DNA of 61,008 nucleotides, the filler included, from Acidimicrobiia bacterium (GTDB lineage: Bacteria; Actinomycetota; Acidimicrobiia; Spongiisociales; JAHEDJ01): the NCBI GenBank assembly GCA_029210695.1. It is 4 parts of 4 records of this genome, joined end to end, with 100 filler letters (N's around TTAATTAATTAA, not from the genome) between each part and the next. Parts side by side here need not be neighbours in the genome. Positions count along the whole stretch, not along the records: positions 31,550 to 46,698 come from JARGFH010000076.1; 3 more parts are not named here. One strand, given 5' to 3'. The notes beneath the pieces were generated by a model that saw only the letters and a list, made by a program, of their open reading frames with translations, did not search any database and was not told the origin of the DNA. This document shows positions 1 to 61,008 of this stretch, in pieces. The position numbers were made by a program, and so were the translations under genes. The number at the start of each line of letters is the position of its first letter. Within the stretch, counting starts at the first letter, position 1.

Positions 1-74
1 GTAGTAACCATCAGATTGGCAGAGCCCTCCTAATCAACCGGGAACCCCTACACCCCGCTCAATTCCGAAGCGCC
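1..74 (-). mobile_element. ISL3-family IS end (terminal inverted repeat)
   Basis: Reverse complement starts GGCGCTTCGGAATTGAGCGGGGTGT; identical copy at 31550-31621; matches the end at 60934 (GGCTCATCGGATTTCAGCGGGGTGT) that flanks an ISL3 transposase C-terminus. Confidence 0.8.
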
Positions 75-82
75 AGTTTTCG

Positions 83-1540
83 TCAGTCCAGTTTGATGTG
101 TACTGCTTTCACGCGGCTGAAGCTCCGCATTGCTTCCGTGAAGTCCTTCTTCCGACCCACACCACTCTGTTTGTAGCCACCGAAAGGCAGGCCAAGCTGG
201 CCACCGTTGACGGTATTCACAGCCACCAGGCCTGCTTCGAGACGGGCTGCCATCCGATGGGCGCGACCCAGGTCCTGCGTCCACACTCCGCTGGTCAGGC
301 CATAGTCCACTCCATTGGCGATCTCGATGGCCTCGTCCTCGTCCACAAAGGGGACGACACAAACCACCGGCCCAAAGACCTCCTCTTGCATTATGTCGTC
401 GTCCGGCGACATTCCCGTCAATACCGTTGGCGCAATCCAGTTGCCTTCGGCGAATCGCTCCTCTGTGGGAAGGGACGCCTGAGCGGCGATTGTCGCCCCA
501 TCGTCGACGGCCCGGCGGATATCCGCGGCGATACGTGACTGCTGACGCCGGCTGATCATCGGTCCCACCTCTGAGGCCTCATCGAAGCCTTCGCCGACCA
601 CTATCTTTTCCACTTCTGCGCAGAACTCGTCCATGAACTGCTCGTACACACCTTCTTGGACGAGAATCCGCTCAGTTCCAGAGCAAGCCTGTCCACTATT
701 GAAGAAAGCGCTTCGGCGCATTCCGGTGACGGCCTTGCCAAGGTTGCTGTCGGAGAAGACTAGGGATGCATTCTTGCCCCCCAGTTCCATCATGGTTGGC
801 GTTATCCGTTCCGCAGCAACGGCCAGAATCTTGCTGCCGGTCAGGCTGCTGCCGGTGAAAGTTATGAAGTCCACGCCTGGATGACGAACCAGCTCAACAC
901 CGGGATCAACTCCGCCGGTGACAACGTTGAATACTCCAGAAGGCAGTATCTCAGCTGTCAGCTGTGCAATTCGCAGCGCTGAGAGGGGCGTTTCCGGTGC
1001 CGGCTTCATGACCATGGTATTGCCGGTGGCCAACGCCAGCGCGCAGAAATCGGCAATGTGCATGGGTGGCCAGTTCCAAGGGATCACCGCGGCAACGACG
1101 CCGTAGGGCTCGAAAACGAGCTTGCGGACCTCATCCGGAGTATCGAGGACTGCCTGACCGTAGAACTTGTCGGCCGTCCCGGCGTAAAACCGAAACGTCC
1201 GCTCTGCATTGATTACATCCTTGCCAGCTTGGGATCGGGGCTTGCCGTTCTCCCAGGTTTCGAGGTCGATCAACTCGTCTCGGTGCGCATGGATGCTCTC
1301 GGCAATCTGATAGAGCATCTCGCCCCGCTGCTCGGGCGGCGTCCAGCGCCAGGAACGGAACGCCTCTTGTGCGGCAGCTACGGCGGCGGAGACGTCTTCC
1401 TTGCTGGCGGCGGGAGCTTCGCCCAGAACCTCACCCGTTGCCGGGTTCAGAACCTCGATCGAGGGCGCGTTCCCGGAGATGAACTCCCCGCCGATGAACA
1501 GCTTCCATTCCTCGTAATCCCTGAAAGGGTGCTTGGGCAT
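83..1540 (-). CDS. Aldehyde dehydrogenase
   Basis: PWNWP, FTGS, ELGGKNA, catalytic GQACS, EEVFGP and PFGGYKQSG motifs; 485 aa. Confidence 0.95.
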   Translation of the reverse strand: MPKHPFRDYEEWKLFIGGEFISGNAPSIEVLNPATGEVLGEAPAASKEDVSAAVAAAQEAFRSWRWTPPEQRGEMLYQIAESIHAHRDELIDLETWENGKPRSQAGKDVINAERTFRFYAGTADKFYGQAVLDTPDEVRKLVFEPYGVVAAVIPWNWPPMHIADFCALALATGNTMVMKPAPETPLSALRIAQLTAEILPSGVFNVVTGGVDPGVELVRHPGVDFITFTGSSLTGSKILAVAAERITPTMMELGGKNASLVFSDSNLGKAVTGMRRSAFFNSGQACSGTERILVQEGVYEQFMDEFCAEVEKIVVGEGFDEASEVGPMISRRQQSRIAADIRRAVDDGATIAAQASLPTEERFAEGNWIAPTVLTGMSPDDDIMQEEVFGPVVCVVPFVDEDEAIEIANGVDYGLTSGVWTQDLGRAHRMAARLEAGLVAVNTVNGGQLGLPFGGYKQSGVGRKKDFTEAMRSFSRVKAVHIKLD

Positions 1541-1638
1541 CGTGTTCTTCTCCTGGTCAGAATGATCGGCAATGCCGCTCTGCGACCGTTTGAGCTTGCG
1601 AAGCTCTCAACATCTCCTCCGGCACGGAAATCAAACGT

Positions 1639-2355
1639 TCAGCCGTTGATACCTCCGAGGGTCAGCTTGAACCCGACGGCCACTAGAAGCGCCAGCACCA
1701 CGTATTCGAACGCCTTGCGGGACAGCTTACGCGAGACTCGGACGCCGAGAGGAAACGCAACCAGGACGGGCAGAAGAGCCAGCGCGCTCTCCCCCAACCG
1801 ACTCGCCGTGAAGCTGCCGAGCGACACCAGGGTGACAATCTGGGTGATCCCCAGAACCTCGAACAACAGGGTGATCGAGAACACGTACCCGGAGCGTTCC
1901 ATGCGAAGCCCGTGCAGATACGTCGCCAGGAGGGGGCCGGATATGCCGGTGGCACCCTGGAGTGCTCCGGCCGCCAGGCCTACCGGCCCGACCGTGACGC
2001 GCACCACGCGATCGGGGATCGAGAATCCCGGTCTGAGCAGGAAGATCATCGCGTAGCCGAGGATGACGGCAGCCAGGGCCAGCGACAACCACCGATCCTC
2101 GACTGAGACCAGCAGGAGTGTCCCGGCCACCGCACCGATGATTCCGGTGCCGATCAATACGGAGAGGTAGCGGAGCGAACCCGCTCCCCGCCGGTGTTCC
2201 CAGAGCAGCCAGGTGTTGGTGAGCAGCGCCGGACCGGCGATGACTACGACCGCGTGCTCGACTCCCAGGAAGGCAGCCATCACAGGGATTGCGATGAGCG
2301 GAAGCCCCATCCCGGTGATCCCCTTGATGAAGGCGCCGAGCGACACCGCTCCCAC
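1639..2355 (-). CDS. Sulfite exporter TauE/SafE family membrane protein (start may lie about 27 nt further upstream at a CTG)
   Basis: Two G-x-x-x-G-x-x-G-x-G repeats (GAFIKGITGMG, AGALQGATGISGP); strongly hydrophobic. Confidence 0.85.
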   Translation of the reverse strand: MGAVSLGAFIKGITGMGLPLIAIPVMAAFLGVEHAVVVIAGPALLTNTWLLWEHRRGAGSLRYLSVLIGTGIIGAVAGTLLLVSVEDRWLSLALAAVILGYAMIFLLRPGFSIPDRVVRVTVGPVGLAAGALQGATGISGPLLATYLHGLRMERSGYVFSITLLFEVLGITQIVTLVSLGSFTASRLGESALALLPVLVAFPLGVRVSRKLSRKAFEYVVLALLVAVGFKLTLGGING

Positions 2356-2446
2356 GATCAGAGCGACGTCTGCCGGGTTCAGAGCTTGACTTTCGACGGG
2401 TCGAAGATGGAGCTAAGACGTGAACTCACGTCGACGGAGCCCACGT

Positions 2447-2821
2447 TCATATGTCGTCGTCCTTGATCCAGACGGTCTCCGAAGGAGCGGGGACCCACAG
2501 TTCGATGAAGGTGAACTCCTCGTCGCCCGGATTCTCGAACCAGTGGATCTCGTTCTCGTAGATGAGCGCGACATCGCCCGGACCCAGTTCGATGGCTTCG
2601 TCATCCGCATGGAGGACACCATGTCCGGAAAGGATGAAGAAGAAGTGCTTGCAGTCCCGGTGGTAGTGAGCGGCTGCCGTGTCACCCGGATGGTATGTGA
2701 TCCGATCGGCCTGGAGTTCTTTGGTGCCGAACGTCTCTTCGGTGACGAGATCGATTCTGTCACGGGTATCCCTGGTGGAATGAAGTCTGGGCAGGTCTGC
2801 GAAAGATACGACCCGTGCCAC
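2447..2821 (-). CDS. Cupin domain protein (possible UGA readthrough to 2426)
   Basis: HYH...HFFFILSGHG and GDVALIYENEIHWFEN cupin motifs; RBS AAGGAG upstream. Confidence 0.9.
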   Translation of the reverse strand: MARVVSFADLPRLHSTRDTRDRIDLVTEETFGTKELQADRITYHPGDTAAAHYHRDCKHFFFILSGHGVLHADDEAIELGPGDVALIYENEIHWFENPGDEEFTFIELWVPAPSETVWIKDDDI

Positions 2822-2898
2822 TGAGAAGGCTCCTTACGTCGATCAACGGAAGGTACTAGCCTTGCCTCCCGCCTGCAAACGTTTGTAAGGGAGCAGCA

Positions 2899-3408
2899 AT
2901 GGCCTCAGAACTGATCTCCGCAGAAGAACTCACGAAGCCGCTGGTGCGCCGCAAGAAGCTCTCTGCCCGCAACGACGGCACGATGATGACCGTCATCGAT
3001 ACGGGAGAGTTCGGGCTCATGGTCACGGACGAGCCCATCGCCCACGGCGGAACGGGGGAAGGGCCGTCTCCCCTGCAGGCGGTCCTCGGCGCGCTGTGCG
3101 GATGTGAGTCGGTCACCTTCAATCGCACGGCCACAGAAATGGATTTCGCATACGACGGCATCGACTTCGAAGCGGAGTTCACCATCGATATTCGAGGGCG
3201 GCTCGGGGTGCGTGGAGTGACGCAGCACTTCCAGACCATTCGGGTGCAAGCGACCGTGTACACGACCGAGACCGAAGAGCGGCTGAGGGCGGTCATCACC
3301 GAAACCGAAGCCCGCTGTCCCGTCTACAACCTCATCTCAGACGCAGGCGTCAAACTCGAGGTGCTCTGGGTACACCAGCCACAGCGGAACGAACCGGCCA
3401 CAGCCTGA
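2899..3408 (+). CDS. OsmC/Ohr family protein
   Basis: DEPIAHGGTGEGPSP, ALCGC and EARCPV motifs. Confidence 0.9.
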   Translation: MASELISAEELTKPLVRRKKLSARNDGTMMTVIDTGEFGLMVTDEPIAHGGTGEGPSPLQAVLGALCGCESVTFNRTATEMDFAYDGIDFEAEFTIDIRGRLGVRGVTQHFQTIRVQATVYTTETEERLRAVITETEARCPVYNLISDAGVKLEVLWVHQPQRNEPATA

Positions 3409-3429
3409 CATCCACCACCCTCGAACCAA

Positions 3430-4404
3430 TCAATCCATCGTCGTTCGGACCGTCTCGTAGATCCGCTCGACGGATGGTAGAGCGAGATCCTCCAGTGCCT
3501 CAGCCGACGGCAGCGGGATGTGGGGAGTCGTGATCCGAACCACCGGACCATCGAGATCCCAGAAAGCCTCTTCCGCCACGATTGAGGCAACTTCGGCACC
3601 CCACCCACACAAGCGAGGGTTCTCTTCGACCGTGAAGAGGTGTCCCGTTTTGACCACGGAGCCGAGAATCGCCCGGGTGTCGAGCGGCACGAGCGACCGC
3701 AGGTCGATCACCTCGGCAGAAATGCCGTCTTCGGCCAGTCGGTCGGCTGCCTGGAGCGCTCGGGGGACCATCAAAGCCAGGGCGGCAATCGTGCAGTCGG
3801 AGCCGGTGCGGACGGTGGTTGCCTTGCCGAGCTCGTCGACGATCTCGCCGCTCGGAACCTCTCCCTTGGTGGCGAAGAGTGACTTGTGCTCGAAGAACAC
3901 AACGGGATCGGGATCTCGCACCGCGGCAGCCATGAGGCCGATCACATCGGCAGGGTTGGACGGGGCTACCACCTTCAGACCGGGGATCATCATGCACCAG
4001 TTCTCGACGCTCTGGCTGTGCTGTGCGCCAAAACGGGACCCGGCCCCGTTGGCAGTGCGAATGACCACCGGGACGGTCACCTGACCGCCGGTCATGTACC
4101 GGCTCTTCGCCATCTCGTTGGCGACGATGTCGAAACATACCGCCAGGAAGTCGGAGAACATGATCTCGGCGATGACGGGAATCCCGGTCATCGCGGCTCC
4201 CATCGCGGCCCCAAGTATCGCTTGCTCGGAAATCGGCGTGTCCCGGATGCGCTTCGGCCCGAACTCGTCGAGCAGCCCGACCGTGGTCTTGAATACCCCA
4301 CCCGCACCGGCGATGTCCTCACCCAGCATGACGAGGTTCGGGTCACGTCGCATCTCCTGGGCGATCCCGAGGGAAACGGCGTCCCGATAGCTCAGTTGCG
4401 CCAC
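3430..4404 (-). CDS. ThDP-dependent dehydrogenase E1 beta subunit (acetoin/2-oxoacid dehydrogenase type)
   Basis: GEDIA, DTPISE, AQHSQS, FFEHK, EVIDLRSLVPLD; GTG start after GGAGG. Confidence 0.95.
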   Translation of the reverse strand: MAQLSYRDAVSLGIAQEMRRDPNLVMLGEDIAGAGGVFKTTVGLLDEFGPKRIRDTPISEQAILGAAMGAAMTGIPVIAEIMFSDFLAVCFDIVANEMAKSRYMTGGQVTVPVVIRTANGAGSRFGAQHSQSVENWCMMIPGLKVVAPSNPADVIGLMAAAVRDPDPVVFFEHKSLFATKGEVPSGEIVDELGKATTVRTGSDCTIAALALMVPRALQAADRLAEDGISAEVIDLRSLVPLDTRAILGSVVKTGHLFTVEENPRLCGWGAEVASIVAEEAFWDLDGPVVRITTPHIPLPSAEALEDLALPSVERIYETVRTTMD

Positions 4405-5465
4405 GAGGCACCTCCATCCGACCACACGTCTACGAACAGTTGATCGGCCGCGGGCACGGCCCCCTGCTTGGCAAACTCGGTCGCCTCCTCAACGCGTTCC
4501 GCCACCGATTGCTGAATGGCACTGAGTTCCGATTCAGAAACGCCCAGCTCGAGGAGCCTCTGGTGGTACATCGGGATCGGATCTCGCTCGAGCCACGCCT
4601 CGACCTCCTCGGCGGGCCTGTACTTACCGGGATCTGCCCGGCTGTGGCCCCCATGCCGGTAGGTCACGGCTTCGACGAGCGATGGTCCGGCTCCGCGCCG
4701 GGCTCGATCGAAGACAGAGGTCGCCACTTCGTACACCGCGTCGGCGTCGTTGCCATCCACGATGATGCGGTCGAGCCCGTAGGCGGCCGCCCGATCCGCG
4801 GCGGGGTTAGGAACGGCCGACACGAGGTCGATCGGCGTGTACTCCATGTAGAGGTTGTTCTCACAAACAAACACGACCGGGAGGTCCCAGATCACTGCGA
4901 AGTTGAGCGCCTCGTGGAAGGCGCCGATGTTGGTGGTTCCGTCCCCGAAGAAGGCGACGGCAACCTGGTCGGTGCCGCGCATCTGCGCCGACCAGGCGGC
5001 GCCGTTGGCGATGCAGAGATGTGCGCCGATGATCGCATACGACCCCATCATTCCATGCTCGACCGACGTGAGGTGCATCGAGCCGCCCTTACCTTTGAGA
5101 ATGCCGTTCTCCCGACCGAGCAACTCCGCCATCACCGGCCCGAGGGGCGCCCCGCGGGCGATGGTATGGGCGTGACCCCGGTAGGTGGCGAAGGTGTAGT
5201 CGTCGGAGTGCATCGCTCTGCCGAACCCGGTAGCCACAGCCTCCATCCCCAACGAAAGGTGGCTCGTGCCCTTGACCAGGTTCTCCATGAAGAGGTCGTA
5301 GGCGCGTTTCTCGAACTGCCGCAGCGATTGCTGGAGTTCGTACATATCGAGGCGGACGTCGACGGGAATGTCTAGATCCGCGTTGGCGCGGTCGACCGGA
5401 TCCGGCAACCGGGCAGCTCGCTGCCCGTAGTCGTAGAGACCCGGCTCTTCGATCTCAGTACTCAT
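4392..5465 (-). CDS. ThDP-dependent dehydrogenase E1 alpha subunit
   Basis: YRGH, GKGGSMH, ThDP-binding FGDG...ENN, YRHGGHS. Confidence 0.95.
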   Translation of the reverse strand: MSTEIEEPGLYDYGQRAARLPDPVDRANADLDIPVDVRLDMYELQQSLRQFEKRAYDLFMENLVKGTSHLSLGMEAVATGFGRAMHSDDYTFATYRGHAHTIARGAPLGPVMAELLGRENGILKGKGGSMHLTSVEHGMMGSYAIIGAHLCIANGAAWSAQMRGTDQVAVAFFGDGTTNIGAFHEALNFAVIWDLPVVFVCENNLYMEYTPIDLVSAVPNPAADRAAAYGLDRIIVDGNDADAVYEVATSVFDRARRGAGPSLVEAVTYRHGGHSRADPGKYRPAEEVEAWLERDPIPMYHQRLLELGVSESELSAIQQSVAERVEEATEFAKQGAVPAADQLFVDVWSDGGASWRN

Positions 5466-6780
5466 TGGCCACCGGCAGCTCCTCACAGGGGAACAGCGTG
5501 ATCACCTTCGGACCTTCTGCGGTGACCACAACTTCCTCCTCGATCCTGGCGGCGGACCGACCATCTGCGGCCGGTGCGTACGTCTCGAGGGCGAACACCA
5601 TGCCCTCCTTGATCTCAACAGGATCGTCGAGCGAGTTCAGCCTGGAGATGATCGGGCGTTCGTGTAGTCCGACTCCGACTCCATGGCCGAACTGAAGCCC
5701 GAAGGCGTCCATTTCGTCAACGAACCCGAACTCCTCAGCCTTCGGCCAGATCCTGGCGATCTGATCGGTTGTGTTGCCGGGTTTGACGAGGTCGAGGGCG
5801 GCGTCCATCCACTCGCGGGATTGTTTGAATGCATCCCGCTGCGCCTGTGTAGCTCGCCCAACTGCAAACGTCCTGTAGTAGCAGGTCCGGTAGCCGTTGA
5901 ACACGTGGATGATGTCGAAGTACGCCTGGTCGCCCGGTCGGATCAGGCGATCGGAGAACACGTGGGGATGGGGACTGCATCGTTCACCGGAGATCGAGTT
6001 GATGGCCTCGACGAACTCCGAGCCCATTTCAAACAGTCGGGCGTGAGCGAGGGCCACGACGTCGCTCTCGCGGACTCCCGGCTTGAGGAACTCGAGGATG
6101 TCCTGATAGACACCATCCACCATCGCACAGGCCTGCGTTAGAAGCATGATCTCGTCGGGGCTCTTGATCTCTCGTGCCATCGCCATCGCCTGCTGCCCAT
6201 CGGTTACGTCGAGCCCGGCGCCCTGAAGCGCCAAGAAGACCGATGTCTCGGCCATATCGACGCCCAGGGGTTCATTGACAACCCCTTCTTCGCGCAGCGC
6301 CGCGGCGATTTCATCAGCCACGCGTTTGGTCAGTCCGGTGGCCGGCCCGATTGCGCCCTGAAGGCCCGCATTTCCGCCGATCGAGTTCTTTTCGTCGTAG
6401 AGGGAAGGAAGCTGGAGTCGATGAGCCTTGGCCGCCGACCCGAAGTCCCAAACACGGGGGCGACCGTTGCGCGTTATCAACGCCCAGCGCTCACCCTTGT
6501 TGAAGGCCCAGTATCCGATGTTCGTAGCGGTCGCATACCGGATGTTGGAGGTCTCAAAGAGGAGCAGCGCCCCTAGGCCGAAGACCTCGAGTTGCTCGCG
6601 GATCCGGGCGAGTCGGTAGTCGCGCAGGCGGCCAAATTCGACTCGCTCCTCCCAGTCGACTCCCATGATTCCCGGTGACGGCGTAGTTGCTACGGGGAAT
6701 TCGCTCACGGCGACATCCTCTCTCGGAACGTCCAGGGGCGGACGTTCGGGATTGTGGTTCGTCTTGTTCTCATCTGTCAA
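5455..6780 (-). CDS. M24 (creatinase/Xaa-Pro peptidase-like) hydrolase
   Basis: Creatinase-type N-domain, REIKSPDEI, GHGVGVGLHE, GMVFALET, RIEEEVVV. Confidence 0.9.
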   Translation of the reverse strand: MTDENKTNHNPERPPLDVPREDVAVSEFPVATTPSPGIMGVDWEERVEFGRLRDYRLARIREQLEVFGLGALLLFETSNIRYATATNIGYWAFNKGERWALITRNGRPRVWDFGSAAKAHRLQLPSLYDEKNSIGGNAGLQGAIGPATGLTKRVADEIAAALREEGVVNEPLGVDMAETSVFLALQGAGLDVTDGQQAMAMAREIKSPDEIMLLTQACAMVDGVYQDILEFLKPGVRESDVVALAHARLFEMGSEFVEAINSISGERCSPHPHVFSDRLIRPGDQAYFDIIHVFNGYRTCYYRTFAVGRATQAQRDAFKQSREWMDAALDLVKPGNTTDQIARIWPKAEEFGFVDEMDAFGLQFGHGVGVGLHERPIISRLNSLDDPVEIKEGMVFALETYAPAADGRSAARIEEEVVVTAEGPKVITLFPCEELPVANEY

Positions 6781-6825
6781 AGCGGGAAGAGACGTCGCCC
6801 GTCTCGTCGACCGGGCCTCGCATTG

Positions 6826-7770
6826 TCACCCGCCGGCAATCTCGGGATGTTCGGGCTCCAGGCCGTCTGAAACCGGCCGGTTCTCAGACTTCAACTCCAT
6901 CCCGGCGGCATCCGCCTCCATCTGAAGCAGCGCGGCGAAGTCCCCCTCACCGAGACCTCGCGCGATCAACTCAACGACGATTTGATGGACCAGCGCCGAG
7001 GTAGGCATCGGCACATCGTATTGCCGGGCGGCCTCGAGGCCGAGCTCGAAATCCTTGCGGAGCAGATGACCGGTGAAGGTCGGTGTCATGTCGAGATTGA
7101 CGAAGGCCGGAGTTTTGTACTGGCTGAACAACGACCCCATCACGCTGCCGTTGATGAAGTCGAGGAAGTCCGCCCGGGCCACGCCCGCCCTCTCTGCCAG
7201 CACCGTGATCTCGGCAAGTGTCTGGGTGTAGATGCCGAGCAGTAGGTTGTGACAGATCTTCACGAGTCGGGCCGAATCGCCTTCTCCGACATAGGTCACT
7301 TTCGAGCCGTACAGGGCGAGATAAGGCTGTGCCTGTTCGTAGGCGTGGCGTGGGCCCGAAACCACAGACGTCAACTTGCCCGAGCGAACAACGTGCGGAT
7401 TGCCGCTGACCGGAGCGGCCAGTAACGCCGCTCCTCTCGCCTCGACGGCCTTCTGCACCTCCGCAGACGCCGCAGCCGACACCGTCGATGAATCGACCAC
7501 CACCCGGGGGGTTACGTCTGTTCGCGAGAGGAGGCCGCTCGGTCCGTTCACGACTTCAATCAGATCGGCCGGACCGGCCACCATCACAAATACGATATCG
7601 CGGTCGGCCAGATCGGCCGGCGAGTCAACGACCTTGGCACCGAGGTCGGCAAGCGGTTCTGCTTTTGAACGGGTTCGATTGAACACCGATACGTCGTGAC
7701 CTGCGCGGAGCAATCGCTCAGCCAGCGCGAAGCCCATTCTTCCAGTTCCAATCCATCCAAGCGTTGTCAT
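6826..7770 (-). CDS. NAD(P)-dependent beta-hydroxyacid dehydrogenase (3-HIBADH/6PGDH family)
   Basis: GWIGTGRMG, FNRT, AAPVSG, KICHN, LRKDF. Confidence 0.9.
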   Translation of the reverse strand: MTTLGWIGTGRMGFALAERLLRAGHDVSVFNRTRSKAEPLADLGAKVVDSPADLADRDIVFVMVAGPADLIEVVNGPSGLLSRTDVTPRVVVDSSTVSAAASAEVQKAVEARGAALLAAPVSGNPHVVRSGKLTSVVSGPRHAYEQAQPYLALYGSKVTYVGEGDSARLVKICHNLLLGIYTQTLAEITVLAERAGVARADFLDFINGSVMGSLFSQYKTPAFVNLDMTPTFTGHLLRKDFELGLEAARQYDVPMPTSALVHQIVVELIARGLGEGDFAALLQMEADAAGMELKSENRPVSDGLEPEHPEIAGG

Positions 7771-7882
7771 ATCGTCCCTTCCGGCAGCGCCGCTTCGCTT
7801 TCGCTCCGGCGCCACTGCAAACGATTGTTGTCACGCACCGGTTCGATGTCAAGTGAGCCCCGAACGACCAGCGCAGCCGGTG

Positions 7883-8923
7883 CTAGGGCTCGATGACCGC
7901 TCTCCCGATTACCTCCCGGGCAGCGACCTGTCGGTGCAATTCCTCGGCATCCTCCAGCCCGTACCCGGTGGCTACAACCGGCGATACTCGCCCATCGGCG
8001 GTTAGCGCCACGACGTCCCTGAGTTCACTCTTCGAAACGTTCCGCGAGCCGAGGATCTCCCACTCGTTGGCATAGATGGTGAGTGTGTCGAGCGGGAACT
8101 CTCGCCCGGTGTGAGATCCGACGATGACCATCCTGCCGCCCTTGGCGAGCGCTTTCAGGCTCTGGGGCATGGTGGCGGGGCCGACGAGCTCGAGCACACC
8201 GTCCACTCCGAGGCCGCCGGTCCACTCGAGGGCTATCTCTGAGAATTCCCGTTCCCCGGGGTCGACGGCGAGATGGGCTCCGTAGCGCAACGCTGCCTCA
8301 AGCTTCTGTTGCCCGAGGTCGACAGCCATCACGAACGCGCCCATGGCTCTCGCCACCTGGATCGCGTGGATGCCGACCCCTCCTCCGGCGCCTGTGATGA
8401 TCACGTGTTCGGCCGGACCTAGTCGCATCCGCTTCGCGAACGCGTGATACGGAGTACCTACTGCGTTGGCCAGTACTGATCCTTGCGCGAAACCAATCGT
8501 GTCCGGCAAAGACACGAGGTTGACCGCCGGCACGGTCGTGTACTCGGCATATCCACCCGGTGTCTCGATCCCGATATATCCCCTGAAGTCTTCGCAGATC
8601 GTTTCGCGGCCGCTCAAACACTTCCTGCAGTTTCCACACGTCAGGTAGAGAGTGGATACAACCCGATCGCCAACGCGCCATCCTTCGACGGAAGCCCCCA
8701 GCGCCGCTACCTCGCCGGCAATCTCATGCCCGAGGACCAGGGGAACCGTCGCATTCGCACGCTTTCCCGCCCTGATGGTGAGATCGAATTGATCGACCGC
8801 ACACGCCCGAACCCGGAGAAGCACATCGTCGGACCCGAGAACCGGAACAGGCACCTCCTCCAGGACGAGGGGTCCATCGAACTCGTGCAGGACGAGTGCT
8901 TTCATACTCGACGGGAGCGTCAT
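7883..8923 (-). CDS. Zinc-binding alcohol dehydrogenase (MDR family)
   Basis: LGHEIAGEV, CGNCRKCLSGRETIC structural Zn site, GAGGGVG. Confidence 0.92.
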   Translation of the reverse strand: MTLPSSMKALVLHEFDGPLVLEEVPVPVLGSDDVLLRVRACAVDQFDLTIRAGKRANATVPLVLGHEIAGEVAALGASVEGWRVGDRVVSTLYLTCGNCRKCLSGRETICEDFRGYIGIETPGGYAEYTTVPAVNLVSLPDTIGFAQGSVLANAVGTPYHAFAKRMRLGPAEHVIITGAGGGVGIHAIQVARAMGAFVMAVDLGQQKLEAALRYGAHLAVDPGEREFSEIALEWTGGLGVDGVLELVGPATMPQSLKALAKGGRMVIVGSHTGREFPLDTLTIYANEWEILGSRNVSKSELRDVVALTADGRVSPVVATGYGLEDAEELHRQVAAREVIGRAVIEP

Positions 8924-9044
8924 GACACAACTACCTCCACCAGGATTTCCTTGTTCACCGGATCTCCAAACGATTGCAGTGAATGCTAACTACGGACATC
9001 CAAGAGCGGCGAAGTAATGAGTTTCCTCGGCGCCGCGCACGGAG

Positions 9045-10052
9045 CTAGCTCTTCTGCTGGATGCCCTCGACGAGTCTTCGTGCGTTCCCGCTCAGGATGA
9101 GGTCTCGATCGTGCTCCGTGAGCCCGGGAATGGATTGAACGGTCGCAACCGGGTCGTCGTCCCCCATCTCAAAGGGGTAGTCGGTACCGAGGAGAACATG
9201 CTCGATGCCGGCAAACTCCACCAGGAAAGCCAGCACCTCCGGAGAATGGGTGATGGTGTCGTAGTAGAGGTTCTTGAGCCATTCGCTGGGCGGCCGCGAG
9301 AGGTTCGTGGCGGCGAGGCCCGGCTTGGAGTGATATGCGCGATCGAGACGACCCGCCTGGTATGGAAGAAATCCCCCTCCGTGGACAACACAGACTCGAA
9401 GATCCGGGTATCTCTCGAAAACGCCTCCCATCACCATATGGCCAACACCGATCGACGTCTCTGCGGGACGGCCGATCGCGTTGTCGAGGAAATGGCGCTT
9501 GACGTTCCGACCGGCCAGCGGGTTGTACGGGTGGATGAGCACGAGGCAACGCAGTTCGGCGGCCGCTTCCCAGAATGGGTCGAGATCTCGATCGTCGAGT
9601 TCTGCTCCGTCCACGGTCGCCGCGATTTCGACCCCCGCCATTCCTAGGTCGGCAACTGCGAACCGTAACTCCGTGGCAGCGGCCGACGGGGCCTGCAACG
9701 GGACCGTGCACAGAGGAAGGAACCGGTCCGGATGCTCTTCGGCCACCCCCGCCAGTCCCTCGTTGTACATCCTCGAGAATCGGGAACCTTCTGCCGCGCC
9801 GAGCGCGTATGCAGTGAGATCGATCCAGGCCGAGATCATCTGTACATCTACGCCGGACCGGTCCATCGCGGCCAGCCGTTGGTCGACATCAACCAGATCG
9901 GCTCGAAGCGGTGCAGTAGTGACCCGTCCCGCCACAACAACCTGGCGCCGCTCACCGTCGCGCACGATCTGCATCCCGAACTGATCGCCCCGGCTCTCCA
10001 GGTTCGCCAAGACCTCTTGCGGGATGCAGTGGGCGTGAACATCCGTCGTCAC
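9045..10052 (-). CDS. Amidohydrolase_2 family protein (ACMSD-like decarboxylase/hydratase)
   Basis: DVHAH, LIHP, VHGGGFLP, LLGTDYPF; GTG start after AAGGAG. Confidence 0.9.
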   Translation of the reverse strand: MTTDVHAHCIPQEVLANLESRGDQFGMQIVRDGERRQVVVAGRVTTAPLRADLVDVDQRLAAMDRSGVDVQMISAWIDLTAYALGAAEGSRFSRMYNEGLAGVAEEHPDRFLPLCTVPLQAPSAAATELRFAVADLGMAGVEIAATVDGAELDDRDLDPFWEAAAELRCLVLIHPYNPLAGRNVKRHFLDNAIGRPAETSIGVGHMVMGGVFERYPDLRVCVVHGGGFLPYQAGRLDRAYHSKPGLAATNLSRPPSEWLKNLYYDTITHSPEVLAFLVEFAGIEHVLLGTDYPFEMGDDDPVATVQSIPGLTEHDRDLILSGNARRLVEGIQQKS

Positions 10053-10266
10053 AGTGACACTCCTTGGTCGGGATTCGAACTCGCGGGGTCGAATTGACGT
10101 TTGAAGAAGGTGCAAATGGCACCCGGCCTGCTCATCGGGAACACCGGACACCTTTGACTTCGGTCGACGCTCCTCCGTCACCAGTCGGTCGTTGACCGTC
10201 ATGCTCAGCTGCCACAGATCCTCACGATGTATTGAAGGCTTCTACGGTAGTGAGCGGTGGTGATGG

Positions 10267-10286
10267 AATCCCAACATGGTGGGATT
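10267..10286. promoter_or_regulatory. Palindromic operator-like site upstream of the catabolic cluster
   Basis: AATCCCA-N6-TGGGATT in the intergenic region before the amidohydrolase gene. Confidence 0.4.
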
Positions 10287-10550
10287 AACCGGCCGTCCGT
10301 CGCTGCGGCGATCGTTGAGAGTCCATCGCTCGAAGGTCCGGTTGTCGACGAAGAGCCGCCCCATGATCTTAAATCGTGCCGGTCAGGAGAAAGCATTTCT
10401 AGCGGGCGGTCACTTCGCCGTTCCAAGTATGGGCTACCCGGCCAGTCCGACGGTCGACGGTCACTCCGGGACGTGACCTGACCGATCACGGGATCCGTGG
10501 ATGCCCGTGAGAGCAGGGCACGCCGGGAGGCGCGCCCGCTCGTCGTTCGT

Positions 10551-11543
10551 TCACGGCGTCAACCACACCGGGTACTCGCGTACGTCGATCTGACTTCCGT
10601 CTTTGGGCGAGTAGACCCAGACGATGACTCCGCCCATTTGCGCCTCGTCGACGTCGTAGTCGATGGTGACGTCGAAGCTCCCCCAGCAACCCGTACCGCA
10701 CGACGCCTGCACCGGTTCTTCGGCGAGGATCAGGCCGTCGTTGTCGACGATTGCTATCGTGAACCTCGCTTCGAAGACGTTGGACACGCCGGTGATACGA
10801 GCCGGGTCGGCGACTGATCCGGCGTAGGCGGGTGAGTCAACAAAGACCGCAGGCAGGAACTCCTGCTGATCCGCCCGGCCAAGGGGTTCGTCGATCACCA
10901 ATCCCTCGGAGGAGAAGACGGTGACCCGCTCCCCATCGAGTTCAAAGGCGACCTCATCGATGGTCGGGAACTGAGTGAGTGTGTAGACAACTTGTGCGAG
11001 GCGAGCACCCATCGAGAAGGTACCCCCTCCGGATTCGAACTCCTTCGAGAGGTTCACGGTGGCAACACCGTCGCTCACACGCACTCCCAGGAAGCGCGCA
11101 TCGGACGGTATCGTCGTCGAGAGCGCCGGGATGGAGGTCGCCTCTTCGCCGGTTGGCCCTTTCAGGAGCGCTTCCATGGCCGCCGCCGCCACCCCGACCG
11201 TCCGGTCGACGTGACGCGCAACCGGTACCAGCGAGGGACCGACTGCGCTCGTCTCACCCGTATCGTCGAGCATCAGGTAGACACGGACTTCGGTTAGGCC
11301 GGGCTGAACGGTTGTGGTGGTACTCGAGGCGGGCACCGTGCTGGTCGTGGTGGTTGAGGAGGAGACGGGTACGGTGGTCGTCGTGGCCGGCTGGTCGGCG
11401 CCGGTCGTTGTGCTGGTGGTCCCGCCCTCCGTCGTAGTGGGGGAACCCGGCTGGACGGTCGAGGAGGAAGTGTCTGATCCTCCGGTTCCGCATGCGGACA
11501 GAACTAGTGCAACCGCCAGCAGCGTCATCCAAACACGTCGCAT
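10551..11543 (-). CDS. Lipoprotein with GerMN and Gmad2 (Ig-like) domains
   Basis: Lipobox LSAC, Thr-rich linker, ALLKGP...LAQVVYTLTQF (GerMN), GVSNVFEA...GCWGSF (Gmad2). Confidence 0.88.
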   Translation of the reverse strand: MRRVWMTLLAVALVLSACGTGGSDTSSSTVQPGSPTTTEGGTTSTTTGADQPATTTTVPVSSSTTTTSTVPASSTTTTVQPGLTEVRVYLMLDDTGETSAVGPSLVPVARHVDRTVGVAAAAMEALLKGPTGEEATSIPALSTTIPSDARFLGVRVSDGVATVNLSKEFESGGGTFSMGARLAQVVYTLTQFPTIDEVAFELDGERVTVFSSEGLVIDEPLGRADQQEFLPAVFVDSPAYAGSVADPARITGVSNVFEARFTIAIVDNDGLILAEEPVQASCGTGCWGSFDVTIDYDVDEAQMGGVIVWVYSPKDGSQIDVREYPVWLTP

Positions 11544-11706
11544 GGCCTTCCTTTCCTAGGGTCTCGACTTCAGCATTTCAGCCTGGTGTCACCGTGGGAT
11601 CACGCCCGGGTAACAGTGTCGTAACGACCTCAGTGTGCCAGTTGTCCGTACGACGTCGGGCCAGCTGGTTACCATCCGGCCGTCCGCCAACTGCCGAGGC
11701 CACCAC

Positions 11707-11988
11707 ATGCAGATCAGCGAGTTCCAGCAGATCATGGAAGACACATACGGCACGCGCGATCGCGCCCGTGGTGTTCCCGCTTCGCTCGCCTGGTTGACCG
11801 AAGAAGTCGGCGAACTCGCACAGTCGCTTCGCAAAGGGAGCCATGCGGATCAACAGCACGAGTTCGCGGATGTGTTGGCCTGGACCTTCTCGCTGGCAAA
11901 CCAGGCCGGCATCGATTTGGAGGCGGCGGTCGACCGATATGCGCACGGCTGCCCCAAATGCATGGCGGTGCCCTGCCACTGTGCGTGA
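11707..11988 (+). CDS. MazG-like nucleotide pyrophosphohydrolase
   Basis: WLTEEVGELA...HEFADVLAW; C-terminal CPKC...CHC. Confidence 0.9.
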   Translation: MQISEFQQIMEDTYGTRDRARGVPASLAWLTEEVGELAQSLRKGSHADQQHEFADVLAWTFSLANQAGIDLEAAVDRYAHGCPKCMAVPCHCA

Positions 11989-12025
11989 GTTGGCGGTCAC
12001 AGGAATGGCCCCGTAGGCTCCCGGC

Positions 12026-12649
12026 GTGAAACCCCGATATCCAGTTATTTCCTTGTTGGCAGCCGTCCTCATCGTCTCGATCGCTCTTCCGGCGGTCGCC
12101 GATGACCTCGATTCAGCGGTGGCTTCGGCACGCGGGAGTGCCCTTTCCATACTCAGCGAGGCTGAATCAATTGCGGTCGCCTCCGCCCGGGCACAGGCCG
12201 CCGCCGAGAACCCGTTCCATGCGGATCTCAATCCGCTTCTCGGAGTCTGCGACTCCGTTGGCGAGGTGGTCGGGGTAGGTCCGAACGTCGGTCGGATCTT
12301 CGAGGAGTTCGCCGCCAGCGGCTCTCACTGGTCGCTCATCACCGCCGGTAACTGGACCTCAATGGGAACCGGCCAGACGCGCGGCGCCGACGGGTACCTC
12401 TATATCTCGGTTGTCTTCTGCGAAGGCGGTGTCCCGCCCGCCACTACTCCAACGACTGCGGCTCCCGTGACGACAACACCCGCGACAACCCCACCGCAGC
12501 CTGCTCCGGCACCGGCTACCGCCAGCACGGCCGAGCCAACCCCCACCATGACATGGATCGAGCCCGACCCGGTCGATCGAGAGTTGTGTCCCCTCATGAC
12601 GGGCGAAGAACACGACGGTGACATGAGCGAAGGCTTCTGCATCATCTGA
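12026..12649 (+). CDS. Secreted CAP/SCP-like domain protein
   Basis: Signal peptide; GEVVG...SGSHWSLI...MGTG...YISVVF CAP-like pattern; Pro/Thr tail. Confidence 0.55.
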   Translation: MKPRYPVISLLAAVLIVSIALPAVADDLDSAVASARGSALSILSEAESIAVASARAQAAAENPFHADLNPLLGVCDSVGEVVGVGPNVGRIFEEFAASGSHWSLITAGNWTSMGTGQTRGADGYLYISVVFCEGGVPPATTPTTAAPVTTTPATTPPQPAPAPATASTAEPTPTMTWIEPDPVDRELCPLMTGEEHDGDMSEGFCII

Positions 12650-12650
12650 A

Positions 12651-12748
12651 GAGGTCCGAGGTTCCAAGTTCTAAGTTCTGAGTGACCCACCGGCTGCACA
12701 GACCGGACGGCTGTGCGCACAAAACCCAGAACCTATAACCCAGAACCT
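12651..12748. repeat. Degenerate heptamer tracts in inverted arrangement between convergent genes
   Basis: gaggtcc gaggttc caagttc taagttc ... aaaaccc agaacct ataaccc agaacct. Confidence 0.6.
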
Positions 12749-12789
12749 CCTCGCCGCGGAGACCGTCCCCGGCAAGAAGCCCATCCTCT

Positions 12790-13803
12790 CTATACGAGAA
12801 GCTCGGCGATCTGGACTGCGTTCAGAGCAGCGCCCTTACGGAGATTGTCGCCGACCGTCCAGAGGTTGAGGCCACCAGTTCCATCGAGCGTTGGGCGGAT
12901 CCGCCCTACCAGCACATCGTCGATCCCCGCCGCGTCGAGGGGCGTCGGAACCTTGTCCAGCCACACCTGAACGCCCGGCGCGGCGTTGATGATCTCAACG
13001 GCCTCCTCGGGCGCAACCGGACGATCGAACCACAAGGCGACGGAAGTGCCGTGACCGGTCATGACCGGCACCCGCACGCAAGTCGATTCGGCCTGGATTG
13101 AGGGCGCCTCGAGGATCTTGCGGGTCTCGTTGAGCAGTTTCAGTTCTTCATCCGTGTACCCGTGCGGATCCGCCTCACCGATGAGGGGAAGCACATTGAA
13201 GGCGATGGGCCGTGCGTAGACTTCGCCGCCTGGGTCGATCCATGTGCCGTCGTTCAGCGCTGCCTCGTCGTTCTGGAGCTGCCGGGTCTGACGTGAGAGC
13301 TCGTCGATTCCCGTCTTGCCAGAGCCGGATACGGCCTGATAGGAGGAGGCAACCAACCGCTTGAGACCGGCGGCACGGTGCAACGGAGCAACCCCCATCA
13401 GCATGGTCATGGTGGTGCAGTTGGGGTTGGCGATGATTCCCCGGTGATGGGAGGCGGCGTGGTCATTGACGCCTGCCACGACCAGCGGTACCTGCTCGTC
13501 CATCCGGAACGCCGAAGAATTGTCTATCACTACCGCCCCTGCCGTGGCGAAGGTTGGAGCAAACTGGCGCGACCGGCCCCCGCCTGCCGAGAACAAGGCG
13601 ATATCGATGCCCGTCGGATCGGCCAGAGCGAGATCTTCAACCTCGACCTCGCCCCAAGCAGTTTCGATCTTCTGACCGGCAGAACGCGCCGACGCCAGCA
13701 GACGCAACTCCCCTACCGGGAAACTCCGCTCGGTGAGGATCGAGAGCATCGCCCTGCCGACTGCTCCAGTTGCTCCTGCAACTGCAACGTTCTTGCTAGA
13801 CAT
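12790..13803 (-). CDS. asd: Aspartate-semialdehyde dehydrogenase
   Basis: [48 protein letters not shown]. Confidence 0.97.
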
Positions 13804-15028
13804 CTGCTTCCTCCCCGACCAGCTCTGCTTCGAAGGCAGCGTGCAGCGAGCGCACGGCGTCTTCAACACGATCCGACCGAACCACACAGGAAATCCGGAT
13901 AGTCGAGGTCGAGATCATCTCGATGTTGATGTCAGAATCGCTCAGTGCCCTAAACACACGGGCGGCCACACCTGGGTGCGACTTCATTCCGGCGCCCACC
14001 AGCGAGACCTTGGCAATATCGGTGTCGATATCGACTCCAGCGGCACCTATCTCGGAAGCAAGTTGCTCCGTGACCTCGAGAGCGGTCACCGACGTCGACC
14101 GGGGGACCGTGAAGCTGATATCGGTGGATCCATCGATGGACACGTTCTGCACGATCATGTCGACATTGACCTGATGGCCGGCCATCTGCTCGAAGAGCGT
14201 GGCGGCGATCCCCGGTCGATCCGGAACTCCGTGAACGGTGATCTTTGCTTCGGACGTGTCGTGAGCGATCCCGCTGATAATGGCTTCTTCCATGGTCTTC
14301 TCCTTCACCCACGTCCCAGGAGCGTCGTGGAACGACGACCTGACGTGGATCGGGATGTTGAAGCGACGTCCGAACTCCACCGACCTGGCCATGAGCACGC
14401 CTGCCCCGGCCGCGGCGAGTTCGAGCATCTCCTCGGTTGAGATTTCATTGAGTTTTCTAGCGTTGGGAACGATTCTGGGGTCGGCAGTGAAGACACCATC
14501 CACATCGGTACAGATTTCGCAGACGTCGGCGCCGAATGCTGCCGCCAGTGCCACTGCCGATGCGTCTGAACCACCGCGACCCAGGGTTGTCACCTCTTTG
14601 GTTCTGGGGGAGACACCCTGGAACCCGGCCACGATGACCACTTTGCCTTCATCGAGAGACTCCTGAACGCGGAATCCGCGAATCTCTTCGATCTTCGCCT
14701 CGCCGTGCGCTTCACTGGTCAAGATGCCGGCCTGTGAGCCCGTGAAGCTGACCGCCTCCAGGCCCTCCGCGTGGATCGCCATGGCCAGCAGAGCCATCGA
14801 GATGCGCTCGCCGGCGGTGAGCAGCATGTCCATCTCGCGAGCGGGTGGATTGGAACTCACCTGGTCGGCCAGCGCGATGAGATCATCCGTCGTCTTTCCC
14901 ATCGCGGACACGACAACGAGCACCTGGTTCCCCTCGCGTCGCGTATCCGCAATGCGGTGAGCTACTCGTTTGAGGCGATCTGCGTCGGCTACCGACGTGC
15001 CTCCATACTTCTGGACTATCAAGGCCAT
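13796..15028 (-). CDS. lysC: Aspartate kinase
   Basis: [23 protein letters not shown], two ACT domains; overlaps asd. Confidence 0.97.
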
Positions 15029-15107
15029 CCGGCCACTCCTGGTTGATGTCAAACAACGAGTGTACCGGTGACTCCAACGTCTTCCGACGCGCCTATAGTT
15101 CCGGTCC

Positions 15108-15977
15108 GTGAGTCAGGACAAACGCAATCGCCAGAGAGAGAACCGTCAGAGGAAGCTCGAAGCAGAGCGGAAGGCGGCTCGTGCGAAGGCACTCCGCCGC
15201 CGCATCATCCAGGTCGTAGTCCTCTTCGTCATCGTGATCGTCGCCCTCGGCGTCAACACGCTGCTCCGGGGCGGCAACGATGAAACGACCACCGACACGA
15301 CGGTGGCTCCGGTAGACGGCACGACACCGACCACCCAGGCGCCGGATGCCACGAGCACCACGGTTGAGAGCGCGGCGGTCCCTGCTTCATACGATGACTA
15401 CCGGACACTCCCCGTTGCCTGCGGAGGCACCCTCCCCGATCCCGTCGAGCCGATGGCTTTCGCCGCACCGGAAGACCAGGGAATCGGTCCGGATGATCAG
15501 GTAGTCGCCACCATCGTTACCTCCTGCGGCGACATCGTCCTCGACCTTGATCCGGCGTCTGCGCCGGAAACCGTCAACTCGTTCGTGTTCCTCGCCCGCC
15601 AGGGCTACTACGACGGAACGGCCTTCCACCGGATCGTGGAGGGGTTCATGTTGCAGGGCGGCGATCAGACCGCCACCGGCACGGGCGACCCCGGATACTC
15701 CCTGCCGGATGAGTTGAATGCGGCGGTATCCCCTTATCCAAAGGGGACCCTGGCGATGGCCAACTCAGGAGCACCCGGGACCTCAGGAAGCCAGTTCTTC
15801 ATCATGTTCGAGGATTACCCGCTGGGTCCGAGCTATTCGGTCTTCGGCACGACGGTCGACTCCGATGAGACCATGGCCGCCATCGAATCGATCCCGAAGG
15901 CCCTGCGCGGCAGTGAGATGAGCGTGCCGATGCAAGGCCTGTTCATCGAGCGAATCGAGATCTCGACGGGTTCCTAG
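15108..15977 (+). CDS. Membrane-anchored cyclophilin-type peptidyl-prolyl isomerase
   Basis: Basic N-terminus plus TM helix; [26 protein letters not shown]. Confidence 0.92.
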
Positions 15978-15994
15978 TTGCTAGTCGCGAGTTG

Positions 15995-16070
15995 CTAGTG
16001 GTCTGTCGCTGAAATGGCGAACCGGTGTAGTGTTGGGGGATGGTTGCTACTGCTGAAGCGTTGCGGATGT
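15995..16070 (+). mobile_element. IS630-like left end with transposase start (ATG 16040, MVATAEALRM...)
   Basis: Begins CTAG|TGGTCTGTCGCTGAAAT; reverse-complement copy at 46799-46873; both run into contig gaps. Confidence 0.65.
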
Positions 16071-16170
16071 NNNNNNNNNNNNNNNNNNNNNNNNNNNNNN
16101 NNNNNNNNNNNNNNTTAATTAATTAANNNNNNNNNNNNNNNNNNNNNNNNNNNNNNNNNNNNNNNNNNNN
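16071..16170. other. Artificial contig linker
   Basis: N-run + TTAATTAATTAA + N-run, 100 bp. Confidence 0.98.
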
Positions 16171-16301
16171 ACTCCCCTGACGATCAGCAGTACCAAGCAT
16201 CGCAAGCTCCAAAGAAGATCATGGCTCCAGTGTGACCGAAAACGACCCCGAACGCGAGCACCCCCGACCCACAACCACCAACTTTTTCGGCAGCCACCTA
16301 G
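16171..16301 (+). mobile_element. Probable IS right end (IS1182/IS5-like)
   Basis: Ends TTTTTCGGCAGCCACCTAG just inside a contig start, 12 nt before the oxidoreductase ATG. Confidence 0.4.
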
Positions 16302-16313
16302 AAAAGAGATCAC

Positions 16314-19094
16314 ATGACGACACATCGAGAGCCAGACCTCGAGATCCCCCGGCTTCTCCCCGGAAGTCAACTCACCAACTTCCCTCCACCCGAACGCTGG
16401 GACGATTGGGAAGAGTACGACGCGCAGGCCTGGCCCGACAAGGTCAAGCACAACGTACGAATGGTGCCGACCACCTGCTTCAACTGCGAGTCGGCCTGCG
16501 GCCTCCTAGCCGTCATCGACAAGGCCACAGGCGAGATCCGCCGCTTCGAGGGCAACCCGGCCCACCCGGGCTCCCGCGGACGCAACTGCGCCAAAGGTCC
16601 GGCCACCATCAACCAGGTCTACGACCCGGAACGCATCTTGTATCCCCTTCGCCGCAAGGGAGCGCGAGGTTCTGGTGAGTGGGAGCGGGTGTCGTGGGAA
16701 GAAGCCCTCGACGACATCGGCGGACGGATGCGGAAGGCCATCCAGGAAGGTCGCAACGACGAGATCATGTACCACGTCGGGCGGCCCGGTGAGGACGGCT
16801 TCATGGACCGCACCCTGAAGGCATGGGGCGTCGACGGCCACAACTCGCATACCAACATCTGCTCATCGGGGGCACGGGTTGGCTACGCCATGTGGATGGG
16901 CCACGATCGACCATCGGCCGACTTCGCCAACGCCCGGTTCATCTTGCTGCTGTCCGCCCACCTCGAAACCGGCCACTACTTCAACCCGCACGCCCAGCGG
17001 ATCATGGAAGGAAAGCAGGCAGGAGCGAAGCTCGCCACCATCGACCCGCGCCTCTCCAACACGGCGTCGATGTCGGACGTCTGGCTGTCACCGTATCCCG
17101 GCACCGAGGCGGCCATGCTGCTGGCCATCGCCCGGCTACTGCTCGAGTGGGACGCCATCGATCGTCCGTTTATAGAGAGGTGGGTCAACTGGGAACAGAC
17201 CCTTTCCGAGCAGTACCCCGACCGACCGAACACGTTCGACGAGTTCATCGACGTGCTCAAGGAGACCTATGCCTCCTACACGCTCGAGTGGGCGGCGGAG
17301 GAGTCGGGTGTCGACCGGTGGCGAATTGAAGAGGTCGCCAGGGGAATCGCAGACGCCGGACACCGGTTCGCCAGCCACACCTGGCGTTCGGCCGGTTCCG
17401 GCAACGAAGGTGGATGGCAAGTGGCGCGAACGCTCTGGTTCCTCCACGTGCTGACCGGCTCGGTTGGCACGAAGGGCGGAACATCGCCGAGCGCCTGGGA
17501 CAAGTTCAAGCCCAGGCACTGGAACATGCCGCCCACCCACAACAGGTGGAACGAACTGCTCTGGCCACCCGAGTATCCCCTCGCCCACCACGAACTGAGT
17601 ATCTTGCTTCCCTACTTCCTCAAAGAGGAACGCGCCAAGCTCGACGTGTACTTCACCAGGGTCTACAACCCGATCTGGACCAACCCGGACGGGTTCAGCT
17701 GGATGGAAGTTCTCACGGATGAAGCCAAAGTGGGCCTGCACGTCGCCCTGACGCCGACCTGGTCGGAGACCGCCTGGTTTGCCGACTACGTCCTGCCGAT
17801 GGGAGTCGGAGCCGAACGCCACGACACACACTCGTATGAGACGCACGCCGGCCAATGGCTTGGATTCCGCCAACCGGTGCTCCGGGTCGCCGGCGAGCGG
17901 GACGGAAAGGTCTTTGCTCGCACCTACGAGGCGAACCCCGGAGAGGTATGGGAAGAGAACGAATTCTGGTTCGATCTCTCGTGGCGAATAGACCCCGACG
18001 GATCGCTCGGAATAAAGCAGTGGTTCCAGTCGCCCAACGATCCCGACCGCCCCGTATCGGTCGACGAGTACTACGGGTGGATGTTCGACAACTCGGTGCC
18101 GGGCCTTCCCGAGAAAGCGGGCGCCGAGGGCATCACGCCGCTCGAGTACATGCGCAAATACGGCGCCGTCGAAGTGGAGAAGGACATCTACAAGGTCCAT
18201 GAACGACCCGTCGATGCCCACGAAGTCGGAATGGACGGTCTCGCCCGCAAGGACGGCGAGGTGGTAGGCGTGCGGGTCCAGAACGACGTGGTCACCGGGT
18301 TCAAGTCCCCGTCGAAGAAACTCGAGTGGTGGTCGAAGACCATGCACGAGTGGGGGTGGCCCGATGCTGCCATTCCCACCTACCTGAAGACGCACGTGTA
18401 CTGGCGTGATCTCGATATGGCCGGCAACGAGCGGATCCTCCTGCCAATTTTCAGGCTGCCGACCCTGATCCACACCCGATCGGGCAACGCCAAGTACCTC
18501 TACGAGATCAGCCACGGTCACCCGCTGTGGGTCAACCCGATCGACGCCGACGCTCTCGGCCTCCATACCGGTGACCTGGTGCGCATCAATACCGACAGCG
18601 GCCATTTCGTGATCCGCGCCTGGCGAACCGAAGGCATCCGGCCGGGAGTGGTGGCCGCCAGCCACCACCTGGGTCGATGGCGACTCTCCGAAACCATGGG
18701 CAACGAACGCTGGGCGTCTGCCCTGGTGGACATCACCAAAACCGGCGACAGCACGTGGATGATGCGCCAGAAGCGAGGCATCGAGCCGTTCGCGTCGGAC
18801 GATCCTGACTCGGAGCGCATCTGGTGGAAGGATGCCGGCGTCCACCAGAACTTGACCTTCCCCACTCACGCCGACCCCGTTTCCGGCATGCATGCCTGGC
18901 ACCAGCGGGTGCGGATCACGAAGGCAGAACCCGGCGACCAATACGGCGACGTCGTCGTCGACACCGCCAAGAGCTTCGCGGTCTACAAGGAATGGCTGGC
19001 CAAGACCAAGCCGGGCCCCGGCCCGGACGGCACCCGCCGACCGATGTGGCTCGACCGACCGGTCAAACCTACCCCCGAGGCTTATCGGGCCTGA
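16314..19094 (+). CDS. Molybdopterin (bis-MGD) oxidoreductase catalytic subunit, DMSO reductase superfamily
   Basis: CFNCESAC...CAKG 4Fe-4S motif, RVSWEEALD, IDPRLS, ADYVLP, C-terminal LWVNPIDA...GDLVRI; no Tat signal. Confidence 0.93.
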   Translation: MTTHREPDLEIPRLLPGSQLTNFPPPERWDDWEEYDAQAWPDKVKHNVRMVPTTCFNCESACGLLAVIDKATGEIRRFEGNPAHPGSRGRNCAKGPATINQVYDPERILYPLRRKGARGSGEWERVSWEEALDDIGGRMRKAIQEGRNDEIMYHVGRPGEDGFMDRTLKAWGVDGHNSHTNICSSGARVGYAMWMGHDRPSADFANARFILLLSAHLETGHYFNPHAQRIMEGKQAGAKLATIDPRLSNTASMSDVWLSPYPGTEAAMLLAIARLLLEWDAIDRPFIERWVNWEQTLSEQYPDRPNTFDEFIDVLKETYASYTLEWAAEESGVDRWRIEEVARGIADAGHRFASHTWRSAGSGNEGGWQVARTLWFLHVLTGSVGTKGGTSPSAWDKFKPRHWNMPPTHNRWNELLWPPEYPLAHHELSILLPYFLKEERAKLDVYFTRVYNPIWTNPDGFSWMEVLTDEAKVGLHVALTPTWSETAWFADYVLPMGVGAERHDTHSYETHAGQWLGFRQPVLRVAGERDGKVFARTYEANPGEVWEENEFWFDLSWRIDPDGSLGIKQWFQSPNDPDRPVSVDEYYGWMFDNSVPGLPEKAGAEGITPLEYMRKYGAVEVEKDIYKVHERPVDAHEVGMDGLARKDGEVVGVRVQNDVVTGFKSPSKKLEWWSKTMHEWGWPDAAIPTYLKTHVYWRDLDMAGNERILLPIFRLPTLIHTRSGNAKYLYEISHGHPLWVNPIDADALGLHTGDLVRINTDSGHFVIRAWRTEGIRPGVVAASHHLGRWRLSETMGNERWASALVDITKTGDSTWMMRQKRGIEPFASDDPDSERIWWKDAGVHQNLTFPTHADPVSGMHAWHQRVRITKAEPGDQYGDVVVDTAKSFAVYKEWLAKTKPGPGPDGTRRPMWLDRPVKPTPEAYRA

Positions 19095-19096
19095 AG

Positions 19097-19168
19097 GGGT
19101 CATAGGTACGAGGTAGTAGATGATAGGTAATAGGTAATAGGTTGTGGCAGTAGGTGATAGGCGCTGAG
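19097..19168. repeat. Heptamer tandem tract (consensus TAGGTAA)
   Basis: taggtac gaggtag tagatga taggtaa taggtaa taggttg ... taggtga taggcgc. Confidence 0.7.
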
Positions 19169-19300
19169 CATCGGGCGCGACCTCGAGGCAGAGCAGGCAC
19201 GCAAACAACCCCCCTCGCCGGCCGGCAACAGCCGGCCACCACTCCCCCCACGGAACCCTGAGGGGAGAACACATGCACGACACCGGCGTCCCCCCGCGTT

Positions 19301-19349
19301 TCTCCCCCGCGCAGCGGGGGAGATGCCGAGTCTCCGAGGCAGAGGGGGC
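19301..19349. repeat. REP-like double hairpin
   Basis: TCTCCCCCGC-gca-GCGGGGGAGA followed by TGCC...GGCAGAGGGGG. Confidence 0.6.
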
Positions 19350-19411
19350 TCCCAAATACAGACTTCGCCAAAGCCACGCACAGTGGCAGGCCTCCGTTAC
19401 CGTATGAACTG

Positions 19412-20254
19412 ATGACTACCTCACCCACCTCGACCACCCCTAATGCGTCCGCGGCGGCGGCCGCAGAGGCGGCCGAGTGGATGGCGATCGCCCGGGCCTG
19501 GCACCCCGGCCGGCAGCGTTCGGCGCTCGTCGACCTGCCGCCCACCGAGGCCGCCGTTGTGGCGCTCTTCAACCCCGCCGGTGAACTCGCCGAACGAGCC
19601 CATTCCTGGAAGTACGAGATTTCCAGCGGCGACCTCTCCGATCTGGCCCGGTTCGGGGCGGCGCTGGCCAGGGCCGAATCCGAGGCATGGGCAACCGACC
19701 GCGGCCACCTGGCGACGCGTGCCTACCAAGATCGCCGCTTCCTGCTCGGCGACCGGATACTGCATTGGGCCATCCCATGGCTCGACGCCGTAGCTCACCA
19801 GTATCCGACGGCGTTCGACGATGCCATGACCGCAAGAAGGGCATTGCTGGACCTGGCCGAACGGCTCCGGCCCGCACCCGCACTATCAGGCACCGAAGGT
19901 CTGGTCGTTCCCGGCTTCGACGGATACGGGCCACTCGATATGGACGTCCCCTTCGAGCAGGTCATGCTGTCGGTGTGGAGCGGTGCTGTGCTCCTGAACG
20001 GATACCTCACCGGGGTTTTCCACAAACCGGTGATCGGACGCGCTCTACCCCGAGGGTGGGACACCTACCCGGGTGCACGAGAAGCGCTCGAATCAACCTA
20101 CCGGTCGGCCGCCGCCCGGTGGGAAGAACTGGCGCTGAGCCGCCCCGGAAGTGCGCAACTCTGGCGCGACCTCGCCAACCGCGCCCGTCGCACAGCAGCC
20201 AAGCTCAATCGCTGGAAGCCGTACCGGGACATCTCCGACGAGTTGACCTGGTAG
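19412..20254 (+). CDS. TorD/DmsD-like molybdoenzyme maturation chaperone (divergent)
   Basis: RRFLLGDRILHWAIPWLDAV resembles the TorD C-terminal FL..HL..W motif; directly downstream of the Mo enzyme. Confidence 0.55.
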   Translation: MTTSPTSTTPNASAAAAAEAAEWMAIARAWHPGRQRSALVDLPPTEAAVVALFNPAGELAERAHSWKYEISSGDLSDLARFGAALARAESEAWATDRGHLATRAYQDRRFLLGDRILHWAIPWLDAVAHQYPTAFDDAMTARRALLDLAERLRPAPALSGTEGLVVPGFDGYGPLDMDVPFEQVMLSVWSGAVLLNGYLTGVFHKPVIGRALPRGWDTYPGAREALESTYRSAAARWEELALSRPGSAQLWRDLANRARRTAAKLNRWKPYRDISDELTW

Positions 20255-20354
20255 CGGGCCCTCCTATCCACCCACGTCTACCGGCATGCTTGGCGCCGGC
20301 CGGTTCAGCTGGAGAGAGACCGCCATCCGGCTCTCGTTCACTATGGTTGCGGCC

Positions 20355-21446
20355 ATGACGCAGCCACCGATGCTCCGACCCCTGGCGATCGGCGAGATCA
20401 TCGACGCCGGGATCAAGATCTACCGCCGCAACTGGCGGGTGTTGTTCGGCATCACGGCCACCATCGTCATCCCGCTCCACATCCTCACCTTCGGCCTGAC
20501 CCTCGTGGCAGCCCAGCAGGTCGGCAACCTGGACGACCTCGACTTCACGGCCACCGACTTCGACCCGACCTTCATCTTCTCCCTGATCGGTGTTGCCATC
20601 CTCTCGGGGCTCATCAGCCTGCTGGCTCTGCTGGTCGTCAACGCGGCCGCGCTACGCGCCGTCGCAGACGGTTACATGGGCATTCAGCCCGATCGAACTT
20701 CCTCGATTGCGCTGGCAATCCAACGCCTCGGGACTCTGATCGGGAACACGATCCTCCAGGTGCTGGCCATCGGTGCGATCTTCGTCTTACCTATCGTCAT
20801 GCTGGCATTCGGGGCCGCCAGCGATGGTGGGGCTTCAGCTATCGCCGTGCTCGTCGGTATCCTCGCCATCCTGGCCGGCAGTCTGATCGCGGTGTGGCTG
20901 GGAATCTCGTGGACGGTCGCCGTACCGGCCATCATGGTCGAGCGGTCGGGCGCGGCGGAGGCCCTCGGCCGCTCAATGCGATTGATCCGTGGCCGCTGGT
21001 GGCCGGTGTTCGGCGTGATCATCCTGGTGGCGATCATCCGCTCGGTAATCGGAGCCGTGACGGGCATCGGTTCGGGCATCGTGTTCTTCGCGGCCCCAGA
21101 CAACATCGTCCTCACTGCAGTGGTCGACACGCTCCAGTCGATCCTGACCGACCTCGTGCTCCTGCCGTTCGCGGCCGCCATCACTGCCGTCCTCTACTTC
21201 GACCTCAGAGTCCGCAAGGAAGGGTTCGATCTCGAACTCCTCGCCCGTTCGATCGGATCGGACTGGGCGGGCACCGCCGCCACACCACCGGCCGGCTGGA
21301 CTGCCCCTCCGGCCGCTCCGCCGTCCGACCCGTCGCGCTGGAGTGCCCAACCTCCCCTTTCTCCTTCTCCAGAAGGACCAACCCAGCCGCCGCCCCCGAC
21401 GCCGGGCGGATCCCCGTGGGACCGCGGACCTACCGACGGCGGATAG
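20355..21446 (+). CDS. Integral membrane protein of the MoxR/DUF58 operon
   Basis: LRPLAIGEIIDAGIKIYRRNW, ALGRSMRLIRGRWW, LYFDLRVRKEGFDL. Confidence 0.8.
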   Translation: MTQPPMLRPLAIGEIIDAGIKIYRRNWRVLFGITATIVIPLHILTFGLTLVAAQQVGNLDDLDFTATDFDPTFIFSLIGVAILSGLISLLALLVVNAAALRAVADGYMGIQPDRTSSIALAIQRLGTLIGNTILQVLAIGAIFVLPIVMLAFGAASDGGASAIAVLVGILAILAGSLIAVWLGISWTVAVPAIMVERSGAAEALGRSMRLIRGRWWPVFGVIILVAIIRSVIGAVTGIGSGIVFFAAPDNIVLTAVVDTLQSILTDLVLLPFAAAITAVLYFDLRVRKEGFDLELLARSIGSDWAGTAATPPAGWTAPPAAPPSDPSRWSAQPPLSPSPEGPTQPPPPTPGGSPWDRGPTDGG

Positions 21447-22138
21447 TGGCGGGAGCCGTCGCCGGCCTGGCCGCGTTCGGACTCCTGGCGACCGGAGCCG
21501 GTGCGACCGCCCAGTCCGCAGACGGCTTCGGCCTCCCCGCCGAGGACGCTCGCCGCATCGTCAATGACATCCTCACCGACCCCCGCTTCACCTCGCGCCG
21601 GAACGAAACCATCTTCACAAAACTGGGACGCGCCCTGACCGGCTTCGTCCAGCAGGCCATCAACTGGTTCAACCGGGTCGTCCTCGGCGTTGGGGACGAT
21701 TCGGCGGGAGGCAGATTCGTGTTCTGGACGATCGTCACGGTGCTCATCATCGTGATCGCCGCCGTCGTCGCCTCACGACTGGCCCGGAGAAGATCTGAAG
21801 CAGAGGCGGTTGCCCGCCGCCAACACGAGGAGGCTGTGCCGACGGAAACCCCCGAGGCTCTTGAACAGCAGGCTGAGGTGGCGTTGACCGAGGGGCGTAA
21901 CGAGGACGCGGTCCGCCTGTACTACCAGGCAGGCCTGATCCGACTGGGTGACCGGGGAGTCATCGAGTACCGACCATCGCTCACCAGCGGAGAGGTAGCC
22001 GACCGGCTGCGCCTGGCGGTCTTCGATCACATCGCCGGGAGTTTCGACTCCATCGCCTACGGGCATCGCCCCGCCGGTCCGGACGAAGTGACCACGGCAA
22101 AGCGCAGCTGGCAGGAGCTACTCGGAGAACCCCGATGA
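21446..22138 (+). CDS. DUF4129 domain protein
   Basis: AVRLYYQAGLIRL...SLTSGEV...FDSIAYG; GTG start overlaps upstream stop. Confidence 0.8.
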   Translation: MAGAVAGLAAFGLLATGAGATAQSADGFGLPAEDARRIVNDILTDPRFTSRRNETIFTKLGRALTGFVQQAINWFNRVVLGVGDDSAGGRFVFWTIVTVLIIVIAAVVASRLARRRSEAEAVARRQHEEAVPTETPEALEQQAEVALTEGRNEDAVRLYYQAGLIRLGDRGVIEYRPSLTSGEVADRLRLAVFDHIAGSFDSIAYGHRPAGPDEVTTAKRSWQELLGEPR

Positions 22139-23253
22139 TCGGCAAGGGCCGCGTCGCCCTCATCGTCACCATCATCCTGGTCATCAACCTCGGGGTCATC
22201 CTCACCGACGCACTAGTAGACACTGAGCAGATCGCCGGTCCGGCGGCCTCCTCGTATGTGACGACCGGCGAGGGGGTGGCCGCCTGGTACGAACTCCTCG
22301 ACCGCACCGGTCATCCCGTCAGTCGCGCCAGGTCTCCGCGCCCCGATCTCGATTCCGCCACCACCGTTGTCGTCATCGAACCCTTCCCGGACCGGATCGA
22401 TTCGGCCGGGCTGGAGGCGCTCACCGCCTTCGTCGAATCCGGCGGACGTCTGATTGCCGGGGGCGCTCTGCCCGATTGGCTGCGTGAGATCGCAGGCAAC
22501 GAGCTCACCTGGTCGCCATCCCCGGCCGGCACCGCACGGCCCGTCGACCCCGCCCCCGAAACGGGGTACGTCGGATCAGTGGCTGTCAACAGCATCGGAG
22601 CATGGCGTGGCCTGCCGTCTGGAGCCATCCCGCTCCTGGCAGACGGAGACGGTGACGTCACGGCGGCCGCCCTGGACATGGGCTCCGGCCGGATCATCCT
22701 GCTGGCCGACACCACAGCCCTAACCAACGCGGCGATCGGAACGGCGGACAACGCCTCATTTGCACTGGGGATCGCAGGCGAAGATGGCCGGCCGGTGGTG
22801 TTCTCCGAATACGTCCACGGGTACACAGACGAAGAAGGGCTCACCGCCCTGCCGGACTCGTGGCTATGGGCCATGGGCCTGGGCCTGGCCGCCCTCCTCA
22901 CCTACCTCATTGCGATCGGTCGACGATTCGGACCACCAGAAGAGCCAGACCGCGTTTTCGCCCCGGCTCGTCGCGAGTACCTCGACGCTCTGGCGGGTTC
23001 GCTGGTTCGGACCGGCCGGCCGGACGTTGCCACCGCACCGATCCGGGCGGCCGCCCGCCGGTTGATCGCCGCCCGGGGTGGTTTGTCGCCCGATGCCACC
23101 ACAGACGGAATTATCGCGGCCGCTCGCCGTCTGGAGCTCAACGACGACGAAATCGCTTCGATCATCCGCTCCTCCCATGACGAGGCAGCGCTGATCACCT
23201 CGGGGAGGGTCCTTGCCCGGCTGACCAGGAACGAGCGCCCTTCGACGGATTAG
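22135..23253 (+). CDS. DUF4350 domain protein
   Basis: GVAAWYELL, FVESGGRLI, GSGRIILLAD...TNAAI...DNASFA, GRRFGPP. Confidence 0.8.
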   Translation: MIGKGRVALIVTIILVINLGVILTDALVDTEQIAGPAASSYVTTGEGVAAWYELLDRTGHPVSRARSPRPDLDSATTVVVIEPFPDRIDSAGLEALTAFVESGGRLIAGGALPDWLREIAGNELTWSPSPAGTARPVDPAPETGYVGSVAVNSIGAWRGLPSGAIPLLADGDGDVTAAALDMGSGRIILLADTTALTNAAIGTADNASFALGIAGEDGRPVVFSEYVHGYTDEEGLTALPDSWLWAMGLGLAALLTYLIAIGRRFGPPEEPDRVFAPARREYLDALAGSLVRTGRPDVATAPIRAAARRLIAARGGLSPDATTDGIIAAARRLELNDDEIASIIRSSHDEAALITSGRVLARLTRNERPSTD

Positions 23254-23358
23254 GCCGCCGCGCGGAAGGTCACAACTCACCCACCCAGCGCGAATGTGAC
23301 CAACGACCCTAAAGCGAACCTCCCCCAGCGGTCACCCTGTACTGAACGGGAGGTGGCG

Positions 23359-24315
23359 ATGATCTCGACCACATTGACTGGTTTCGTGCTGGAGTGCAGC
23401 GGAATCCGGAAGACATTCGGCGATCTGGTGGCGGTCGATGGGGTTGGATTTCACATCGCCCCCGGGGAGACCTACGGATTGCTCGGACCCAACGGGGCGG
23501 GCAAGACCACCACGATCTCGATCATCGCCGGACTTCTCGAAAGAGACGCAGGCGAGGTGTTGGTCGCCGGTGAAGTCATGGACCCGCAATCGACGGCCGC
23601 CAAACGGCACGTCGGTCTGGTTCCCCAGGATCTCGCCATCTACCCCGACCTCGACGCTCGCGAGAACCTTCGTTTCTTCGGCAAGCTCTACGGGATGCGA
23701 GGAGCCGAATTGAACCAACGGGTCGACGAGGTACTCGACATCATCGAACTGCGCGATCGGGCCGGGGATCGGTCCGAGGAGTACTCGGGCGGGATGAAGC
23801 GACGCCTCAACATCGGCATCGGGTTGCTGCACCGTCCGACCCTCCTCATCCTCGACGAACCGACGGTGGGGGTTGACCCGCAAAGCCGCAACGCCATCCT
23901 CGAGAGTGTCGAACGACTGGGTGAGCAAGGGATGGCCGTTCTCTACACAACCCATTACATGGAAGAGGCAGAACGCCTCTGCGACCGGATCGGGATCATC
24001 GATCACGGGACCATCCGGGCGGAGGGAACGCAGCAGGAACTCGTGCAACTGGTCGGCCAGCGCGACCGGGTTCGCCTCGTGGCGACCGGGAATCTCACCG
24101 CCGGAGCAGCCGTCCTCGGCGCTCTCACCGATGTCGATGAGAGTGCCGTCACTGCCGACGGCATCGATCTCATCGTCAGAGCAGCCCACAACCGGCTCCC
24201 TGAGATCCTGGCGGCAGCCACCAGCACAGGAGTGTCCGTCGCCGGAGTCGATGTCGATACCGCCAATCTGGAAGCCCTCTTCCTCCACCTCACCGGCCGG
24301 GCGTTGCGGGAGTGA
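23359..24315 (+). CDS. ABC-2 type transporter ATP-binding protein
   Basis: GPNGAGKTT, YSGGMKRR, LILDEPT, TTHYMEE. Confidence 0.95.
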   Translation: MISTTLTGFVLECSGIRKTFGDLVAVDGVGFHIAPGETYGLLGPNGAGKTTTISIIAGLLERDAGEVLVAGEVMDPQSTAAKRHVGLVPQDLAIYPDLDARENLRFFGKLYGMRGAELNQRVDEVLDIIELRDRAGDRSEEYSGGMKRRLNIGIGLLHRPTLLILDEPTVGVDPQSRNAILESVERLGEQGMAVLYTTHYMEEAERLCDRIGIIDHGTIRAEGTQQELVQLVGQRDRVRLVATGNLTAGAAVLGALTDVDESAVTADGIDLIVRAAHNRLPEILAAATSTGVSVAGVDVDTANLEALFLHLTGRALRE

Positions 24316-24318
24316 ATC

Positions 24319-25512
24319 ATGAGCACCGCCTGGACCATCGCCACTAAGGACCTGAAAGAACGACTCCGCGACCGCTCCGCCTACATCATGGGTATTGTCG
24401 CCCCGCTGGCGCTGGCTCTGATCTTCGGGTTCGCCCTCAATCCACTGAAGAACTACGAATTCAGCGCTACCTATGCCGCAGTCGACCTCGACGGCAGTGA
24501 GGTCAGCCGCCTGTTCGTCGACGACGTCCTGCGGCAGGCTCCTGGAGTCGAGGTGCTTCAGCTCGCCACACCCGAGGAAGGTTTGGCGCTGGTCGACAGC
24601 GATGGGAACCCGTTCGCGGAGACCGAGGGAACGACTGCCGACGCCCTGTTCATCATTCCCCGCGGATTCGGGGCGGATGTGCAATCGGAGCGCGAAGTCG
24701 ATCTGCAGGTGGTCGGTAACGCGATGGCGGAGTCCAACGCCGGTATCGCGGTCGCCCTCGCCCAGGGCTACGCGAGCGAACTCACCTCGGTGCGGATCAC
24801 CGTGGCGACGGTCGAAGGGCTGCTGCAACACGAAGTAGACCGATTCACCACCGGCCTGGCAGTCCTGGCCACCCCCTACCCGACCACCATCACCGACATC
24901 TCCGCCGAGACCAGGCAACTCGATGGCATCACCTTCTACGCAGCGGGGATGGCGATGTTCTTCCTTTTCTTCTCGGTGCAGTTCGGAGTCACCAGCCTCC
25001 TGGAAGAGCGCCAGGCCGGCACCCTGTCGAGGCTTCTCGCAGCACCGATCTCCAGGCGATCGATCATCACCGGCAAGCTGATCAGCGCCTTCCTGGTCGG
25101 GATAGTCAGCGTGACAGTGCTGATGATCACCACCACGCTCGTGCTCGAGGCCGACTGGGGCAACCCGGTCGGGGTCGCTCTGCTGGTGGTGGCGGCGGTG
25201 CTGTCTGCGATGGGCATCACCGCCCTCATCAGTTCGTTCGCTCGCACGGCGGAACAGGCAACTTCGATGGTGACGGTGGCAGGCGTCATCCTCGGATTTC
25301 TCGGAGGGACCTTTTTCGACGTCGCCCAGGCCGGCGGGATCGTCGCCGACCTCCGATTCGTCTCGCCGCACGGATGGTTCATGCAGGGACTGGCCGATCT
25401 GAGCGCCGGCGATCTCGGCGCCGTCGTGGTGCCGGTGCTGGTGCTGCTCGCCTTCGGCCTGGTGACGGGGGCTATGGGTATGGCGGGGATAGGAAAGGGG
25501 TTGCGACCATGA
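24319..25512 (+). CDS. ABC-2 type transporter permease
   Basis: KDLKERLRDR, EERQAGTLSRLLAAP, multiple TM helices. Confidence 0.9.
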   Translation: MSTAWTIATKDLKERLRDRSAYIMGIVAPLALALIFGFALNPLKNYEFSATYAAVDLDGSEVSRLFVDDVLRQAPGVEVLQLATPEEGLALVDSDGNPFAETEGTTADALFIIPRGFGADVQSEREVDLQVVGNAMAESNAGIAVALAQGYASELTSVRITVATVEGLLQHEVDRFTTGLAVLATPYPTTITDISAETRQLDGITFYAAGMAMFFLFFSVQFGVTSLLEERQAGTLSRLLAAPISRRSIITGKLISAFLVGIVSVTVLMITTTLVLEADWGNPVGVALLVVAAVLSAMGITALISSFARTAEQATSMVTVAGVILGFLGGTFFDVAQAGGIVADLRFVSPHGWFMQGLADLSAGDLGAVVVPVLVLLAFGLVTGAMGMAGIGKGLRP

Positions 25513-26678
25513 AAGCCGTCGCGATCGCCGCGGTCAGTCTGCGGAGATTCTTCCGGGACCGGTCCAACATCTTCTCCGCGTTCTTGTTCCCGGTGATCCT
25601 CGTCTTGCTTCTCGGGTCGATGCAGGGCGGGGCCTCCAACCCGCGACTCGGTTTCAATGCAGAGACACCGGACGACCTCTCCGCCGGACTCCTCGACGGC
25701 CTCGAGGCGGTCGAGGGGTTCGTGGTCATCGAGTTCGACTCCGAAGCAGCGACCGTTCGCGCCGTCGAACGCGGTGAGATCGAAGCAGGTTTGATCGTCC
25801 CGGCCGGCTTCGCCCCGACCCTGCAAGCAGGCGGCGACATTGAACTGCGGTACGTGAGCCGGGCCAAAGACGGACTCCAGGGCATCGAAACAGCCATCCG
25901 GTCTGTCGTCGCCCGCCAGTCGACGCTGCTGCGGACCGCTCGTTTCGCTGAACAGCAAGGAGCAGGAAGCTTCGAGGATGCGCTGGCGATGGCCGCCGAG
26001 GCCCAGATCTCACTTCCGCCCGTTGAGGTCGTTGCCACGAGTGCCGGCGAACCGTTCGCCCTGGCGGGCCTCGGGCAGTTCGATATCTGGTCGCAGACGA
26101 CGCTCGTGCTGTTCATCTTCCTGACCACCCTCCAGGGAGCGGCAGCCCTCGTACAGTCCAGACGATACGGGGTCACCCGCAGAATGATCTCCACTCCGAC
26201 CTCCGTCCGCACGGTCTTGTTCGGCGAAGGGCTCAGTCGCCTGGCCATCGCCCTCGTGCAAGGCATCGTCGTATTTGTCGGCACATGGCTGATCTTCGGG
26301 GTCGATTGGGGAAATCCATTGCTGGCACTCCTCGTCCTGGTCATGTTCGCCATCGTGTCCAGCGGAGCGGCCATGCTGCTCGGTGCGGTCGCCTCCAACG
26401 ACCAGCAGGCCGGCAGCCTGGGAACAATGTTCGGACTCGGCCTGGCGGCATTGGGCGGAGCGATGTTTCCCCTGGCCGCCCTGGAATTCCTGTCGACGAC
26501 CGTCTGGCGAGTAGCCCACATCACCCCGCATGCCTGGGCGCTGGAGGCCTTCGAAGAACTCGTCGCGTACAACGGGGGCTTCGCCGAAATCGCCGGGTTC
26601 CTAGCCATTCTGGCCGGGTACGCCGTCGTGTTCTTCGCTCTCGGCACCTGGCGACTGCGAGCGGTCCTCACGCGCTAG
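25509..26678 (+). CDS. ABC-2 type transporter permease
   Basis: LRRFFRDR, RRYGVTRRMISTP, LGGAMFP; ATGA overlap with previous gene. Confidence 0.9.
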   Translation: MKAVAIAAVSLRRFFRDRSNIFSAFLFPVILVLLLGSMQGGASNPRLGFNAETPDDLSAGLLDGLEAVEGFVVIEFDSEAATVRAVERGEIEAGLIVPAGFAPTLQAGGDIELRYVSRAKDGLQGIETAIRSVVARQSTLLRTARFAEQQGAGSFEDALAMAAEAQISLPPVEVVATSAGEPFALAGLGQFDIWSQTTLVLFIFLTTLQGAAALVQSRRYGVTRRMISTPTSVRTVLFGEGLSRLAIALVQGIVVFVGTWLIFGVDWGNPLLALLVLVMFAIVSSGAAMLLGAVASNDQQAGSLGTMFGLGLAALGGAMFPLAALEFLSTTVWRVAHITPHAWALEAFEELVAYNGGFAEIAGFLAILAGYAVVFFALGTWRLRAVLTR

Positions 26679-26693
26679 CCGTGGCGCCCCTGC

Positions 26694-28883
26694 TCAGACG
26701 GCCCCGTTGGCACGAGCGCGGGCGCCGGCAACCCGGCGCACCGCTCGCTCCATTTCGGGCACATCCGTAAGCAACTCCTCGAACCGACGGCAATCGAGAC
26801 TGAGGGCCGTGGTCGGCGTGACCGCCGTGACCGTGGCGTTGCGGGGAGCGTCGTCGAGCAGGGCCATCTCGCCGAAGAAGTCTCCATCCTCGAGATGAGC
26901 AACGACCTGTCTGCCATCACCAGCACCGGTCACCACCTCGACCACGCCTCGCACAATCACGTAGAAGCGATCGCCCGGCTCGCCCTCCTCGAACACGACC
27001 GCCCCCTGGTGGTACTGCTCAGCCGCGAACCGGCCTGCGAGGCTTTCGAGTTGGGCGTGCGGGAGTCCGGAGAAGAGCGCCATTGCGCCCAGCCGCTCGG
27101 CCGTCACCGAGGCCGACCGGCCATCTCGGCTGATGGTGAAACCTTGCTGTTTCTTCCACATCTCGGTGAACGTACCGCCCGCCTTCTCCAGTTGATCGAA
27201 GCTCCCGGTCTCGTCGATCGTGCCATCGCGCATCACGACGATCAGGTCTGCATTCACAGCAGTCTGGAGCCGGTGGGTCACCATGATGACTGTGCGCCCG
27301 TGGCGAAGTCGCTCGATTGCGTCTACGACATCGACTTCCGTCGATGGGTCGAGCGCTGAGGTTGCTTCGTCGAGTAGCAGAAGTGGCGGTCGTCGCAGGA
27401 GGGCGCGGGCCAATCCGATGCGCTGGGCCTGACCGCCCGAGAGCTGCCTCCCGCTCTCCCCGACGACGGTGTCGAGACCGGCGGGCAGCCGCTCGACGAG
27501 TTCACTCAGCCCGGCGGCCGCAATCGCCGCCTCGAGCTGATCGGTGCTGGCGCCCGGATCGGCGAGCAGGATGTTTTCGCCGAGTGTGACATTGAATAGG
27601 AACGTCTCCTGGAAGAGGACGCCCATCATTGCGCGCATCTCCAGCGGGTCGATTTCGGTCAGATCGACGGAGTCGATCGTGGTGCGACCTGCGTCGGGAT
27701 CGAAGAACCGCATCAACAACGCCAGCAGCGTGCTCTTCCCGGATCCGCTCGCTCCCACAATCGCGACATAGGTTCCGGCTTCGATGGTGAGGTTCACGTC
27801 GTGAAGTTGAGGTGCACCATCCGGCGAGTAGCTGAAACGAACGTCCTCGAACTGGATCGCGGTTTCCAGCGTAGGGGCCGCGCCACGGGACGCGTCTCCG
27901 ATCACGGCCGGCACCGTTGCCAGCAGAGAATCGATCCGACGGACGCCACTCCAGGCTTTCCTGATCTCCGGGAGTACGTCCCGTCCGATCACCTGCGTCT
28001 CCCAGGTGAATTCGACGAGCAAAGCGACGAAGGCTGCGAGCGTCCCGGCTTCGAGCGTCCCCCCGAGCGCGAGAACGGCGCCCATCCCCACGATCACAAC
28101 CTGCACGAGCGCTACCGAGTACTCGGAGAGCGTGGCCACCAACTGAATCCGGAATTCTGCACGAGAGGAGGCGGCGTGTAGCTCCTCGATTCGGCTCCGA
28201 AATCTCGCATCCGACCAGGTGTGCAGGCTGAACGCCCGGATAATCGGTTGGGCCCGAAGGTTCTCCGAAACCTCACTCAACACGCCGGCGATCTTCCGTT
28301 TCTCGTCGTCGAGGGCGCGATCGGGGTCGGGTGCGTAGCGGTTGACGAGGTACACGACGAGGGGCATGGCCAGGATGGCGGGCAACGCCAGGCGGAGTTC
28401 GAGAGCAACCATGACGGGAACGTAGAAGACCAGCGCAACAACGCTCGTCAATCCGACGATCGGCTGCTTGATGACCCCGCCGGAGAGCTGGGAGATATCA
28501 GAAGAGAAGCGGGCCAGGAGATCACCGGCCTGCGACCGGCGATGGAAACCCATCGACAGCTCCTGGAGTCTCTCGAACAAGGACGTTCTGACGTCGGCCA
28601 GGATGTCGGCTCCTGCCCGTGCTGCCAGGTAGCCATTGAATACGCTGGCGGCCGCAGAGATCAGAAACCCGGAGACCAGCAACAGAACGATGAGCCCGAC
28701 CGACATATCGGGTTGACCGACCACTCCGTCGATGATGAGCTTGATGCTCAGCGCCAGGATGACGGTAAAGACCGTCTTGAGCAACATCGTTGCGATCAGT
28801 CCTGCCCCGAGCCATCGATGTGGTCGCCAGAAAGCAAGTATGCGTCGCAGCAACGAAGGTCCCCCTCGAATCGTCGAATGCAT
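26694..28883 (-). CDS. ABCB-type exporter (TMD+NBD) with C-terminal cyclic-nucleotide-binding domain
   Basis: GDLLARFSSD, GASGSGKST, LSGGQAQR, LLLDEAT; C-terminal EGEPGDRFYVI...GDFFGEMALL...PRNATV. Confidence 0.9.
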   Translation of the reverse strand: MHSTIRGGPSLLRRILAFWRPHRWLGAGLIATMLLKTVFTVILALSIKLIIDGVVGQPDMSVGLIVLLLVSGFLISAAASVFNGYLAARAGADILADVRTSLFERLQELSMGFHRRSQAGDLLARFSSDISQLSGGVIKQPIVGLTSVVALVFYVPVMVALELRLALPAILAMPLVVYLVNRYAPDPDRALDDEKRKIAGVLSEVSENLRAQPIIRAFSLHTWSDARFRSRIEELHAASSRAEFRIQLVATLSEYSVALVQVVIVGMGAVLALGGTLEAGTLAAFVALLVEFTWETQVIGRDVLPEIRKAWSGVRRIDSLLATVPAVIGDASRGAAPTLETAIQFEDVRFSYSPDGAPQLHDVNLTIEAGTYVAIVGASGSGKSTLLALLMRFFDPDAGRTTIDSVDLTEIDPLEMRAMMGVLFQETFLFNVTLGENILLADPGASTDQLEAAIAAAGLSELVERLPAGLDTVVGESGRQLSGGQAQRIGLARALLRRPPLLLLDEATSALDPSTEVDVVDAIERLRHGRTVIMVTHRLQTAVNADLIVVMRDGTIDETGSFDQLEKAGGTFTEMWKKQQGFTISRDGRSASVTAERLGAMALFSGLPHAQLESLAGRFAAEQYHQGAVVFEEGEPGDRFYVIVRGVVEVVTGAGDGRQVVAHLEDGDFFGEMALLDDAPRNATVTAVTPTTALSLDCRRFEELLTDVPEMERAVRRVAGARARANGAV

Positions 28884-28914
28884 CAAGCTAGTTGATGAAC
28901 GAGAGCAAATGGGA

Positions 28915-28980
28915 GGCAATTGGCAATTGGCAATTGGCCCCGTCGCCAGGCCATAGGCATTAGGCCATGAGCAATAGGCA
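28915..28980. repeat. Heptamer tandem tracts
   Basis: (ggcaatt)x3 then gccatag gcattag gccatga gcaatag. Confidence 0.65.
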
Positions 28981-29013
28981 TCCGATGGGGATCCCCTCAC
29001 TAGGCTGCTTCGA

Positions 29014-29961
29014 TTGAGCCGGGAGCATTTGGTGAAGACGCTTCGAGATCGACTGGTAGCTGAGATCCGCAAGGTCGTGGTCGGCCAGGACTCCGCAATC
29101 GACGCGCTCCTCGTGGCCACCGTGGTCGGTGGTCATGTGCTCCTCGAAGGGGTGCCAGGCACCGGAAAGACCCTCCTCGCCAACGCAACTGCCAGAGCGC
29201 TGGGGATGGAATTCCGCCGGGCGCAGTTCACACCGGACATGCTCCCCTCCGACCTCACCGGAACCGTGACTCTCAGCAGGGGTGACCTCGCCTTTCGTCC
29301 AGGACCGATCTTCACCAACGTGCTCCTCGCCGATGAGATCAACCGGACACCTCCCAAGACGCAGGCCGCCTTGCTCGAGGCGATGGAAGAGCAGCAGGTC
29401 ACCGTAGATGGTGTCACTCACCCGCTCCCATCACCATTCCTGGTCGTGGCGACCCAGAATCCGATCGAGTATGAGGGCACCTACCCGCTCCCGGAAGCGC
29501 AACTCGACCGGTTCCTGATGAAGATCGACATCGACTACCCGTCGGAGGCCGAAGAGGTGGCGCTGCTCGGCCTGGGTCGGGCGGGGCTCAGGCCGGCGAC
29601 GCTGGTCGATGTCAACACGATCACCTCTTCCGACGAGATCCTCGGCATGCGGACGACGATCGATGCAACCCACGTCGAACCGGAGATCATCGCCTATGTT
29701 GCGACCCTGGTCCGCACCACCCGGACATTGCCGTCCGTCGAACTCGGTGCAAGCCCGCGCGCAGCAGTCCACCTCCTGGCTGCGGCCAGGGCTTTCGCAC
29801 GGATTGCCGGCCGCGACTTCGTCACCCCGGACGACATCCATAGGACGGCCCCGTCGGTGCTCCGCCACCGGTTGCTCATTCGCCCGGAGGCTGAGCTCGA
29901 GCGATATCGCGCCGACGACGCCGTGGCCGCTGCCCTGGCAGCGGTGCCAGTACCCAAGTGA
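29014..29961 (+). CDS. moxR: MoxR-family AAA+ ATPase
   Basis: GHVLLEGVPGTGKT, FTPDMLPSD, LADEINR, ATQNPIE, LPEAQLDRF, GASPR. Confidence 0.95.
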   Translation: MSREHLVKTLRDRLVAEIRKVVVGQDSAIDALLVATVVGGHVLLEGVPGTGKTLLANATARALGMEFRRAQFTPDMLPSDLTGTVTLSRGDLAFRPGPIFTNVLLADEINRTPPKTQAALLEAMEEQQVTVDGVTHPLPSPFLVVATQNPIEYEGTYPLPEAQLDRFLMKIDIDYPSEAEEVALLGLGRAGLRPATLVDVNTITSSDEILGMRTTIDATHVEPEIIAYVATLVRTTRTLPSVELGASPRAAVHLLAAARAFARIAGRDFVTPDDIHRTAPSVLRHRLLIRPEAELERYRADDAVAAALAAVPVPK

Positions 29962-31202
29962 GCCCGACACCGAGGGCGGCCGCGCTCCTCGCCATCATCG
30001 CCGCAGGCGCGCTGTTGATTCCCGGCCCGATCGCCGCCCTGGCCGCCGTTGCCGTCGGCGTTGCCGTTGTGATCGACGCCCGCCGCCTGCGCCGGGTCCC
30101 CACGATCCTGCGCACTTTTCCCAACATCCTGTCGCGCGGTGTCCCTGAAACGCTAACCATCCACGCAGAACCCGGTCCCGGCCGGATCCGGATCCGGCAG
30201 CCGGCCCCACCCGATCTCCTGCTCGAACCTCGCGAAGCCAACGATCGGTTGGTTTCGTCCGTCACCGCCAACCGCCGGGGCGAACACGAACTCCCCCAGC
30301 CTGCCGTTCGACTGGTCGGTCCTCTCGGCCTGGCAGCCGTCCACCATCGAACGGGACCGGCCGCGACGGTACAGGTCTATCCCGACATGCCGGCGGCGCG
30401 GCGCCTGGCCATCGCCGTCCGCCACGGCCGGCTCCAGGAGGAAGGAAAGCGTTCGCGCGGACCGCTCGGGCTCGGCACCGAGTTCGAGTCGATCAGGGAT
30501 TACCAACCCGACGACGACATCAGACAGGTGAACTGGCGAGCGTCCGCCAGGCTCGGCCGACCCATGAGCAATCAGTGGCGAGTCGAACAGGACCGCGAGG
30601 TGATGTGCGTCGTCGATGCCGGCCGGCTGATGGGCGCCCCGATCGCCGGACGTACCCGCCTCGACGCAGCCGTCGATGTGGTGGCGGCAATTGCCGCAGT
30701 TGCCGACGAGATCGGCGATCGGTGCGGCGTGATCGTCTTCGACGACGGAATCCGCCTCCATCTCAGACCTCGCCGCAACGGTGGGGCGGCGGTGGTCCGT
30801 GCCATCTACGACATCGAGCCCTCCCCGGCCGAGTCCGACTACGAACTGGCTTTCCGCACCATCGACTCCGGCAAACGAGCATTCGTCCTGGTGCTCACCG
30901 ACCTGATCGAACCGGCTGCCGCCCAACCGCTGGCCGAGGCCATCGCGATTATGGCCCGGCGGCACGCAATCGCGGTCGGGACGCCGCGCGATCCCGACAT
31001 CGACGCGGCGATTCGCACCGATCCGGCCGGCGTCCACGACCTCCACCGCACCACGGTTGCACTCGACATGCTCGATGCCCGGACGGGTGCCGTCACTGCA
31101 ATCCGCAGGGTCGGGGCAGACGTCATCGAGACACCGGTAGAGCAACTCAGTGCAGCGTGTGTGGGGGCGTACGTCAGAGCGAAGGCGCGGGCCCGGCTCT
31201 AG
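29958..31202 (+). CDS. DUF58 domain protein (MoxR partner)
   Basis: GTEFESIRDYQPDDDIRQVNWRASAR, VVDAGRLM. Confidence 0.92.
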   Translation: MSPTPRAAALLAIIAAGALLIPGPIAALAAVAVGVAVVIDARRLRRVPTILRTFPNILSRGVPETLTIHAEPGPGRIRIRQPAPPDLLLEPREANDRLVSSVTANRRGEHELPQPAVRLVGPLGLAAVHHRTGPAATVQVYPDMPAARRLAIAVRHGRLQEEGKRSRGPLGLGTEFESIRDYQPDDDIRQVNWRASARLGRPMSNQWRVEQDREVMCVVDAGRLMGAPIAGRTRLDAAVDVVAAIAAVADEIGDRCGVIVFDDGIRLHLRPRRNGGAAVVRAIYDIEPSPAESDYELAFRTIDSGKRAFVLVLTDLIEPAAAQPLAEAIAIMARRHAIAVGTPRDPDIDAAIRTDPAGVHDLHRTTVALDMLDARTGAVTAIRRVGADVIETPVEQLSAACVGAYVRAKARARL

Positions 31203-31258
31203 CCGGAGCAAGCAAGAGGCCGTGGGGTATGAGCCTTTGGTCATAGGCCATAGGGGCA

Positions 31259-31449
31259 GTCCGCCAGGACATCGTGCCTGTTGTGTAGCGCGTCTATGTC
31301 CGCCAGGAGATTGTTCCTATGCGTGGTGGTAGATGCTGGTGGGTTGGGGCGGGTGGAAGGGTTCGACGATGGGCTTGTTGATCGGGTAGGGCAGGCGTGC
31401 CAGGTCTTCTCCGCGATGTCGGAGTGTGAGCGTCTTGTCGCTGGTGGTG
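31259..31449 (-). mobile_element. Probable IS481-like right end with transposase C-terminal fragment (stop at 31317)
   Basis: Minus frame ...TLTLRHRGEDLARLPYPINKP...HHA*; subterminal direct repeats GTCCGCCAGGA at 31259 and 31298; contig end. Confidence 0.4.
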
Positions 31450-31549
31450 NNNNNNNNNNNNNNNNNNNNNNNNNNNNNNNNNNNNNNNNNNNNTTAATTA
31501 ATTAANNNNNNNNNNNNNNNNNNNNNNNNNNNNNNNNNNNNNNNNNNNN
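31450..31549. other. Artificial contig linker
   Basis: N-run + TTAATTAATTAA + N-run. Confidence 0.98.
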
Positions 31550-31621
31550 AGTAACCATCAGATTGGCAGAGCCCTCCTAATCAACCGGGAACCCCTACAC
31601 CCCGCTCAATTCCGAAGCGCC
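31550..31621 (-). mobile_element. ISL3-family IS end, immediately upstream of tadB
   Basis: Identical to 3-74. Confidence 0.8.
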
Positions 31622-31633
31622 CCTTTCAGGAGG

Positions 31634-32503
31634 GTGGTGACCATGGAACTCCTCCTCGCCGCCGGTGTAGGCGCCGCAGCCGGGTTCGGGATCTGGCTGG
31701 GGATCACCGCGTTGCGAGGCGTCCGGGTTGTGCCCGACACCGGGCGCCTGGTCCCTAAAGCGGTACCGCCGGAACGGGCTGCCTCATGGCTTGCCGCAGC
31801 ACTCCTCGTCGGCATGGTCGTCGGGCTGGTAACCGGCTGGCCGGTAGCCGGACTCGGCACCGCAATCGGCATGCTCGTAGGCCCGGCAGCATTAGGCGGC
31901 ACCAGCCGCCGTGGGAAGGAGACGGCTACCGCCGATGCCATCGCCACCTGGGCAGACATGATTAGGGACACCATGGCCGGAGCCTCCGGTCTCGAGGAGT
32001 CACTCATCCAAACCGCAGCCGTCGCTCCTGCCGCCATCAAACCCCAACTCGAGACCTTCGCCCACCGGCTCCGGCATCAGCCACTCGAAACCGCCCTCGA
32101 CGCTCTCGCTTCCGACCTGAACCACTCGTCCGCCGACCTGATCGTCGCCGCCCTGGCTGCTGCCGCCCGCCTCGAAGCGCGGGACCTCGGTGGGCTGCTG
32201 GCTCGCCTGGCCGAGGCCATCCGGGGAGACGTTCGCATGCGTACCCGCATCGAGATCGGCCGAGCACGGATCCGCACCTCCGCCCGGATCGCGGTCGCCA
32301 CCACCACCGCCACCGTCGTCTTCCTATACGTCTTCGCCCGGCACCTGCTCGAACCCTACGACACTGCCGCCGGCCAGGGCTGGCTGGTGGTGGTGATGGC
32401 CGTGTTCTTCGGTGCCGGGGCGATGCTTCACCACTACAGCCAACTCGAAGCACCCGAGCGCTTCACGCTCCGGCACATCTCACATCAGGAGCAGATCCGA
32501 TGA
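31634..32503 (+). CDS. tadB: Tad pilus platform protein TadB-like (T2SSF domain)
   Basis: AIATWADMIRD...GLEESL...DLIVAAL...LARLAEAIR T2SSF pattern; RBS AGGAGG. Confidence 0.85.
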   Translation: MVTMELLLAAGVGAAAGFGIWLGITALRGVRVVPDTGRLVPKAVPPERAASWLAAALLVGMVVGLVTGWPVAGLGTAIGMLVGPAALGGTSRRGKETATADAIATWADMIRDTMAGASGLEESLIQTAAVAPAAIKPQLETFAHRLRHQPLETALDALASDLNHSSADLIVAALAAAARLEARDLGGLLARLAEAIRGDVRMRTRIEIGRARIRTSARIAVATTTATVVFLYVFARHLLEPYDTAAGQGWLVVVMAVFFGAGAMLHHYSQLEAPERFTLRHISHQEQIR

Positions 32504-33420
32504 CGGCGCTGGCGGTGATGGTCGCAGGGGCGGGGATCGGGCTCGGTGTCTTCCTGGCCGCAAGGGCCGTGTTCCCTCGACCGGTGCCACTCCAGCGGGC
32601 ACTCGCGGACCTGAGTCGACCGCGCCCAACCCTCGTCGAGTCGGACACGACGTCGACGACGACGACGACGATAAGCAACCGGATCGGTCGGGCAACAATC
32701 AGCTTGTTCGAGGCAACCGGACTGGTCGACCTCGGAGGGCTCCGCCAGCGTCTCCGAGCTCTCGGCAAGCCAGTCGAAATACATGCCTACGAGAAGATGC
32801 TCGGCGGACTCGCAGGATTGTTCCTCCCCCTCGGCTTCGCCGCCATCCTCGCCGCCGGGGGAGTGACGGTGCCGGTCGGGTGGGTGGCTGTTCTGGCGGT
32901 CGGGTTGTGCATCGGTGGCTTCGTGTGGCCGGATCTCGGGTTGTCGGAGCGGATAGAACGTCGCCGCCGCGACTTCCGCCACTCCCTGTCCGCCTACCTG
33001 GACCTCGTCACCATCATCCTGGCCGGCGGGGGCGGACTCGAGACCGCCCTTCAAACTTCCGCCGACCTCGGAGATGGGTGGGCGTTCACCGAAATCCGAT
33101 CGGCCTTGCGCAAAGCTCGCCTCACCAACCACACCCCGTGGGAGGTCTTCGACCAACTCGGACAGGAGTTGGGTGTCGACGAACTGCGCGAACTCGCCGC
33201 ATCGGCTCACCTGGCTGGCGATCAGGGTGCCCGCATCCGGGCGTCTCTCGCCGCCAAAGCAGATTCCATGCGCAACAGTCAGACCGCCGCCATCGAAGCC
33301 CAAGCCGAAGCCGCCACCGAAAAGATGCTCCTGCCCGTCGTCACCCTGGTCGTCGGCATGATCCTCTTCATCGGCTTTGGCGTCGTCCAAGCGATCTCCA
33401 CGCCGGGGACAGTCCCATGA
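32500..33420 (+). CDS. tadC: Tad pilus platform protein TadC-like (T2SSF domain)
   Basis: LSAYLDLVTIILAGGGGLETAL...GARIRASLAAKADSMR...ATEKMLLP. Confidence 0.88.
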   Translation: MTALAVMVAGAGIGLGVFLAARAVFPRPVPLQRALADLSRPRPTLVESDTTSTTTTTISNRIGRATISLFEATGLVDLGGLRQRLRALGKPVEIHAYEKMLGGLAGLFLPLGFAAILAAGGVTVPVGWVAVLAVGLCIGGFVWPDLGLSERIERRRRDFRHSLSAYLDLVTIILAGGGGLETALQTSADLGDGWAFTEIRSALRKARLTNHTPWEVFDQLGQELGVDELRELAASAHLAGDQGARIRASLAAKADSMRNSQTAAIEAQAEAATEKMLLPVVTLVVGMILFIGFGVVQAISTPGTVP

Positions 33421-33486
33421 CACCTACGAAACGAATCCAGCACCCTCGGCGAGACCAAACGACCCGCTACGGAAGGAGCGACTGAT

Positions 33487-33699
33487 ATGACCGCCTACAT
33501 CGACTACACCCGCCTGCTGATCGAAGTTGGCCTCAGCAGACTGGGAGTCCAGGTCCGCGATGAGAGAGGAGCGATGTCAACCGAGGCAGCCGTCCTCACC
33601 GGAGTCCTCGTCACGATCGCCGTCGCCGCCGGAATCATCTTGATCGCCAAGATGCGATCCAACGCCGAAGCGATCCCCGACAACGTACCCACCCCCTGA
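33487..33699 (+). CDS. Flp-type major pilin
   Basis: RDERG|AMSTE prepilin motif followed by a hydrophobic helix; 70 aa; RBS AAGGAG. Confidence 0.8.
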   Translation: MTAYIDYTRLLIEVGLSRLGVQVRDERGAMSTEAAVLTGVLVTIAVAAGIILIAKMRSNAEAIPDNVPTP

Positions 33700-33719
33700 A
33701 AGGCAGTGGGGGAGAGGTC

Positions 33720-34166
33720 GTGAGAGCGCCGAACAGACGAGGAAAGGCCGAGGACGGCCTCACGTCCACCGAGCTGGCTGTGATCATGCCGGTGCTGATC
33801 GCGCTCGTCCTGGTCCCATTCCAGATCGCGTTGTGGTGGCACGCCGATCAGATCGCCGATGCCGCCGCCCGAGAGGCAGTCGACGCCGCCCAGGTCGTCA
33901 CCGCCACTGAAGAGGACGGGGTTCGAGCCGCCGAATGGTTTCTCGACGCCGCCGGCAACATCACCGAACCGCAGGTGACCGTCACCCGCACCACCGTCAC
34001 CGTCAGCGTCGAGGTGACCGGCAGGGCGCCCCGACTCCTCCCCGGATTCGACTGGCAGGTCACCGCCCGAGCAGCTGGTCCGATCGAACGCTTCATACCG
34101 GAAGACGAGCGGTTCGGGATTACTGAAGGGTTGGTCGGGTTGGACTCAGGGACTGGTGGTCGGTGA
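33720..34166 (+). CDS. TadE-like pseudopilin (last ~17 aa probably supplied by the inserted element)
   Basis: EDG|LTSTELAVIMP, AAAREAVDAA, GPIERF. Confidence 0.85.
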   Translation: MRAPNRRGKAEDGLTSTELAVIMPVLIALVLVPFQIALWWHADQIADAAAREAVDAAQVVTATEEDGVRAAEWFLDAAGNITEPQVTVTRTTVTVSVEVTGRAPRLLPGFDWQVTARAAGPIERFIPEDERFGITEGLVGLDSGTGGR

Positions 34167-34171
34167 TGCGG

Positions 34172-34597
34172 TTATGCGGACCCTTGGGTTGGAGAACTGG
34201 GGGCGGGTGGAATGCGCAGGAGCCGAATGATGCGCTCCAAGGTTTGAGGGTCGCCTTTCCAATGGGTCTCAAGTCGCTGATGCCCGGTGGCTTTGATCAG
34301 ATGTCGGATCACCCAGGCGACGATCAGGGCATCGTCGAGGTAGCCGAGGACAGGAATGAAGTCCGGTACGAGATCGAACGGCATCGCCAGGTAGGCGACG
34401 ACGAGGGCGGGGGCGATCTTGGCCCGGCGCGGCACAAGCGGGTCCCTCATGATGTCGCGGAGCAAGGCGAGGCAAAGGGGAATGAGGCGCGCCAGTTCGA
34501 TCAGCGCCGTGCGACTCCGTCGAGCCGTCAACGCGGCTGCGGTGACGGCGACGATGAGGACGCCGGCGGTGAGACCGATCCATCCCCACCAGCTCAT
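34172..34597 (-). CDS. YkvA/DUF1232 family membrane protein
   Basis: DPLVPRRAK...YLAMPFDLVPDFIPVLGYLDD. Confidence 0.9.
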   Translation of the reverse strand: MSWWGWIGLTAGVLIVAVTAAALTARRSRTALIELARLIPLCLALLRDIMRDPLVPRRAKIAPALVVAYLAMPFDLVPDFIPVLGYLDDALIVAWVIRHLIKATGHQRLETHWKGDPQTLERIIRLLRIPPAPSSPTQGSA

Positions 34598-34606
34598 GAG
34601 CCGATC

Positions 34607-36256
34607 CTAAACATGGGCCCTGAGTCCGGGAGGGTCGAGAACGCGGGCGTATCGCTCCGCGGTCTTGACGGTGACACCGAACAGGTCACTGATCCGTCGG
34701 ACGTCGCCGCTGGTGGCCAAAGCTTCGTCGAGGATCCGGTCTTGGCGGAGGGCGTCGGGGGAGAAGCCGAGGGCGAGGCCAACCCACCGGCTGCCGACCG
34801 GTCCAGTGCCGGTGGCCGTTCTGTGGTGGATGAACAGGTGCGGGTTAGCAGTATGGGGCCACCGGTCGTTGCGATAGTCGAGCCAGACGGCGAGTCGTGT
34901 CTTGACCGGCTCGGCGAGCGGAATCGTGCGGTCGGGGAGATGGAGTCGACCGTCACGAAGGTCGGTGAGCGCCAAGTCACGGATCTCTTTGGATCGGATG
35001 CCGTGGAAGGCGATGAGGCCGGCAAGCACCGCCCGACCGGGATCGGTAGAAGTGAAGGCTTCCCGTATCTGGTCGGGGTCCAGGGGGAGGGGCTGGTGCC
35101 GGTCGATGGTCCCTACATCGATGCGGCTGGTCGGGTTGGTGAAGATCGTCTTGTGGGCTTTGAGGGTGCCGAAGATGGATCGGAGGGCGTACCCGAGGGT
35201 GGCTCGAGGGTTTCCGCCGGCCGGGAGAGCCACTTCGACGTCTTGGCGGCTGATCTCTCGGAGGGACTGATGACCCTGGTAGGCCCATGCTTTGAGGGTG
35301 GGCAGCGCCCAGGCCAGACGGGTCTTGATGGTGATCGGCGACCGTGGCCGGCTACGGGGCGGTTGGGTGCTCCCGTTGGAGAGGACATCGAACCAGAGTT
35401 GGAGCTCGCTGACCATGGCTTCGGGAAGGTCGGCAACCTGTCGAGCGAACCAGGCTTCGATGGCGGGGGTGCGGTCGTCGTGGAGCATCTCCGCCGCGGC
35501 GAACAGATCGAGGCATTGGCTGACGGGCAGGCCGCGGGCGGTGAGGGCGGCCACGTCGGTGGCTCTGATCGTGTCAGCGGCAGGGTGGAGTCTGCACAGG
35601 GTTCTGATGCCGGCGAGGACTCGTTTGAGGGTGACCTTGCTCCATCCAAAACGAACGGCGCGGTCTCGGGAGATGCTCTCGAGGATTTCCAGCCTCGGAT
35701 CGGGCTGGTCGAACAGGTCGAGCTGCTGACGGAGGTGATGGGGGGTGGTGGTCGAAGACGAGGAGGTTGGTGGGCTGGCTGGTGCTGCTGGGGCGCGGTT
35801 GCGGGCTTGGCGGTGCATGTCGGCGAAGAAGAGCTGCTGTCCGCACCGGTTGGCGGCGACCGGGTCGAGTGGCTGTTGGGGTCGCCGTTGGTTGGCGGCC
35901 TGCCGCCAGCAGAGACGGCACAGACGGCGGGAGTCGACAGGACGCCAGCGGCTGCAGATCGTGCATGGACCCGGGATGGGATGCGACTTCCGCCAGTTTC
36001 GACAGCCGTAGCACACGCCCTGTTGCTGTCGGGCAACCCCCCAGGCGTGACAGTCCTCACACGATCCGGGCTGTTGCGGTGCGTACTGGTGGCAGCGGGC
36101 GCACAACCCGGCCGAGTAATAGTCGTCGACCGATCCGCACCGGCGGCAGGGAGGCTCTGGGAACGACCCTCCGGGCTGACAGGTGAAACAGAACTGGTGG
36201 CGTTTGGTGGCGACCGGCTTCACACCACATCCGGTGCATGCTCTAGGTCGGGTCAA
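34607..36256 (-). CDS. Cys-rich (8 CxxC) protein with degenerate tyrosine-recombinase C-terminal domain
   Basis: CTGC/CFTC/CRRC/CARC/CEDC/CYGC/CTIC/CRLC; HGIRSKEI, RTIPL, ALRQDR, LFGV, AERY. Confidence 0.75.
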   Translation of the reverse strand: MTRPRACTGCGVKPVATKRHQFCFTCQPGGSFPEPPCRRCGSVDDYYSAGLCARCHQYAPQQPGSCEDCHAWGVARQQQGVCYGCRNWRKSHPIPGPCTICSRWRPVDSRRLCRLCWRQAANQRRPQQPLDPVAANRCGQQLFFADMHRQARNRAPAAPASPPTSSSSTTTPHHLRQQLDLFDQPDPRLEILESISRDRAVRFGWSKVTLKRVLAGIRTLCRLHPAADTIRATDVAALTARGLPVSQCLDLFAAAEMLHDDRTPAIEAWFARQVADLPEAMVSELQLWFDVLSNGSTQPPRSRPRSPITIKTRLAWALPTLKAWAYQGHQSLREISRQDVEVALPAGGNPRATLGYALRSIFGTLKAHKTIFTNPTSRIDVGTIDRHQPLPLDPDQIREAFTSTDPGRAVLAGLIAFHGIRSKEIRDLALTDLRDGRLHLPDRTIPLAEPVKTRLAVWLDYRNDRWPHTANPHLFIHHRTATGTGPVGSRWVGLALGFSPDALRQDRILDEALATSGDVRRISDLFGVTVKTAERYARVLDPPGLRAHV

Positions 36257-36564
36257 GCCGGTGGCTTGGTCCGGTTCCGGCCGGGTCGGATCGGCGTTGT
36301 CCCCTGTTCGGCGGTGGCTGCCGTGGTGGGTTTGGTGGCTTCGACCTTGTCCGGTTCGGGGATCAGCAGATCATCCGGACCGCAGTCGAGCACATGGCAG
36401 AACACGTCGAGGTCGTCAAGGCGGATGGTGGTGGGTGTTCCCGTCCACAGCGCCGACATCTTCCCTGCGCTGATCTCCAGACCGGCATCTGCTAGTCGGC
36501 GTCGCATCTCGGTGGACTTCCAGATGCCCTCCTCGGCGGCCTTCATTCGCAGATTCCAACGCAT
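36253..36564 (-). CDS. Cro/Xre-type HTH protein
   Basis: MRWNLRMKAA...IRLDDLDVFCHVLDCGPDDLL. Confidence 0.85.
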   Translation of the reverse strand: MRWNLRMKAAEEGIWKSTEMRRRLADAGLEISAGKMSALWTGTPTTIRLDDLDVFCHVLDCGPDDLLIPEPDKVEATKPTTAATAEQGTTPIRPGRNRTKPPA

Positions 36565-36568
36565 GATC

Positions 36569-37663
36569 TCACCTCGTTTCCTCGCCAAACCGGGCAGCTA
36601 CCCGCTGGTTGGCAGCAGCCCAGGCTTGTTCGATGTGGTTGTCGTGAACATGGATGTATCGGGTGGTGGTGGACAGCCACTCGTGACCCAACAGCTCTTG
36701 GATGGCCTTGAGGTCCATGCCTCGCTCATAGAGAGACGAGGCGCAGAAATGACGGAGCCCGTGGGGTGTCAGCCGTCCACTCCAAGCGGGCAACCAACGT
36801 CCCACCGCATGAGCCAGTCCGGCTCGCAGCGCCTCGGGTCCTATCCGTCCGCATCGTGTCGTCAGCCGGTCCCGACGTTCGCTCGGGAGGAGAGGAGCGT
36901 CGGGGTCGTCCCAGTCGTCACCGAACTGGTGGCGCACATCGGTGAGCCACCACACCAGCAACTCATCAACCGAGTTGATAGCTGGGACCAGCCGGGTCTT
37001 CGGGCCCCGACCGTTGCTGCCCTTCCCGAATCGGACATGCAGTTTGCCGTGCTCGCCGAGGTCGGGACGCCAATCGCGGAGGTCGAGCATCACCGTTTCG
37101 CCGATCCGAAGCCCGCAGCGACGCCACAACGATGCAGCCAGATAGTCACGGGCGGCGGGCAGGAACTTCCTGGCGTCGGGCAGAACCTCCCGCCAGGCGA
37201 CGAAAAGCCCCTCCACCTCGTCGCTCGAGGGCGGGACTCGCGGCGAACCCCCGTAGTCGGCTTTGGCCGGCCGGTTGAACTCGTCGATCGGCTGGACCAC
37301 CACTGTGCCGGTGAGGGCGTGGATGTCGCCCTGGTAGCGGCCGACAACAAAGTCAAAGAAGCGGCCCAGAGTCCAGGCCTTTGCCTGCACCGTCGACTTG
37401 GCTTGCCCGCGGTCTCGCCGCAGCCACACCAGATACCGGTCCGCATCCTCAGGCGTGGCCGTCCACACCGGTCGGCCGAGGAAGCGAATGAACTCGAAAA
37501 CGATCGTGCGATCCACCGAAACGTGACGATCGGTCACACCCGCACCTGCGGCCGCCAGCGAGAACTGGTCGACAAGCTCCTGCTCGAAATCCTCAAGCTC
37601 CTGCGGCGACCGCAAGCTACGAGCCGTGCCCAACGACCGAACCACCGCCAACGACATCGCCAC
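36569..37663 (-). CDS. Tyrosine recombinase/integrase with intact catalytic residues
   Basis: GLRIGE, GKG..KTR, PHGLRH, LLGH, TTRY. Confidence 0.95.
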   Translation of the reverse strand: MAMSLAVVRSLGTARSLRSPQELEDFEQELVDQFSLAAAGAGVTDRHVSVDRTIVFEFIRFLGRPVWTATPEDADRYLVWLRRDRGQAKSTVQAKAWTLGRFFDFVVGRYQGDIHALTGTVVVQPIDEFNRPAKADYGGSPRVPPSSDEVEGLFVAWREVLPDARKFLPAARDYLAASLWRRCGLRIGETVMLDLRDWRPDLGEHGKLHVRFGKGSNGRGPKTRLVPAINSVDELLVWWLTDVRHQFGDDWDDPDAPLLPSERRDRLTTRCGRIGPEALRAGLAHAVGRWLPAWSGRLTPHGLRHFCASSLYERGMDLKAIQELLGHEWLSTTTRYIHVHDNHIEQAWAAANQRVAARFGEETR

Positions 37664-37842
37664 CTCACTTCACCCAGACCGACACACCGTCATGAATCCC
37701 GAAAAATAGCCGGGAATCCCGAAGGACTGTCGGATTTTCTCACGAGACGAAGGGTGGGCGACGGGCCTGTGAGTTGCCGCTTCCAGGGGGGAGACATGAG
37801 ATGAGAACTCAAAGCACTTCCTACAAATGCCGGAGCCAGCCC

Positions 37843-38232
37843 ATGAATGAGCGCGGAGCGGTCTCCACTTTCCTGGCAGTCATAGCTCTCGCCCTCCTGA
37901 TGGCTGCAGGGCTCGCCATCGACGGTGGCCGCAAGGTCAACGCCCTCAGAGAGGCAAGCCAATTGGCCGACAACGCTGCCCGGGCGGGCGCCCAAGGCGT
38001 CGACCTCGACACCCTTCGCACAACCGGCGACCTGACCCTCCAACCCGCCGATGCAGCCGATCGAGTCGACCAATACCTGACATCCCTGGGGCACACCGCA
38101 ACTGAGATCTCCGTGGTCGGCGACACCATCACCGTCACCGTCGAGCTCACCGTCGATCCCGTCCTCCTTCCCACCGGAGCGATCACCGTTACCGCTACGG
38201 AGACCGCAGCCGCCATCACCCAGGAGCCATGA
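37843..38232 (+). CDS. TadG/TadE-like pseudopilin
   Basis: ERG|AVSTF, GLAIDGG, ADNAARAGAQ. Confidence 0.85.
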   Translation: MNERGAVSTFLAVIALALLMAAGLAIDGGRKVNALREASQLADNAARAGAQGVDLDTLRTTGDLTLQPADAADRVDQYLTSLGHTATEISVVGDTITVTVELTVDPVLLPTGAITVTATETAAAITQEP

Positions 38233-41200
38233 TGCGACACCTCAACAACATGATCCGCGGCGTCGGAGCCCTCATCATCGTTGTCGCGTTCATCATTGGA
38301 GTTCCCACCGGTTTGGTCGCATATGTGGGATGGCCACTGCCCACCAGCCTCCCAACCCCCGACCAGATCCAACTCGCTTTCCGGAGCGGGATTGACCCGC
38401 AACTCCTCATCAACGCCTTGGCCGTGATTGTCTGGATCGTATGGGCCCAACTCGTCGCGACCCTCGCCACCGAGGTCGTCGCGGCTGTCCGAGGCAGAAC
38501 CGCCCGCCGCCTACCCGTCCTACCAGGACTGCAGCCGGCTGTCGCTCAGCTCGTCGCTGCCATCACGCTCGCCGCCGCCACTCTCGGTCCGCTCCGCGCC
38601 GTCCCAGCCACGGCGACTCCACTTCCAGCCGAATTCACTCTGGCGTCAAGCTATCCGGCCGTGGACCTGGGTAAAGAGACATCGAGGCCTGGATGGGCCG
38701 AGTCCCCCCAGCCGCAAAAGGCCGAATCCCACCGACCCACATACCAGGTGATGCGCCACGACACGCTATGGAGCATCGCCGAGACCACCCTCGGAGACGG
38801 TCGACGATGGACCGAGATCCGGGCACTCAATGAAGGACGGGCCATGCCCGACGGCCACAGCTTCGCAGAGACCACAAATGATCTCACCCCCGGCTGGCTG
38901 CTCGTCCTACCGGACGACGCAAGCACTCCCAACGAAGACGATGCGAAAGCGGCCGCAAGCGTGGTCACCGTGGCACCAGGAGGCAACTTCTGGACGATTG
39001 CCGAGGCCACCCTCACAACCGCGTGGGGGCGTCCACCCACCGAGTCCGAAACATCCGAGTATTGGCGGCCCCTCGTCGACACCAACCGAGAACGGCTGGT
39101 GCCACCGTACGACCCCGACCTCATCTACCCGGACCAACGATTCGAACTGCCCCCCATCCCCACCGACTCCCAGGCCGACTCAGGCGAGCCAACGGTGTTG
39201 GATCAGCATCAGGAGCAGGGAGTCGCCGAGGCCACCGTCGAAGCGGGTGACAGCTTCTGGAGCATCGCTGAGACGGCCCTTTCTGACGCATGGGACCGAA
39301 CCCCCACCACCACAGAAACCACCCGCTACTGGAACACCCTCGTCGATGTCAACCGGGACCGGCTTGCGCCACCTCACGACCCGAATCTCATCCACCCCGG
39401 CCAGAGATTCGGGCTGCCGGCCATCCCCAACGACCCCCACAACCCCGCCGAACCCGACACCGGGCTCGAAACCCCCGCCCCGCCCGAAACCGCACCTTCA
39501 CCTCCAGACAAGCCCGACACCGCCCCGACCACCCTTCCGCCCGACCTCCCAGCTGCAACAACGCTGCCCAACCCGAACGCCAACACGACAACGCCGACCG
39601 ACCCCACCGATAGCCACGAGCCGCCTGAGCCAATCACCCAGCCTGATGGAACGGACGCTGCCGACGACCTAGACGACGGGAATCTCGCCGGCGAGCTGCT
39701 CCCCGTTGCCAGCACCCTCGCAGGCCTCGGAATCCTCGCAGCCGGGATCGTCGCCCTCCTCCGCCGGCTCCGAACGGCACAGCTGAGGCACCGCCGACCC
39801 GGCACCATCCCCACACCCCCGCCCCCGGACGCCGCCACAGCCGAGGCAATGATCCGAAGTGCCGCCGCCCCCACCGCCACCGAGTTCCTCGACCTCGCCT
39901 TACGCGCCATGGCCCGAGACGTCATCGCCTCCCACATCCCGCCACCACAAGTCGTCGGTGTCCACCTCACCCCCGACATACTGCGAGTGCTCTTGTGGAC
40001 CCCACACCAAGAACCACCCCCCGGCTGGCAGATCGACGACGAAGGACGCAGCTGGACCATTCCCACCGACACCGACATCGACAGGCTCCGCGACAAAGCC
40101 GCCGGTGTGCCAGCGCCCTACCCGGCGCTGGTCACCGTCGGACACGGAGACCACACCCAGCTCCTCCTCGACCTCGAATACCTCGGAGCCACCCAGATAA
40201 CCGGCAACCCCGACGACGTCACAGCCACCTGCTACACGATGGCCACCGAGCTCGCCACCAGCCCCATCGCCGACGAACTCCAGATCATCTGCATCGGATT
40301 CGGGACCGACCTCAACCACCTCGAACGCATACATGCAGTAGACGACCTGAGCGAGATCCTGCCCACGCTCGCAGCCAAAGCTGCAGCGGCCGCTCGGGTC
40401 GCATCCCCATCGCCTCTGCACGGTCGGATCTCGTCGGTAGGCGATACCTGGGACCCGATCATCATCTTCCACCCCACAGCCGACGCCCCCGACGAGGCGA
40501 ACAGAGTTCTCATCACCGCCCACGCCGGTCGAGGTGTCGCCGCAGTCGTCGGCTACCCGACCGGGGACCGGTGGCGACTCCACGTCGAAGACGACACCGT
40601 GCGAGTCGATCCACTCGGCCAGACGTACGCCCGCCGCAACCTCACCCTGACCGAACAAACCGCGGTGGCCGACCTCGTCACCGCCGCCAAAGACCTCGAC
40701 GGCCTACCACCCGAACTCACCACCGACCCGCTCCTGCTCAACGAAGCCGTCGATGACGTTCTCACGTCGACAGACGAAACCATCGAACCGACATTGTTCG
40801 CAGAGGAAGAGACCGCCGGCGAAGAGCTCCCGGCCCAAGTCCCCGAAATGAAGGTGCTCGGCACCCTCAGAGTCGAAGGGATCGACGGGCGCTTCGCGCT
40901 CCGCAGATGCACCGAACTGGTCGCCTACCTCACCTTCCACCGCGGTGGCGTCGAAGCCGACACCCTGATGGAAGCCCTGTGGCCCGAACAACGACCCGAC
41001 TACCAACGGCTCAACCGACACACCTACCGTGCCCGCACCACCCTCGGCCTCGGCCCCGACGGTGAGCCCTACCTTCCCTACGTCGCCGACGGGATCTATC
41101 GGATCAGCCCCCACCTCCAGAGCGACATCGAGAAGTTCACTGGACACATACGCCAAGCCGACCGAACGTCAGGCGCCGACCAAGCGCACCAGTTACGGGC

Positions 41201-41594
41201 CGCGCTCGAACTAGTCGAAGGAACGCCATTCACCGGAGCCGGCAACGCCTACATCTGGGCACACACCGACGGGATCATCACCCACACCATCGTCGCCATC
41301 GACAACGCCGCGCACCGCCTCGCCCAACACGCCCTCGCCAACGACGACCCTGCCGAGGCGACCTGGGCCGCCAGAAGAGGGCTCGTGGCCACCGGAGCGT
41401 GCGAGCACTGTTACCGCAACCTCATGCGAGCAGCAGCCGCCGAGGGCAACCAGGTCGCCCTTGAGGCTGTCTATTCGGAGCTGCTGGCAGTCGTCGACGC
41501 AGACGAAGGCCCTGACGCATCCAGCTTCCTAGACTCCGAAACGATCGAGCTCTACGAACGCGCAACCAGGCGGGGACGCCGGCAGGTCGGCTGA
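38229..41594 (+). CDS. Membrane protein with three LysM domains and C-terminal wHTH-BTAD (SARP-like) domain
   Basis: N-terminal TMs; DTLWSIAE, NFWTIAE, DSFWSIAE LysM motifs; further TM; VLGTLRV...ELVAYL...EALWP; LRAALELVEGTPF...YRNLMRA. Confidence 0.85.
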   Translation: MMRHLNNMIRGVGALIIVVAFIIGVPTGLVAYVGWPLPTSLPTPDQIQLAFRSGIDPQLLINALAVIVWIVWAQLVATLATEVVAAVRGRTARRLPVLPGLQPAVAQLVAAITLAAATLGPLRAVPATATPLPAEFTLASSYPAVDLGKETSRPGWAESPQPQKAESHRPTYQVMRHDTLWSIAETTLGDGRRWTEIRALNEGRAMPDGHSFAETTNDLTPGWLLVLPDDASTPNEDDAKAAASVVTVAPGGNFWTIAEATLTTAWGRPPTESETSEYWRPLVDTNRERLVPPYDPDLIYPDQRFELPPIPTDSQADSGEPTVLDQHQEQGVAEATVEAGDSFWSIAETALSDAWDRTPTTTETTRYWNTLVDVNRDRLAPPHDPNLIHPGQRFGLPAIPNDPHNPAEPDTGLETPAPPETAPSPPDKPDTAPTTLPPDLPAATTLPNPNANTTTPTDPTDSHEPPEPITQPDGTDAADDLDDGNLAGELLPVASTLAGLGILAAGIVALLRRLRTAQLRHRRPGTIPTPPPPDAATAEAMIRSAAAPTATEFLDLALRAMARDVIASHIPPPQVVGVHLTPDILRVLLWTPHQEPPPGWQIDDEGRSWTIPTDTDIDRLRDKAAGVPAPYPALVTVGHGDHTQLLLDLEYLGATQITGNPDDVTATCYTMATELATSPIADELQIICIGFGTDLNHLERIHAVDDLSEILPTLAAKAAAAARVASPSPLHGRISSVGDTWDPIIIFHPTADAPDEANRVLITAHAGRGVAAVVGYPTGDRWRLHVEDDTVRVDPLGQTYARRNLTLTEQTAVADLVTAAKDLDGLPPELTTDPLLLNEAVDDVLTSTDETIEPTLFAEEETAGEELPAQVPEMKVLGTLRVEGIDGRFALRRCTELVAYLTFHRGGVEADTLMEALWPEQRPDYQRLNRHTYRARTTLGLGPDGEPYLPYVADGIYRISPHLQSDIEKFTGHIRQADRTSGADQAHQLRAALELVEGTPFTGAGNAYIWAHTDGIITHTIVAIDNAAHRLAQHALANDDPAEATWAARRGLVATGACEHCYRNLMRAAAAEGNQVALEAVYSELLAVVDADEGPDASSFLDSETIELYERATRRGRRQVG

Positions 41595-41659
41595 GCGGGA
41601 AGGCCACATCTTGAGAAGAAGCGCCCCAACCGTCATTTGCGGACAAGTTCATTCCACTC

Positions 41660-42682
41660 GTGCCTGCTCGAACCGTGGCTACCCAGCGGCGTAGGGAGTA
41701 TCTCCAGCTGCTTGATGCGGCTAAGTCAGCCATCGAGCTAGCGGTCGACTGTTTCAACCGGGTGCATAACCCGTACCGGAACGAGAGCACGCTCATGTTG
41801 ATCGCGAATGCATGGGAACTGCTCGCGAAGGCGGTACTTGTGCAGAAACACCAGTCAATACGGCGTGGCCGTCGCGGGGAAACGATCGGACCCGAGATCG
41901 CCGTCGTGCGGCTCCGGGATCTAAAGCTGCTTGACGCGAGTCAAGCGCAGACCATTCAGCAGGTCATATCCCTCCGTCATGCCGCCGTCCACCACGTCCT
42001 ACCGCCGGTGGCTGACGAGATCATGCATCACCTCTTGTTCTTTGCCTGCAAGTTCTTTCGAGAGACGGTTCGAACGGTGTTCCCGGCACACGCCAAGGAC
42101 CTTCCAGCAAGCTTCCTCTCGCTCTCCTTCGTCGATCTCACTACCTACGCGGACAAGGTGCAGAAGAGCATCTCGCGGGTGCGGCGGAGCCCCGCTGACC
42201 GTCGACTTGTCTGGCTGCTTGAGCGTGGGGTCGCGTTTGATGGCTCTACGTACCTAACAGAGAAGCAAGTGGAGGCCAAGTACAAAGGAAAGAACAAGAT
42301 CTCCCCACATCTCGAACTGGGCGAGTTTGTGCGACAGGCGGACATGGTGCGAATAGTCCCTGTCGAGGCGCCCAAGAACTTCACCGCCGACATCACATTG
42401 CGTAAGGGCAGCACGAGGGACTCAACACTGCCTGTTGTCGTCAAGAAGACGGAGCTCGAGGTCGACTATCCCTATCTCACTCGCGAGGTGGCGGAGAAGA
42501 TCGGTCGGAATCAGAACTGGACTGCCAAAGCGGCGACCGTCTTGAAGCTGAAGGGCGATCCGAAGTATCACCAGGCGATCCGAGTATCGAGAAGCAGCGT
42601 TGTTCAGCGCTACTCCGATGCGGCTCTTCAGAGGCTGCAATCACACATCGCGGAGAACCCAACATTCAATCCGTATGCATAG
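41660..42682 (+). CDS. DUF3644 (HEPN-like) domain protein
   Basis: AVDCFNR...YRNES...NAWELLAKA, LRHAAVH (R-X4-H); codon usage looks less GC-biased than flanks. Confidence 0.7.
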   Translation: MPARTVATQRRREYLQLLDAAKSAIELAVDCFNRVHNPYRNESTLMLIANAWELLAKAVLVQKHQSIRRGRRGETIGPEIAVVRLRDLKLLDASQAQTIQQVISLRHAAVHHVLPPVADEIMHHLLFFACKFFRETVRTVFPAHAKDLPASFLSLSFVDLTTYADKVQKSISRVRRSPADRRLVWLLERGVAFDGSTYLTEKQVEAKYKGKNKISPHLELGEFVRQADMVRIVPVEAPKNFTADITLRKGSTRDSTLPVVVKKTELEVDYPYLTREVAEKIGRNQNWTAKAATVLKLKGDPKYHQAIRVSRSSVVQRYSDAALQRLQSHIAENPTFNPYA

Positions 42683-42801
42683 GGACTGCTCGGTCCCCTT
42701 CCGATCGGGCCGGCTTGTCGATCCTCTGGCTCGGTGGCCTGTCGGTGGGCATGCACTGCGAGGCGCGCCTTGTGTCCACATAGCCCGAGTCCGCTCTGAC
42801 C

Positions 42802-43638
42802 TCAAGGGTCTCGTGATTCGAGTAGTGATTGTTGGAGCCCCTGAACCGGCGGCCAGAACACGCCGAGAACAAGGAAGTTCCATGGTCGTTGTTCCATGTT
42901 CCCGACGAAGAGAGCGCTTGCTCGGCCCGCAGCCCACAGTTCGCTGACGAACTTCTGTCGGATCTTGTCTTGCCAATCAACATGGTGGCGCACTTTGCGC
43001 CATAGGGCAACGGCCTCCCAATCGATGATGGTTTGCCTGTGCCCGTTGCAGTTGGGTGATAGGCACCGGTAGCTGTATCGGAATCGCCATGGGATGACCT
43101 CGAAGTCGGGCCGAGGAGTGTCTTGGTTGTCAAAAAGGCTGGGCTGGGCGGCAATGGCGGCGGCCCGCTCGCGCCACCGATCGAGTTGATCCTGGTCACG
43201 TTCGTCGATGAGCAGTTCAGGAGGCTCCGCCGCACGAACGACGGCGAGCGATGGCGTATCGGGACCGGACCCGGAGCGGTTCTGTTCGATCAGGTCACAC
43301 ATGGTGTGCTCACCAAGCGCAGCAACCCGCTGGCGACGGGTGGACCAGCCGTGGTCCCGGCCGATTATTTCCCCGGGGCGGATGGAACCTTCGATCGGCG
43401 TCCATGACTCGGGCCGTCGATCAGAGTTTGGTCGGACCGCCCGAACCGTGATCTCCTGATACTTGCGGAACTTGGAGTCATCGGAGAGGTCGCGAAACGG
43501 GACTGGGTGGAGTCGGATCCACTGTGCCTCAGGACCGACACTCATAGCCGCGACGCACATACTCTCACGAAGCGCCGACGTCAGAACGGGCGCAGCCTTG
43601 ACCAGGATCATGACCGACAGTTCTTGTTCCGACGGCAT
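42802..43638 (-). CDS. DUF488-associated hypothetical protein, possibly OB-fold
   Basis: ILVKAAP...ESMCVAAM...WIRLHPVPFR...FRKYQ...DRRPES; FRYSYRC...C..H...IDWE. Confidence 0.7.
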   Translation of the reverse strand: MPSEQELSVMILVKAAPVLTSALRESMCVAAMSVGPEAQWIRLHPVPFRDLSDDSKFRKYQEITVRAVRPNSDRRPESWTPIEGSIRPGEIIGRDHGWSTRRQRVAALGEHTMCDLIEQNRSGSGPDTPSLAVVRAAEPPELLIDERDQDQLDRWRERAAAIAAQPSLFDNQDTPRPDFEVIPWRFRYSYRCLSPNCNGHRQTIIDWEAVALWRKVRHHVDWQDKIRQKFVSELWAAGRASALFVGNMEQRPWNFLVLGVFWPPVQGLQQSLLESRDP

Positions 43639-43655
43639 GATGTGTTCCTGCCGGG

Positions 43656-44105
43656 CTACAGCTCGAGGACCATGAGCGCAGGATCGTCGGCCCGGGCAGT
43701 GTCGAGGATGCAAGAGCGATGGCACTCGTCGTGGTCGCGCTCGAAGCACAGCAGAGCGATGCGGGTTTCGTGGGCGAGAGCGATGACACCTTGGTATGTC
43801 GAGGACGCACCGTTGTGAAGGTGACGGAGGTACCTGGCTCGCGCGGACTTGAGCCCTCGGCGAAACGGATCGCGATTGTCCTTAGGGTTCCCCAGTTGCC
43901 GCTCGTGGCGGTACCCGATGTCGGCCTCACTGAGTGTCTGTGCCAGCGACGACTTCGAGAAGCCCTTCTTGCGGGAAATGGGATTGAGCCGTACGTCTAC
44001 GAGCACGTCGACTCGGTTTCGTTTCAGGAGGTCTACCAGTTCATCGACGGTGCGCCGTTCGTAGCCGATCGAGACGATCGTGGCACCTCGCGGAAGGCTC
44101 GTCAT
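43656..44105 (-). CDS. DUF488 family protein
   Basis: SIGYE, LVDVRLNPISRKKGFSK, LGNP, LLCFERDHDECHR. Confidence 0.9.
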   Translation of the reverse strand: MTSLPRGATIVSIGYERRTVDELVDLLKRNRVDVLVDVRLNPISRKKGFSKSSLAQTLSEADIGYRHERQLGNPKDNRDPFRRGLKSARARYLRHLHNGASSTYQGVIALAHETRIALLCFERDHDECHRSCILDTARADDPALMVLEL

Positions 44106-44282
44106 ACGCTCGATCCTAGGCGACACACCCACGGTTCCCCTTTCATCGGTTGCTCGCAGTCGGTTGGCTATGGCCAGCTTCTGCACTCTGTGAAGCATGT
44201 GCCTTTCCTGCGAGCCGATGCTCGGGCGGCGTTCGGCCGACTGCGAAGAGCCCGTGTGCTGAGTGCATTCGGAGGTTTCTGT

Positions 44283-46220
44283 TCAACTGACGCCTCGTCC
44301 ACCGTGACAGATCTCGCGGCGCGACGTTGAGTCGTAGACGTCGAGGTAGGTCCGGACGACGGCCTCCTCTCGGTCAATGCGACTAGCCAGATACCCGATT
44401 GCGCGGGAGCGATCGCCCGAGTCGGCGATAGTCTTGACGACTCGCAGGGCAGCCCGGATAACCCTGGGCACGGCTTCGGGCTCTTCGACGTTGTGTTGGC
44501 AGATGATCTGATCGATCAGGTGGTGTTCTAGAGGAGCGGCGTTGGCGATGGCTTCTTCAAGCGAGTGTCTTCCGCCGTTTGCGAGCAGGTCTGCAGGGTC
44601 GTGTCCCTCCGGCAGCCTGGCGACGTGGAGCCGGATGCCCTGGTGGGCGCGGCCAAGTTCCGCTGCACGCTCCACCGCCTGAAGACCAGCACGATCCCCA
44701 TCAAACGCAAGGGTGACGTTGCTTGTGATCCTCGCGAGTGTCTTCAGGTGCTCCTCGGTCAGCGCGGTTCCCCCGGTGGCGACAGCGTTGGTGAGCCCGG
44801 CTTGGTGGGCGGTGATGGTGTCGGTGTAGCCCTCGACTAGGACCGCCTTGCCGGCGCCGAGGATCGGTTTGTGGGCGAGGTGGAGGCCGTAGAGCAAGGA
44901 TCGTTTCTGGTAGAGCGCGGTCTCGGGGGTGTTGAGGTACTTGGGTCCGTCCCCTGACAGAAGCCGACCGGCGAAACCGCTGGGCGTACCGTGCTCGTCG
45001 TGGATGGGGAAGATCACTCGGCTGCGCATCCGGTCGTAGAGCCGTCCGTCTCGCGATCGGCCGGCAACGCCGGCCTCAAGGAGCAGATCCTCGCTGAAGC
45101 CTTCTTGGCGGAGCGCCAACGTCAATGCCTCCCAAGCACCAGGTGCGTAGCCCAGCTGCCAGCGATCGAGCGCCTCGTTGTCGATGCCCCGACCTCGCAG
45201 GTACTCGAGTGCCTCCGCTCCCTCCGGTTTTCGAAGTTGGCCTTGGTAGAACCCGGTTGCGGCGCTGACCACCGTCTCGAGATCCGACCTTGCTCTCGGC
45301 GCCGGCGACGGCGCCGGGGTCTCCCGATCTCGGGCCTCGATACGGGGACTGGCTGTGATGTGCTCGCGTTCGAGTCGGCGTTCCTGCTCGAGCTGGGTGA
45401 GGACCTGGCGGGCACAGCCGATCACCCGATTGGCAGTGGCAGACACCTTGGTGAGGTCGCCTCCGCTCCATGACGCCACATATGGGAGGCTGTAGCCGGC
45501 GCTGTCGATCCCCAGGGCTGCGCACACCATGTACGCGACCGACTCGGCCTCCACCTCGACGATCCCCCGACACGACGGCCTGCCGTCCGAGGTCGGTTCG
45601 TGCAACCGGACATGCGCCAGTTCGTGCACTGCAGTCTTGAACCGTTGCGCCCCGGGAAGACTGGCACGCACCACGACATCTCGGTGTTGCCAGTCGGTGA
45701 TGCCGTTGGCTTCGCCGAGTCGGTCGAGGTCGGCGACCTGCAGCTCGAACCCGGCGTCGGTGATGAGCTCGCTGACCTGATCCCAGTGGGAGGGAAGATC
45801 CCCTTCAACCAGAGCCACCGGCACTTCGGGGAGGGGTTCGCCGTCGGTTTGGGCGATGTCGAAGACGTGCACGACTCGGAACCCCACAACTCGCCGTTCC
45901 TCGTCTTCACCATTCTCGGGTGTGACCTTGCGGATGAGGGGGGCGAGGATCTGCAGTCCCCGTTCACCGCGTCGCACGTGACGGTCGAGTTCCTGCCAAG
46001 CCCGATAGCCGGCCACCCGGCTCGGGGTGAACCCGCGGGCCAACGACTGTGCCCAGATCAGTCGGGTGTTGGCGAACGAGTAGTCGTGGAAGCGAGCGGC
46101 GACGGCCAGGGCACGCTGCCAGTCCTCGGAGGTGACGAGCTCTTGGAGCGAGTCCTGCAGCTGTTCGTGGAGTCGCTCAACGGCGTCGTTTCGGTTGGTG
46201 GTCTTTTCTGCTGATTCCAC
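44283..46220 (-). CDS. ArdC-like ssDNA-binding/zincin domains fused to a DnaG primase core
   Basis: FHDYSFAN...GYRAW...VRRGERG, VFDIAQT, HELAH, EAESVAY; then LGYAP, DRMRSRVIFPI, KYLNTPET, VEGYTD, FDGDRAG, DPAD. Confidence 0.88.
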   Translation of the reverse strand: MESAEKTTNRNDAVERLHEQLQDSLQELVTSEDWQRALAVAARFHDYSFANTRLIWAQSLARGFTPSRVAGYRAWQELDRHVRRGERGLQILAPLIRKVTPENGEDEERRVVGFRVVHVFDIAQTDGEPLPEVPVALVEGDLPSHWDQVSELITDAGFELQVADLDRLGEANGITDWQHRDVVVRASLPGAQRFKTAVHELAHVRLHEPTSDGRPSCRGIVEVEAESVAYMVCAALGIDSAGYSLPYVASWSGGDLTKVSATANRVIGCARQVLTQLEQERRLEREHITASPRIEARDRETPAPSPAPRARSDLETVVSAATGFYQGQLRKPEGAEALEYLRGRGIDNEALDRWQLGYAPGAWEALTLALRQEGFSEDLLLEAGVAGRSRDGRLYDRMRSRVIFPIHDEHGTPSGFAGRLLSGDGPKYLNTPETALYQKRSLLYGLHLAHKPILGAGKAVLVEGYTDTITAHQAGLTNAVATGGTALTEEHLKTLARITSNVTLAFDGDRAGLQAVERAAELGRAHQGIRLHVARLPEGHDPADLLANGGRHSLEEAIANAAPLEHHLIDQIICQHNVEEPEAVPRVIRAALRVVKTIADSGDRSRAIGYLASRIDREEAVVRTYLDVYDSTSRREICHGGRGVS

Positions 46221-46235
46221 CCCTCGATCGTGCGC

Positions 46236-46273
46236 CTTGACCCTGTCAGCAGAGTGTCAGTAGCCCTGTCAAG
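46236..46273. promoter_or_regulatory. Operator-like TGTCA repeats upstream of the ArdC-primase gene
   Basis: TGTCA at 46244, 46255 and 46267; outer inverted CTTGAC...GTCAAG; TTGACA on the minus strand. Confidence 0.45.
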
Positions 46274-46643
46274 AAACCTCCAACTCAGATTGGCTGGCCT
46301 GTCCGAGTGCGGGTTGGCGATCCGAACTCCGCGATGACACCAGCGTTTACAGGGCTCCCGGCGTAGTCGCCTGGATCGGTCGTCAGTTCTGGAACGACTG
46401 AGCGTGCGGGAGGCGGCCCGGACACCGTTCACTCAGGTCATCTGAAGATCCTCTTCTCGAGCAGTCCAAATGATCACGGAATGACAGGGTCCTCCTCCAC
46501 GATCGACGACATGAACCAGATCGAAGGAAGGAACCCGATGTCGAACCGCCACCGCCAACAGGTCACCTCGGCCGACGACTCAATCAGCCCTGTCACCCGT
46601 TTCTCATCCAACCCCCCTCAGCACCACACGCACCTGCAACACT

Positions 46644-46698
46644 TCCTGTGTCAAGCCCTGGGTGGTTTGGTTGGTGTTGTCAGGGCGCGTGGGAGTGG
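46644..46698 (-). mobile_element. Possible IS110-like end
   Basis: Minus strand ...GGGCTTGACACAGG at contig end, resembling the outward -35 of IS110 ends. Confidence 0.3.
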
Positions 46699-46798
46699 NN
46701 NNNNNNNNNNNNNNNNNNNNNNNNNNNNNNNNNNNNNNNNNNTTAATTAATTAANNNNNNNNNNNNNNNNNNNNNNNNNNNNNNNNNNNNNNNNNNNN
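46699..46798. other. Artificial contig linker
   Basis: N-run + TTAATTAATTAA + N-run. Confidence 0.98.
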
Positions 46799-46873
46799 CA
46801 TCCGCAACGCTTCAGCAGTAGCAACCATCCCCCAACACTACACCGGTTCGCCATTTCAGCGACAGACCACTAG
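46799..46873 (-). mobile_element. IS630-like left end (second copy)
   Basis: Exact reverse complement of 15995-16069 including CTAG. Confidence 0.65.
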
Positions 46874-46923
46874 AAGTCGCTCCCGCCATTACGACCCGCC
46901 ACTCGCGACCCGCGACCCGGGGA

Positions 46924-47766
46924 CTAGATCCCCAGCAATCTGGCCGCGTTGTCGTACAGCACCCGGCGAGTTAGATCCTCGGACATCTCGAGGCCGTCCC
47001 AGTCGCGCAGCCATTTCTCCGGGGTGATGAATGGGAAGTCGGTCCCGAACAGGGTTCGGTCGCGCAGCGGCCCCTGCACCGCAGTCAGAAGCTCCGAACT
47101 CAAGTACTTCGGAGACCACCCGGACAGGTCGATCCACACATTCGTCTTGTGCTGCGCCACCGCCAGCGCCTCCGACTGCCACGGCCACGAGGGGTGGGCC
47201 ATGACGATCTGCAATCGGGGAAACGTCGCGGCGACTTCGTCGATATGCATCGGGTGCGAAAACTGCTGGCGGATTCCCATCCCCCCCGCCGTTCCGGCAC
47301 CGAGGCCGGTGAACCCGGTGTGCGAGAGGACGATCAGACCGGCCTCCTCGGCGGCTTCGAAGATCGGATGGAACTCCCGGTCGGAGGGCGTGAAACCCTG
47401 CGCGGACGGATGGAACTTCAGACCGCGCAGTCCGTCACGGGCAGCCTGGTGAACCGCCGACACCGCCGCCGACCCGCGATGCGGGTCGATCGACCCGAAG
47501 CCGATGAATACGTCGGGCGCCTCCGCCACCATCTGCGATACGGTCTCATTACGAAATGCAGGCAGCCCGCTCGCAGTCTGGGCGGACCAGGCAAGCAGCA
47601 CAGCCACGCCGTCGAGGCGTCGGTAGTAATCGGCTATCTCTTCCGTAGTCATCACCTCGAGGGGGCGCCCGAAGTGCTCGGCGAGTTGATCGAGATACGG
47701 AGCGAACGGGCCGTTGAGGAATTCCGCGACCGGCGGATGCACGTGAATGTCGATGAATTTGGTCAT
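46924..47766 (-). CDS. Amidohydrolase_2 family protein (CouO-like beta-ketoacyl-CoA hydrolase)
   Basis: IDIHVH, GLKFHP, AHPSWPW, IDLSGWSPKY, LFGTDFP. Confidence 0.85.
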   Translation of the reverse strand: MTKFIDIHVHPPVAEFLNGPFAPYLDQLAEHFGRPLEVMTTEEIADYYRRLDGVAVLLAWSAQTASGLPAFRNETVSQMVAEAPDVFIGFGSIDPHRGSAAVSAVHQAARDGLRGLKFHPSAQGFTPSDREFHPIFEAAEEAGLIVLSHTGFTGLGAGTAGGMGIRQQFSHPMHIDEVAATFPRLQIVMAHPSWPWQSEALAVAQHKTNVWIDLSGWSPKYLSSELLTAVQGPLRDRTLFGTDFPFITPEKWLRDWDGLEMSEDLTRRVLYDNAARLLGI

Positions 47767-47969
47767 CGCCCGGCGCGGAATCCCCTGTTGCGCGCTTCGG
47801 GTGGCGTGTCCGGCCCAAACGAGGACAGCAGGTTCCTGGTCAGGAGGTCGTCTGCTTTGACACGATCCTCGAGTTCCGCAAACTGCTCCGCATCGTCGCA
47901 GTCGTAGAAAACCATGGTGTCGCGTGTACCGATGTACCGGTACTCCTCGAACCTCCGCAATCGACCCAT
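47763..47969 (-). CDS. Small hypothetical protein (68 aa)
   Basis: RBS GGAG before ATG; ATGA overlap with amidohydrolase; MGRLRRFEEYRYIG...EARNRGF. Confidence 0.65.
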   Translation of the reverse strand: MGRLRRFEEYRYIGTRDTMVFYDCDDAEQFAELEDRVKADDLLTRNLLSSFGPDTPPEARNRGFRAGR

Positions 47970-48193
47970 CTCGTACTCCGTTTCGTCCGCTGAGCTCACG
48001 TTACTCGGCGACCGTCTGACAACCTCAGCGGATGGCACTCCAGGGAACCCGGGCTGCCGGGCGCGGAACCGGTTCACCGATCGGGAGGACCCGGGCGGGC
48101 GGGATCGTGGGCGCCAGCCGCCAGGGCGGCACCGTCGCAGGCGCCAGCGAGAAATACACGGACACCGCCAGGCGGGTCGCCAGCGCATTGAAG

Positions 48194-49828
48194 CTAGATG
48201 CGGGCGTGCTCACGATAGGTCCCGAACACCTGCTTGAGCCGGTCGACGATCTCGCCCTGTGTTGCCCGCACCCGGCAAGCATCTACGAGCAAAGGCATGA
48301 GGTTTGCATCACCGCGGGCGCCTCGCTCGAGGGCGCCGAGTGCACGTTCGACCGCCCCGGCATCCCGCACCGATCGCAACTCCTTAAGCCGCAGGTTCTG
48401 GAAATGCTCGATTTCGGCTCCAATGCGCAGTATCTCGAGCCGGTCCTCTTCGTCCTTCTCGTACTTGTTCACTCCGACGATGGCACGCTCCCCGGAGTCG
48501 AGGGATTTCTCGAACTGGTAAGCCGATTCCGATAGTGCCATCTGGAAATAGCCCTCTTCGATGCCGCGCAGGGTGCCGTCCAACATGGACCCTTCTCCCA
48601 ACCGGTCGACATGCTCGAGGATCTCCATGGCCAGCGCCTCCATGCGGTCCGTCATCTCCTCGACGAACCACGAGCCGCCCAGTGGGTCGATTGTGTTGGC
48701 AACACCCGTCTCCTCGGCAATGACCTGCTGGGTGCGAAGGGCGATTTCGGCGGCCTTCTCGGTCGGAAGCGCGTACACCTCATCGAGGGCGTTGGTGTGG
48801 AGACTCTGGGTTCCACCCAGGACCGCCGCCAGCGCCTCGACGGCGGTCCGAACGATGTTGTTCTCCGGCTGCTGGGCGGTTAGTGATACGCCCGCCGTTT
48901 GTGTATGGAACCGCAGTTTCAGTGACCGTTCATCTTTGGCTCCGTAGCGGTCTCGCATCCAACGCGCCCAGATCCGCCTGGCCGCCCGGAACTTGGCGAT
49001 CTCCTCGAAGAAGTCCACATGGGAATCGAAAAAGAAGGAGAGGCGAGGGGCAAAGGCATCGACATCGAGGCCGCGGCGCATGAATGATTCGACATAGGCG
49101 AACCCGTCTCCCAGCGTAAACGCCAGTTCCTGAGCGGCCGTGGCGCCTGCTTCGCGAATGTGATAGCCGGAGATCGAGATCGTGTTCCACTGCGGTACCT
49201 CGTCGGCACAGAACTCAACCATGTCGCCCATCAGCCGAAGGTGAGGTTCGGGCGGGAAGACCCACTCCTTCTGAGCGATGTACTCCTTCAGGATGTCGTT
49301 CTGGAGTGTCCCCTGCAAAGCCTGCCAATCGACGCCCTGTTCCTCGGCGGCCACCAGCAGTTGCGCGAACAGAATCTGGGCAGGACCGTTGATGGTCATC
49401 GAGACCGACACCTTGTCGAGCGGGATCTGGTCGAACAGAGCCACCATGTCGTCTGCCGAGTCGACCGCGACGCCGCAGTGCCCCACCTCACCCAGCGAAA
49501 TCTCATCGTCTGAGTCATACCCCATCAGCGTTGGCATGTCGAAGGCGACCGACAGGCCGTCCTGGCCTTGCTCGAGCAGGTACCGGAATCGGTCATTCGT
49601 AGCGCCGACGTCGGCGAAGCCGGCGAACTGGCGGATTGTCCACAACTTTCCCCGATAGCCGGTCGCATGAATCCCGCGCGTATAGGGGTACTGGCCCGGG
49701 AACCCGATCCGCTCGTCGACATCATCGGGTGAGCTCAACGCCGGCACATCCTCGAAGGACAGCGTCTCGAACCGGTCCTTGCGCAGCCTGCCGGCCTCGT
49801 AGTCCTCCTGCCAGGCGCTTTTCGTCAT
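48194..49828 (-). CDS. icmA: B12-dependent acyl-CoA mutase large subunit, isobutyryl-CoA mutase type
   Basis: [18 protein letters not shown] (Phe), [10 protein letters not shown] (Gln), [11 protein letters not shown]; no B12-binding domain. Confidence 0.8.
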
Positions 49829-50124
49829 CCCGATTCGCCCTCGTCTTTCACCTTCACCTCTGACCCGCAGTTCGGGCACACCGCCACCTCGATGTCGCCA
49901 ACGATGAACGAAAACACGCAGTTGCTACAGGTCGTCTTGGGTGAGGGCGGATCCGGCTGCGGAGGCGGTGGTTGGGCGGGTTCTCCTGCAAACCCTCCTC
50001 CTGCCCCGGGCGGCATCGCGCCGGGCGCCCGGACTTCATTGGGCGACCCACAGGACGGGCAGTTGAACCGGCCCGGACCGGGGATCTCTACCTCACTTCG
50101 ACATGCTCCACAACGAACCCTCAC
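49825..50124 (-). CDS. Double zinc-ribbon protein
   Basis: CGAC...CPSC, Pro-rich linker, CSNC...CPNC; 4-nt overlaps with both neighbours. Confidence 0.7.
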
Positions 50125-50546
50125 GTCACTACCTCTCCTACCGCTCCGATGGCTTCCAGATAGGCCGCTTCGCCTGCCAGAACGGCGCGTATCTGATCCT
50201 CACTGTATTCAACCTGCTGTTTGGCGGCTGCCTGGACCTGAATGTACTCGACGGCCTGGTCGGTTCCGCCGGCGACGACGTCCCCGCCTCCAAGGCGATG
50301 GGACCTCCTGGCCAGCATCTGGAGGAAGTACACCTCCCACTCGAGTATCCGGCGAATATCTGCGCGTCCAAGGGCTGTCTCCCCATCGAGGAGCGCAGCT
50401 ACGAACCCGGCGGCATCTTCGATGACGTAAACGGGGGCAGCAGGGATACGGCGCTCCCGGGCGTTGCGCCAGACCATCACCGCCAGGATCCCCAGGAAAA
50501 CGGTCAGCAGGATGGCTCCGAGTGTAACTCCGGTCAATCCGCTCAT
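50121..50546 (-). CDS. Membrane-anchored hypothetical protein
   Basis: N-terminal TM; ...EAAYLEAIGAVG; overlaps next gene. Confidence 0.7.
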   Translation of the reverse strand: MSGLTGVTLGAILLTVFLGILAVMVWRNARERRIPAAPVYVIEDAAGFVAALLDGETALGRADIRRILEWEVYFLQMLARRSHRLGGGDVVAGGTDQAVEYIQVQAAAKQQVEYSEDQIRAVLAGEAAYLEAIGAVGEVVT

Positions 50547-50672
50547 GGGTCGTCATGGTACCGGCACCACGCAGAACGGATGGCGAAGGCGTATCGCACT
50601 CGGGAAGAGGCCGGTGGACGCATTTCTACGCCGGTCGGCCGGCAGCGACGGGCCCGGCTCTACAGTGTTGAC

Positions 50673-51272
50673 ATGGAGATACTCGTTGACGATGGGCAGG
50701 TTCGTATCGGCCGCCTCATCGTCGGGCCTCTCGAGAACAACGTGTACGTTGTCGCTTCCTCCGGGCAGGCGGCCATCATCGACGCGGCGGCTGATCCCGA
50801 CCGAATCGTGGCCGCGGTCGAAGAGCTGAACGTCCTTGCCGTACTCACCACACATGGACATCAGGATCACATCGGAGCGCTCGAAGAGGTGAGGCGGAGA
50901 CTCGGTGTTCCGTTCCTCATGCACCCGGCGGACTCCGCCATCGCAGGGATCATTCCCGATGTGCCACTGGTCGATAGGGAGGACTTCCTCATCGGCGGGC
51001 ATTCGCTGGCAGCAATCCACACGCCCGGCCACACGCCGGGCTCGACCAGCTTGTTGATGGGCCGCCATCTCTTTACCGGCGACACGCTCTTCCCCGGGGG
51101 GCCGGGAGCCACCCGCTTCCCGTATGCCGACTTCGATACGATCATGCGCAGCCTCGACGAGCGCCTGTTCGTACTCGGAGACGACACGCATGTATACCCT
51201 GGACATGGGGAGGCCACCACCATCGGTGCCGAACGCCCGCATGTAGAGGAATGGCGCCGGCGGAGGTGGTGA
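50673..51272 (+). CDS. MBL-fold metallo-hydrolase (glyoxalase II-like)
   Basis: THGHQDHIG, HTPGHTPG, FTGDTLF, YPGHG. Confidence 0.92.
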   Translation: MEILVDDGQVRIGRLIVGPLENNVYVVASSGQAAIIDAAADPDRIVAAVEELNVLAVLTTHGHQDHIGALEEVRRRLGVPFLMHPADSAIAGIIPDVPLVDREDFLIGGHSLAAIHTPGHTPGSTSLLMGRHLFTGDTLFPGGPGATRFPYADFDTIMRSLDERLFVLGDDTHVYPGHGEATTIGAERPHVEEWRRRRW

Positions 51273-51411
51273 CGGTCGGCCAACCCATCTCGTAGGCGCG
51301 GGGCCGATCGCCAATTGCCATGAGGGTTCCGACGGATTCTGGAGACTCCCCTTCGGCCCATCTCAGACCACGACCGAGGGGGCCCGGTTGCGCCGGACCC
51401 CCTCTTGGTTT

Positions 51412-53427
51412 CTACTGCAGGTCCAGGAAGGCCTGCTCGGTCAGCGTCTCGAGATCGCTCTTCATCAGCCCTTTGTAGCTGAGCGTGTAGAGCGAATCGC
51501 CGACGACCACCGAACGGCGGATCTGGGCGTTCCACTCGTCGGTTCCGCCGGTCATGTGGGTGATGGTGTCGATCTTCTCGATCCCGTCCCTGGTGGCCTT
51601 GATCCCGACTGCTCCGGCGAAGAAGTCGTCGCCCTTCGTCTCATCCCAGCTGTAGCGCTGGATCGGGACGATGGTCAGGCCGGTGGCGGGCCAGTAGAGG
51701 AATGCCCGGTGGTCGTACTCGACCTCCGATGAGCTGTCTTCCAGCGTCATCTTGTGTAGGCGCTGCGGATTAGCCGGGTCGGACACGTCGAACACGGCTA
51801 TCTGCGTTCCGAGTGTGCGGCCCTCTTCGGAGGCATCCTGCCCGACTCCGAGGAGCAGCCCATCGCCGATCGGGTGCAAGTAGGCCGAGTAGCCGAGGAT
51901 CTTGAGCTCGCCTGTGACCTTCGGAGCGGTGGGGTCGGAGAGATCGATCACGTAGAGAGGGTCGGTCTGGCGGAAGGTTACGACATAGCCGGTGTCGCCC
52001 ATCATCCGCACTGCGTAGATCTGCTCTCCGAGGCCGAGTTCGCCGACCTGCCCGACCTGTCGGAGCTTGCCGCCGTCCTCGTCCAGGATGGTGACGAAGC
52101 TCTCGGATTCATCGGTTCGCCATCCCCACCACGATCCGGCGTCGGTAGTTGCCACCCGCAGGTAACCGCCGTCCTCGGACATCGACCATTGACTCAGCAG
52201 ATGGCCGGGGACCTCGCCGGTCGCCTTGTAGACGGTCTCATCCGGGTCCGAGATGTCGAACTTGTGGATGGCAGTGGTGTACCCCTCCGTTTCCTCGGCG
52301 ATCGCATCTTCATTCTCGAAGAGCTGCCAGTCGACCCAACGAGTGGTGGCGACGTAGAGGCTGTCCGCTGAGGCGTAGACAGTTTCGCCGTCTGCCATGA
52401 CACCAACCGACTTGTCCGGGTCGATGCCCTTGCTCATGTCGACCGTCAGAACGGTCAGCATGCCGAAGCCGGAGAACTCTTCCGGATGGAAGGCCTGCTC
52501 GCAAGCGAGCAGATTCCCCTCGGTGGTCGTCGAGACGCCGCCGCGGTGATCTTCGAGCACGTAGTAGGGAACCCAGTTGTCGATGGTCGAGTTCTGGATG
52601 ATTTCCTGATTGGCGAGTTCTGCGTCTCGCTCTGCGCGCAGGCCGGAACCGCTCGGGTACTCGAATTCGAGGCCGGTCGGGAAGGCACGGAGCACTATGC
52701 GAACGGTGTTGTCGACCATCCGGGCGCTGAGGTACGTCCCGTCGAGGAACAACTCACGGTCGATGGCGAGGTCGGTCGCGTCGCTCATGTCGATCTCGGT
52801 GATGACGGTGAGAGGGCTCCCCCACGGCCCGGGTGAGATGCCCCTGGAATCGGCGATCGGGACCGAGTAGTAGTCGGAGTTGCCGAGGACCAGAATGCGA
52901 TCATCAGACATGAGGATTTCGGAGATCCACACCGTATTCAGCGTGATCGAATCCAGCAGCAGCGGTTCGTCACCGGTGACGTCGATCACGTAGAGACGCT
53001 GGTCGGCGACGGCCACGATGCGCTTGCCGTCGGTCTTGACGATATCGGGTTCGTCGACGCCCACTTCCTGGACGTTGGTCTTGGAAAACTCATCGCTTTG
53101 GGCGGTGGTCGTCGCCGGCGAAGCACTCGATCGCTGCGCTCCCCCTGCTGAGTCGGAGGCAACCGACTCCTCAATGGCGAACGCCATATCGTCGAACATC
53201 CACGGCCCCCCGGTTCCGTCGAGGCCCCACGGTCCGACCCGTTCGAGGGCTTCTGCCTGAATCCAGTCGAGCAGTTCGTCGCAGTGATTGAACTGCACGA
53301 GGGCTCCGGCGAAGGCGCCGGTAACGTTGCCGGGCCCGCCGGGCGGGCTAGTCGTGGTGGCACTGCCGGTGCCGCAAGCAGACGCCACGAGTGCGATGGA
53401 AAGGATCATGAGCATGAGTCGTCGCAT
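51412..53427 (-). CDS. Secreted beta-propeller domain lipoprotein
   Basis: Lipobox ASAC; TNVQEVGVDEPDIVKTDG, YVVTFRQTDPL, GELKILGYSAYLHP. Confidence 0.88.
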   Translation of the reverse strand: MRRLMLMILSIALVASACGTGSATTTSPPGGPGNVTGAFAGALVQFNHCDELLDWIQAEALERVGPWGLDGTGGPWMFDDMAFAIEESVASDSAGGAQRSSASPATTTAQSDEFSKTNVQEVGVDEPDIVKTDGKRIVAVADQRLYVIDVTGDEPLLLDSITLNTVWISEILMSDDRILVLGNSDYYSVPIADSRGISPGPWGSPLTVITEIDMSDATDLAIDRELFLDGTYLSARMVDNTVRIVLRAFPTGLEFEYPSGSGLRAERDAELANQEIIQNSTIDNWVPYYVLEDHRGGVSTTTEGNLLACEQAFHPEEFSGFGMLTVLTVDMSKGIDPDKSVGVMADGETVYASADSLYVATTRWVDWQLFENEDAIAEETEGYTTAIHKFDISDPDETVYKATGEVPGHLLSQWSMSEDGGYLRVATTDAGSWWGWRTDESESFVTILDEDGGKLRQVGQVGELGLGEQIYAVRMMGDTGYVVTFRQTDPLYVIDLSDPTAPKVTGELKILGYSAYLHPIGDGLLLGVGQDASEEGRTLGTQIAVFDVSDPANPQRLHKMTLEDSSSEVEYDHRAFLYWPATGLTIVPIQRYSWDETKGDDFFAGAVGIKATRDGIEKIDTITHMTGGTDEWNAQIRRSVVVGDSLYTLSYKGLMKSDLETLTEQAFLDLQ

Positions 53428-53492
53428 GGGATTTCCTCCGGTTTGTTCTCCATTGCGACGCACCGCGCTCCTTGATCGGTTCCCGGTTTTCT

Positions 53493-54260
53493 TCATGCTT
53501 CGATTCCTGCGACTCGCGCCAGGGCGGCCTCGCCCAGAGCGTAGGTCAGCGCGACGCCACCGGAATCGAGTCGCTCCTGAACGCGTCGGCCAATGGATCC
53601 GTCGCCGATCGAGGCGTAGAGACGATCGCCGGGGCAGGTGGTCGCCGCGTAGTCACGATGGCCGCCGATCGTGGCCGGATCTACCCCGAACTCGGCGGAC
53701 GCCCAGGCGAGCAGCAGCACCAGGGATTCGAGCTGCCGGTCCGTCGGTTCCTGCTCGCTGTAGTTGCCCTCGAGCACGGGGAGAAAGTGGCCGGCCGGGT
53801 CGTAGTTCGTGAAGGTGTCTCCGGGAGCCGAGTACGGCCTGGCCTCGTAGACGTTGCCGTCCCGATCTATGGCGAAGTGATAGGCGAGGTCGGCCCAGCC
53901 TTGCTCCTGGTGGTAGGCCTGGTGGCCGCGCAGGCGAGCCGGAGCGAGGCGATTGTCCGTCAATATCACCGAAGTGTGATGGACGGTCAGGTGATCGATC
54001 GTGTGGGTGCCGTACTCGGCCACAGGAGGCCGGGCTCCCCATCCCTCTCGCCCGATCACCTCGAGTGCGACCGGTGGCCTGGTGGTCGTCGTGGTAGCCG
54101 GCATCGTCGTTGTGGTCGGGAGCGGGCCAGAAGTCGTCACGGTGGTCGAAACCGGCGCCGCCGTCGGCACCGGGTCGTCCGGGCGACGCTGCCACAGTGC
54201 AAAGCCGCCGAGGCCGGCGGCCGTCATCAACAGGAATCTCCGGCGGGTGATTGGCTCCAT
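53493..54260 (-). CDS. Tat-exported N-acetylmuramoyl-L-alanine amidase (PGRP/Amidase_2)
   Basis: TRRRFL Tat motif; WGARP, VHHT, WADLAYHF, GHRD...TCPG. Confidence 0.88.
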   Translation of the reverse strand: MEPITRRRFLLMTAAGLGGFALWQRRPDDPVPTAAPVSTTVTTSGPLPTTTTMPATTTTTRPPVALEVIGREGWGARPPVAEYGTHTIDHLTVHHTSVILTDNRLAPARLRGHQAYHQEQGWADLAYHFAIDRDGNVYEARPYSAPGDTFTNYDPAGHFLPVLEGNYSEQEPTDRQLESLVLLLAWASAEFGVDPATIGGHRDYAATTCPGDRLYASIGDGSIGRRVQERLDSGGVALTYALGEAALARVAGIEA

Positions 54261-54305
54261 CCTGCTTGTACCCTATCGAGCACGGCCGGATCTCAGGAGG
54301 AACGT

Positions 54306-55232
54306 GTGGACTTCGCATTGATGACCGAACCGCAAATCGGAGGTACATACGAGGAACTTCTCGCCGCGGCGATATGGGCCGAGAACAACGGATTGGTGAG
54401 TTTCGCTCGTTCGGACCACTACTACGCCAGCCGGGATCCGAAGCCGGACGCAACGGATGCCTTCGCCACCCTGGGCGGACTCGCCCGCGAGACGAAGACC
54501 ATCCGACTGGCCGTGCTCGTGTCACCGATCACGTTCCGTCATCCGGCGGTCATCGCCAAGGCGGCGGTGACGATCGACCAGATGTCCGGCGGGCGCTTCG
54601 ATCTCGGCGTGGGCACCGGTTGGATGGACCTCGAACATGAGGCCTTCGGACTCCCTTTCCCGCCGTGGGGCGAGCGATTCGAACGTTTTGAAGAAGCGCT
54701 CGAATACCTGGCAGCCGCCTTCGGCGGAGAACCGGCTGACTACGAAGGCACCTACTACCGGCTGACGGGTGACATCCAGCCGAAACCCATCAATCTCCCG
54801 ATCATCATCGGTGGCTCAGGCAAGTCCCGGACCCCGAACCTGGCGGGCAGGTTCGCAGATGAATACAACCACTTCGTCGGCACGGCCGCCGACATCGCTC
54901 CGAAGATCGTCGTGGTGCGGGAATCCGCAGAGGCTGCCGGACGGGATCCGGATGCAATCACGATGAGCGTGATGGGCCCGGTCCTGGTGGGGAGAGACGA
55001 GGCGGAATACCGATCGAACCTGGCCGCCGCCGCCGCGGAGCGCGACCGCACCCCGTCGGAGTTCGAGGAACGCTGGACGAAGGCCGGAATCCCCGTCGGA
55101 CCGCCCGAACGCGCACGGGAGACACTCGCGGAACTGGAAGACGCCGGCGTCACGAAGTACTACGTGCAGCACCTCGACCTCTCCGACCAGAGCACCATGC
55201 CCGCCACATTCGAGACCTTGCGGGGCAAATAG
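54306..55232 (+). CDS. LLM class flavin (probably F420)-dependent oxidoreductase
   Basis: RSDHY, FRHPAVIAK, DQMSGGRFDLGVGTGW, IIIGGSG; GTG after AGGAGG. Confidence 0.9.
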   Translation: MDFALMTEPQIGGTYEELLAAAIWAENNGLVSFARSDHYYASRDPKPDATDAFATLGGLARETKTIRLAVLVSPITFRHPAVIAKAAVTIDQMSGGRFDLGVGTGWMDLEHEAFGLPFPPWGERFERFEEALEYLAAAFGGEPADYEGTYYRLTGDIQPKPINLPIIIGGSGKSRTPNLAGRFADEYNHFVGTAADIAPKIVVVRESAEAAGRDPDAITMSVMGPVLVGRDEAEYRSNLAAAAAERDRTPSEFEERWTKAGIPVGPPERARETLAELEDAGVTKYYVQHLDLSDQSTMPATFETLRGK

Positions 55233-55286
55233 CCGTTTTCGCGCGGGAATCCCACCTCATAGGGTGGGATTCCCGCGCGAAAACGG
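55233..55286. terminator. Perfect 24-bp inverted repeat between convergent genes (bidirectional terminator or REP-like)
   Basis: CCGTTTTCGCGCGGGAATCCCACC-tcatag-GGTGGGATTCCCGCGCGAAAACGG. Confidence 0.7.
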
Positions 55287-55292
55287 TCTGGG

Positions 55293-55766
55293 TTAGCGGC
55301 TGATGTCTGCCCAGGTGGCTCCGCTGAGCCTCATCAAATCGTCGAGCGAGAGGGAGAATACGCTCGAGGGCGTGCCGCCCGCCGCCCACAACAGCTCATT
55401 CCGGCGAAGTTGCCGGTCCGCGAGAACCGTGATCGGATGTTCATGCGCGAAGGGCGGGGTGCCGCCTGCGACGTATCCTGTTGCAGCCCGCACCTCGTCC
55501 AGGGACGCCCGCCGGGACCGCTTTCCACCCATCGCATCGGCGAGTTTTCGGTCGTCGAGGCGCAGGTCGCCGGGAACGAGCGCCAGGACCGGTTCGTCAT
55601 CGACCATGAACACAAGCGACTTCACGATGGCGGCCACCTCACACCCGACGGCCCCGGCCGCGTCTGCTGCGGTCTTGGTCCCGGCCGGGAAGTGCTCGAC
55701 CACGACCGTCACTCCGCACGAGGCGGCGAAGTCGACGATCCGGCGGGTCGCTCTGGGGAGCGTCAA
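55293..55766 (-). CDS. YbaK/EbsC family aminoacyl-tRNA deacylase-like protein
   Basis: TKTAADAA...IVKSLVF, TGYVAGGTPPF, WAAGG. Confidence 0.9.
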   Translation of the reverse strand: MTLPRATRRIVDFAASCGVTVVVEHFPAGTKTAADAAGAVGCEVAAIVKSLVFMVDDEPVLALVPGDLRLDDRKLADAMGGKRSRRASLDEVRAATGYVAGGTPPFAHEHPITVLADRQLRRNELLWAAGGTPSSVFSLSLDDLMRLSGATWADISR

Positions 55767-55824
55767 TCGCGTTGTCCGGAAGGGCTCATAGACTGCGAAA
55801 CTACCTTCCCGGAGTTGACCTCGC

Positions 55825-56829
55825 ATGACCCGCCTCGCATTACTGCTTTCAATCACCGTCCTGATCGCCGCCTGCGGCGGAGCAGGGCTGGTGGAATTTG
55901 CATACGGGTACGAGGTGGGGGACCACCTCGTCTACGACGTCACCCTCGAACAGCGTTTGATCACTACGGTCGACCTCCAGTCGGCGCCGGCACTGCTGGG
56001 GGGCGCCGACCTTCCTGGCTCCGCGGATGTACTCGTGCGTTCCGACGGGCAAGTCGTTTACGACGCGGCGGCCGGACCGGACGAAGGAACGTTCGCCATC
56101 ACCGCCACGACGACATTCACCGAGACAACCATCAGCGGTGAGGTCGACGGCGAGTCCATCGACTCCCTCGACGCCGTCCCGGAAGGCTTGGCTCCCAACC
56201 TCGATCCACAGACCGTCACAATCGTTATCGACGGCAACGGGGTGGTTCTCTCGTCGACCGCAGATGAGACAAATCCGCTCGCCCTCCTCGATAACCCCAT
56301 CGGCATAGGAACCTCGGTCGGCTTCGATCCGCTCAACGGTCACCTCGGCCCGGAGTTCCAAACGGGAAGCCTTGCCGAAGGCGACAGTTGGACCACGGTG
56401 TCGTCGGTCTCGGTGCTCAGCGCCACGGTCGAGACCACCACCGCACACCTGCTGTCGACGCTAGAAGGCGACCTCGCCTCCATCGACACCACCTATTCCA
56501 ACGACGGGTTCACCCTCTCGCTCGGCGATCTCCTGCAGTTGTTCTTCGGCGGGTCGGCTGATCTCACCGACGGGACCCAGAGCGGCGATCTTCCATCGAC
56601 GGTGACGGGGTCCGGATTCGACCTCACCATCAGCGGCAGTCCGCTCGAGGGCCGGGGAACCTCCGTGTTCGACACGGCGGCCGGCGTCCTGATGACCTAC
56701 GAAGCCTCTGCAACAATCCCTGCCATGATCTCTGTAGCCTTCCCGGACGACACGACGGGCGAACCGGTGGAAGGCGGCATCGGCCTCGTGATGGAGGTCT
56801 CGGTGACTGCAGCACTCGCCGGCGAATGA
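55825..56829 (+). CDS. Hypothetical acidic lipoprotein
   Basis: Lipobox IAAC; beta-rich acidic sequence. Confidence 0.7.
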   Translation: MTRLALLLSITVLIAACGGAGLVEFAYGYEVGDHLVYDVTLEQRLITTVDLQSAPALLGGADLPGSADVLVRSDGQVVYDAAAGPDEGTFAITATTTFTETTISGEVDGESIDSLDAVPEGLAPNLDPQTVTIVIDGNGVVLSSTADETNPLALLDNPIGIGTSVGFDPLNGHLGPEFQTGSLAEGDSWTTVSSVSVLSATVETTTAHLLSTLEGDLASIDTTYSNDGFTLSLGDLLQLFFGGSADLTDGTQSGDLPSTVTGSGFDLTISGSPLEGRGTSVFDTAAGVLMTYEASATIPAMISVAFPDDTTGEPVEGGIGLVMEVSVTAALAGE

Positions 56830-56873
56830 GTCCCCATTTTCACTATCTACGTGTTGCTAATTAAGATGGGCAG

Positions 56874-57629
56874 ATGTCCGACCACCCTCTTCTGAAGATC
56901 GAGAACCTCCATGCGTCGGCCGGCGACGTTGAGATCCTGCGCGGCGTTGACCTGACCGTCAACAAGGGCGAGATACACGCCCTCATGGGCCCCAACGGCT
57001 CCGGCAAGTCAACGCTGGCCAACGTGCTGATGGGCCACCCCTCCTACACGGTCACCGAGGGACGGGTTCTCTTCAAAGGTGAGGACGTTACCGAGTCCCC
57101 GACCAACGACCGATCGAACATGGGGATGTTCCTCGCCTTCCAGTATCCCGAGGAGATTCCCGGCGTTCCGATCGTCCAGTTCTTGCGGGCTGCCTTTTCC
57201 AATCGCACCGGCATCGACTACACGGTGCTCGAGCTTCGCCTGCGGGTCATGGACGTCATGCGCGAACTCGGGATGGAACCGGGGTTCGCCGATCGCTACC
57301 TCAATGAAGGATTCTCCGGCGGAGAACGCAAACGCAATGAGATCCTCCAGATGGCAGTGCTCGAGCCAGAACTCGCCGTCATGGACGAAACCGACTCCGG
57401 CCTCGACATCGACGCCCTCAGGATCGTGGCGGAAGGGGTCAACAAGCTGACCGGCCCCGAACGCGGTTTCCTCATCATCACGCATTACCAGCGGCTGCTC
57501 GACTACATCACCCCCGACCACGTCCACGTATTCATCGACGGACGGGTGCTGACCTCGGGTGGATCGGAGCTCGCAGAACGTCTGGAAGCCGACGGCTACG
57601 ACGCATTCCGGGAAGAAGCATCAGCCTGA
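56874..57629 (+). CDS. sufC: Fe-S cluster assembly ATPase
   Basis: MGPNGSGKST, FLAFQYP, NEGFSGGERKRNE, DETDSGLDIDAL. Confidence 0.96.
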   Translation: MSDHPLLKIENLHASAGDVEILRGVDLTVNKGEIHALMGPNGSGKSTLANVLMGHPSYTVTEGRVLFKGEDVTESPTNDRSNMGMFLAFQYPEEIPGVPIVQFLRAAFSNRTGIDYTVLELRLRVMDVMRELGMEPGFADRYLNEGFSGGERKRNEILQMAVLEPELAVMDETDSGLDIDALRIVAEGVNKLTGPERGFLIITHYQRLLDYITPDHVHVFIDGRVLTSGGSELAERLEADGYDAFREEASA

Positions 57630-57630
57630 C

Positions 57631-58863
57631 ATGACCGACCTCTCGCATCTGCGACGGGATTTCCCCATTCTCAGACGCGAAGCTGAGGGGCATCCCGTCG
57701 TCTTCCTCGACTCGGCGGCGAGCGCACAGAAACCGGGTTCGGTGCTCGACGCCATGGACCGGTTCTATCGATCCCAATATGCCAACGTTCACCGGGGGGC
57801 CTACCGGTTGTCGCAGGAGGCCACCGGGCTCTATGAAGATGCACGGGCCCGGGTGGCTGCCTTCATCAATGCCGGCTCACCCGAGGAGATCATCTTCACC
57901 CGGGGAACAACGACCGCTCTCAACGGCCTGGCGAGCAGCTGGGGCTACGACCATCTCCAGGCAGGAGACCGGGTCGTCCTCTCCATGATGGAGCACCATG
58001 CCAACATCGTTCCCTGGCAGCTCGTGGCCGCCCGGACCGGAGCCGAACTCGTCTACATACCGCTGACCCCGGATTACCAGATCGACCTGGAAGCACTCGC
58101 GGCAACGATCGACGAGCGGGTCAAGATCGTCTCGCTGACCGGCATGTCGAATGTCCTGGGATCGATCCCCCCGATGCACCTGGTCGCCGACCTCGTTAGG
58201 GCCGGCTCGAAGGCCGTGATCATCGTGGACGGAGCCCAACTCGTTCCACACGCCGAGGTAGACGTGCAGACCCTTGGAGCCGACTTCCTGGCCTTCTCCG
58301 CCCACAAGATGCTCGGCCCGACCGGGATAGGTGTTCTGTGGGGCAAACCTGACTTGCTGGAGGAAATGGAGCCGTGGGAAGGCGGCGGCGAGATGATCTC
58401 CACCGTCGATCTCTTCGAGTCGACCTGGGCGCCGGTGCCGCAGAAGTTCGAAGCAGGCACTCCCCCGATTGCCGAAGCGATCGGCCTCGCCGCGGCCGTG
58501 CACTACCTCGAGGAGGTCGGCATGGACGCCGTCCGCTCGCATGATCTCGACCTCACCGCCTACGCGCTGGAGCGGATGAGTGAAGTACCCGATCTCGTGC
58601 AGTACGGACCGACCGATATCAAGACCCGGGGCGGCGTGATCAGCTTCACCCTCGGCGACGTACACCCGCACGACATCGCCACGATCCTCGACAGTCGCGG
58701 CATCTCCGTGCGGGCCGGACATCACTGCGCCAAGCCGCTGATGGCCGACTTGTGCGTTGCTGCTACGGCCCGAGCTTCGTTTCACGTCTACAACAGCCAT
58801 GACGACGTTGACGCCCTCATCGCCGCGCTCCATGAAGCCCGATCTCTGTTTGGGTTGGGGTAG
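57631..58863 (+). CDS. sufS: Cysteine desulfurase
   Basis: LDSAAS, ANVHRG, EHHAN, SAHKMLGP, RAGHHCA. Confidence 0.96.
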   Translation: MTDLSHLRRDFPILRREAEGHPVVFLDSAASAQKPGSVLDAMDRFYRSQYANVHRGAYRLSQEATGLYEDARARVAAFINAGSPEEIIFTRGTTTALNGLASSWGYDHLQAGDRVVLSMMEHHANIVPWQLVAARTGAELVYIPLTPDYQIDLEALAATIDERVKIVSLTGMSNVLGSIPPMHLVADLVRAGSKAVIIVDGAQLVPHAEVDVQTLGADFLAFSAHKMLGPTGIGVLWGKPDLLEEMEPWEGGGEMISTVDLFESTWAPVPQKFEAGTPPIAEAIGLAAAVHYLEEVGMDAVRSHDLDLTAYALERMSEVPDLVQYGPTDIKTRGGVISFTLGDVHPHDIATILDSRGISVRAGHHCAKPLMADLCVAATARASFHVYNSHDDVDALIAALHEARSLFGLG

Positions 58864-58879
58864 AGGTAGGGTTCCGCCG

Positions 58880-59326
58880 ATGGCCCTCGATGAACTCTAC
58901 CGCGAAGTCATACTCGATCATTACCGGAACCCACGGAACCGGAAACCGATCGACTCTCCAGATGCCCATGCAGACGGGCACAATCCGCTGTGCGGCGACG
59001 AGATCTCTCTGGATCTGTCATTCGAGAACGACACGGTTGCGGAGGTGTCGATCGTCGGTCGCGGCTGCTCAATCAGCCAGTCGTCGGCGTCGATGATGTC
59101 AGACGCGATCAAGGGCAAGACCCGCTCCGAAATCGCAGCATTGACCGCCCGGTTCAAGGCGATGATGGACATCGACGCCGAAGGCGATGCCGGCCTCGAC
59201 CCGGACCGGCCCGGCGCGACGCTCGGCGATCTCGAAGCGCTGCAGGGTGTCCGGAAGTTCCCGGTGCGCATCAAATGCGCCAACCTGGCCTGGACGACCC
59301 TCGAAGAGGCGCTCCAGGGCTCGTAG
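58880..59326 (+). CDS. sufU: SUF system sulfur-transfer protein (NifU-like)
   Basis: LYREVILDH, NPLCGD, GCSISQSS, RIKCA. Confidence 0.95.
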   Translation: MALDELYREVILDHYRNPRNRKPIDSPDAHADGHNPLCGDEISLDLSFENDTVAEVSIVGRGCSISQSSASMMSDAIKGKTRSEIAALTARFKAMMDIDAEGDAGLDPDRPGATLGDLEALQGVRKFPVRIKCANLAWTTLEEALQGS

Positions 59327-59531
59327 GTCCTCGATTCTCCGAGGCGCGGTGCTCGCCGTGCTCCTGCATATCGGGTTTCGCTCAACCCGGCCGCGACGCA
59401 CGCAAGAGCTGCGGCACAGAGGGCGGCGAAAAGAATTATTCCGCCCTTAACCGTTCATTGGTAAGGCATTAGGCACGGTCGACCGATACTCATTTCGGGT
59501 TGGAACCGAGTCGAATCGAGGGACGAGCACA

Positions 59532-60933
59532 ATGAAAGCTCGAGCGGCAGCGTTGTTTACGCTGGTGGGGATCCTGGCCGCTGCAATTGTCTTCGTGCTG
59601 GGCGACGGTGCGGACGCCAAACCGCAACCCGGGTTCCTTCCAGCATTCGAGGACACCTACCCGGCCGCCATCGGGAGCCGTATCGACTCGTGCGTGCTTT
59701 GCCACAACATCGTTGGAGACGAGTACAAGCTCAACGACTATGCCAAGCAGTGGAAAGAAGATGAGAACTTCACGGCGATCAACAACCTCGATGCAGACGA
59801 CGACGGGTACACGAACATCGTCGAGATAAACGCCCATACCTTCCCCGGCAACGCGGCCGACAACCCGTCAACAGTCACCACCACCACCACGGTCCCCGGT
59901 GCTACCACCACAACCGCCGCCCCCGGTAGCGGCGGCGCCATCTACCAGGCCAACTGCGCAAGTTGCCACGGAGGCAACGGAGGAAATCTCCTCGGTCGCA
60001 GTCTCACCCTCAGCCGGATCACATCCGTCGTCACCAGCGGGACCTCCGGCATGCCGGGCTTTTCGGGTTCGTTGAGTTCCGGAGAGATTCAGACCGTTTC
60101 CCAGTGGCTGTTCGACTTGAACTCTGCGCCCACCACGACCACCACGACCGCCCCCGGGACACCTCCTCCTCCGCCTCCCAACGGGTCCGCTCTCTTCGCC
60201 ACATCGTGTGCAGGATGCCATGGCTCCGGCGGCGGCGATCTGGCGGGAACCACCCTGTCGCGCACCCAGCTGGTGAACACCATCACCAACGGAACTACCG
60301 GCGGCATGCCGCCGTACAGTTCGACTTACAACGCCACTCAGATCGGCGCGATCGCCGATTACATCCTTTCGCTCACACCCCCGGCTACTACGACCACCAC
60401 CACTCTCCCGGGAACTCCGCCCCCGTCACCGCCCAGCGGAGCAACCGTCTACACCAACAACTGCGCGGCCTGCCACGGCGCAAACGGCGGCAACCTGGTC
60501 GGACGCACCATCACCTCCAGCCAGATCGCCACCGCCGTCAACAACGGCACCACCGGCATGCCCGGCTTCTCCACCAAACTCTCCAAGGCAGAGATCGACG
60601 CCGTCATCTCCTACGTCGCCGGAAAGACCTCATCCACTACAACCACCACCGCCCCCGGGTCGCCACCACCGAGCGGGTCCAGCGTCTTCTCGACGAACTG
60701 CGCCGCCTGTCACGGCGCCTCCGGCGGAGATCTCGTGGGTCATTCGCTGACCGACACGCAGCTGTCTTCGGCGGTAGTTGACGGCAAAGGCGCATCCATG
60801 CCGGCCTTTGGGTCTCGACTCGATTCCGCACAGATCAATGCCGTCGTCGCCTACCTGTCAGCGCTCCGGAGTGGCTCCTCCACCCCCGCCGGGCTTGTTG
60901 GTGGCGTCGACGGTACCTCTCTCTACGTCAAGT
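59532..60933 (+). pseudogene. Secreted multi-domain cytochrome c (5 CxxCH) truncated by ISL3
   Basis: Signal peptide; CVLCH, CASCH, CAGCH, CAACH, CAACH; Thr/Pro linkers; IS end interrupts the start of a further domain (GTSLYVK). Confidence 0.8.
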
Positions 60934-61008
60934 GGCTCATCGGATTTCAGCGGGGTGTGATGGTGGCGAGTAGATTCCAGTTGGGTTTTCCGGCGTAGAG
61001 GAGGGCTC
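60934..61008 (-). mobile_element. ISL3-family right end with transposase C-terminus (stop 60947)
   Basis: Minus frame ...ALLYAGKPNWNLLATITPR*; TIR GGCTCATCGGATTTCAGCGGGGTGTG. Confidence 0.85.

Follow-up and report, generated by a model that had tools for sequence, protein, structure and literature searches.

A compact INT-HTH-BIG element, very probably mobile, in tad-like pilus operons

The window (the whole analysed stretch of 61,008 nucleotides, filler included, from an Acidimicrobiia bacterium genome, here G000) contains a compact element that encodes, on the minus strand, a tyrosine recombinase (INT), a Cro/C1-type HTH protein, a 549-residue protein (BIG), and a DUF1232 cargo protein (Table 1). 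It is very probably a mobile element with an INT-HTH-BIG core. The earlier note had claimed a mobile element with three co-oriented core genes, which is borne out by synteny, a second copy, and shared boundaries. The fuller reading, a compact integrative element whose INT, BIG, and HTH form a recombination module working as proposed below, is probable, while the roles assigned to BIG and HTH are tentative, with at best even chances of being right. No published description of the element was found in the literature searched, and it is apparently undescribed so far.

Table 1. Features of the element and its host locus (window positions)
Feature	Position	Strand	Remarks
Host tadE-like gene (TadE)	33720..34166	+	Last ~67 nt, giving a new C-terminal tail and stop, are element-derived
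Whole mobile element (very probable)	~34100..~37825	-	~3.73 kb; ends accurate to a few bases
End B (BIG-distal) terminal arm	34100..34115	.	GAACyC-type motif; CGGTTC on + strand at 34110-34115
Palindrome-like motif TCGGGATTaCTGA	34114..34126	+	Abuts End B arm; may be an operator or an architectural site
DUF1232 (YkvA-like) membrane protein, cargo	34172-34597	-	Pfam PF06803, 1.3e-12
BIG	34607-36256	-	549 aa; no Pfam, NCBIfam, or PHROG family
HTH protein	36253..36564 (ORF 36253-36588)	-	Cro/C1-type; Pfam HTH_26, 5.4e-13
INT	36569-37663	-	364 aa; Pfam Phage_integrase PF00589, 4.3e-20; canonical simple (Xer-like) tyrosine recombinase
TCGGGATTCCyGA-like motif, 2 copies	37690-37702 and 37710-37722	-	Upstream of int
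Variable patch	37723..37784	.	~60 bp; unalignable between the G000 copies; varies across the family
Host Tad/TadG-like gene	37774-38232 (downstream of element from 37843)	+	Directly downstream of element
End A (int-proximal) terminal segment	37785..37825	.	Inverted arm, GAACTC at 37805-37810; terminus ...ACA at 37823-37825

Results

Extent and copies of the element

Pfam matches and open reading frames agreed with the earlier reading of three coupled minus-strand genes and a YkvA cargo gene within plus-strand tad genes. The limits of the element, previously placed at 34113..37810, were corrected to those in Table 1 from the drop in identity against the second copy in the same genome and from boundaries that agreed with those of relatives. 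This second copy, in a tad locus of contig C96 that is paralogous to the one here, was ~100% identical to the window copy over window positions 34135-37335 (~3.2 kb), with flanks of 74-84% identity. Both copies occupy the same relative site of the paralogous loci. Because of this shared relative site and the completely different 60-bp patch, the near-identity of the two copies may reflect gene conversion between residents and not a new jump.

Tad genes without the element were found in three of the five tad loci of G000 (on contigs C148, C105, and C46) and in two relatives (G007 and G013). These "empty sites" share 70-80% identity with the occupied loci, of which they are paralogues or orthologues; neither a same-strain empty allele nor a circular junction was seen. 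At the window locus, TadE1 lost only its last few codons and gained a tail. A tadE2-like gene, present at the corresponding place in C96, C148, C105, and C46, is missing at the window copy. End A of both G000 copies contains a Shine-Dalgarno-like run and an ATG in frame with the downstream tad gene.

Similar patterns were observed elsewhere in the family. The elements of loci L023 and L026 are 94% identical with flanks of ~70% identity, and those of L058 and L064 are 88% identical, little in their flanks being related apart from one stretch downstream (69%). A 5.3-kb contig (L024) equals the L023 element, several stand-alone contigs of 3.4-4.4 kb begin ~165 nt upstream of INT, and genomes with several element copies occur.

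At least 593 relatives were found, mostly in Actinomycetota, with a widespread but sporadic distribution. The synteny of the three proteins, which the earlier note had proposed to check, was retained: wherever a locus had room, INT-HTH-BIG almost without exception kept the same order and strand (76 loci, which are those closest to the query and not a random sample). INT identity across loci was 60-79% and BIG identity mostly 38-50% over full-length matches, with one outlier (L079) at 45% and 34%, respectively. The three reading frames were intact, and they were conserved in loci whose assignments span several phyla. Element size ranges from 3.4 to 6 kb and the cargo varies, with other genes occupying the slot between BIG and End B in relatives. 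On plasmid pNOCA01 of Nocardioides sp. JS614, the trio lies at 24-28 kb, between two tad membrane-protein genes.

Core proteins

The top NCBIfam matches of INT were XerC/XerA, both well under their cut-offs. The full R-K-HxxR-H-Y set reported earlier was found (R186, K214/K222, H301, R304, H327, and Y336) and is invariant in 33 relatives. The start of the HTH protein at MRWNL (36564) was inferred from the starts of relatives, and its stop codon overlaps the start of BIG. Mean identity in the HTH alignment was 75% (29 relatives), and the C-terminus forms a conserved basic ...RxRSxPPA tail.

BIG gave no match in Pfam, NCBIfam, or PHROG, and 706 homologues at E<=0.001 were found among 8000 scored candidates. 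Its eight CxxC pairs fall within residues 1-~135 and show little or no variation among 28 relatives; residues ~186-545 form a two-domain tyrosine-recombinase fold with degenerate catalytic residues. A BIG profile matched XerA in the PDB (2.4e-8). Its AF2 model (pLDDT 82), made as the earlier note had advised for this Cys-rich protein, retrieved XerA (1.6e-7) and also XerH, lambda Int, and Cre with Foldseek, over ~290-350 columns. The lysine and both histidines are lost, the first Arg is present in 18 of the 28 aligned sequences, and R507 and Y536 are invariant in all 28. Sequence and alignment thus confirmed the original description of a 549-residue protein with eight CxxC pairs and the strings ALRQDR and LFG, which keeps R and Y and lacks the histidines. 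BIG would be a four-site zinc module (the eight CxxC pairs) joined to a full recombinase fold with a degenerate catalytic set; since the invariant Tyr and Arg are retained, it may not be inactive.

The prediction of an INT-BIG complex reached 0.64, compared to 0.00 for the best of three controls; of 157 solved complexes 116 attained this score, as did 2 of 215 mismatched pairs. The runs had at least 64% of their contacts in common, and partner pLDDT was at least 76. The predicted interface joins INT 344-361, including the invariant W348, R354, and R358, to BIG 394-450 and 507-534, where 11 of 32 BIG residues are invariant (69 of 549 in the whole protein). These models lend in-silico support to the heteromeric recombinase suggested in the earlier note, in which the C-terminal helix of INT would dock into BIG. 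Equivalent helix docking occurs in solved recombinase tetramers, and the prediction may only echo these.

Ends and repeated motifs

Inverted GAACyCACGG-like arms lie at both ends of the element, and in L022 they are perfect 11-bp inverted repeats. The End B consensus was present in most of the 57 loci scanned, and stand-alone contigs L013, L022, L030, and L066 end 9 nt past GAACyC. The End A segment is conserved between both G000 copies; in the family alignment (element orientation), a TGT terminus precedes GAGTTC by ~15 nt, and stand-alone contigs begin there. The putative crossover is located only approximately. The junction 7-mers are TTCATAC outside End B and TTCCTAC inside End A, with one mismatch between them here and two in C96. 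The conserved arms would be ~23-26 bp apart in the joined form, a wider spacing than the 6-8 bp of textbook tyrosine-recombinase cores.

The composite of arm and palindrome was also found at End B of relatives. A 13-mer scan of window positions 33001-39000, allowing up to two mismatches, matched at 34114, 37690, and 37710 only. At the same stringency, 27 of the 57 loci have a match ~60-70 nt upstream of where INT starts, and more diverged versions are visible in the family alignment; the pair upstream of int probably lies in a promoter/operator region. The coordinates given earlier for inverted end motifs were right, but the int-side TCGGGATT motifs are not terminal, as they lie internally, ~100-135 nt from the end. 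Of the two GAGAACT strings reported near the ends, the one at 37803 stands, as part of the End A arm; the other, at 34192, falls within the DUF1232 gene, is not matched by any conserved string in relatives, and is probably a chance occurrence.

Insertion sites

Collecting flanks, another check put forward at the outset, revealed shared ends and a target pattern, with empty sites only as paralogues or orthologues. Among 46 loci with flanks, the context was tad in 20, T4SS backbone in 10, ssb/dprA/parB/Prim-Pol in 3, and other or unknown, with neither tad nor conjugation genes, in 13. Several different tad-operon junctions are used, in addition to unrelated contexts, and all tad genes detected near the trio are on the strand opposite to the element. 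The window contig also encodes an ArdC-N/primase gene. In the tad locus L070, Tn7-like genes (TnsA-like, Mu-type transposase, and TniB) adjoin the trio.

Discussion

In the proposed mechanism, INT would cleave and join DNA at a core that the two inverted arms make up. BIG would accept the C-terminal helix of INT to form a mixed complex, acting as a DNA-binding partner that does not cut, or cuts at most in part, and that may hold one end or capture the target. An HTH dimer would bind the TCGGGATTCCyGA palindromes, those upstream of int and the one next to the far arm, and thereby repress the operon and/or shape the ends for excision. Target selection by the zinc module and a directionality role for HTH, as the earlier note had them, are conjectures, and HTH could equally be an operon repressor. 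We infer that the element excises as a circle and re-enters in a single orientation. It would do so at short core-like sites, found where an operon gene has its 3' end or at an intercistronic junction, and could there affect the host operon. Because these sites are mostly in tad-like pilus operons and in T4SS/ssb regions of plasmids and ICEs, the element would ride on transmissible DNA.

The insertion pattern also bears on a different reading, which we consider unlikely: that the host conjugative element has domesticated it as a removable interrupter, with the tad or T4SS operon polarised or silenced on insertion and restored on excision. It would then be a regulatory switch, comparable to developmentally excised elements or "active lysogeny", and not a selfish transposon. 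Insertion at gene junctions or last codons that leaves reading frames intact, the strictly antisense orientation, the use of one relative site in two paralogous G000 loci, and the in-frame Shine-Dalgarno-like run and ATG in both End A copies all fit such a switch. However, the family occupies several different tad junctions and unrelated contexts, carries varied cargo, occurs in several copies per genome, and is absent from most tad loci (three of five in G000, plus G007 and G013), a pattern that fits a parasite that can double as a switch. Still less credible, and barely so at all, is that the trio is not autonomous, being either a decayed remnant or just the integration module (Int, Xis-like HTH, and accessory protein) that serves a larger island, phage, or ICE. 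Int and a small HTH are the usual integration/excision pair, and the element is inside an apparent larger conjugative element; yet it interrupts the operons of the latter instead of lying at its edge, the same two boundaries recur in many unrelated flanks and in stand-alone 3.4-kb contigs, and the three ORFs are intact and conserved across loci.

It is also very unlikely that the element is a divergent member of the Tn554 family with changed gene order, INT being TnpA-like, BIG TnpB-like, and HTH TnpC-like. The protein sizes are similar, 364, 549, and ~105 aa here and ~361, 630, and 125 aa in Tn554, and both have a three-protein module and site preference. Imperfect inverted ends are likewise common to both, as far as PMC10214605 describes those of Tn554, and Tn554-like pairs exist in actinobacteria according to PMC3414803. 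In contrast, BIG aligned to the long recombinase of the pNOCA01 Tn554-like pair with a BLASTP E of only 1.8, and INT aligned to the short partner over the generic catalytic motif only (66 residues, 3e-6). On this plasmid, the pair lies at 110-113 kb, separate from the trio. Moreover, the genes come in another order, the HTH is of the Cro/C1 type, and BIG is without the RHRY set that PMC10214605, in its account of Tn554, gives for both TnpA and TnpB.

Comparison with known systems

The preferred reading, a mobile element with an INT-HTH-BIG recombination module, recalls several known systems. Tn7-like elements are an analogy only: they also prefer transmissible replicons as landing sites, but their chemistry is that of a DDE transposase and not of a tyrosine recombinase. 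The integrase and Xis/HTH modules of integrative and mobilizable elements share the single active integrase, the small helper that binds DNA, and integration in a specific orientation at sites similar to their own core. They target tRNA or other housekeeping genes, whereas the trio targets operon junctions of transfer genes and adds a strictly conserved recombinase-fold/zinc protein.

RIT (recombinase in trio) elements likewise have three co-oriented overlapping genes and terminal inverted repeats. All three RIT proteins are, as summarised in PMC10214605, recombinases of 315-410 aa with a catalytic tyrosine, whereas here the middle gene encodes an HTH protein and INT is the sole canonical recombinase. 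Tn554 and the related actinobacterial pairs (Van Houdt et al. 2012, PMC3414803) share three proteins of similar sizes, site preference, Actinobacteria among the hosts, and a long protein with an N-terminal extension of unknown fold. They differ in showing no specific sequence relation to the trio, which has the catalytic set in one protein only and the order int-HTH-BIG, and the two kinds of element are separate on pNOCA01. Gene order, BIG residues, and BLASTP comparisons therefore uphold the claim that the layout is neither RIT nor Tn554.

The closest analogues are the integrative elements that circularize in a strand-biased manner (SEs; IntA, Tfp, IntB, and Srap) and GInt elements (GinA-D) of Gamma- and Betaproteobacteria, compared here through the parts of PMC10214605 that describe them. 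In both, a tightly coupled operon at one element end encodes a multi-protein tyrosine-recombinase module with a large recombinase-fold protein that is without the full catalytic set (Tfp or GinC) and a small auxiliary protein; the shared traits also include a cargo region, inverted ends that match imperfectly, and a preference for certain target sites. The trio layout nevertheless matches neither SE nor GInt. SEs are much larger (median 15.7 kb, compared to 3.4-6 kb for trio elements). The trio has one catalytic recombinase instead of two, BIG retains one or two arginines and the tyrosine and also bears the eight CxxC pairs as an N-terminal zinc module, the small protein is an HTH of the Cro/C1 type, and the hosts are Actinomycetota. 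BIG and HTH gave no match in NCBIfam, gamma-mobile-trio models included, and INT scored 18 bits against GmtY (cut-off 340). The earlier proposal of a distinct transposon class thus holds in relation to RIT and Tn554 and is too strong as a claim of a wholly separate class, because SE and GInt also have a non-catalytic recombinase-fold protein and a small auxiliary protein; the element is better put as nearest in kind to the SE/GInt-like multi-protein tyrosine-recombinase transposons.

Gene content of the element in the window

The window joins several contigs with N runs, and its copy of the element is part of contig C155, one of 181 in the draft genome; this contig begins at window position 31550. 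Four tightly packed genes occupy the minus strand, with plus-strand tad genes on either side (TadE, Tad, and T2SSF by Pfam). Three of these genes form a trio that encodes a tyrosine integrase (INT), a Cro/C1-type protein (HTH), and a 549-residue zinc-rich degenerate recombinase (BIG), and the fourth is a DUF1232 cargo gene. The stop codon of HTH overlaps the start of BIG. All motifs quoted in the earlier note were found where it had placed them.

Genes and palindromic motifs of the element copy in the window
Feature	Position	Strand	Database match or remark
INT	36569-37663	-	Pfam Phage_integrase PF00589, 4.3e-20
HTH	ORF 36253-36588, probable start 36564 (as in relatives)	-	Pfam HTH_26, 5.4e-13
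BIG	34607-36256	-	no Pfam, NCBIfam, or PHROGs match
DUF1232 cargo gene	34172-34597	-	Pfam DUF1232, 1.3e-12
Palindromic motif upstream of int, two copies	37690-37702, 37710-37722

Downstream of the tad genes of the window are genes for a 1121-residue LysM protein (38229-41594) and a 645-residue ArdC-N/DnaG-primase/Toprim fusion (44283-46220). ArdC-N/DnaG-primase genes are typical of transmissible elements. Relatives of the LysM protein have BTAD and Trans_reg_C domains, and in other genomes such tad loci constantly have the LysM/BTAD protein as a neighbor. C155 opens with ~72-77 bases (31550-31625) that at least 16 further contigs of this genome also have at their ends, with 99-100% identity (C22, C44, C50, C52, C68, C103, C106-108, C122, C127, C150, C151, C153, C177, and C180). 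This recurrent sequence may mark the terminus of a high-copy repeat, or it may be an artefact of assembly or of a linker.

One complete recombinase and one degenerate, zinc-armed recombinase

The catalytic set of INT (R186, K214/K222, H301, R304, H327, and Y336) was invariant in 33 sequences, which identifies it as a tyrosine recombinase. The HTH protein consists of a conserved 72-residue domain, a variable linker, and a conserved basic tail ending in PPA. Within its first ~135 residues, BIG has eight CxxC pairs, which would suffice for four zinc sites, and all of these pairs are invariant or nearly so. The structure prediction that the earlier note had proposed for this Cys-rich protein gave a complete two-domain recombinase for residues ~186-545 (pLDDT 82) and a confident AF2 model of the zinc module alone (residues 1-140, pLDDT 86). 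The Foldseek search with the BIG model retrieved XerA (1.6e-7) as well as XerH, lambda Int, and Cre over ~290-350 columns, and the BIG profile matched XerA in the PDB with 2.4e-8. BIG thus has the core-binding and catalytic folds of the family. The zinc module had no convincing structural relative: the best VIA-align Z score was 3.1 (PHD-type fingers, rmsd 3.5, 63 aligned residues) and the best Foldseek E-value was 0.32.

Alignment to XerA showed that the catalytic set of BIG is incomplete. The lysine and both histidines are absent, and the first catalytic arginine is kept in only 18 of 28 sequences. The HxxR motif is replaced by an xxDR-like motif, with R504 nearly invariant and R507 invariant, and the final His/Trp position is taken by an aliphatic residue, while Y536 is invariant. 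The possibility that BIG is a recent duplicate of INT was ruled out, as hhalign of the two families gave a probability of 0.04. A long form of BIG (730-785 residues), with the whole CxxC module tandemly duplicated at the N-terminus, was seen in P0004, P0005, P0007, P0011, P0025, and other homologues.

The trio is conserved and mobile

Among 8000 scored candidates, 706 BIG homologues were found at E ≤ 0.001, and at least 593 loci are present in one-genome-per-species contigs (185,579 species genomes). These loci are mostly from Actinomycetota. The genera represented include Streptomyces, Amycolatopsis, Nocardia, and Frankia, alongside many uncultured lineages, and a small number of loci come from MAGs that carry a Chloroflexota, Acidobacteriota, or Dormiibacterota label. 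In an even sample across the phylum, 5 of 400 other genomes were positive at E ≤ 1e-20, so the distribution of the family is broad but sporadic.

The 76 loci retained out of these at least 593 are those most similar to the query rather than a random sample. In these loci, tblastn found INT, HTH, and BIG in the same order and on one strand wherever the contig had room, and the conserved synteny that the earlier note had asked about is therefore present. INT was 60-79% identical to the window protein (45% in the outlier L079), and BIG was mostly 38-50% identical over full-length matches (34% in L079). About ten contigs of 3.4-4.4 kb start 165-171 nt upstream of INT and stop soon after BIG or a small cargo; multi-copy repeats usually assemble as such stand-alone contigs. 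The 5.3-kb contig L024 equals the element of L023. Sequence identity between L023 and L026 was 94% inside the element and ~70% outside, and L058 and L064 were 88% identical inside, with largely unrelated flanks apart from one downstream stretch of 69%. L023 and L020 share a core of 79% identity and carry different cargo. Several genomes contain two copies. The earlier note had also proposed collecting the flanks to define the ends, and this comparison revealed common boundaries in different flanks and shared arm motifs. Ends that stay constant where the flanks differ, related sites that are empty, and oriented insertion identify the element as a site-specific integrative element.

L023 and L025, whose records bear the titles Prauserella muralis and Amycolatopsis roodepoortensis, share a 16.26 kb stretch of 99.99% identity that comprises the element together with its tad flanks. 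This suggests that either the carrier element moved very recently or the records are affected by mislabelling or contamination.

Two copies and three empty loci in the source genome

The source genome contains a second copy of the element on contig C96. In a column-by-column comparison, the two copies had 50/50 identities per block from ~34135 to 37335, and 45-49/50 up to ~37735. The ~60 bp patch at 37723-37784, which has the operator-like motifs on one side and the terminal arm on the other, could not be aligned and is also variable across the family, and the final ~40 bases to ~37825 were again conserved. Beyond the element ends, identity between these two tad loci drops to only 74-84%. Three paralogous tad loci of the same genome (C148, C105, and C46) are without the element and have an uninterrupted tadE1-tadE2-tad3 order, and the same intact order was found in element-free loci of two relatives (G007 and G013).

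The five tad-like loci on C155, C96, C148, C105, and C46, some of them partly assembled, have a mutual identity of 67-81%. At 3.9 Mb, the genome exceeds by ~1 Mb the genomes of six members of the same genus that were searched (1.4-2.9 Mb, completeness 56-97%), and a locus of the C155 type was absent from all six at this completeness. Together, the five loci, the larger genome size, and the absence from these relatives suggest several related transmissible islands or plasmids.

Element ends and the insertion site

In the family alignment, the int-proximal terminus (End A) is TGT, followed ~15 nt inward by G(A/G)GTTC with CCGT before it. A TCGGGATTCCyGA(A/C)G motif, which in its best forms is a 6+1+6 palindrome, is strongly conserved ~60-70 nt 5′ of the INT start. 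At the BIG-distal terminus (End B), most loci have CTTCAGnAATyCnyGAACyC and then ACGG, and the stand-alone contigs stop 9 nt past GAACyC. Both ends bear a GAACyCACGG-like arm, inverted relative to each other and perfect over 11 bp in L022. The palindromic motif of End B is directly beside its arm (window 34110-34126). A 13-mer search for this motif in 6 kb of the window gave only three matches, the one at End B and the two upstream of int. With 16 nt of End A as a probe for terminal inverted repeats, most hits were no better than chance, given such short, imperfect arms; a composite End B pattern was more effective. The earlier note had pointed to GAGAACT near both ends. The occurrence at 37803 does belong to the End A arm, and the one at 34192 was rejected as a terminal repeat, as it lies within the cargo gene and is not conserved.

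Alignment placed the insertion point where the stop of tadE1 overlaps the start of tadE2. The tadE1 reading frame extends 67 nt into the element and stops there. In C96, tadE2 follows directly beyond the other element end. In the window copy, a ~450-bp tadE2-like gene, present in all empty paralogues, is missing (37826-37845 compared with C96 ~44970-45420), and the element end runs directly into the start region of the third tad gene. From the sequence, the gene was apparently lost by an adjacent deletion that reached a second core-like site at the 3′ end of tadE2. A 7-bp quasi-repeat is present at the junctions, as TTCATAC immediately outside End B and as TTCCTAC immediately inside End A, with one mismatched position in the window copy and two in C96; this aside, no target duplication was seen at the window and C96 junctions. 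In the inferred junction of joined ends, the arms would face each other ~23-26 bp apart, and the target, the 3′ end of tadE1, resembles the center of this joined-end region.

End A (37785-37845) also has a G-rich Shine-Dalgarno-like run and an ATG (37800) that shares the reading frame of the downstream host gene at each of the two copies of the source genome, though these genes differ. Host ORFs begin inside End A in L011 and L014 too. This ATG may serve to maintain translation of the downstream cistron, or it may have arisen by chance.

Insertion between genes of tad and conjugation operons

The genomic context was surveyed by Pfam and tblastn for 262 flanking ORFs at 46 loci, which are again those most similar to the query rather than random ones. 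Tad operons account for 20 of the 46 loci, with insertions at the junctions tadE/tad3, tadB/tadC, and flp/tadE with tadC. A conjugative type IV secretion backbone was found at 10/46 loci (Replic_Relax, VirD4/TraG coupling protein, VirB4-like TraG P-loop, PrgI, and NlpC/P60). Three loci lie beside ssb, dprA, parB, DUF4192, or Prim-Pol genes, and the context of the other 13 is different or unknown. All tad matches in tblastn are on the strand opposite to the element, as are nearly all neighboring conjugation genes. The upstream host gene often extends 55-69 nt into End B before its stop, and the next host gene begins no more than a few tens of bases from End A. On this sequence evidence, the usual insertion site is an intercistronic junction. 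The complete plasmid pNOCA01 (NC_008697.1) of Nocardioides sp. JS614, typed as conjugative (MOBF, MPF_T), carries the trio between two tad membrane-protein genes.

The slot between BIG and End B holds variable cargo, among it DUF1232, MerR with UPF0060, methyltransferases, DUF4037, a P-loop kinase, ArsR with a cation-efflux protein, an AbiE toxin-antitoxin, mercury genes, and a DtxR-like repressor with an exchanger. Tn7-like genes also adjoin the trio in or near tad loci. TnsA-like, Mu-type transposase C-terminus, and TniB genes are present in L070:987-5076, and a TnsA-like gene stands alone beside the trio in L040:180-932. Tad operons seem to gather more than one kind of mobile element.

Predicted complex of INT and BIG

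Prediction of the INT-BIG complex with custom alignments gave scores of 0.64, 0.65, and 0.64, compared with 0.00 for the best of three controls. The 0.64 mark is reached by 116 of 157 solved complexes and by 2 of 215 mismatched pairs. At least 64% of contacts are common to the runs, and the partner pLDDT is at least 76. In the predicted interface, the C-terminal helix of INT (344-361, with invariant W348, R354, and R358) is placed in the catalytic-like domain of BIG (394-450 and 507-534). Of the 32 BIG interface residues, 11 are invariant (including R507, E511, D518, R520, R521, and D524), compared with 69/549 overall. The prediction supports binding of BIG by INT, and such docking offers a non-catalytic reason for the conservation of the BIG "active-site" region. 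Donation of a C-terminal helix is classic in solved recombinase tetramers, so the high score may reflect likeness to these structures. The heteromeric recombinase suggested in the earlier note thus gains a predicted contact, one that may echo the solved tetramers.

Possible mechanism and significance

We conclude that the mobile element is real and well delimited, that its three-gene recombination module is conserved, and that its choice of landing sites forms a striking pattern. From this anatomy and the single complex prediction, we infer that INT would cut, BIG would partner INT and perhaps target the insertion, and HTH would regulate expression or shape the ends. A more far-reaching joint reading treats the element as a hitch-hiker and as a sixth kind of tyrosine-recombinase transposon. 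It would home in one orientation into intercistronic junctions of transfer operons (tad-like pilus, type IV secretion, and ssb regions) on actinobacterial conjugative plasmids and ICEs. INT would be the sole cutter of a hard-wired mixed complex, in which the zinc-armed BIG would fill the "silent" positions and capture the target. One strand pair would be exchanged and the remainder left to replication, by analogy with the strand-biased copy-out proposed for SE. With all these steps taken together, we consider this reading rather unlikely. If it is true, spread of the element, and perhaps the on/off state of the host transfer machinery, would be coupled to conjugation.

As BIG is unannotated in Pfam, NCBIfam, and PHROGs, these elements are invisible to current annotation, and they probably cause contig breaks in assemblies. 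The small cargo that they bring to conjugative elements includes toxin-antitoxin genes and genes of the metal-resistance type. They also provide a compact three-protein system for asking how a pseudo-recombinase partners an active one, and how a recombinase chooses operon junctions of transmissible DNA.

Comparison with known systems

In the sections of Idola et al. (2023, PMC10214605) drawn on here, five groups of tyrosine-recombinase transposons are recognized: ICE/IME, SE, GInt, RIT, and Tn554. RIT elements have three active recombinases of 315-410 residues, each with a catalytic tyrosine (PMC10214605). The middle gene of RIT is a recombinase, whereas that of the present element encodes the ~105-residue HTH, and its BIG is degenerate. 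In Tn554, both TnpA and TnpB have the RHRY motif (PMC10214605, Fig. 1 legend), whereas here INT alone has the set; the third protein, a candidate counterpart of TnpC, has a Cro/C1 domain. Actinobacterial Tn554-related pairs were described by Van Houdt et al. (2012, PMC3414803), whose supplement lists four pNOCA01 recombinases (Famint 23, 30, 36, and 41). On this plasmid, the trio is at 24.4-27.6 kb in a tad locus, and the Tn554-like pair, with an 801-residue recombinase, is at ~110-113 kb (L010, L099, and L101). Comparison of BIG and INT with this pair, the sole Tn554-type comparison made, gave E = 1.8 and 3e-6 over 66 residues, the latter a generic motif. Identity with the Tn554-like transposons of Van Houdt et al. 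was therefore rejected: the pair lies elsewhere and is unrelated in sequence beyond that motif. The claim of the earlier note that the layout is neither that of RIT nor that of Tn554 holds, given the single complete catalytic set, the HTH in the middle, and the unrelated pNOCA01 pair.

The available sections of Smyshlyaev et al. (2021, PMC8138268) mention nothing like BIG. Full-text searches outside the subscription journals found neither an int-HTH-zinc/pseudo-recombinase trio nor its insertion in tad operons, and a description may exist in those journals.

The nearest analogues are SE and GInt, in which Tfp and GinC, respectively, are recombinase-fold proteins without catalytic residues, accompanied by a small auxiliary protein (PMC10214605). 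Unlike the present element, both have two catalytic recombinases and Proteobacteria hosts (PMC10214605). The synteny of SE is intA-tfp-intB-srap, whereas the element has one catalytic recombinase and the order int-HTH-BIG. BIG and HTH, for which Tfp/GinC and Srap/GinD are candidate counterparts, had no NCBIfam match at E ≤ 0.01. SE and Tn554 are further marked by a circular intermediate and by a 6-bp footprint taken over from the former site; what was seen at the junctions here is the 7-bp quasi-repeat. The earlier note had proposed a distinct transposon class. A real element with its own protein set was confirmed, but with SE and GInt as nearest analogues it is best filed among the multi-protein tyrosine-recombinase transposons, as a variant with a different protein set. 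To the five groups recognized in the cited sections (PMC10214605), it would add a family from Actinomycetota.
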